Both the position numbers and the translations under genes were made by a program. Below are positions 1 through 33,703 of a DNA stretch of 33,703 nucleotides, piece by piece. The stretch is from contig JANWJI010000043.1 of assembly GCA_025449515.1 (NCBI GenBank), positions 1 to 33,703 on the forward strand. The letters are read 5' to 3'. Under the pieces are notes generated by a model. The model did no database searches. It was not told the origin of the DNA and was given only the letters and a program-made list of their open reading frames with translations. The stretch is from Nitrososphaeraceae archaeon (GTDB taxonomy: Archaea > Thermoproteota > Nitrososphaeria > Nitrososphaerales > Nitrososphaeraceae). Position 1 is the first letter of the stretch. The number at the start of each line of letters is the position of its first letter.

Positions 1-1339
1 ATGAGATGGCATTGCCATAGTAATATGGAGGTAAATATCTGCTCCCCACATGCCCATCTCTGCTCCCTGGTAGCCGCCAAATGCCCAACCGGCAAGACCA
101 GCCAGAAAGAATCGTGTAGTTATGTTCCAAGAGATCTGTGAGCGCCAAATAAACAGGAACGCTGTAAATATAGTTAATGCAGAAGGAAAAACAATACCCA
201 ATGATGCAGGTTGTGCCATTATTTGAAGCCAAACAGGATTTGGCATATCCAGAAATATGTGATGAGAAAAAACAAGGACCGAAAACATAAAATAGAACGG
301 CCAAGGACGGTAGTTCCATTTATTGTACTGTACGCGTTCTTTTCCATATCTCGGCGTTAGATAATACATCGCACCAAGGAAGATTAATAGTGGAAAGTAC
401 ACGATAGATGCCCAAAAACCACCACGCATTCTTTGTCAATAACCAATTTGTGGAATCAAGGGCAATTGTTGTGGAATTTTGCTGCAATGAAACTAGTCCT
501 TGCGTTAGCTGAAAAAAAAGCAGGGTTCCCTATTAATTGTATCATTGAAGTCACAAATGCTGCAACTAACACAATAGGTACCGCGGGGGTTGCGTCCCTC
601 AGTTTCTTTGTAAACCAGCTATTGATCCCTAGTAACGCCATCCATCTTAGAGTTGATGGAAGATATGTCATATGTGTATGATCTAGGTCTTGTTTGGGGT
701 AATCCTTCCCTTTTTTTTGCAGCTCTCTCTCCATGTCTAGATGCGAAGACCTGTGTTCCAACAGGTATTTTTCTTCTTAACAACGTAGTAATTATTATAA
801 TACAAAAAATCGTGATGGCTATTCCTACTAAAAGATCTGCAAATAGAAATATCTCGGCCGCAGTACCGTTCCAGGTTATACCCGGCTGACCCGGGAGGAA
901 GATAAGGCATAAGGTTATACCAACCAACGCCTAAGGACGACACTGGTGAGATGAAAATGAGTATTACACCTGCCTCCAAAACACCTAAAGAAATCTTGAC
1001 CCATTTCATACTTGACAACGGTTTTCTACCCCACTTACTTGTAGCGTAATAGCCAAACCACATCGTGTTCATTGACATAACGCCAAAGAACATTGCCTGC
1101 CCATGGGATGTTAGCAGAGCATAAAACAATACATCTTGCGGTGCAGAATGAATTTGGTTGGAAAGAGGAACACCAAGTTATATCACACGCATTCCGAGTG
1201 CACACACGCCTGCAATTAAGAAGTTTGTCAACATTACACCAATAAATAATATTACCAATTTCTTAAGATCAGGTGAGATATCGTATTGTGGTAGCTGCGG
1301 AGGTTCTTGGGGATATCGATCCTGATCCTTATTCAACAT
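1..1339 (-). pseudogene. coxA: Heme-copper oxidase subunit I (CoxA/CtaD-like), disrupted; 3' end runs off the window
   Basis: Reverse-strand translation gives hallmark HCO subunit I segments: LFYALLTSHGQAMFFGVM, VGWYNLMPYLPPG, NAWWFLGH / IVYFPLLIFLGAMYY, SHHIFLDMP, FPSALTIFTAF and FGGYQGAEMGMWGADIYLHITMAMPSH. These segments lie in different frames (ORFs 737..1129, 619..927, 456..761, a short third frame around 440..510, and an open frame 1..428). The frame starting at ATG 1339 carries an in-frame TAA at 1178..1180. Confidence 0.65.
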
Positions 1340-1367
1340 ATGTTTGACTCATCTCCAGGCATTTTGG

Positions 1368-1942
1368 GCTTTAGGTTGGTAAGTTGGAACTTGGACTTGA
1401 GGAGACTACTTTTATTTGTGAAGTCATATAGGGGTGCGCATATCCACAATACTCTAAACATCTTACCAGATATATTCCTGGATGCTTAAAGGTGAATAAG
1501 AATACGTTGTCAACTCCAGGAACGACTTGCATTTGAAACATTAGCTGAGATCCATCAGTTGGACCGGCGACAATTTGGCTATTCCAAAGTTATGTGCCAT
1601 TTGTCCTGCGTTAACTATCGTAATTTGAACTGTATCTCCTTTATTAAGAGAAATTGTTGGCCCACCTGTGGTACTATTAAAGCCAAATTCGTGTTGTATC
1701 GAAACTAATTTTTTATCAATCTTCAATTGTTGCAAGGTAGGATTCGAGGGAGCGAGATTCAACGGGACATGAAGAGCAACGAATAGTCTGCTTATTCGAT
1801 CTTTCAGTAAATGATTATAAGAACTTTCTGACATTAGTCCTGCACCTACTGTGAGTAAAGCAGAAAGCGACAGTATGATTCCTATAATGATTACGATCCG
1901 ACGACTCATGATATATGGTTTAGGTGGCTGTCCAACAGTCAT
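1368..1942 (-). pseudogene. coxB: Heme-copper oxidase subunit II (CoxB-like, CuA cupredoxin), frameshifted
   Basis: ORF 1541..1942 encodes one TM helix plus the first half of a cupredoxin domain (GDTVQITIVNAGQMAHNFGI) and stops at 1541..1543. The CuA half (MFQMQVVPGVDNVFLFTFKHPGIYLVRCLEYCGYAHPYM, pattern C-x-E-x-C-G-x2-H-x2-M) continues only in another frame, about 1368..1541. It lies directly upstream of, and on the same strand as, the subunit I remnant. Confidence 0.65.
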
Positions 1943-2597
1943 AGCTTAACTTTGAATCATGAATATTTCATTATTAAAAGATGTGTCTTCTATTTCGGAA
2001 TTTTGCCGTCAGCCAAGTCATGAACTTTAAGTCTTACAAATCATATTGTTCAACAAACCCGGGTGATTTATCAATTGAATTGGGCAACTTTCCTCTTAAT
2101 TCAATAAGTGATGTCGAGCACAGATGGGTTCAGGAATGGAAATATAGATATTCAATTACCAAACTTAAGATATAGATTCGAATTCCCTGTTCACTTATCT
2201 GCTAGTTCTCATGAATTAATCTCGATCTATCTGAGGTATCTTGTCACTTCATGTGATTAGAGTTCAGAAAATACTTAAGTCTCTATAGTGCACGACGTGA
2301 GTTCAAAATTGAGATACTGAGGCTTGAAATCCATGAGTACAAATCAGGATCACATATCAGGATAAGTGCCTTAATAGTCCTTGTGAAAAATTTGCTGAGA
2401 AAAATAAAGCAGTAGGCGGGATATTCTCATGGTCCATATTCACATCATCCAGAAAGAAATTCCTTTTACACAAATTTTGCTTTCAGTGTTGTCTACAGAG
2501 TACATCTATCAACTGCAAGTGAATCATACCCCGTATAAATAAGCAATTCAGGGTGATGTGCATCATCTATCGCTTCCCTTCAGGACGCAGATCTACG

Positions 2598-2879
2598 TTA
2601 ACTCTTCAAGTGATACTTCTCAATTGGCACGGTACCTTCTTTATACGTGATGGTTATTATGTCACCCACTTTATAATGACAATTCGAAATTGAGCGTGGT
2701 TCACGGTCTGATGACTCAACTATACATGTCCCTTGATCATCCTTAATTACAACTCTGGCATTATCAGTAACTTCCCTTCTGAATAGATCCTTCAACGGAA
2801 ACCCAAATAGGAATTGAACGCCGAAAACCGCCCCTATAATAACTAAGATAGCAAGGGCAGCCATTTTCTTGCCAGACAT
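2598..2879 (-). CDS. Small signal-anchored hypothetical protein (about 93 aa from the internal ATG)
   Basis: The ORF track gives 2598..3074. The internal start MSGKKMAALAILVIIGAVFGVQFLFGF provides a typical N-terminal TM anchor followed by a beta-rich soluble part. The upstream 65 aa look non-protein-like. No family was recognised. Confidence 0.4.
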   Translation of the reverse strand: MSGKKMAALAILVIIGAVFGVQFLFGFPLKDLFRREVTDNARVVIKDDQGTCIVESSDREPRSISNCHYKVGDIITITYKEGTVPIEKYHLKS

Positions 2880-3593
2880 TTTGGAGAAAGGAGACGAGCC
2901 CGTGTCAGAATCAGAATCGAAATCGTATCCCACTAATGATGCACGGCATTTAATATGTTGCATGCAATTTAAAAATATATCAGTGCAAGGCCTTGTTCTA
3001 AATAAATTTAGAGAAATGTTTGGGGTTTGATTTACAGCAGGACACCTGACCTTGAACAAAGAAATACATTCCACGTATTGAGTTCAATGCCATAACTTCA
3101 ATCTTATGATATGCCAATACAGAAATCCTCTTTGACCTTTTAAATAAGTAGAGCAATGAGTGTTAATACTAATTCTATACCATAGGCACTGGCATATGCC
3201 AGAGTTTATACTTGTCTAGTATGGCAGAATGTTCTAGGTCGAATTGTTACACTTAAGTTGACAAGTATTACCACGAAGTTACAATCATTTACTATCCATC
3301 TGCCAAAATGCAAGTTGGAATCCTTCACGTGAATTCCGAATCGCTCGTGATTTCATGATAATATCTTTATCTCCATAGAGTAGATTATGTTTCCAATGTA
3401 CTATCATTCTAATGAAATTGTCATAGTTAGTAGATAGAATTACTTGATCGGCTGCTCTAAAGCCAACACCATAAATTTATCCTAAAATTGATTATGATTA
3501 TTTACTTTAGTGGTTCCTTCTTTCAATTGAATTCATACAATAGTCAAAGTTAAGAGCATGGTCCCAATAAACTCTAGTATTTAGATATAGATC

Positions 3594-4214
3594 ATGGCCA
3601 ATAGACGAATAGACGAAAACAGGAAGTCTCTCGAAGAATACGGAACAAGGGTAAAATCGCTTAAGAAAATGGCCGCGACAGGTATTATATTAATCTTGAC
3701 TGTGGGAGCTCTCACCCTTTTCTTAGAAGGCCTAGTTCCTGAAGCTTATCTGAGATACGTAAAGATTGTAGAGGTGGGTATTATCGGATATTTCTTCATA
3801 CAGGTTGTAAGTGAAGCAATTTATAGGGTAACCCGTGATTACTTTCAAACAAACGCAAATGCCATAAAGTCTTTCGTGAGAATCACTACTGCGATCATAT
3901 TTGCAGCCATTATCCTCTCATATCTTAGCGATGATCCGTTCTTGGCGGCGTCTATCACTACTGTAGCAGGCTTGATGCTTGCCTTTGCCTCGCAGACAGT
4001 TATGGGTAATATGATAGCAGGGTTATATCTATCACTTACACGACCATTCAAGATCGGGGATAGAATAACAGTCTTTGGAAATACTGGGACTATCTATGAA
4101 ATAGGACTGCTATATACCCGATTGATATCTGAGCAGGGAGATACCATTTTGGCACCAAGTTCTGCACTAGTAAATTCAGCCATAGTATTGCATCATGGTC
4201 AAGATATGACTTGA
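3594..4214 (+). CDS. MscS-family small-conductance mechanosensitive channel, short form
   Basis: The 206-aa product has N-terminal TM helices followed by the MscS pore-helix/beta-domain signature LAFASQTVMGNMIAGLYLSLTRPFKIGDRITVFGNTGTIYEIGLLYTRL. The protein ends soon after, so the usual C-terminal alpha/beta vestibule domain appears absent. Confidence 0.7.
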   Translation: MANRRIDENRKSLEEYGTRVKSLKKMAATGIILILTVGALTLFLEGLVPEAYLRYVKIVEVGIIGYFFIQVVSEAIYRVTRDYFQTNANAIKSFVRITTAIIFAAIILSYLSDDPFLAASITTVAGLMLAFASQTVMGNMIAGLYLSLTRPFKIGDRITVFGNTGTIYEIGLLYTRLISEQGDTILAPSSALVNSAIVLHHGQDMT

Positions 4215-4366
4215 GTAAGGAACCCATTTTTGTTGTTGTATTTGCCGCAAGATTGTCTTACTTCATAATAATCACTAAATATTGATTATTAGTATGATAT
4301 GCGTTACGTATATAGCACGTATAATTGATAATATTATTTAATGTCAATAGAGAGGAGAGATAACAC

Positions 4367-4963
4367 TTGAGTGCTTCTATAAATATATCATTCGCTATAA
4401 TCACTGTTGCTTCATTACTTGTCGCGACTTTGGGAGTAGTTGTAATTAATTCAAATAAGGATATGATGATCTTTGCGCAGCCTGGTTACCCCTCCGAGGC
4501 AGGTAAATACAAGTTTGGCGCTATCTCAAGCGTTCAGCTTGATAAGACTGGCAAACCAGAATGGATTCTTGCCGGTCACTGGAAATCAAATTTATTGAAT
4601 GCAATATCGAACTCCACAGTTAGCCATGGCAACTTATCATTTACTCCCATATTTGATGCATCAATTAGAATGGTGATGGTAAACGGTTCTGGGTTGCATT
4701 CCCACACAATCACAAACTTCAACCTATCAAAAATATCTCTACCGAACAATAATACGAAGCAATTCAACGGCACAGTCACTGCAAGCATGAGAAATGGTCC
4801 GATTACGGATATACCTGTGAGCATAAAGTTCCTTGGAAATGATGTTATAAGCTTGTGGCTCGACCCGATGAAGATCAAGAACCATTATGGAAGTACTCCA
4901 ATTTTCGGTTTCGAGCTTAACCCTAGCAATAGGCCAATGCCCCCACAAGGAAGCGCTCACTAA
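4367..4963 (+). CDS. Membrane-anchored or secreted hypothetical protein with many N-x-S/T sequons
   Basis: This is a 198-aa ORF with a TTG start. It has an N-terminal hydrophobic anchor (ISFAIITVASLLVATLGVVVI) and several N-glycosylation-type sequons (NST, NLS, NGS, NNT, NGT). No recognised domain. Confidence 0.5.
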   Translation: MSASINISFAIITVASLLVATLGVVVINSNKDMMIFAQPGYPSEAGKYKFGAISSVQLDKTGKPEWILAGHWKSNLLNAISNSTVSHGNLSFTPIFDASIRMVMVNGSGLHSHTITNFNLSKISLPNNNTKQFNGTVTASMRNGPITDIPVSIKFLGNDVISLWLDPMKIKNHYGSTPIFGFELNPSNRPMPPQGSAH

Positions 4964-5303
4964 ACCTCCTAAGTAGATCATTCCTATCTCTTTCCATCAT
5001 TATTTCTATCACAACACAAGAACACAAGCAGATAGGAAGGTGGATTCACAAATTCGAATTTAGCTACTGGTCTCTCCAGGCAAAATTTCAACAATACACC
5101 AGATCTTTCAACTGTTCAAACCCTATCGATATACCGATCATATCATAAATTCCAAGCCCGAACTAGCCTAATTCATTACCTAATAGATCCAGGAATTAGT
5201 CGTATAGAGCGAATCAACGCATTTTATTTGAATTAAGGCAAGAGTAGATCACTCCTCCATATTATTCTGAACATTTGACTTTACCGATACCTATAGTTAA
5301 TTT

Positions 5304-5311
5304 TTTATATA
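5304..5311 (+). promoter_or_regulatory. Putative archaeal TATA box for the NHL-repeat gene (leaderless-type spacing)
   Basis: TTTATATA is centred about 26 nt upstream of the ATG at 5334, the spacing expected if transcription starts at or near the start codon. Confidence 0.4.
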
Positions 5312-5333
5312 CGGAAGAGTCCAATCCTAATTC

Positions 5334-6332
5334 ATGCTAGAGCAAGAGAAAAACCCTCGCATTAGCGGTTTTTGCATCTATTTTTGCGGTTCAATTCTAA
5401 TTAGCTTGTTTGCAATGAGCACTATCACTACTCACCAGGCATATTCAGTTGGATCAGAACAGTACTCCTTCGTTGGAAAATGGGGATCAAAAGGTGTAGG
5501 TCACGGCATGTTTTCGCAAGCGTCTGGCATAACTACGGATTCTAATGGAAATGTGTATGTAGGAGATCTCACAGGAGTCAGCGGCAAGATACAAAAATTC
5601 ACTAGCAACGGCACATTCATTACTTCTTGGGGAAATCTAGGGTTTGGTCCCGGAGCATTTACGAATCCGACCCAGCTTTCTGCAGATTCTAATGACAACA
5701 TATACGTCGCTGATTTAGGGAACGCCGAGACAGCTGTTCAGAAATTCACTAGCAACGGCACATTCATCACTTCTTGGGGTTCAACAGGATTATCTGATGG
5801 ACAGTTTATAAATCCGAGTGGAATTGGCGTTGATTCCAAAGGCTATGTCTATGTAGCTGATTATGGAGAGAATAATCGTATTCAAAAGTTTGATAGTAAT
5901 GGAAACTTCATAACAAAATGGGGATCTACTGGTACTGGTGACGGACAGTTTATAAATCCTGCAGATGTTGCCATAGATAAAGTAAACAATGTATACGTAG
6001 TAGATAGAGGCAATGATCGTGTCCAAAAGTTTGATAGCAATGGAAACTTCATAACAAAATGGGGATCTACTGGTACTGGTGACGGACAATTCCAAAGTCC
6101 CATAGGAATTAGTGCAGATCAGTCTGGGAATATTTATGTGGTTGATTTTGGTAATGATCGTGTCCAAAAGTTTGATAGCAATGGAAACTTCATAACAAAA
6201 TGGGGATCTACTGGTACTGGTGACGGACAATTCCAAAGTCCCATAGGAATCACAGTCAATTCCAAGGGGATTGTATATGTTGTCGACGGAGGAAACGGCA
6301 GAGTCCAATTTTTCTCTCTCGCCCCTAAATAG
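5334..6332 (+). CDS. Secreted or anchored six-bladed NHL-repeat beta-propeller protein
   Basis: An N-terminal hydrophobic segment is followed by six roughly 47-aa repeats of the NHL type (F-I-T-x-W-G-S-x-G-x-G-D-G-Q-F-x-x-P-x-G-I-x-V-D-x-x-G-N-I-Y-V-x-D-x-G-N-x-R-V-Q-K-F). Confidence 0.85.
   Translation: MLEQEKNPRISGFCIYFCGSILISLFAMSTITTHQAYSVGSEQYSFVGKWGSKGVGHGMFSQASGITTDSNGNVYVGDLTGVSGKIQKFTSNGTFITSWGNLGFGPGAFTNPTQLSADSNDNIYVADLGNAETAVQKFTSNGTFITSWGSTGLSDGQFINPSGIGVDSKGYVYVADYGENNRIQKFDSNGNFITKWGSTGTGDGQFINPADVAIDKVNNVYVVDRGNDRVQKFDSNGNFITKWGSTGTGDGQFQSPIGISADQSGNIYVVDFGNDRVQKFDSNGNFITKWGSTGTGDGQFQSPIGITVNSKGIVYVVDGGNGRVQFFSLAPK
5871..6293. repeat. Intragenic tandem repeat, 3 x 141 nt (NHL blades 4-6)
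   Basis: Units start at 5871, 6012 and 6153. Segments 6012..6109 and 6153..6250 appear identical over about 98 nt, and the first unit is slightly diverged. An older 147-nt duplication is visible at about 5593 and 5740. Confidence 0.85.
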
Positions 6333-6583
6333 GTTCAACAGAATTAATGACAGGATTTCATTTTACTCAGTCTAATGGTCTGTGAAATTTTATACTTAAC
6401 ATACCGTCACAAGAAATGTGCTTTCTAGTCGTATATTTTTTTGTCACGCCCTACTGACTGACTAATACTGGAATATGAAATGATTACATAGTTAAACGCA
6501 GTCACATGAACGTCTCACGAAATAAAAAACAGATTTTGAGATGCATTTAATAATAAAGGTCTGAATTAAATAATGAGCAAGAT

Positions 6584-7918
6584 ATGCTGAGAAGACTATC
6601 ATTTTCATTCCTGTTAATTAGTGTTATCCTTTTGTGGTGTATAGGTTCAAACTTCACCCTTCGCATGAACTATCAATCGATACATGCCCAGGGGAATATT
6701 TTGAATACTACTAGCGATGTGCCCTCAAGAGTAATGGAAATACCAGGTTCTTTGTTTGCGCACAATCCGGGAACACCTATCCTAAAGGACTTGCACTTGA
6801 AAGCAGATATGGTCGTTAGCGGATTGAGCCTTCCTACTACGATGGCCTTCGTAGGAAATAATGACATCTTGGTATTAGAAAAGGCCAAAGGTACTGTGGA
6901 GAGGATCCTAAACGGCAAGGTATTGAGTAAACCTCTTCTAAATGTAAATGTGGAATCGCAGGTAGAAAGAGGGATGCTTGGAATTGCCGTTGCAAATAAT
7001 AGGAACGGTCCTATGTATGTTTTCTTGTACTTTACTGAAAAGACAAATCCATCAATTAGTCATACTGATGGTAGTACATCTGTTGCTAATCGTGTATACA
7101 GATACGAGTATGTTGATGGGAGACTTATTAATCCGAAGATTATTTTGGATCTACCCGCCACTCCAGGACCAAGACACAATGCGGGCTCTATAGTAATTGG
7201 TCCAGATAATAATTTGTACGTCCCGATCGGAGATGTAGATGGTCATAGTAGTCAAGCACAGAACGTAGCTGATGGAGGACCAGCTGATGGCACAGGTGGA
7301 ATACTTAGAATCACTCAAGATGGCAAGCCTGTAGGTAACGGCATACTTGGAACAACTAGTCCTGTAAACAAGTATTATGCCTATGGGATACGAAATACCT
7401 TTGGTTTAGGTTTTGACCCTTTGACTAAAAATTTGTGGGACACAGAAAATGGCGCAGGATCAAACGATGAAATTAATATAGTGCAACCAGGATTTAATAG
7501 TGGTTGGGTGCAAGTCCAGGGAAAGGCGCCTCCGGATTTCGATTACTCTCAGTTATTTACCTTTGATGGTAAGGGCATATATCATGATCCTGAATTTTCT
7601 TGGCATGATACAACTGGTCCTACCAAGATACTTTTCCTTAACTCTTCAAAACTAGGGAAAAATTACGAGAATGATGTTTTCGTGTCGGATATTCACCATG
7701 GAAGAATATTTCATTTTAAGATGAACGCAAATAGAACAAGTCTAGCATTACAAGGCCCGCTCGTTGATCGAGTAGCTGACACAGGTAACGAAACAAACGG
7801 ATTGATATTTGGATCTAATTTTGGTGGCATATCAGATATGGAAGTTGGTCCGGATGGTTACCTGTACGTAGTTTCACTTGGCCGAGGGACAATATATAAA
7901 ATAATTCCTACCCTGTAG
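6584..7918 (+). CDS. PQQ-dependent sugar (glucose/sorbosone) dehydrogenase-family beta-propeller, secreted
   Basis: The 444-aa product has an N-terminal signal/TM segment. GSDH-family motifs are present: GLSLPTTMAFVGNNDILVLEKAKGTV, ERGMLGIAV, GPRHNAGSIVIGPDNNLYVPIGD, YAYGIRNTFGLGFDPLTKNLWDTENGAGSNDEINIVQPGFNSGW. Confidence 0.8.
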   Translation: MLRRLSFSFLLISVILLWCIGSNFTLRMNYQSIHAQGNILNTTSDVPSRVMEIPGSLFAHNPGTPILKDLHLKADMVVSGLSLPTTMAFVGNNDILVLEKAKGTVERILNGKVLSKPLLNVNVESQVERGMLGIAVANNRNGPMYVFLYFTEKTNPSISHTDGSTSVANRVYRYEYVDGRLINPKIILDLPATPGPRHNAGSIVIGPDNNLYVPIGDVDGHSSQAQNVADGGPADGTGGILRITQDGKPVGNGILGTTSPVNKYYAYGIRNTFGLGFDPLTKNLWDTENGAGSNDEINIVQPGFNSGWVQVQGKAPPDFDYSQLFTFDGKGIYHDPEFSWHDTTGPTKILFLNSSKLGKNYENDVFVSDIHHGRIFHFKMNANRTSLALQGPLVDRVADTGNETNGLIFGSNFGGISDMEVGPDGYLYVVSLGRGTIYKIIPTL

Positions 7919-8825
7919 CTCATAAGATAAGCAGTAGAAGTGCGCTTCCTCCCTTCCTCTCCCCTTCAGAACCAATAATTGCAATTTTTAGATAATTATC
8001 TACCATACATTGCAAGTCTTATTCCGAATTAATTGTATTCAGAATAAAGGTACATCAGATTCTGAATTTCACTTCCACCTGATTAGCCACGCGGTGTCGT
8101 TTCCCTGTTCCACATCATATAACACTATCTGGCGGCTAATTTGGGCATCGATTTAGATCGAATCATCCTCGGAATTACTGAAGATATAATCAACAGATTA
8201 GGATTCGTTAACGATGGTAATGATCAGGACGTTTGTTCACTATTATTATATATTCATATCCACATCAGCTACAGTACGTCGCAATATTGCATCCAGACTG
8301 TTCTTTGTTACCATAAGGGAAGGCCATCTAAGGGTATCCTATACGACGCTAGAGAATAAGCCAACAACTCTTCCAAGATGTAGAATATGTCTTGAGTCAT
8401 TTAGTAAAAGGACACGTTTCAAATTGCACATGGTCACCATCAAATGGCTGTATAGCTATTTGCGAAGTTCTATATCTGATATTTAAGGCCATTAAAACAT
8501 ATCTAGCACAAGTCATGAGATTTAGGCATTATGCTGGAAATCTATTGATTAATTATTTGTAAGTTGGTCATAATTATACTTATAAGTTTTGATGCCTAGG
8601 ATCTAATGCTGCGTGACGCAGCGCCACTCAGAGCACGTATCACAAAGTCAATGCAGTCTTGGACGCCCCCCTTGACATTTATCTAGGATAAGTTTTACTT
8701 GTCAGTCGTAGAGACAGGGCTTGAACGGCATAATCTAGCTATTATAAAATACCTGACTGGATTTCGGACTACATAACCGTAGTAGATTTATAGATGAGCA
8801 ACATTACGACAATTATAGAGAAAAA

Positions 8826-9635
8826 TTGTGGACGCCTAATTCCGTTAATCCTCATCATAGAAGAATTTCTGAAAACACTGGTCGCGCCAAAGCTAAATAC
8901 GCTATAGCAGGCTTGGTTGCAATCCTAATTATTCAGATGTTACCTGGAGCACCTTCGATGCGACCATCCCAATTCTTTACGGCAACTAGTCAATCATCTT
9001 TGTATTCGATAGTTACACCTGTTCTCGCACAAAGGGTGGCGACAAATAGTACGTGTAATTGTACATTAGATACCACTACTTATGGTCATTTGTCTGAGAA
9101 TGTCTCTGGTATTACTATCCCCAAGGTGAGGATTGTACAAAATCAATCTTTGCAAAGCCAAACTGAAGGCCATCTCACGTGGAAGGCAATAAAGCCTATG
9201 CAGTTGATGGGAATTCTTACTAATGGTTTCTTTCTAGGAAATTTTTCCAGCGGTACTGCCTCCACGGTTGCACTAAACTCATTGAATGTCAAACCAAATG
9301 ATTCAATAGGCATTCAGATAGGTGGAGGAACTATCCCTACAACTGCAAAAGCAGAACTATTGAAGGCTGATATAGATGTGAACGGCACGCTTGCCCAAAT
9401 TAAAACTGTTGGTAAACCTATATCTACCTTGGATGTAAATCATGGTAAGAATATGAAGATGGCGTTGGCAAAGAATAAACTTCTCGCAGGACTTGATCCT
9501 CATCCAAATAACTATCTATTACTCATGTCTTTAACGTATGACGATGGTGTCAAATCAGCCGGCTCATCACCTATTAAAGGATTGAACAAAAATCACATTG
9601 TGGCAATGTATGAGACAGTATTGCAAGCGGGCTAG
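8826..9635 (+). CDS. Membrane-anchored extracellular hypothetical protein
   Basis: This is a 269-aa ORF with a TTG start. It has a TM anchor (YAIAGLVAILIIQMLPGA) followed by a Ser/Thr/Asn-rich soluble region. No family was recognised. Confidence 0.45.
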   Translation: MWTPNSVNPHHRRISENTGRAKAKYAIAGLVAILIIQMLPGAPSMRPSQFFTATSQSSLYSIVTPVLAQRVATNSTCNCTLDTTTYGHLSENVSGITIPKVRIVQNQSLQSQTEGHLTWKAIKPMQLMGILTNGFFLGNFSSGTASTVALNSLNVKPNDSIGIQIGGGTIPTTAKAELLKADIDVNGTLAQIKTVGKPISTLDVNHGKNMKMALAKNKLLAGLDPHPNNYLLLMSLTYDDGVKSAGSSPIKGLNKNHIVAMYETVLQAG

Positions 9636-9956
9636 AACAGTACCGTGCTCGTTCAAGGATTAGGATAATAGCCAAATAGTATGATATCCATAAGATATTC
9701 CGAAGACTTTCGATAGCTCTTACTAAAAATTATTTCAACGAGATACTCGATTTTGAGTGAATAATTGGAAGCAATATTCAGATATCTTGATCACGGATCC
9801 ATAGGTGTTGGAAACTATGATCAAGTAGTTGCGACTAGAATAAAAAACTAGGATCATCAAATGAACTTAATTCTCTGATTATGGTCAAGTATTTTTGAAA
9901 CAGGTATTAATTCTACAAATTTATATGTATTTCCGAACCTATCCCTATAGATTATA

Positions 9957-11327
9957 CTATCCATAAGTTTGCATTATGCTTGCCATGCATTTAGTAGCTT
10001 TATTGATCAAATCCAATCTAGCGAATTCATTAGGAGAATGAGATCTATTGTATTTGTATGATCCTCCTATGCAAATACATGGTGCACCGAGTATTTTCTT
10101 AAAATGATACATTGGACCCGAGCCTGCAGAAGAGACGCTAATCACTGCTTTGCCAAAGGTTTCAGTCGCGGCACTTTTAACTGACTTTACAAATGGATTG
10201 TTTATTGATGTCCTGGCAGGCCTCTCGCCATCAATCATCTTCAATTCTATGGAGTTTTCAAATCCCCTTTCTACAAGATGGTTCTGAAAGCGAGCGAATT
10301 GTTTCTCAGGATCCATGTCTGGGACTAGTCTAAATTCTAACCTCGCCATCGCCTTGGCAGGCAATACTGTCTTGCTGCCCTGACCAGTATAACCAGATGA
10401 TAAGCCACATATATTACAAGTGGGTTTCTCAATCAGAGCCTTTCGGAGTTCAACTCCATCCAAGTTATTGACAAATTTCTTTATTCCGTATTCATTCTTA
10501 AAATCATCTTCATCAAATGGTTCATTTTCTATAATACGAATCTCTTCTTCCGTCGTAATCCTTATGTCTCTGTACCATTCATTGATCAAAATCCTTCCGT
10601 TCTTATCACAGATCGTGTCTAAGGCACACACTAATATCCAAGCAGGGTTTTCCACCAAAACTGCCAAACTAGAATGAATGTCATGAGATGGACCTCTTGC
10701 GACTAGATCTACAGACAATATTCCCTTTAGTCCCAAATGTATAACCGCCCTATCCTTCGAATCTACGAGTCCAAATTCCCAAATTATTCCATCGCAAGCA
10801 AATTTCTTCTTGTATTTGGTAAGAAATTCTTGAATATGTAAACTTCCTATCTCCTCTTCTCCCTCGACAATAAATTTTATGTTACATGGAACATCTCCTG
10901 TCTCCTTCAAATAATATTCAACAGCCTTAATTCGAGTAATTAATTCCCCTTTATCGTCGGATGAACCACGCCCAAAAATGTAATTACCGTCAACATCGCC
11001 ACTGAATGGATCTGCATTATTCCATAATTCGACAGGTCCTTCTGGTTGGACGTCATAATGATTGTAAAATAATATAGTCTTGCCTGATGGATTTGATCGT
11101 GATTTAACCTCACCGAATACTATCGGAGGTACATCACCCTCTCGATCATTTAAATAAATTAACTCAGTTTTGATATTAGCTTTAGTCATAATTGCTGCCA
11201 CAAGATTTGCACATCTGACGAGGTTTTGTTTATTTGAGGCACTGCTTGGTTGTCGAATTAGAATTTGAAGATCATGTATGATATCATGCATATTGCAATC
11301 AATGGCACAATTTACCTTCATGATCAT
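9957..11327 (-). CDS. M20-family metallopeptidase (ArgE/DapE/dipeptidase-like)
   Basis: The 456-aa product carries M20 motifs: LFYNHYDVQPEGP, DPFSG..DGNYIFGRGSSDDKGEL and IKFIVEGEEEIGS. A dimerisation/lid domain and a C-terminal catalytic half follow. Confidence 0.85.
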   Translation of the reverse strand: MIMKVNCAIDCNMHDIIHDLQILIRQPSSASNKQNLVRCANLVAAIMTKANIKTELIYLNDREGDVPPIVFGEVKSRSNPSGKTILFYNHYDVQPEGPVELWNNADPFSGDVDGNYIFGRGSSDDKGELITRIKAVEYYLKETGDVPCNIKFIVEGEEEIGSLHIQEFLTKYKKKFACDGIIWEFGLVDSKDRAVIHLGLKGILSVDLVARGPSHDIHSSLAVLVENPAWILVCALDTICDKNGRILINEWYRDIRITTEEEIRIIENEPFDEDDFKNEYGIKKFVNNLDGVELRKALIEKPTCNICGLSSGYTGQGSKTVLPAKAMARLEFRLVPDMDPEKQFARFQNHLVERGFENSIELKMIDGERPARTSINNPFVKSVKSAATETFGKAVISVSSAGSGPMYHFKKILGAPCICIGGSYKYNRSHSPNEFARLDLINKATKCMASIMQTYG

Positions 11328-11424
11328 TTATTGCTTATATAATGTAATAAGAAGTAATAATATTTTCCAGTTAATCTTTGTCTTAGAGGTATTTTCTCCA
11401 ATATTATAAATAATCAATAAATAC

Positions 11425-11961
11425 ATGCGAATACTCTTACCATATGAACAGAAAATAGAGCATAATATTATTATATATTCAAATATTGTAGATCTTGTAG
11501 ATATTTACACAAATTATTGCAAAAATGCACTCTCTTCAAATGAAATCGTTCTGATTTCATCGCACTACGAATCTGCGGCCAGGATATTTGAAATTTTGAA
11601 GGATAATATCAATTCCATCGAAACATATAAGGCAAATGGTTCACTCGTGATCGTGAATTCGACAAGAGCATACTTTGGCCTAAAAAATGATTTTGTAGGA
11701 ATGATGATAATGCTAAAAATGTTGCTCACACGTAGAACTAAGTTATCCAAAGATGGAATAATGGTGATCTCTGACATGGGAAATTTTTTCCATCCTCTCT
11801 TAAGGATCAATGACCTTTTCAGACATGAAGAGGAAATATCCTCTGCTACATCTTTGCAATTTAGATTTTACTGCAGTTATTCTACATTTGATTTAGATTC
11901 CTTTAGCAAAGACCAAGAGCAGGAACTAATGAAAAAGCATAATAGACTTATTAATTTATGA
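11425..11961 (+). CDS. Hypothetical protein, possible MEDS-like sensory domain
   Basis: This 178-aa ORF is divergent from the M20 gene. Its pattern (HNIIIYSN...NEIVLISSHYESAARIFEILKD...GSLVIVNSTRAYF...FYCSYSTFDL...HNRLI) resembles the MEDS layout (H-x-x-x-x-Y ... E ... C-x-Y ... H). The resemblance was judged by eye only. Confidence 0.4.
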   Translation: MRILLPYEQKIEHNIIIYSNIVDLVDIYTNYCKNALSSNEIVLISSHYESAARIFEILKDNINSIETYKANGSLVIVNSTRAYFGLKNDFVGMMIMLKMLLTRRTKLSKDGIMVISDMGNFFHPLLRINDLFRHEEEISSATSLQFRFYCSYSTFDLDSFSKDQEQELMKKHNRLINL

Positions 11962-12196
11962 GACGGGGTTTGTAGATACATTAATAGAGCGAAACAACTG
12001 TAATGTAATAGCATGCGGTTGTCTCTTATCAGATATCGGCTTATGCGGATGAGGAGGATATCTAAGAATAAGCTTTTCCTGATCGTTAGGTCTCTCATAT
12101 TTTTCTACCTTAGCATTAAAATCAAGCTTGGATGGGTTTAGATAAAGAATATCTCCCAATGGTGTGGTCTAGTAAGCCAATACTAAAAAAGTATAG

Positions 12197-12502
12197 TCAT
12201 GGCCTATACCAATTTGAAAAGTTGCTTTCTTCTGATCTATTTCTTGACCAAATCCTTTGTTTCCACAAATACTTTATCAGGAGGAAATGCTTTGCAATAA
12301 AGCCAAGAGATATCGAAATCGCGCCACCCGCAAGAAATCGTAAGCCGATAATTTTGAATCCATCAGCTTCTTCACTAATAGATATGAAATTACTTCCGAT
12401 GAAGATACAAACTATTCCAAAGGCCAGAATTATTATGCCCGCTATCAAGAAGGGCTTAAACAGCATCGCGGACTCGTTATTAGATTTAGTCATTGGCCCC
12501 AC
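12197..12502 (-). CDS. Small two-TM membrane protein (hypothetical)
   Basis: The 101-aa product has two clear hydrophobic helices (FLIAGIIILAFGIVCIFIG, FLAGGAISISLGFIA). The overlapping plus-strand ORF 12132..12515 has antisense-like composition. Confidence 0.4.
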   Translation of the reverse strand: MGPMTKSNNESAMLFKPFLIAGIIILAFGIVCIFIGSNFISISEEADGFKIIGLRFLAGGAISISLGFIAKHFLLIKYLWKQRIWSRNRSEESNFSNWYRP

Positions 12503-13906
12503 ACTAGTAATATGACTCGACTAATTAAATTATTTAGGTCATAATCTTCGCTCGTCTGAGCGGACTATGAACAATCATTGAAAATTTAGATTCCCTTTTC
12601 AATATGAAACAGATATCGTATGAATATCAAGATGCATCAACAGTTAAGTATGTTCCAAATTCGCATGGAGGTCGTGCTATTTATCGTCGCTATGTTAATT
12701 CCTTTCAGATCTCCTAACAACTTCAGGTAGAGCATTTCCATCGTCAGACGACAAACGAGGTTCGTTTTTACAGTTAAATATGAGAGAGCGTAAAGTAACA
12801 ATCTCAAAGGGCTTTTAACTCATTAAGGGGAATTCTTAACCTCAGAGCGAGAACTGAAATTTGTCGTCATGTTCGATATCCTTCGAATATGCATTGAACA
12901 AACCAAACGATCTATTTCAACCGTCGATTCATCAGTTGGTTATATAGATTCTCTATAAATCCAGTGATTTCTCTCACTGGAAAGGTTAGAATATGTCAGC
13001 TCAGCATTTAGGGCAGTAACGTGCAGATTTCAATAAATCCGATTACTTTTACGACTTGTCCTGAGATGAAAATATGTATCTATTAATATAGCCGTCTTTT
13101 GGGTTTACTATTTCCAAAAGGCTCCAATTTAGCAATTATCGACCGCAGAAAACTAACTAAATACTAGAAGTAGACGACTCATCCTCATAGGTCAACGCTA
13201 TAGACATAGGACCAATTTCGCTCATACAAATTTTCATATTATCTTTCGATGGGGCGAGTTAATGTTTGAATCCCTTAAGTTTTCAATGCCTCACTTTTGG
13301 AGGTATTTAATCCCATTTATGATTTTGACAAGATACTCTTGATCGCAGCGACTGCAGTCACTGCACAGTAACTGCAATATATCATCCTTGTATTGTAGAA
13401 ACAGGACTTGGATTTTCCTCGTGAGATATATATGGCCTAAGTTAAGTGGAGAGGGGTTTGACTAGATGACAAGGTTAGGAATATTTCACTTGCAAAGTCC
13501 ATCACTAAATAGCGAACCTGTTCATGCCCGGTACTATTCTGAAGTTCCCAAGGTGGTTAAGTCCTCTTCATATCACGTGTCATAATACGAGGCTGATTTC
13601 CAGATCTGCCTCTAGGTGAAAGCGCTTGATTCTCCAAATTAGCGTGATCTCGATTTAATTTCCGAAACTGGAATTCGATCTTTTGGTTTTTACCTCAACT
13701 TTCATGTGTTATTTCGATCTCAATACTCATCACAAATATCGTTCCCGAGGCCGAGTTGACAAATTCCCAGTTGTGCTTCTTACGTAGAATACGCAAACAA
13801 CAATCCATACAAAATTATTAAATGCCAAAAACGGCTTATGAGTATACTTATGTGCGAAGATCAGAGAATTGACAAACGGGTAATTTCAGGGATTCCCATA
13901 CTACGT

Positions 13907-14236
13907 CTATTTCTTAACCGCTTTTCCCGAGTAATACTCCATGAAATCCTGGGAAAAGTCTGCAGTTTCCGCGATGCTGAGTTGGTTGTTTGTGGATTGT
14001 TCCTTAATCCAAATAATATTTCCGTCAAGATCAATCTCTATTTTTTTCGAATTCTTCAGGTATCTCAGAATTGCGTTAATCATATCTAGGTTCAGTTTTG
14101 GGGCTAACAGTTTTTGTAAATTTCTCACCTTAGGGTAGCCATCTACCTTTCTTAAGGTTGCTAGGAACAGGTCCAAGTGTTCATCTCTAAATTCTCCTGG
14201 CGATGTAATTTTATTTTTTCTTCCCTTATTTTTCAA
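13907..14236 (-). CDS. Small basic protein with a putative winged-helix fold (hypothetical)
   Basis: The 109-aa product has a Lys/Arg-rich N-terminus. The segment LNLDMINAILRYLKNSKKIEIDLDGNIIWI looks like a recognition helix plus wing. No family assignment is possible by eye. Confidence 0.4.
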   Translation of the reverse strand: MKNKGRKNKITSPGEFRDEHLDLFLATLRKVDGYPKVRNLQKLLAPKLNLDMINAILRYLKNSKKIEIDLDGNIIWIKEQSTNNQLSIAETADFSQDFMEYYSGKAVKK

Positions 14237-14800
14237 TTTAAATCGTTATCACCACATAATAATTAGGAGCAACATTAAACCCAAATATACTAAATGAAGT
14301 CTCTCATATTAACCAACAACAACCACTGTAATTAAGCATCCTCGCTTCGATATAGCCGCCATTTAAGTTGATGACCTATACCTTGCTTTGATGATTATAA
14401 CGAATCCGTTCGAGCTTATAATTAAGATAGATATATTCAGCACGGTATATTTTATGAGCATTACGAGTTTAAGTTCTACAAAGCTATTTACTGTCCAGAT
14501 ACTATTAATGGTATAATCGCGGGAGTTTATGACAAATACGGTCTCAAATTTCTGTAGGGATGTCAAAATCAGGACGATTTGACGTAAGATTTGGTGAGAA
14601 AATAAGACATCTGGTAATGGAGTAACTAAACTTAAATCCACCTTTAGATGGGATTCATTCATTTCACGATACTCATTCCCTGAGAGAGGAACACACTAAT
14701 CCCATTATTACTAACAAGCTTGGAGAGTCACTCTCTGCTGAAATTCGAACTGGAGTATAATTCCGATAGATAAGATGCATTATCACAACAGGATTAAGAA

Positions 14801-15184
14801 TTATTTAGATTTGGAGACTATGTCGCCGTCGATGTGCTCAACAAAATATGTTGAACCATCTTTCTTATTTTGAACTTTCCATGCAAAATAGTTGCCACCG
14901 CTAATGGTGGAAGTTGCGGTACCTAGATATTGCCCAATGGAATTCGAATTTGCATTAGATTCATAAAATTCACCATTTCCTTTAATATAGACATAACCCA
15001 CCGCAAAATCTTTTGGACTAAGATGCATTGAATTATTTTGGGCGATAACTATAGAAATGGCGGCTTCTGGCGGGATGGGAATTCGGTTGATAGTCGGCTG
15101 ATCAAGTGAACCCGTTAAGGCCAAATAGACTATGATCGTTGCACCGATTCCTATTCCGAGAGATAGGATCACTTTTTTATCCAA
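14801..15184 (-). CDS. Signal-anchored extracellular hypothetical protein
   Basis: The 127-aa product has an N-terminal TM (VILSLGIGIGATIIVYLAL) followed by a small beta-rich domain, with a vague PepSY-like feel. Confidence 0.5.
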   Translation of the reverse strand: MDKKVILSLGIGIGATIIVYLALTGSLDQPTINRIPIPPEAAISIVIAQNNSMHLSPKDFAVGYVYIKGNGEFYESNANSNSIGQYLGTATSTISGGNYFAWKVQNKKDGSTYFVEHIDGDIVSKSK

Positions 15185-15873
15185 TCTTAATTATTCATGT
15201 AAAATATTCAAATATAAATCTAAGATTTATTCACGTTCGAAACATAGTCCTAACACGCGCCTCGCACTGATTAAGAGATCCAGGAATTTGCAAAGATCTA
15301 AATGAGGGCTCATTGTTCCGTACCTCTTACAGTTCGTCAATTTAGCTGTCTAATTCTAATCGTTTTGAACAGGATAGGAGATATTTGAGCATCACCCTCG
15401 AGCCTAATTTGTAATACGAAATGTACAAGACTCCTCTTCACCAAGTTTAAATAGATATGTAGTGTGCTGTGAATATCGGATCATGCCGACCCTAAGCGGT
15501 ACTATAATGCGTAGCAGCAATATAATTCATGCAACGGGGATAGATACAACTCACAATGCATGATTTTTAGCATATCACAATTTGTCATTGATGTACTAAT
15601 GATCGCTAACAAGAGTAATACCGCTAAATATAATTAATAGAATTTATTATTTTGACAGGCTTTGTCCCAACTACATTGAGATTTTGTGTTCGTGACTTTC
15701 TTCCAGATTCTTAAAGCACAAGTCCAGTTGACTTATTTTTATCATTCTAAATCGAAGTCATGTTGTTGTATCCTCTATTATTTTGGCATAATTCGATTAA
15801 TTGTTTAGATATAAACATGAAAAGTGAATCTGTCTCAGCCAGTATGAATACCGTGGTGGAGATCGATATTCTG

Positions 15874-16896
15874 TTAATAATGTTCCGCGTTCGCGAAGCG
15901 ACCGCTATTTACGCTAGTTCTATTATATTTTCGCGCGATTCCATTCATAGTGAGCCAAACGACAGACGCGATGCTCAATCCCATAATGAATGTTCTAATG
16001 AACTCAGAAATTGTATTTTGGAATGTATCAATAGAATTCCTATTTCGAATATTCTTGTCATTAACAACTTGCAAACTGCCTAAATCCAACAAAATGGATG
16101 ACCCTTCATACATGAAGTCTCCTGCATATTTCAACTGGACATTCTTCAGGCTATTAACAAGATTCGTCGAATTACTATATGTTATATATTGTTGAATAGG
16201 AATTACTGCTTTGCCGCTATGATTCGTGACTGCTGTGATTCTTCTCCCGTTTGTTGCATCTACTAATTGTATGAGAGATTTCGAAATCCCATCATTAAGA
16301 TCCTCTTTATCAACAAGGGTTGTTGACAGAAAACCATCGCTTTTATTCTTAATATTGGGACCAATGTGTCTATCAATGGAAATGACACTACCATGTCGCT
16401 GTACTTCAATCGCGTATGTTTCACTGTGTATGCTATGGCTCTCATCACTGTTCGCTTCATATATTTTCAAGTTATTGGTGCTTCTTAACATTGCCGTCAA
16501 TTTGTGAGGATTAGACTTGCTCGCCGAGGCAGAGTAGATATGATATATAGGTCCCCACTTACCATTGCTTGAAGTTATTGGGATGCCTTGAGATTGACTA
16601 CCATCTCCCCAATCAACATCTACTTGGTAATCTCTTAAATGAGCATGTTTTGTTACGCCTATTACTCCCACCTGGTCGATTCCCCATCTAGGTGATGTGT
16701 TACCCACGAAGGCAATCGTTATAGAAGGAATGCTCTTTGCTGAGACTTCAATTACCCCATTTACAAGGTATCCTAAAACGAGCAAAGAAAAACCAAATAA
16801 TGAGAGAAATACCACCTTATGTGATAGTATAGGTTCTACATGCAAAAAGCGCGAAGCAAGGAATGCAAGTCTTCTTACTCGTAAGATCTCGTTCAC
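15874..16896 (-). CDS. Cell-surface protein with a PKD-like domain and a C-terminal TM anchor
   Basis: The 340-aa product has an N-terminal TM (VVFLSLFGFSLLVLGYLV), a PKD-type motif (VDVDWGDGSQSQ) and a C-terminal hydrophobic helix (FIMGLSIASVVWLTM) followed by basic residues. Confidence 0.55.
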   Translation of the reverse strand: MNEILRVRRLAFLASRFLHVEPILSHKVVFLSLFGFSLLVLGYLVNGVIEVSAKSIPSITIAFVGNTSPRWGIDQVGVIGVTKHAHLRDYQVDVDWGDGSQSQGIPITSSNGKWGPIYHIYSASASKSNPHKLTAMLRSTNNLKIYEANSDESHSIHSETYAIEVQRHGSVISIDRHIGPNIKNKSDGFLSTTLVDKEDLNDGISKSLIQLVDATNGRRITAVTNHSGKAVIPIQQYITYSNSTNLVNSLKNVQLKYAGDFMYEGSSILLDLGSLQVVNDKNIRNRNSIDTFQNTISEFIRTFIMGLSIASVVWLTMNGIARKYNRTSVNSGRFANAEHY

Positions 16897-17686
16897 GGAT
16901 GATAAATAAGGTTGGTTTCTATTTTGCTTAACTGTTATTTGTCTATGAATTATTCACATCGTTAATTAGAGAAAATTAATGCTAACCATAAACTGTAACG
17001 AAGACATAACTGAATAGTATTTTTCAGTAAACAAGTTCTGACTAATATGTACTTATGATTTCGTACATATAATCTTAAGTCGAATTAATATCGGCGTAGA
17101 ATTATTTTAAAATTTTGACGCAAATTGCTTTCTATGTTTCGTGTCGCTAAAAAAGCACATAATTAACGTTGTTCACCTCGATAAAAAACAAAAATGATAT
17201 AAGCAATTGGATCTGGCTACATTTTCAATCTGCTTACTCTCTTTTCGATTCTTGTGTTCTTTTTTGCAATACTAATAGTGATTCAAGAGTACACGCTGAA
17301 AATCGTATTCAACCAGCATTAACTAAAATGCGCTCTTGTAGACCAAGCTGTCAGACAGAATATAGTAGGACTTCTAGATAATTTTGGAAACACGCACGTC
17401 ACAACCAATAGAGTCTTTTAGTAAAAGACAGAAACGATAGAGAACATATGAGATATTAGTGCAAAGGACTTACGTATATGCATCTGCTCATGACAATAAG
17501 ACGGCACAGGTTGACTCTGTTACGAGTCCAGCTATACCTATGATTAAGCTCGACGAAAAAGTAGCGTTTAGAGCCGTGCCTCATCCGTGAGTGGCCTCGA
17601 TTATTAGATTTTATACTTGCGAAGACATCGATCTCCACCCAGATATGAATTACCTTAGAGATAGGCAAGGACAAATTTACCGAATT

Positions 17687-17837
17687 CGATATACATGGAA
17701 TTGTTAGAAGTAGTGATCTTAAGTCGAATTAAGATATAGATATTTTAGTCTTGGCAAAAGGCACGATTTACATGGAATAGTTAGAAGTAGTGATCTTAAG
17801 TCGAATTAAGATATAGATATTTTAGTCTTGGCAAAAG
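17687..17837. repeat. Tandem direct duplication, 2 units with a 77-nt period, in a long intergenic spacer
   Basis: Unit cores 17692..17760 and 17769..17837 (TACATGGAAT(T/A)GTTAGAAGTAGTGATCTTAAGTCGAATTAAGATATAGATATTTTAGTCTTGGCAAAAG) differ at about one position over 69 nt. Confidence 0.9.
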
Positions 17838-18333
17838 ACACTATAATCCCGAATGTGGATCCATGAGTATGAAAATTATCGATCCATATCGTCCATCCAT
17901 TTCGGGAGTGATCTATGGCGATGCACACAATAAAGGTGTAATCGTCAAAGCTCTAAATTCAAAGACCGCATATCTGAACTTTTTTCGTATCAGTCGGAGA
18001 TCGCAAAGTATAGATGAGGAATAAATCATTCGACTTGAATTGAATCATGATATCACTGTCATGAAGTACTCGGATAAAGACTCAAATAGAAATCTAATGA
18101 AACTACTGCATATACCAAATTCATTGAAAAATCTGCCTATTAAAGTGTTGACTAACTTGATAAAAATATTGAATTTGCCCATGCTCATAAAATCTATCTG
18201 AATCAGGATTAATCATTAGATAACCTTAGAAAGAATATCGATTAATTTTACATAGAAAAACCTCTCAGAATGTTGTAATTATTTATAAGTATTAAACGAT
18301 AGGTAAAATAACCACATAAGCATTGATCCCTTT

Positions 18334-18933
18334 ATGCTGTTAAAGATATTGGGTGTCGGCGGCAGCATGCGAGAAACCTCACGCAGTACCCTCGCATTAA
18401 AGATCATATTGGAGGCTGGAAAGACATATGGTGCAGAAACTCGACTACTTGATTTGCGAAAACATCCTTTACCATTTTATGATCCTAACAGATATCATGA
18501 TGATACCGACAGACATGATATTCGAAGGATTACCGATGACGTGAATTGGGCTGACGCTCTAATACTAGCATCCCCAGATTATCACGGTTCTATGTCAGGT
18601 ACAATAAAGAATTTTCTCGATCATTTTTGGTGGGAGTTCGCGGGCAAAACATTTGCCTACGTTTGCACGTCACACGAAAGGGGCTTGACAGTCATGGATC
18701 AGATGCGGACAGCTGTGCGACAATGTTATGGATGGAGTATGCCATATGGAGCGGCGATTAATGGCGACCATGATTTTAATGAAAATGGAAACATAACAAA
18801 CCTTGCTGTGGAGAGACGCCTGAGAATGCTCGCTCGAGACTTGGTTATTTACGGTAGAATAATAAGAGAACAATTTCAAAATGATCTAGCTAGTAGTGAG
18901 GTTGCGACATTTGCGGCCCAGTATAGAAAGTAA
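18334..18933 (+). CDS. NAD(P)H-dependent FMN reductase (flavodoxin-like fold)
   Basis: The 199-aa product carries FMN_red-family motifs: KILGVGGSMRETSRS, ADALILASPDYHGSMSGTIKNFLD. Confidence 0.85.
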   Translation: MLLKILGVGGSMRETSRSTLALKIILEAGKTYGAETRLLDLRKHPLPFYDPNRYHDDTDRHDIRRITDDVNWADALILASPDYHGSMSGTIKNFLDHFWWEFAGKTFAYVCTSHERGLTVMDQMRTAVRQCYGWSMPYGAAINGDHDFNENGNITNLAVERRLRMLARDLVIYGRIIREQFQNDLASSEVATFAAQYRK

Positions 18934-19347
18934 ATTAGCACAAGATCCAGCTAACATGGTCAGATACCTCTAGGGATGTTTTCCCCCAAGAATTAGTATA
19001 GCGAATCCTTCATATTTCTTGTAGATCCTATTTATCTTACATGGCTGGAGCAAATTCCTAATTAAATGTATATTCGATAAATAATTCAATCTAAAATGAC
19101 ATTTACGGCTACAAAAGATCTCTCATTTTATGGACTTTTTTTTGATTCTACATGTCAATAGCCTAGCTGCCATGTTAGTGGCCGAAGCGATACTCTTAAA
19201 ATTTATTCTCAATCTATAAGCACTTTACCATGTCGTCATTACTTTGTTCGATTTCATGAATTCAGCGACCTTGATAATATTAGACTATATACTTCTACTA
19301 AAAGGCACTTATCCGCAACTTAATTAAAGTTCACTCAGATTTGATGC

Positions 19348-19357
19348 TTTTTATACA
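19348..19357 (+). promoter_or_regulatory. Putative TATA box upstream of hel308
   Basis: TTTTTATACA is centred about 29 nt upstream of ATG 19382. An AGGTG (SD-like) motif at 19372..19376 is an alternative initiation signal, so the transcript start is uncertain. Confidence 0.35.
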
Positions 19358-19381
19358 CAATAATCATTAGAAGGTGTCAAT

Positions 19382-21520
19382 ATGGGTCTTGATTTAGATC
19401 AGAAGGTATCTTCGCTATTAATCTCTTTAGGATATCCTACATTATATCCCCCGCAGGAATTAGCTATATCCAAAGGGGTTTTAGAAGGTAAAAATTTGCT
19501 CATTACAACTCCAACCTCTAGTGGTAAGACGTTGGTGGCATTAATGGCAGCAATCAAGACAATCGAGAAGGGATTCAAAGTAGCATACCTAACTCCATTA
19601 CGAGCATTAGCAGCGGAAAAATGTGAGGATTTTCAAGTCCTCAATAATCTCAACATATTCAATCGAAAGGTTAAGATTGAATTAGCAGGTGGTGACTTCG
19701 ATTCTCAGGGCAAAGAACTAGCTAATGCTGACATTACAATATTGACCAATGAAAAAATGGATTCGCTGATGAGACATAGGTCAGATTGGATATCAGAAGT
19801 AGGGCTTTTTGTATTCGATGAAGTGCATTTCTTAGGTGACCGTGAGAGAGGTCCTGTGCTAGAGATGATGTTAACTACAATACGAAAAATCTATCCTCAA
19901 ATTCAGCTCTTAGTACTTAGTGCTACGGTCATTAATTCAGAGGACATAGCTTCTTGGCTTGGATGCGAATTGGTTGACAGTAAATGGAGACCTACGAAAT
20001 TAGTGGAGGGCGTATACCAGAATGGTAACATAAAAATGAGTGATGGTAGCCAGATAAAAATTAAATCCAATTGCGGATCTGCAATAGTCGATATCGTCCA
20101 AGATTCTATGGTGAACGGATATCAGACTTTAGTGTTTGCTGAAACTCGTAAATGTACTTCCTACCTTGCAAAGAAAGTAGAAGGAATCGTATACAAAAGT
20201 CTAGATGAGAACATTAGAAAAATGGCGTTAGAAGAGTCATCCAAGATCCGTTCTTATGGAGAAGATACAGAAATTACATCGACTCTTTCCCAACTGGTAT
20301 CCAAGGGAGTGGCGTTTCATCACGCAGGTATCGGATCATCTAGTAGGAAAATCATAGAGGAGTCATTCAAAAAAGGAATCGTCAAAATTCTATTTACCAC
20401 TCCAACACTCGCTGCTGGCGTGAATCTGCCTGCTAGACGGGTTATCTTGACAAATTTCTTACGCTATGATTCAGAGATTGGTAGTAGGTTACCCATCAGT
20501 GTCTTAGAATATAAACAAATAGCTGGCCGCGGGGGCAGACCAATGTATGACAAAAATGGAGAATCAATAATCATTGCTGGATCGAATTTTAATCGTGATG
20601 ATATTTACGATCATTATGTATTGGGTTCTCCCGAGCCAATAAGGTCACAACTTACAAATAATAGAACGATTAGGATACATGTTTTAAGCAATATAGTTAT
20701 GTTTCCTGGAATAAAGAAAAATGAAGTTATAGATATATTTCAAAATACATTGCTGGCACAATCTTGCAAGGAATCTACCTTGTCGTCCAAAATCATCAAT
20801 GCTTTGGATTATCTACAATCAGAACGATTGGTCAAAATGAGGAAGGAGAGATATATTGTAACGGAATTTGGAAAGAATATATCATTGTTATACATAGATC
20901 CTTCTACAGGGATAGAGTTTAGAAAAGCTATCGAATCGATTATAAAACCCAGCATAGAGAATCATACCTTAGGTTTTTTACATTTAATTACAAGCAGTGT
21001 GGACTTTTATCCACGCCTTGCACTAAGAAATAACGATTACGACACGCTATCTGAAATTTTCCTGCACGACGCAAATCAATTCATCTATCAGATTAATGAG
21101 TACGAAAGTTCGAGAAGCCTATGGGCGCTCTATGAATGGATCAATGAGAGTAGCGATAGGAAGCTGAGTGAGAGACTTGGAGTTGAACCGGGTGACATGT
21201 ATAGAATTGTGGAGACAAGCGAATGGTTGGCCTATTCGTTATACAAGGTCGCAAAGATCATTGGGCGCGAAGATTTGCTCAACGAAATATACAATTTAAG
21301 AATTAGAATAAAATATGGCATAAAAGAAGAGCTTATGTCCCTAATCCAATTCAGAGGGATAGGAAGGGTTAAGGCCAGGTCATTGTATAATGCTGGCATC
21401 ACAAACTCCACTGTCCTAGCAAATACTCCAGAATCAAAGTTATCTGCGATTCCTAAGATTGGAATAGCATTAGCTAGGATTTTGAAGAATGAACCAAAGG
21501 ATACGATGCTTCCTGCATAA
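19382..21520 (+). CDS. hel308: Ski2-like DNA helicase Hel308/Hjm
   Basis: The 712-aa product has a Walker A (TPTSSGKT), a DEVH box (FVFDEVH), SAT, motif VI (QIAGRGGRP), and a winged-helix/ratchet plus C-terminal HhH-like domain (FRGIGRVKARSLYNAGI). This architecture is typical of archaeal Hel308. Confidence 0.85.
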   Translation: MGLDLDQKVSSLLISLGYPTLYPPQELAISKGVLEGKNLLITTPTSSGKTLVALMAAIKTIEKGFKVAYLTPLRALAAEKCEDFQVLNNLNIFNRKVKIELAGGDFDSQGKELANADITILTNEKMDSLMRHRSDWISEVGLFVFDEVHFLGDRERGPVLEMMLTTIRKIYPQIQLLVLSATVINSEDIASWLGCELVDSKWRPTKLVEGVYQNGNIKMSDGSQIKIKSNCGSAIVDIVQDSMVNGYQTLVFAETRKCTSYLAKKVEGIVYKSLDENIRKMALEESSKIRSYGEDTEITSTLSQLVSKGVAFHHAGIGSSSRKIIEESFKKGIVKILFTTPTLAAGVNLPARRVILTNFLRYDSEIGSRLPISVLEYKQIAGRGGRPMYDKNGESIIIAGSNFNRDDIYDHYVLGSPEPIRSQLTNNRTIRIHVLSNIVMFPGIKKNEVIDIFQNTLLAQSCKESTLSSKIINALDYLQSERLVKMRKERYIVTEFGKNISLLYIDPSTGIEFRKAIESIIKPSIENHTLGFLHLITSSVDFYPRLALRNNDYDTLSEIFLHDANQFIYQINEYESSRSLWALYEWINESSDRKLSERLGVEPGDMYRIVETSEWLAYSLYKVAKIIGREDLLNEIYNLRIRIKYGIKEELMSLIQFRGIGRVKARSLYNAGITNSTVLANTPESKLSAIPKIGIALARILKNEPKDTMLPA

Positions 21521-21629
21521 TGCCATTGGAAATATAGAGTTTATTTAAATAATCTAGACCAAAGTTTAGGGGTTATTCAATGTTGCAGTTATATAACAAA
21601 TCTTTTGTATTAACAGGACTGATAGATAT

Positions 21630-22652
21630 TTGCTAAATCTCGCAGACAATAGTACACTAATCCAAGCAATACTTGTCTCTTTTATCTCATTTGTGATAGT
21701 TGTATTTATGATGCCAAGAACAATCAGTTCATTAATCTCTAAAGGAAAGGTAGTAAAGGATTTCCATAAACCTGAATTGCCGCTCATACCTAGGCCGGCC
21801 GGACCCACATTGCTTGTAGGGATCGCATCGGCGGAAATAATCCTATTTTTGCTAACGTTCAATGCGAAAGTCATCGCAATTCTGCTAACTACAGTCATAG
21901 GATTTATTATTGGCCTGATTGACGATAAGCGGGTAATGCCGGGATCCTTTAAGCCACTCGCGTTAATATTAGCAGCTGTTCCCTTGATAGTTCTCGGAGC
22001 TTACGGTTCTCATCTGCATCTCATTTTTGGTGCAGTCTTCATTCCTCTGTTATACGTCCCACTAATCTTAGTTATAGTTCCTATTGTAGGAAACACAATT
22101 AATTCCATTGATGTATTAAATGGGGTCGCCAGTGGGTTTGTAATTATATGTACCATACCTCTTCTAATAAGTATTGCAATATTTGGTAGCAATGACGTGT
22201 TCGTGGCAGCTCTACCATTATTATTCGGAACATTAGCATTATACAGATTTCATAAGTATCCCAGCAAGATCTTTCCCGGTGATTCGGGAACTTTGTTAAT
22301 TGGGTCAATGTACGGCGCTATTGCTATAGCTGGAAATTCAGAAGTGATAGGAGTTATCTCGTTGCTACCCGCAGTTATGAATTCTTTCCTTTTTCTAGCC
22401 AGCGTGAAGAAAATAGTCGAACACAGACAAGTTAAGGCCAGGCCCACTGTATTAATGGAGGATTATAAATTGGCGGCATCAAAGGAAAGGGATGCGCCTA
22501 CTACCCTTTTAAGATTAATCCTTGCACGTGGACCTCTGTCAGAAAAACAGATTGTTGGTCAGGTTTTTAAGCTAGGAATATTCTCTTCCATTTTAGCTGT
22601 GATCTCGATAATTATTCAATATTACTTTGTTACTGGACTAATCCCCAAATGA
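21630..22652 (+). CDS. aglH: GT4 polyprenyl-phosphate N-acetylhexosamine-1-phosphate transferase (AglH/MraY/WecA family)
   Basis: This is a 340-aa polytopic membrane protein with family motifs GLIDDKRVMPGSFKP, VGNTINSIDVLNGVASG and KIFPGDSGTLLIGSMYG. It has a TTG start, and the exact start is uncertain. Confidence 0.75.
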   Translation: MLNLADNSTLIQAILVSFISFVIVVFMMPRTISSLISKGKVVKDFHKPELPLIPRPAGPTLLVGIASAEIILFLLTFNAKVIAILLTTVIGFIIGLIDDKRVMPGSFKPLALILAAVPLIVLGAYGSHLHLIFGAVFIPLLYVPLILVIVPIVGNTINSIDVLNGVASGFVIICTIPLLISIAIFGSNDVFVAALPLLFGTLALYRFHKYPSKIFPGDSGTLLIGSMYGAIAIAGNSEVIGVISLLPAVMNSFLFLASVKKIVEHRQVKARPTVLMEDYKLAASKERDAPTTLLRLILARGPLSEKQIVGQVFKLGIFSSILAVISIIIQYYFVTGLIPK

Positions 22653-22885
22653 AAAATGCTGGTCTTATGGCATTCATTACCTTAATGTGGATAATGATAT
22701 TAGCTGCGGCTGCTCTTCTTGTGATGGTTGTAGCTCCTATGGAGCTTGTCCTGCTTCGTAACGGAGCCAATAGGACTGTGGTATCCACAATTCAAGCATC
22801 TATTTCCATTATTGTGGTCATGATGTTAATACTATTTCTAAGCAAGTTTAAGAAGATCTATGTAAGGCGAAATCTCAAAATTTAG
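22649..22885 (+). CDS. Small two-TM membrane protein translationally coupled to aglH
   Basis: This 78-aa ORF starts with an ATGA overlap on the aglH stop (22649..22652). It has two hydrophobic helices and a basic tail. Confidence 0.5.
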   Translation: MKNAGLMAFITLMWIMILAAAALLVMVVAPMELVLLRNGANRTVVSTIQASISIIVVMMLILFLSKFKKIYVRRNLKI

Positions 22886-23198
22886 AGGCAAAGTAATAGT
22901 CCAGTCAAGAGCTATTTTCTAGAATAAGAGATATCAATATCTGCCTTGCCATTCTCTTTATTGTTAAATTGGCCTTGCAACATCATAATTTGTTCGATTA
23001 TATGAATATCATAGAGTTAAATGTGTACTTGGGATAACTATATTGGGGTTATAATTATGCCTGTAGTCACAGATACAAGATTAGAGATGAGGTACTTGTA
23101 GATGCGACTAAGATTGAATATACAGTTTGGTGTTCAATCTGATGGCTCGCAAGAAACGTCACTACTTGCTTACAATTTGATTCTATATTCCACGCGCA

Positions 23199-24107
23199 TT
23201 ACTCTTTCAAAGAATTACTCCGGAGTTTTTTTCTCTTTGATGGATTAGGATTATGACCTACATAGTCACTCAGAGATTTTATCATAGTTCCCATCCTGTA
23301 ACTATTTGGCATTACATCAGTACTGACTGCATTATCCTCGAGTACTTTCTTTGTAGATGGACCAACAACTGTAACAATAACAAAATTGTTTAACGATGAC
23401 TTGAGGGACTGTCTTAAATTGTTTTTTTCTGCAATTATAAATAGCTCTTTGGCCGCTGGTGGACTTGTAAAGGTTATGACATCGATAATCCCTTTATTTA
23501 CGTCTTCTATAAGTTTGATGACCTTTGATTCATCTGGAGGAAGACAGCTGAATCCCATCTCCCGTAAGATTGTCGCACTTTCATTGTCAAGCTGATAGGA
23601 ATATTTGTAGATTGTCAGCTCAAACAATTCTGCCCCTGCCCGGCTAAGCTCATCTACAAAGCATTTTGAATAGGATCCATGCCATAGAATGCCTATCTTC
23701 TTGCCCGTCATACCATATACTTTTAGTAGGTTCAAGATTCCTTCTGTAGTGTTTTCATGTGGGATCAGTTTAGTATGGATATCATATTTTGCTAATACCG
23801 CTTGTGGTTTTGCGCTTCGAGCGATTATTGATACGGCTTTCAAAGCATCCCTCAACTTTTCTCCCACTCCAAGTCTCTTAGCAATAGACATAAGAGAGTA
23901 GATGCCTGGGCCAGACATGAATATCAAGAAGTCAGGACGTTCGAAAATATTGTCAATAAATTTCTTAATTTCTTCGACATCTCGTGTTGCATTTATTCCC
24001 ACGGTGGGTGCAAAGTATGGCTGGCCTCCAAATGCTATTATCAATCGAGCCAGCTCAGAGGCTCTTCTACTAGCCGTAACGGCTACCGTTAAACCTTTCA
24101 ATGACAT
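23199..24107 (-). CDS. hemD: Uroporphyrinogen-III synthase (HemD/HEM4 family)
   Basis: The 302-aa product has a duplicated flavodoxin-like layout with HEM4-type landmarks: LTVAVTASRRASELARLIIAFGGQPYFAPTVGI, DFLIFMSGPG, IIARSAKPQAVL, IDVITFTSPPAA, VGPSTKKVL. Confidence 0.6.
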   Translation of the reverse strand: MSLKGLTVAVTASRRASELARLIIAFGGQPYFAPTVGINATRDVEEIKKFIDNIFERPDFLIFMSGPGIYSLMSIAKRLGVGEKLRDALKAVSIIARSAKPQAVLAKYDIHTKLIPHENTTEGILNLLKVYGMTGKKIGILWHGSYSKCFVDELSRAGAELFELTIYKYSYQLDNESATILREMGFSCLPPDESKVIKLIEDVNKGIIDVITFTSPPAAKELFIIAEKNNLRQSLKSSLNNFVIVTVVGPSTKKVLEDNAVSTDVMPNSYRMGTMIKSLSDYVGHNPNPSKRKKLRSNSLKE

Positions 24108-24134
24108 ATAATATTACATTTGATAAGCATATGT

Positions 24135-24161
24135 AAATAAATAAATAATAATAATAATAAT
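24135..24161. repeat. Microsatellite (AAAT)3(AAT)5
   Basis: Read directly from the sequence. It lies 28-54 nt upstream of the hemD start codon (minus strand), so it overlaps the expected TATA/BRE position. Confidence 0.85.
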
Positions 24162-24542
24162 ATCAATTCAATGATTCAGATTAGATCAGTCTAATCCATG
24201 GTGTATAGCTTCGTAAATAATATGATTTTGTATAGCTTTTCGGCACAGAGAGAAATTAGAAAGTCTCAAATACTTTCTTATTTCTCTCCTGTGAGCCTAT
24301 TCGTAATCGTCAATGAATTCTTTTTGTTATGCATATAAATCATTTAGGTAACAACGTTAACTGATAGGGCAAAACTGTAAATATTATTCTATACGGTCTA
24401 ATCTACAATAAAAATTGTTACTCCCACGATAAGATGATTAGTGGTCAGGGTTTCCGCTAGATCGTGATGAGGCTGGTTAGGTTTAATCTGATTTTGTCAT
24501 TAAAAGCACTCATGTAATGTAACTTCTGGCTTATATAATACA

Positions 24543-26900
24543 CTAACTGTTTAGATTATGCATTTTTCGTAAATCTGGAGCAAACGATATAAGAGTAGTG
24601 GGTACCGCAATCTGAATCGGATCTTTTAGCGACAACGGTTTTCCTGTTTCAGGCGAAATCGTTCCCTTTTTTTTCGTCCACACCATAGAATTAAATTCTA
24701 GAATCGGTTTGGTATATTTTGTTAGATCTTGATATTCTGTCCCTGACTTTGGCATCTTCTGTAAATGAATGCTCTTATCAGAATACATTTTTGTCCAAAT
24801 CTCTTCCGTAATAAAAGGACAAATTGGAGAGAGCAGCAAAAGTATTGTAGATAAGCATTTATTTATAGTCGAGATTGCAGACTCATGACCATATTTATGT
24901 TCATTCTCATAAACACGCCATTTAACCATTTCTAAGTAATGCGAGGCAAACAAGTTCCATGTGAAGTCTCTTATTGCGTTTGCAGGAATAAAAAAGTTAT
25001 AATCATTATATCCGAGCTCGCATTCCTTGACTAATTTTGACAGCTCTCCCAAAATCCACTTATCTGAGTCATCGAGGTGTCGCGGTAAATCATAAATTAT
25101 CTTAAAAGAAGAAACAAATCTTGCTAAATTCCACAACTTTGAGAGAAAATTCTTCGATATTGCGATTCTTTGTTCAGAGCATCTAAAATCCTGTCCCAAA
25201 TTACCTTCTGTAGCAGACCAAAATCGAAACGCATCTGCGCCATACCTGTGAATAATTGGAAATGGATCTATGACATTTCCCTTGCTCTTACTCATTTTTT
25301 CACCTTTCTCATCTACACCATAACCCATTATCCAAGCCTCAGACCACGGTAATTGATCGGTTTGTTGGAAGCAGCGTAACATACTATAATAAAGCCAAGT
25401 CCTTATGATATCTTTGGCCTGTGGTCTCAGATTTGTGGGATAGAGGTAGTCATATAATTTTTGATCTCGTAGATATCTTGTGATAAATAGTGGAGTGATA
25501 CTAGAGTCCATCCATGTATCAAATATCCGGTCCTCTCCAGTGAACTCTTTGCTTCCGCATTTACTGCAGTTTTCGAACGGAGGCTTTTCCTTCCAAGGTC
25601 TATAGTATTGACCGGCCTCTGGAAGATTCGGGGTTTTGCAAATATTACAGAACCAGATAGGAATTTCTGTCCCGTAAAATCTCCGTCTTGAAATTGGCCA
25701 ATCGATTGAAACTGAGTCCAGCCAGCTATTCAATATTTGTCGATGTATCTCAGGATGGAATTTTATTTTCGATGCGAGTTTTTTCAGTTTTGGGATATAA
25801 CTCATCTGCTTTAGATAATAGTCTTGCATAGATAGTATTTCAATGGGAGTTCTACTACGTTCACAGATAGGTGTTCGATGCATAATGTTTTCTTCTCTTT
25901 CGATACGTTGATCCTTTTTAAGATCCTCAATAATTCTAGATCTAGCCTGAGATATTCTAAGGTTGGCGTATGGTTTGGCTAATTCAGTTGTAGTTCCAAG
26001 CTCAGTTAACGATACTATTTCTTCAAGTCCCAGTTCTCGAAAAAGCTGGACATCATTTTGATCACCGTAGCTACAAACCATTACCGCACCAGAACCAAAG
26101 TCTGGATTTGCTGTCCGGTGAGCAAGGATTTCAACTTCTCTATCGAAAATAGGTAAGATCACATGCTTGCCTATGAGCTCCGTATAACGATTATCTTCTG
26201 AGTTCACTATTATTGCTTGACAAGCAAAGAGGAGTTCTGGCCTTGTGGAAGCTACAATTATTGTTCCTGTCTCTTTGATATTAAATTTCATATAGATAAG
26301 TTTGGTAGGAATTTCTTGATACGTGATTTCTGCATCGGCCAGGGTAGTACCGCAATCGTAGCAGTAATTATTGGGCCTGTTTGCTATGTATATTAGATCC
26401 CTTCTCCACAAATTTATGAAAGTACTCTGAGTCAATGATCTAAATTCAGTAGAGTCTGTTCTATAGTACTCGTCAAAATTCCCACTTATCCCCATATCCT
26501 TCATTATTTGAATCATCTCTGATTCAAGATCGTCCAGCGCTTGCTTGCAAAGGTCGAGAAATTTTTCTCTGTCAGTCTTCCGCATTTGAATCTTATATTT
26601 TTTTTCGGTATAAATCTCAACAGGTAGGCCATTCCTATCGATGCCTATAGGAAAGAATACACAATAATCCTTCATTCGGGCGGCCCTAGCGATCATATCT
26701 ATCTGGGCATAGTGGGCCGCTGCTCCGATGTGCCATGGTCTACCGGAGGGATATGGCGGCGGAGTGTCAATTACGAAAGGTATGCTGTTTTGACCGATGA
26801 TTGAGAAACCATAGACATTATCTTCGCGCCATTTATCTAGAATTTTCAGCTCTAGCGAAGGATCCCATGATGTAGACTCAATTTTATGGTTTTCGTTCAT
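24543..26900 (-). CDS. valS: Valyl-tRNA synthetase (class Ia, archaeal type)
   Basis: The 785-aa product begins FVIDTPPPYPSGRPWHIGAAAHYAQIDMIARAARMKDYCVFFPIGIDRNGLPVE, has an editing (CP1) insertion, a KMSKSKGN motif and an anticodon-binding helical domain. Size and N-terminal pattern fit ValRS better than IleRS or LeuRS. Confidence 0.75.
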   Translation of the reverse strand: MNENHKIESTSWDPSLELKILDKWREDNVYGFSIIGQNSIPFVIDTPPPYPSGRPWHIGAAAHYAQIDMIARAARMKDYCVFFPIGIDRNGLPVEIYTEKKYKIQMRKTDREKFLDLCKQALDDLESEMIQIMKDMGISGNFDEYYRTDSTEFRSLTQSTFINLWRRDLIYIANRPNNYCYDCGTTLADAEITYQEIPTKLIYMKFNIKETGTIIVASTRPELLFACQAIIVNSEDNRYTELIGKHVILPIFDREVEILAHRTANPDFGSGAVMVCSYGDQNDVQLFRELGLEEIVSLTELGTTTELAKPYANLRISQARSRIIEDLKKDQRIEREENIMHRTPICERSRTPIEILSMQDYYLKQMSYIPKLKKLASKIKFHPEIHRQILNSWLDSVSIDWPISRRRFYGTEIPIWFCNICKTPNLPEAGQYYRPWKEKPPFENCSKCGSKEFTGEDRIFDTWMDSSITPLFITRYLRDQKLYDYLYPTNLRPQAKDIIRTWLYYSMLRCFQQTDQLPWSEAWIMGYGVDEKGEKMSKSKGNVIDPFPIIHRYGADAFRFWSATEGNLGQDFRCSEQRIAISKNFLSKLWNLARFVSSFKIIYDLPRHLDDSDKWILGELSKLVKECELGYNDYNFFIPANAIRDFTWNLFASHYLEMVKWRVYENEHKYGHESAISTINKCLSTILLLLSPICPFITEEIWTKMYSDKSIHLQKMPKSGTEYQDLTKYTKPILEFNSMVWTKKKGTISPETGKPLSLKDPIQIAVPTTLISFAPDLRKMHNLNS

Positions 26901-27346
26901 GTTTTAGCAACATATCAATTACCGTTATTAACGTTAATGACATCACTATCCTTGATGAATGGTGTTCTGCTGCTGAAAGGATCTATCATGCTAATGACTG
27001 TTTTATTTTACCTATTTGTTATGAGTATTTCCATTTTTTCCACTATTATTTTCATAACTCCAAAACTTTCTGGACAGATTGCATTATTCTCTATCGTCAT
27101 AGCTATGATTCCCCCTTCAATTCTAACTATATTTTTTTTGAAAAGAATAATCAGATCGCGTTTCGTAATACGACTGTGGAGGTAGACCATTTTGATTTTT
27201 AGTTTCGGCGTGTTCAAATACATGTGCTTTATACTAAGTGTGACTGTATCGTTCTCTAGCAGGTAAGTTATCGTACAGTATACTGGGCACCAAAGGTCTC
27301 AACTACATTTGAAAAACGTGGATTAAGAACTCAAATAAAACAGACG

Positions 27347-28783
27347 CTAGAAATCCTTTCTAATTGGCAATTCAGAATTTCCGAATTCGTTTGAATACAG
27401 TGAATAAAGTCTTATCTCTTGACCATGTTTTATCCGATAATTTCCAATCAGTTTTATAGTTTTTTTATATTCTTCCTTTAAGGCGATTAGTGTTTCCGCT
27501 AGATTATCAGCGATTAAGATATGCCACTCGTTACCTATATCCATAACTCTACGCGCTAGTATGATGCCAGGCCCCCAATAATTCTGATTACTTTTTATAT
27601 CATTCACTGTAAATACTGGTCCCGTACTGAGACCAATACGTACAATGATAGAATCATCACTATTTTTCTCATAATTATACTTACGCAGCTCACGGTGAAG
27701 CTGCATGCCTAGTTGTAAAGGCAATTCTGGATTCAATGGAAATCCTATTACCATTCCGTCACCAGTGGGTAGAATTATTTTCTTATCATCTGCCTTAAAA
27801 GCCTCACATGTAAGTATAAGGCTATTTAGAGTCTCTATTTTTTCTCTTTGTTTATTGACTGATAATAATGGGTCAGAAAGGCCAACTATATCTATAAAGA
27901 AAAAGTTTGCATTTATTGGCTCAGTCGGAATACCTATTCCTGACAGACTAAAGTCATACACCTTTACTAATTTCTTATAAATTCCTAAATGGTGACCGTG
28001 AAAAGGCAATTCAGTATAAATAACTGGCGTATCAAATATAGGATCCTTACAAAGGAAACAAATAGCGTAATTCGATCGTTTGCTAAACGAAATGTTCCCT
28101 TCGTTAGATATATTAAACTGGATCCACAGAGGATCATGGTGTATACCCTTTATAGAGAGCATTCTAATTCTTCTGACCAGAGCATCTCCGTTATCCTCTA
28201 ACTTCATCTCTAATATTCCATCAAAAATAGAGCTTATGCGATTAGTTTCATATTCATTCGATGATGGAGTACTTAGAGTGAAAATGGCCGCTGCATTATA
28301 TGATTTCAAAATGAAGTATAGCTTCGTAATAAATTTCTCTACAGCTTTCTCTCCAAATAATGCCAGCAGATGTGTCAACGAATCACAGACGAATCGAACA
28401 TTTTTAGCAGATTTAGTATCCGCCAAAGAAGGTGAATTTACCATCTGTTGTTTCTTACCAATCCCAGCCTGGTCAAGCGCATTAGCCACTTCGCTCAGTG
28501 TAAATGATAATTTCATATTCTCTTCTATATCATTAATATATGGATTGATAAAGATGGAATATTGGGAGATAACCGACTTCTCGATATTGGAGAAGAGGTC
28601 ATTATATTGATCTATAGTCAAATTAGAACTCAGGTATATACAATATTCATTTTGTGATATACCATCAAGCAAAAATTGTCTACAGTAAATGCTCTTTCCT
28701 GCTCCGGATGACCCAGTCAACAATAGAATGCTATTGGAGATATTATCTTTGCCTACTAAGTGACTTATCCCCGGAATTTGCAT
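27347..28783 (-). CDS. Fusion protein: KaiC/RecA-superfamily P-loop ATPase domain + Cys/His cluster + divergent class III nucleotidyl cyclase domain
   Basis: The product is 478 aa. The N-terminal domain has Walker A GSSGAGKS (aa 24-31), a Walker B-like VRFVCDS and a KaiC-like LVRRIRMLSIKGIHHD. The middle region has CFLC...FHGHH. The C-terminal domain has FFFIDIVGLS, PTGDGMVIGF, VRIGLSTGPV and GPGIILARRV, which are class III cyclase landmarks. Confidence 0.7.
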   Translation of the reverse strand: MQIPGISHLVGKDNISNSILLLTGSSGAGKSIYCRQFLLDGISQNEYCIYLSSNLTIDQYNDLFSNIEKSVISQYSIFINPYINDIEENMKLSFTLSEVANALDQAGIGKKQQMVNSPSLADTKSAKNVRFVCDSLTHLLALFGEKAVEKFITKLYFILKSYNAAAIFTLSTPSSNEYETNRISSIFDGILEMKLEDNGDALVRRIRMLSIKGIHHDPLWIQFNISNEGNISFSKRSNYAICFLCKDPIFDTPVIYTELPFHGHHLGIYKKLVKVYDFSLSGIGIPTEPINANFFFIDIVGLSDPLLSVNKQREKIETLNSLILTCEAFKADDKKIILPTGDGMVIGFPLNPELPLQLGMQLHRELRKYNYEKNSDDSIIVRIGLSTGPVFTVNDIKSNQNYWGPGIILARRVMDIGNEWHILIADNLAETLIALKEEYKKTIKLIGNYRIKHGQEIRLYSLYSNEFGNSELPIRKDF

Positions 28784-28948
28784 CTCATTGTGACAAAATT
28801 AGCCAAAGCCATTACTTATATCTTATTAACTGAATTCCAATATAAAACGCGTTACACAATTTATTAGAAATCATTGATAACTAGATCTCGCAACTTAGGA
28901 GCAATAACAAAAATGCTTGGGAAGCGATCTACATCAAATAAACAAGAA

Positions 28949-29116
28949 TTAGAATCCCGGTAGAGAGTCGCCTAGTCCAGGTTTTTCCTTTTCCAATTTC
29001 GCGATATTTCTTGACATATATTCCATGGTTCCGGGTATATGACACTTGCAAAGGCAATCACTACAATCTATATGGCTACCTTTTTTACAATAGTCAGATA
29101 GTCCATTACTCACCAT
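28949..29116 (-). CDS. Small Cys-rich (putative metal-binding) protein, 55 aa, below the ORF-track cutoff
   Basis: Manual translation gives MVSNGLSDYCKKGSHIDCSDCLCKCHIPGTMEYMSRNIAKLEKEKPGLGDSLPGF, running from ATG at 29116 to TAA at 28949..28951. It has 5 Cys and 2 His within 17 residues. It lies 165 nt upstream of the KaiC-cyclase gene on the same strand. Confidence 0.35.
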   Translation of the reverse strand: MVSNGLSDYCKKGSHIDCSDCLCKCHIPGTMEYMSRNIAKLEKEKPGLGDSLPGF

Positions 29117-29476
29117 AAATTAACAATTCAAACAATAAAGACTTATTTTAGTCTTGCTAAATTGCATTTAATATTAAATGCGATAATGATCACAATAATA
29201 ACTTTAACATATACACAGAGCATCAATCAGTATTATAAGTATGAAAATATCGATATCCTGATTACATCACAATTCAAATATTTTATTACAAGAAAATAGC
29301 GAAATCTAGCTGGTGCATGAGATTTAGAACAATTATTGGCTAGTTTTCAGAAAGACTTCTCCTGAGCTGCAAATATTGACTAGATACATTTTTAACTTGA
29401 TTAAAAAGAATAAACGAATGGTGTTTGAGACTTAGGCAAAAGAAAAGTACTAACTGAATCCCATCTTAAGGAACTA

Positions 29477-29740
29477 GTGAAGCCTCAAACTGGCGAATTA
29501 CTAGGACGCGTCATAAAGTTAGTGGGTGGAGACAATGTTATTGTAAAGTGCACAGATGGCAAGGTCAGAACCTGTCGTATTAGAGGAAAAATTAAGAGAA
29601 GAATGTGGATACGTGATCATGATTTGGTATTAATTGCTCCATGGGATTTCCAAGCAGATAAGGCAGATATTATTTGGAGATACATTGCTGCTCACGCCGA
29701 TAAGCTTGAACAAGACGGCTATCTTGATGGATTAAAATAG
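29477..29740 (+). CDS. eif1A: Translation initiation factor aIF-1A
   Basis: The 87-aa product has the S1/OB-fold eIF-1A signature: GELLGRVIKLVGGDNVIVKCTDGKVRTCRIRGKIKRRMWIRDHDLVLIAPWDFQADKADIIWRY. It has a GTG start. The in-frame upstream codons back to the TGA at 29426..29428 also look aIF1A-like but contain no start codon. Confidence 0.9.
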   Translation: MKPQTGELLGRVIKLVGGDNVIVKCTDGKVRTCRIRGKIKRRMWIRDHDLVLIAPWDFQADKADIIWRYIAAHADKLEQDGYLDGLK

Positions 29741-30155
29741 CCCAAACACAGGCGCTTCGAAATATCCACACAATGATTGAGCTATGAATTAATACGACAA
29801 TAGTCGAAATATGGTACTCAATGATTGAATGTCGATGTAGACCTGATGCGTGCTATCCGGGATTTGTGACTCTAGCCGTATTTAGGCTTGAATCTTTATA
29901 CTACAACAACTAGGCTGTATTTGATAGTGCAGAAATTTTCGAATTATTAACCACGTAAAAATGTAGACAAATCCCCAGGTTTTGTTACAGACATCGGTAA
30001 AAATAATGGATTTCATATGAGTCTATCGAATTTCTAATCCGTTTATCAAAAATTTATAATTCATCTATTTAAGACATTATAGTATTTCGGAAGAGTGTAC
30101 GTATGAACTAAAAATAGAACTGAGTACGACGAATATTACCATAAATAAATCAAAC

Positions 30156-30329
30156 TCATAGATCATCAATAGGATATTTAGATAAACATGCGGAACATTC
30201 GTAGATCTCTTTCCCAACAGGTCCAGATACGTTGAACTTTACAACTGTAGTACATTTAGGACATCTGCCTTGTACACTACGACTCTTTGTCTGCGGCCTA
30301 ATAAGTTTCCGTCTTCTTCTTCCTCCCAT
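30156..30329 (-). CDS. elf1: Elf1-like zinc-ribbon protein (transcription elongation factor Elf1 homolog), 57 aa, below the ORF-track cutoff
   Basis: Manual translation gives MGGRRRRKLIRPQTKSRSVQGRCPKCTTVVKFNVSGPVGKEIYECSACLSKYPIDDL. It has a basic N-terminus plus C-x2-C...C-x2-C, the layout of Elf1 found in eukaryotes and TACK archaea. An A/T-rich TATA-like element sits about 30 nt upstream. Confidence 0.6.
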   Translation of the reverse strand: MGGRRRRKLIRPQTKSRSVQGRCPKCTTVVKFNVSGPVGKEIYECSACLSKYPIDDL

Positions 30330-30720
30330 TGTTTCTATCGTAAGTGTTGATACACATTCGACATTTTTACCTATCTAAGTACGGCTAAGCTCCTACAATG
30401 ATTTTATAGATTGGCACGTATGCGACAGTTTTTTTCAGCCAGGTGACCCCAAATTGATTTTGAGGGATTAAATGGAAATCTAATACTGATTACATTTAAC
30501 ATATCTATGGTTATCGTTAGATCCTGTAAAACTAACGGTATTAACATCTATTCAATATAGCCAATCTGAGATGCTCCCGTCTATCTCTATGTTTAGGCAT
30601 CAAGAGCTGTAAACCAAGTAGAAATTTGCGTGACTTTCACTGAAAATCCGCACCCGCGCAATGTCCATATCAGTTCAAGTTGGAATTAACTATTTTCTAA
30701 GTTTTATATGTGCGGCAAAT

Positions 30721-31362
30721 CTACCTAGACACAAATTTAATCTTGTCGAGGTACGTAGGAAGGTCACTAATAAAAGACATGAAATTACGGATAGGTACGA
30801 CTGGGATTTCTTCAACCAGTTTTATAGCCATTGGATAAAGAGTAAGTATTACTGGAATCGATGAAGATACAGTTTTTCTATTTGACATGAATACGTATGC
30901 CCTGTGAATTTGCTTTATCGCGTAAAATGTTATTGATTTTAAATCATTTCGCCGCCAATGCTTACAATCAATCAATATGGCTAGTTTGGAGGAATTGTTG
31001 GTTCCAACAACATCAATTTCCATTCTACGAGGTTTATTAAACCGTACATTGCACTCAGTTTCATATCCAGACAAGTTAAGAATTTCCGAAGCGAACATCT
31101 CAAAATCTCTCCAGGTTAGAATTTTCGATATAGATTCAACATCATTCCCACTTTTTAATGCAAAAATTGCAAGTTTGATTCGATCTGAATCAGAGAACAC
31201 ATAGCTATTTTGGGATGTACGACCGATTCCGTTATCCAATAAATATTGTATAACTTGTTTAGAGACTGACCGACTGTTAACAGCCAGTCTGCTTTGAAAA
31301 TCATTTGGAGTTAATTCTGGCATTATTGCATGCATAGCTTTCACTAAAAGTAAAGGATCCAC
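30721..31362 (-). CDS. wHTH + PD-(D/E)xK (Mrr/HJR-like) endonuclease-fold protein
   Basis: The product is 213 aa. The N-terminal roughly 80 aa are wHTH-like. The nuclease core follows: WRDFEMFASEILNLSGYE ... MEIDVVG ... LAILIDCKHWRR (E88, D117, D132-x-K134). Confidence 0.65.
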   Translation of the reverse strand: MDPLLLVKAMHAIMPELTPNDFQSRLAVNSRSVSKQVIQYLLDNGIGRTSQNSYVFSDSDRIKLAIFALKSGNDVESISKILTWRDFEMFASEILNLSGYETECNVRFNKPRRMEIDVVGTNNSSKLAILIDCKHWRRNDLKSITFYAIKQIHRAYVFMSNRKTVSSSIPVILTLYPMAIKLVEEIPVVPIRNFMSFISDLPTYLDKIKFVSR

Positions 31363-31921
31363 ATGATATGATCAGTACTCAGATATTTGAATTAGATAGA
31401 AATAGCTTAAATTTCGTTAAGGTGTACTGTCTTACATTAAGTAACTAATTTGATTTTCAAATGCTATGTGATACATTTAGAAAAATTCAAGATCTATCTG
31501 AAAATAGCATATTCAGTGTAGCCGGTGACAACTAGTAATAAGATTAGCCGAGGAAGCTTGCGATTGTTAACTTGAAATCGAAACCCGTATCTAAACCTGT
31601 GATACCAATGCAATGAAGGACCTAGTCTCACCGGAATAGAAGTATGGACAATGCATACATTATCTTATTCAAGTGGAATTAACAAGTTAATAGACAAAAT
31701 GAGAATCAAGGATCATTCGTGTTGACAAGTATCGACAGTGTAATGCCACAATCTACCGAGATTCATTTCAAGATATGTTCAGGTGAATCTTATCTTAGAA
31801 CATCTTAGAACATCGAATAACCTTCCTATCGTAATATTTTTTAGAAAGGGGATAGAGCAGTATGTACAGCCTTACCTAGATTGTGTGCCAGTATTAATAA
31901 AAAAACAGAAAGGATATAGAT

Positions 31922-32104
31922 ATGGATAATGTCAATTGCAACATTTGTGAAATGCCATTGGAGATTTCCAACCTAGAACAGCATATAGCCTCTCAAATCC
32001 ACTTAAGAAACAAAGCTCATTTAGACACAAAACTCAGAATTGTTAATATAACTGAGCTAAGGCAGCAATCTGTATTACATAAATGGTTAGAATCGGCATC
32101 GTGA
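31922..32104 (+). CDS. Small C2H2 (U1/matrin/zf-met-like) zinc-finger protein
   Basis: The 60-aa product contains CNICEMPLEISNLEQHIASQIHLRNK, i.e. C-x2-C-x11-H-x5-H, followed by a helical tail. Confidence 0.5.
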   Translation: MDNVNCNICEMPLEISNLEQHIASQIHLRNKAHLDTKLRIVNITELRQQSVLHKWLESAS

Positions 32105-32209
32105 ATAGATTTAATTTCCGGTCAACTGTGTACCTGCCATATTTATGAATGACACATCGATACTGTAACTGACTGGTTACTTTATTTTCTTATTACAAAT
32201 TTGTGAGAG

Positions 32210-32467
32210 TTACTGAGCAAAATTAGGAGTTGTTTGTGAATGAATATCATTGTAGGTCTCCAAATAAGACATTCCCTTCAGGGTTGTTAGGTATTTCTTA
32301 TCGATATGCCTATACGCGATCAGGTCATATACTAATAGAATATGAAGGTATTTCGTTAGGTCTACCGAAGATAACGAAGTTCTGGAAATTATTGCCGATG
32401 ATTGGATACCTACTGTGGCTGCCTCCAAAATGAATTCTACTATGTCGCTAGGGTTTCCAAATGTCAT
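32210..32467 (-). CDS. Small winged-helix DNA-binding protein (HTH_45-like)
   Basis: The 85-aa product has the pattern IVEFILEAATVGIQSSAIISRTSLSSVDLTKYLHILLVYDLIAYR....YLTTLKGMSYLE, which matches stand-alone archaeal wHTH regulators. Confidence 0.6.
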   Translation of the reverse strand: MTFGNPSDIVEFILEAATVGIQSSAIISRTSLSSVDLTKYLHILLVYDLIAYRHIDKKYLTTLKGMSYLETYNDIHSQTTPNFAQ

Positions 32468-32940
32468 AATGAGATCAACTAATACCTTTAGAACTGCTAT
32501 TTATGAAAAGCTCTTACAAATTCTCGTTCTAATGTCAGGTTCTATCAAATAATACTCTTATCCTGCGAGTTCATGACTAACATTTTCACGATATATTTCA
32601 AGGTTCTTGTATTCACAGTATGAGATATAACATATTGTGATAATAATTTGGTCAGTCTATTCAGTTACTGCGATTCGTGATCATAGTCATTGAAATCAAA
32701 ACTATTGTAAAAATAGATTTGATCGGACTGTAAGTCAGTAGCTAGCTAATCAAATGAACCACACATATTTTACTAAACATAGATACAAATATTTATCTTG
32801 CAAGTTCCTTAGATATTACTTTATCAATTAAAAGAAGCTTAATAAACTATTGGAGTTATTTAACTCCAGTTACGTCAGAAGTATTCCCCATGTACATTTA
32901 ACTCAAATCCACTAATAATATACCAACACAATAAGATACG

Positions 32941-33703
32941 TTGATATCTGAAAATCAAAGATTGTTACTTACACTATCTCTATTGTTACTAGCTGTAGCT
33001 ATGTGTACATTTTCAACATATAACATGGTTCTCGCGGACAATAACAAGAAATTATCAATACAATGTGCAGATACCGTACCATGCTTAAACGGGATTTGCA
33101 TAGGTGACTCATGCTCACCCGCGAAGGGTCATGAATATACGTCTGATGCATCTCATAAGACAAAACAATCGATTAACTTTGAAAATTCCTCCAACAGCTT
33201 TGAACAGGTTAGATCTAGCACAAACTCTATGGATATGTATCAAAATACAAATAATGACAATATGTGTATTAAATCTCCAGTCTCGACAGTGATCAACACT
33301 TCAGGAAAAAAGGATTTGAAAGAGGATGTTAAAAAGGTATTCGACAATAATCCCAATACAAAATGGTCATTGAAAGGCGGCAGATCATATATTCAAATGG
33401 ATTTAGGTGAAATTAAAAATATTTGTAGCATAGACATTCACTGGTACAAGGGAGAAAAGGGAACATATCACTTTGCGATATCTACGTCGATTGATGGGAT
33501 TACGTTCACGAATATTTTAAGAGGAACAAGTGATGGCACAAGTATAGCATCAGAAAACTATCCAATCATAAAGGAGGTGCAGGGCAGATATATCAGACTT
33601 GATGCTTCTAGGGACTCGGATGTGTCTGGCGTGTCCGAAATAGGAATATATACGAAAAATATTAAAAACACGAATGCATCTGCGGCTCAATCGCAGCAAT
33701 ATC
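32941..33703 (+). CDS. Secreted protein with an F5/8 type C (discoidin)-like carbohydrate-binding domain; 3' end off the window
   Basis: This frame stays open to the window end and is not in the ORF track. A TTG at 32941 gives the signal peptide ISENQRLLLTLSLLLLAVAMCTF; ATG 33001 is an alternative start. A Cys-rich linker follows, then FDNNPNTKWSLKGGRSYIQMDLGEIKNICSIDIHWYKGEKGTYHFAISTSIDGITFTNI...GRYIRL. Confidence 0.6.
   Translation, partial: MISENQRLLLTLSLLLLAVAMCTFSTYNMVLADNNKKLSIQCADTVPCLNGICIGDSCSPAKGHEYTSDASHKTKQSINFENSSNSFEQVRSSTNSMDMYQNTNNDNMCIKSPVSTVINTSGKKDLKEDVKKVFDNNPNTKWSLKGGRSYIQMDLGEIKNICSIDIHWYKGEKGTYHFAISTSIDGITFTNILRGTSDGTSIASENYPIIKEVQGRYIRLDASRDSDVSGVSEIGIYTKNIKNTNASAAQSQQY

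Follow-up and report, generated by a model that had tools for sequence, protein, structure and literature searches.

Class III nucleotidyl cyclases are active only as head-to-tail dimers, and they read the base of their substrate through a pair of residues, which is Lys with Asp or Thr for ATP and Glu with Cys for GTP. In mammalian cyclases, loss of the catalytic Asn or of the Lys is strongly deleterious. On the side of the archaeal KaiC-like proteins, few to our knowledge have a defined output. The single-domain KaiC-like protein ArlH binds ATP without hydrolyzing it and autophosphorylates (PMC8978795), and KaiC-like proteins have been proposed to be the main signaling hubs of archaea (Makarova 2017, in the passage of PMC5847659 that cites it). 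A 2023 review records that cAMP and other cyclic mononucleotides (cNMPs) have been detected in archaea, and that no archaeal protein making, degrading, or binding cAMP has been characterized (PMC10249747).

The window analyzed here is a stretch of 33,703 nucleotides from a Nitrososphaeraceae archaeon (contig JANWJI010000043.1). It carries a complete open reading frame of 478 aa plus stop codon (27347..28783, minus strand) that encodes a fusion of a KaiC-like domain, a zinc knuckle-like linker, and a class III cyclase homology domain (CHD). An earlier note, made from the sequence alone, had described this ORF as a KaiC-like part, a Cys/His cluster, and a class III cyclase part. The ORF is present as described, all of the motifs quoted were matched to the sequence, and each of the three parts is borne out, the two folds by both profile and structure searches. 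As 1568 database proteins match the ORF at E<=1e-3 and the top 120 do so over the full length (E<=1e-148; best E = 0), it is far beyond chance. The residue counts given below come from 79 aligned family sequences, which are 41-100% identical to the window protein.

The N-terminal domain (aa 3-229; 28097..28777, minus strand) matches the Pfam family KaiC (PF06745) with an E of 8.3e-19 and 68.3 bits against a cut-off of 26.6. Its best PDB sequence matches are to the CII half of KaiC, while the top Foldseek matches are KaiC, PH0186 (TM 0.78), Sso2452, and FlaH, with E of ~1e-12. In the Walker A motif GSSGAGKS (aa 24-31; 28691..28714, minus strand), K30 is invariant in the 77 sequences that have a residue there (77/77). 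In the Walker B strand VRFVCDS (aa 129-135; 28379..28399, minus strand), D134 is found in 78/79 and S135 in 79/79. However, the catalytic Glu-Glu pair of KaiC aligns with Asn54-Leu55 (28619..28624, minus strand), as seen from the HMMER alignment to T. elongatus KaiC CI, where "gifvtfEEsp" stands opposite "ciylssNLti" of the window protein. Position 54 is Ser, Thr, or Asn in 70/79 sequences, and position 55 is Leu or Met in 63/79 and Glu in only 5/79. The catalytic-Glu positions are thus acidic in few family members, and the Glu expected after strand beta2 is not found. Whereas the KaiC/RecA fold, the Walker A Lys, and the Walker B Asp of the KaiC-type ATPase proposed in the earlier note all stand, the label "ATPase" is probably too strong, because the catalytic Glu pair is replaced by Asn54-Leu55. 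Judging from these residues, the domain is probably an ATP-binding or oligomerization switch, similar to ArlH, rather than a real ATPase.

Two further features of this domain vary within the family. First, Ser184-Ser185 (28229..28234, minus strand) align to the autophosphorylation sites S431/T432 of KaiC CII ("nrISSifd" versus "shISTitd") and are partly conserved, with Ser in 55/79 and 57/79 sequences. Second, a variable insert (aa 101-127; 28403..28483, minus strand) is gap-rich in the alignment and modeled with low confidence, pLDDT being <50 for aa 109-125, and has grown to long Ser/Asn/Asp-rich stretches in other clades.

The Cys/His cluster, earlier quoted as CFLC...FHGHH, matches aa 242-265. 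It belongs to a conserved putative zinc knuckle of the form CxxC...(H/D)..(H/C) in the linker (aa 242-266; 27986..28060, minus strand), which would bind metal. C242 and C245 do not vary, position 262 holds His or Asp, and His265 gives way in other clades to a Cys one column further on. AF2 models the linker region as short beta-hairpins followed by a helix.

The CHD (aa 290-462; 27398..27916, minus strand) is recognized by Pfam, by PDB profile, and by Foldseek. The match to Guanylate_cyc (PF00211; E 1.4e-5, 25.2 bits versus a gathering threshold of 21.9) is weak and partial, covering aa 357-462 only, although it lies above its cut-off, as does KaiC PF06745. A profile search against the PDB finds Ma1120 at E 4e-5, plus other cyclases. 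In Foldseek the full-length model gave only KaiC matches, and aa 236-478 were modeled and searched separately. The resulting AF2 model has a pLDDT of 83.6 (~90 in the CHD), and the top 50 PDB matches of the CHD are all class III AC/GC, the best being 1ybt (E 2.3e-10, TM 0.80), with target TM of up to 0.81. The AlphaFold monomer and Foldseek together place aa 3-229 in the KaiC/RecA fold and aa 290-462 in the class III cyclase fold, in agreement with the earlier assignment; the full-length model, with a pTM of 0.48, leaves the inter-domain geometry undefined. GGDEF, Cas10-palm, and CD-NTase domains gave no Pfam match down to E 10 and are absent from the top-50 structural neighbors.

Five active-site residues of the CHD, D298, D342, R382, R412, and K452, are invariant across the 79 sequences. 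Asp298, the first metal-binding Asp (FFFIDIVGLS; 27890..27892, minus strand), and Asp342, the second, within LPTGDGM (aa 338-344; 27752..27772, minus strand), occupy both metal positions as earlier proposed, each in 79/79. Arg382 (VRIGLSTG; 27638..27640, minus strand) aligns to "vRiGihmG" of Ma1120, and is taken to be the phosphate-binding Arg of the beta4 motif of class III cyclases. Lys452-His453-Gly454 (27422..27430, minus strand), with K452 and H453 each in 79/79, presumably provides the triphosphate-binding Lys of the last beta-hairpin, as in the canonical class III motif.

The residues that would read the base and orient the ribose are different. Leu338 (76/79) occupies the position of the base-specifying Lys, as seen in the alignment to "vvKsqGDGfmvaF" of Ma1120. 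The segment NYWGPGIILARR (aa 401-412; 27548..27583, minus strand) was compared with subfamily members carrying GxGINxAQRVMD. By this comparison, Asn401 takes the second base-specifying position (Asp), Ile408 that of the catalytic Asn, and Arg412 that of the transition-state Arg, with Arg411 as an extra basic residue; the earlier-quoted GPGIILARR covers aa 404-412. N401, R411, and R412 are each present in 79/79, and I408 in 75/79 with Val in the rest. The canonical base-specifying pair is hence absent, Leu338 and Asn401 standing in its place, and of the pair in the V-N-x-A-x-R motif the Arg is kept as Arg412 while the Asn is Ile408, beside the added Arg411. The changes of Lys to Leu and of Asn to Ile that the earlier note had read are found in two alignments that agree, the Ma1120 profile and the subfamily relatives with G-x-G-I-N-x-A-Q-R; the alteration of the second base-specifying Asp to an invariant Asn is an addition to that account. 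These odd residues, Leu338, Asn401, and Ile408, are conserved, not decayed. As the base-reading pair is Leu/Asn for Lys/Asp and the ribose-orienting Asn is Ile, the product is not predictable, and the warning that cAMP or cGMP cannot be assumed is upheld.

The Leu/Asn pair is the norm in a large CHD subfamily that is also found in other architectures, such as CHD + CHAT + NB-ARC/TPR and CHD + FHA + protein kinase. There are 303 representatives matching at E<1e-30 (one per 50%-identity cluster, 1.84 billion proteins). Ile or Val at position 408 is paired with Arg or Lys at 411 in 86/100 subfamily representatives, and Asn with Gln in 40/46. The fixed Leu/Asn/Ile(+Arg) variant marks a large, unstudied branch of the class III cyclases. 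The subfamily search also indicates that class III CHDs are not sparse in Nitrososphaerales, in line with a published account (PMC13577086), so the earlier statement that such cyclases are sparse in archaea does not hold for this order.

To place the gene in its setting, we compared the window with related loci. The flanks in the window are valine-tRNA ligase (ValRS; 868 bits versus a cut-off of 738) and aIF-1A, and small Zn proteins and HemD are further neighbors. The housekeeping context described earlier is thus correct for the clade of the window, but not for the family, as a MinD/ParA-like ATPase gene adjoins the fusion in 57 of the 73 informative loci. In 51 loci this ATPase gene directly precedes the fusion and shares its strand, the median distance between the two being 55 bp, and REC and DUF6659 genes are often near the fusion in relatives. 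Most family members are apparently in an operon with the MinD/ParA-like ATPase, whereas the clade of the window is not; a search within the window for the MinD, DUF6659, REC, and TM397 neighbor families found none. Neither the window nor the recurrent neighbors of relatives yielded a cNMP-binding receptor, phosphodiesterase, or effector; the neighbor families were scanned for cNMP receptor domains, with none found. The long flanking intergenic regions gave no Rfam match to a riboswitch or ncRNA and no tRNA.

Two candidate associations were rejected. One was a functional partnership with the conserved 55-aa Cys/His-rich ORF directly upstream, whose homologues at other sites have unrelated surroundings. 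A Pycsar or other defense assignment was also dropped, with no PADLOC match for the window protein and no adjacent TIR, TM, or cNMP-binding effector. The earlier view that context does not support a Pycsar/CBASS-like defense role fits the lack of both a PycC HMM match and a defense context in the window.

On balance, and with moderate confidence, we favor nucleotide-gated cyclic-nucleotide synthesis by a cytoplasmic signaling enzyme specific to Nitrososphaerales; domain identities, conserved residues, taxonomic spread, and gene context are what the analysis shows, and ATP-gated oligomerization, cyclase activity, and product are what we infer. The N-terminal KaiC/RecA-like domain would bind ATP with poor or absent hydrolysis, as it lacks the catalytic Glu, and may act as a nucleotide-dependent oligomerization switch, as in single-domain archaeal KaiC-like proteins such as ArlH. 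The small linker of zinc knuckle and helix would couple this domain to the C-terminal CHD. When the KaiC-like domains assemble, presumably as a ring, CHDs would be brought together into active dimers, and when the assembly comes apart the CHDs would be separated. Active CHD dimers would convert an NTP to a 3',5'-cyclic nucleotide and pyrophosphate, Ile408 at the ribose-orienting Asn position perhaps being compensated by Arg411. Our default guess for the product is a purine cNMP made with relaxed specificity.

An alternative that we consider unlikely follows from the earlier suggestion that the domain could even be non-catalytic: the CHD would be a pseudo-enzyme that binds Mg-NTP or another ligand and dimerizes with no cyclization, the KaiC-like domain being the output. 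Seen so, the CHD would be a sensor or dimerization module through which the KaiC-like domain is controlled together with partners such as the MinD-like ATPase. The suggestion has in its favor that three canonical residues are replaced, namely both base-specifying ones (Lys and Asp) and the catalytic Asn. A receptor or phosphodiesterase gene is absent nearby, and KaiC-like proteins have been proposed, in a passage of PMC5847659, to be hubs acting via protein-protein contacts. Yet none of the 79 sequences has lost the metal Asp pair, the phosphate-binding Arg and Lys, or the transition-state Arg (100% conservation), and both the conservation of L338, N401, and I408 and the existence of the Leu/Asn subfamily argue against loss of activity. 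The CHD is, moreover, the most conserved part of the fusion, with a mean identity of 68% versus 45-49% for the KaiC-like domain and 13% for the insert at aa 101-127, a pattern that would be expected of a selected active site, not of a decaying pseudo-enzyme. Finally, M. tuberculosis Rv1900c, the top Foldseek match (1ybt), is reported by Sinha et al. (2005) to be active although it lacks the canonical Lys and Asn.

A second alternative, in our estimate rather unlikely, is that the CHD is active but makes a product other than cAMP or cGMP, possibly with a conflict/defense or lineage-specific signaling role. Candidate products would be a pyrimidine cNMP, as for Pycsar PycC, a 2',3'- or otherwise linked nucleotide, or the result of a nucleotidyl transfer. 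Neither adenine nor guanine finds a charge complement in the Leu/Asn pair, and on its ribose side the pocket is remodeled by the change to Ile408/Arg411. The fusions of the subfamily to CHAT + NB-ARC/TPR and to FHA + protein kinase are typical conflict/stress architectures, and one such member has a weak PycC HMM match (E 3.7e-5). In contrast, PADLOC finds no PycC match in the window protein, and no TIR, TM, or cNMP-binding effector stands beside its gene. The neighbors are housekeeping or MinD/REC signaling genes, the fusion gene is stably syntenic and not in a variable island, and the top structural neighbors are all purine cyclases.

More specific, and quite improbable as a whole, is a reading in which the KaiC-like domain senses ATP or phosphorylation state and, by assembling into a ring, turns on the making of a non-canonical cNMP (not cAMP or cGMP). 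This cNMP would be an order-specific second messenger of the soil ammonia-oxidizing archaea, with the system wired to a MinD/ParA-type positioning ATPase in most paralogues. If true, archaea would thereby gain their first assigned cNMP synthase, and the proposed KaiC hub its first enzymatic output.

That two separate genes were joined here by mis-assembly or by a frameshift is effectively refuted by the conservation of the ORF across Nitrososphaerales, and nothing was seen in favor of it. Scanning species-representative genomes gave 290 stretches that encode a relative and fall into several paralogous clades; the 80 loci fetched of these, assembled independently and nearly all labeled Nitrososphaerales, carry the full-length fusion, and >100 protein clusters from NCBI, JGI, ENA, and Logan share the architecture at 41-99% identity. 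The fusion is genuine and under selection. The earlier note had asked how far it is conserved across Nitrososphaeria, and full-length relatives occur across the order Nitrososphaerales. It had also said that it knew of no characterized KaiC-cyclase fusion; we found no publication on one in the literature, although Makarova et al. 2017 might list the architecture.

Among possible enzymes for the synthesis of cyclic-nucleotide signals in archaea, the fusion is a candidate that can be put to the test, and it joins a KaiC-like input and a directly assayable, enzymatic-type output in one polypeptide. Members of the family abound in Nitrososphaerales, an order of soil nitrifiers of global importance in which some strains can be cultivated, and this makes the hypothesis open to testing.

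Compared with known systems, the window protein shares with circadian KaiC a homologous P-loop domain and the alignment of Ser184-Ser185 to S431/T432. However, circadian KaiC is a tandem of CI and CII with the catalytic Glu pair, whereas the window protein has one domain without it. The circadian KaiC equivalogs are not reached (NF006799, 58 bits versus 408; TIGR02655, 29 versus 546), and KaiA and KaiB are absent in the window. The closest structures are ArlH/FlaH (4yds), PH0186 (2zts), and Sso2452 (2w0m), which have one RecA-like domain with Walker A and B motifs. As for ArlH, the prediction for the KaiC-like domain of the window protein is that it binds ATP but does not hydrolyze it efficiently. 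The ArlH equivalog NF052589 is not reached (47 bits versus a cut-off of 215), and neither the annotated ORFs of the window nor the recurrent neighbors in related loci include an identified archaellum gene. Unlike the single-domain archaeal KaiC-like proteins, the window protein adds a C-terminal enzymatic-type output domain.

As for the cyclase half, Pycsar PycC is likewise a class III-derived cyclase with an altered base pocket, but the window protein lacks a PycC HMM match and an adjacent effector and sits in stable core-genome synteny. Rv1900c (1ybt/1ybu) and M. avium Ma1120 (4wp8), the best Foldseek and profile matches, have the same palm-type CHD fold, and both metal Asp residues, the phosphate-binding Arg, and the transition-state Arg are common to them and the window CHD. 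Identity is only 15-20%, and the window CHD differs in its Leu/Asn pair, in Ile at the Asn position, and in the extra Arg411. Its regulatory partner is a KaiC-like P-loop domain in an archaeal host, as opposed to an alpha/beta-hydrolase or a stand-alone CHD. The CHD-STAND proteins, in which the CHD is N-terminal to NB-ARC/AAA_16 + TPR (e.g., the mycobacterial Rv0386 type), likewise combine a CHD with an oligomerizing P-loop NTPase. These and the other architectures share one CHD subfamily with the window protein, recognizable by the motifs LPTGDGM and GxGI(N/I)xA(Q/R)RVMD. Whereas the bacterial-type members keep the canonical Asn, the window protein has Ile408, and with respect to CHD-STAND it reverses the order, placing first a P-loop domain that is of the RecA/KaiC class, not STAND.

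The fusion gene occupies nt 27347..28783 on the minus strand of the window (35% G+C, with 37% for the window as a whole) and encodes 478 aa. Every motif quoted for it in the earlier note was found in its place when checked against the sequence: Walker A GSSGAGKS (aa 24-31, nt 28691..28714, minus strand), VRFVCDS (aa 129-135), the Cys/His cluster CFLC...FHGHH (aa 242-265) and, in the class III cyclase homology domain (CHD), FFFIDIVGLS (containing D298), LPTGDGM (D342), VRIGLSTGPV (R382) and GPGIILARR (aa 404-412). The Pfam match for aa 3-229 is KaiC (PF06745, E 8.3e-19); that for aa 357-462 is Guanylate_cyc (PF00211), narrowly above threshold (25.2 bits versus a gathering score of 21.9).

Structure models were generated for the whole protein and for its C-terminal part. 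The full-length AlphaFold2 model has a mean pLDDT of 79.8 and a pTM of 0.48, a value at which the domain arrangement is not fixed by the model. Foldseek with this model returned KaiC, FlaH and three single-domain archaeal KaiC-like proteins, PH0186 (target TM 0.78), PH0284 and Sso2452. For residues 236-478 modelled separately (pLDDT 83.6), each of the 50 best PDB neighbours is an adenylyl or guanylyl cyclase of class III, among them Rv1900c (1ybt; E 2.3e-10, TM 0.80), a Chlamydomonas guanylyl cyclase (3et6), Ma1120 and CyaC. Searched against the PDB as a sequence profile, the C-terminal part matched Ma1120 (E 4e-5) and other nucleotide cyclases. GGDEF, Cas10 and CD-NTase are absent both from the Pfam matches down to E 10 and from the 50 structural neighbours. 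The earlier note had read the two parts as KaiC/RecA and class III cyclase folds and had named beforehand a failure to place either as counting against it; both were placed.

The CHD is the best-conserved part of the fusion protein, with a mean identity of 68% (minimum 58%) versus 45-49% for the KaiC-like domain. Across 79 fusion sequences, 41-100% identical to the window protein, D298 and D342 (the metal ligands), R382, R412, K452, H453 and the WGPGI turn are invariant. The departures from the canonical active site are just as regular: the base-selecting Lys is Leu338 in 76/79, the canonical Asp is Asn401 in all 79 and the canonical Asn is Ile408 in 75/79, with Val in the remainder, which bears out the Leu and Ile replacements first read from the window alone. 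These odd residues are what would suit a ligand-binding pseudo-enzyme with the KaiC-like domain as its output, and had led to the suggestion that the domain could even be non-catalytic. Their fixation across the family, together with the prevalence of Leu and Asn in the wider subfamily, argues instead for a selected active-site variant and favours a working enzyme, albeit one whose product specificity is not predictable; we consider the pseudo-enzyme unlikely. Rv1900c, the top structural neighbour of the CHD model, reportedly lacks the canonical Lys and Asn and is still an active adenylyl cyclase.

A profile search run exhaustively against 1.84 billion representative proteins yielded 3786 relatives of the CHD, of which 303 reach E<1e-30. 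Clusters of KaiC-fused proteins, some two dozen, come first and are followed by other architectures, read from P0145-P0269 (relatives of window aa 290-462): N-terminal CHD proteins of about 380-400 aa with an unassigned C-terminal half, one cluster of which includes the 'archaeon MnTg01' protein GBF24497.1, and CHD joined to Methyltransf_33, to FHA and protein kinase, or to CHAT and NB-ARC/TPR. As a rule, the subfamily has Leu where the Lys would stand and Asn where the Asp would. The canonical Asn (GxGINxAQRVMD) is retained in more distant, multidomain members, and Ile or Val stands there in closer relatives, KaiC-fused proteins included. This position, aa 408, covaries with aa 411 (both within nt 27551..27562): Ile/Val408 occurs with Arg/Lys411 in 86/100 representatives, and Asn at 408 pairs with Gln at 411 in 40/46, a correlation that may reflect functional compensation or else shared ancestry, as a clade marker. 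In a different archaeal protein, of CHD-REC architecture (L081 1813-2982, minus strand, 389 aa), the Lys, Asp and Asn positions are all canonical but the transition-state Arg is a Lys; were such a protein to coexist with the fusion protein, the two CHD types might conceivably complement each other as heterodimers.

The altered residues would also accommodate an active enzyme with a non-canonical product, possibly with a role in conflict, a reading that overlaps on catalysis with the mechanism proposed below and that we judge rather improbable. As to conflict, a Pycsar- or CBASS-like role was already thought to lack support from context, and we agree: the recurrent neighbours of the fusion gene include no family of cNMP-binding, TIR or other effectors, and PADLOC gives the fusion protein no PycC or other defence match, on which grounds Pycsar is rejected.

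The KaiC-like domain has kept its Walker motifs across the family, Lys30 of Walker A without exception and Asp134-Ser135 of Walker B almost without exception; judged by sequence, 'inactivated KaiC' would be the wrong name for it if that implied their loss. Basic residues are retained at the KaiC Lys/Arg finger positions (R204, K/R207, K/R212). A HMMER alignment places Asn54-Leu55 ('ciylssNLti') opposite the catalytic Glu-Glu of T. elongatus KaiC ('gifvtfEEsp'), and the family (n=79) has Ser/Thr/Asn and Leu/Met at these positions, with Glu at 55 in only 5/79. Of the original description as a KaiC-type ATPase, the KaiC/RecA domain with its Walker motifs thus stands, but 'ATPase' is doubtful. Ser184-Ser185 align with the KaiC phospho-sites S431/T432 and are only about 70% conserved. 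By analogy with ArlH, which binds ATP without hydrolysing it, autophosphorylates and changes oligomeric state (PMC8978795), the domain is predicted to bind ATP and hydrolyse it poorly. A hypervariable low-complexity insert (aa 101-127, nt 28403..28483) lies between helix aa 88-105 and the Walker B strand and expands to >60 Ser/Asn/Asp-rich residues in other clades; some homologues add a second, with Thr/Ser runs near aa 172. In the linker, the Cys/His cluster has been borne out: all sequences have C242 and C245, 53 have His and 26 have Asp at position 262, and in place of His265 other clades have a Cys in the next column (FHGHH versus FDSQSC). Modelled by AlphaFold2 as two short hairpins followed by a helix, it fits a putative small structural zinc site.

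We propose that the fusion protein is an ATP-gated cyclic-nucleotide synthase controlled by assembly, a mechanism that as a whole we hold to be moderately probable. Class III cyclases need head-to-tail dimers. ATP bound by the hydrolysis-impaired KaiC-like domain would make the protein assemble, most likely as a ring like those of PH0186 and ArlH; the CHDs would thereby meet as head-to-tail dimers and convert NTP to cyclic nucleotide. Switching off could come from disassembly, from partner proteins (in most paralogues, the MinD-like ATPase and REC) or from phosphorylation. The identities of the domains, their conserved residues, and the distribution and context of the gene are observed, whereas gating by oligomerisation, catalysis and the product are inferred.

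The fusion is widespread. A database search matched 1568 proteins at E<=1e-3. The 120 top-scoring ones are full length (about 470-560 aa, E<=1e-148), and many matches carry both Pfam domains; several matches bear the JGI label 'KaiC/GvpD/RAD55 family RecA-like ATPase/class 3 adenylate cyclase'. Scanning a single genome for each prokaryotic species turned up 290 stretches that encode a relative. Of the 80 loci returned from these, 79 carry Nitrososphaerales, Nitrososphaeraceae (including Nitrososphaera, Nitrosocosmicus and Nitrosopolaris), Nitrososphaeria, Thaumarchaeota or Thermoproteota labels, the sole exception being labelled Nitrosopumilales; the closest, from an uncultured Nitrososphaeraceae MAG, is 91% identical. 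At least one genome holds two fusion paralogues (L019 and L027). That the ORF is a mis-assembled join is therefore excluded by the many full-length homologues and the 290 stretches, and an artefact of any kind is scarcely conceivable.

In the window, the gene is flanked by valine-tRNA ligase, aIF-1A (opposite strand), HemD and a glycosyltransferase, and annotation thus confirms the housekeeping flanks first described. Read by eye, the sequence has a TTTTATATT element at 55-63 nt before the ATG and T-runs past the stop codon, which suggest that the gene has its own promoter and terminator. The window and its six closest loci (>=84% identity) share the order ValRS, fusion gene, 55-aa ORF, divergent aIF-1A and Mrr-like gene, and a second clade of six loci (57-58% identity) has aIF-1A and the 55-aa ORF in common with them. 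This Cys/His-rich ORF (28949..29116, minus strand) shares the strand of the fusion gene, 165 bp upstream of it, and recurs in place at 12 related loci (74-96% aa identity), with C10, H15, C18, C21, C23, C25 and H26 invariant and a strongly conserved C-terminal half (PGTMEYMxRNIAxLEKExPGxGDSLPGF). Pfam has no family for it, and just 33 database clusters contain it, each annotated as hypothetical. As its homologues in other lineages have unrelated neighbourhoods, the adjacency probably reflects local synteny rather than a dedicated partnership with the fusion protein.

Further along lies an unannotated, extremely conserved small protein, a basic 57-aa zinc-ribbon ORF (CPKC...CSAC; 30156..30329, minus strand) with weak Zn-ribbon Pfam matches only; five related loci encode it at 100% identity, although their fusion proteins reach only 85-91%. 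The roughly 800 bp around it (29741..30155, 30330..30720) hold no ORF of >=60 aa, tRNA or Rfam match, and the window as a whole has no Rfam families or tRNAs. A protein of 213 aa (30721..31362, minus strand), in which Pfam weakly detects the restriction-endonuclease-like domain Mrr_cat (E 2e-5), keeps its synteny in the six closest loci. A DUF6659 gene sits just past aIF-1A in the sister clade and is missing in the window.

Elsewhere, a MinD/ParA-like ATPase gene (deviant Walker A KGGTGKT; Pfam AAA_31/CbiA/ParA) adjoins the fusion gene in 57/73 informative loci. It is immediately upstream on the same strand in 51 (median gap 55 bp; for example L060 5062-5964 then 5965-7425), downstream in 3 and divergent in 3. 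The 16 informative loci lacking it are the 12 of the window's two clades and four others. DUF6659 proteins, CheY-like receivers and a hydrophobic ~397-aa protein without a Pfam match, which looks membrane-spanning, recur near MinD-linked fusions; none of these four families occurs in the window. The arrangement looks like a conserved signalling operon that was lost from the window's clade.

Both domains are already labelled by public annotation pipelines. In the literature searched, which does not extend to the main KaiC-hub paper, no description or characterisation of a KaiC-CHD fusion was found, in keeping with the earlier note. Class III cyclases have been noted as conserved in Nitrososphaeraceae (PMC13577086), and according to a review of 2023 no protein that synthesises cAMP has been characterised from archaea (PMC10249747). 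Identity with circadian KaiC (58 bits, cut-off 408) or ArlH (47 bits, cut-off 215) is rejected by the sub-threshold NCBIfam scores. The fusion protein is a member of the KaiC/RecA superfamily. Its fold, HMM match and metal/phosphate residues also place it in the class III CHD superfamily, from which it departs in the specificity pair and in half of the Asn-Arg pair. It resembles the CHD-STAND proteins in concept, a cyclase coupled to an oligomerising P-loop NTPase, but has the reverse domain order and a P-loop of another class.
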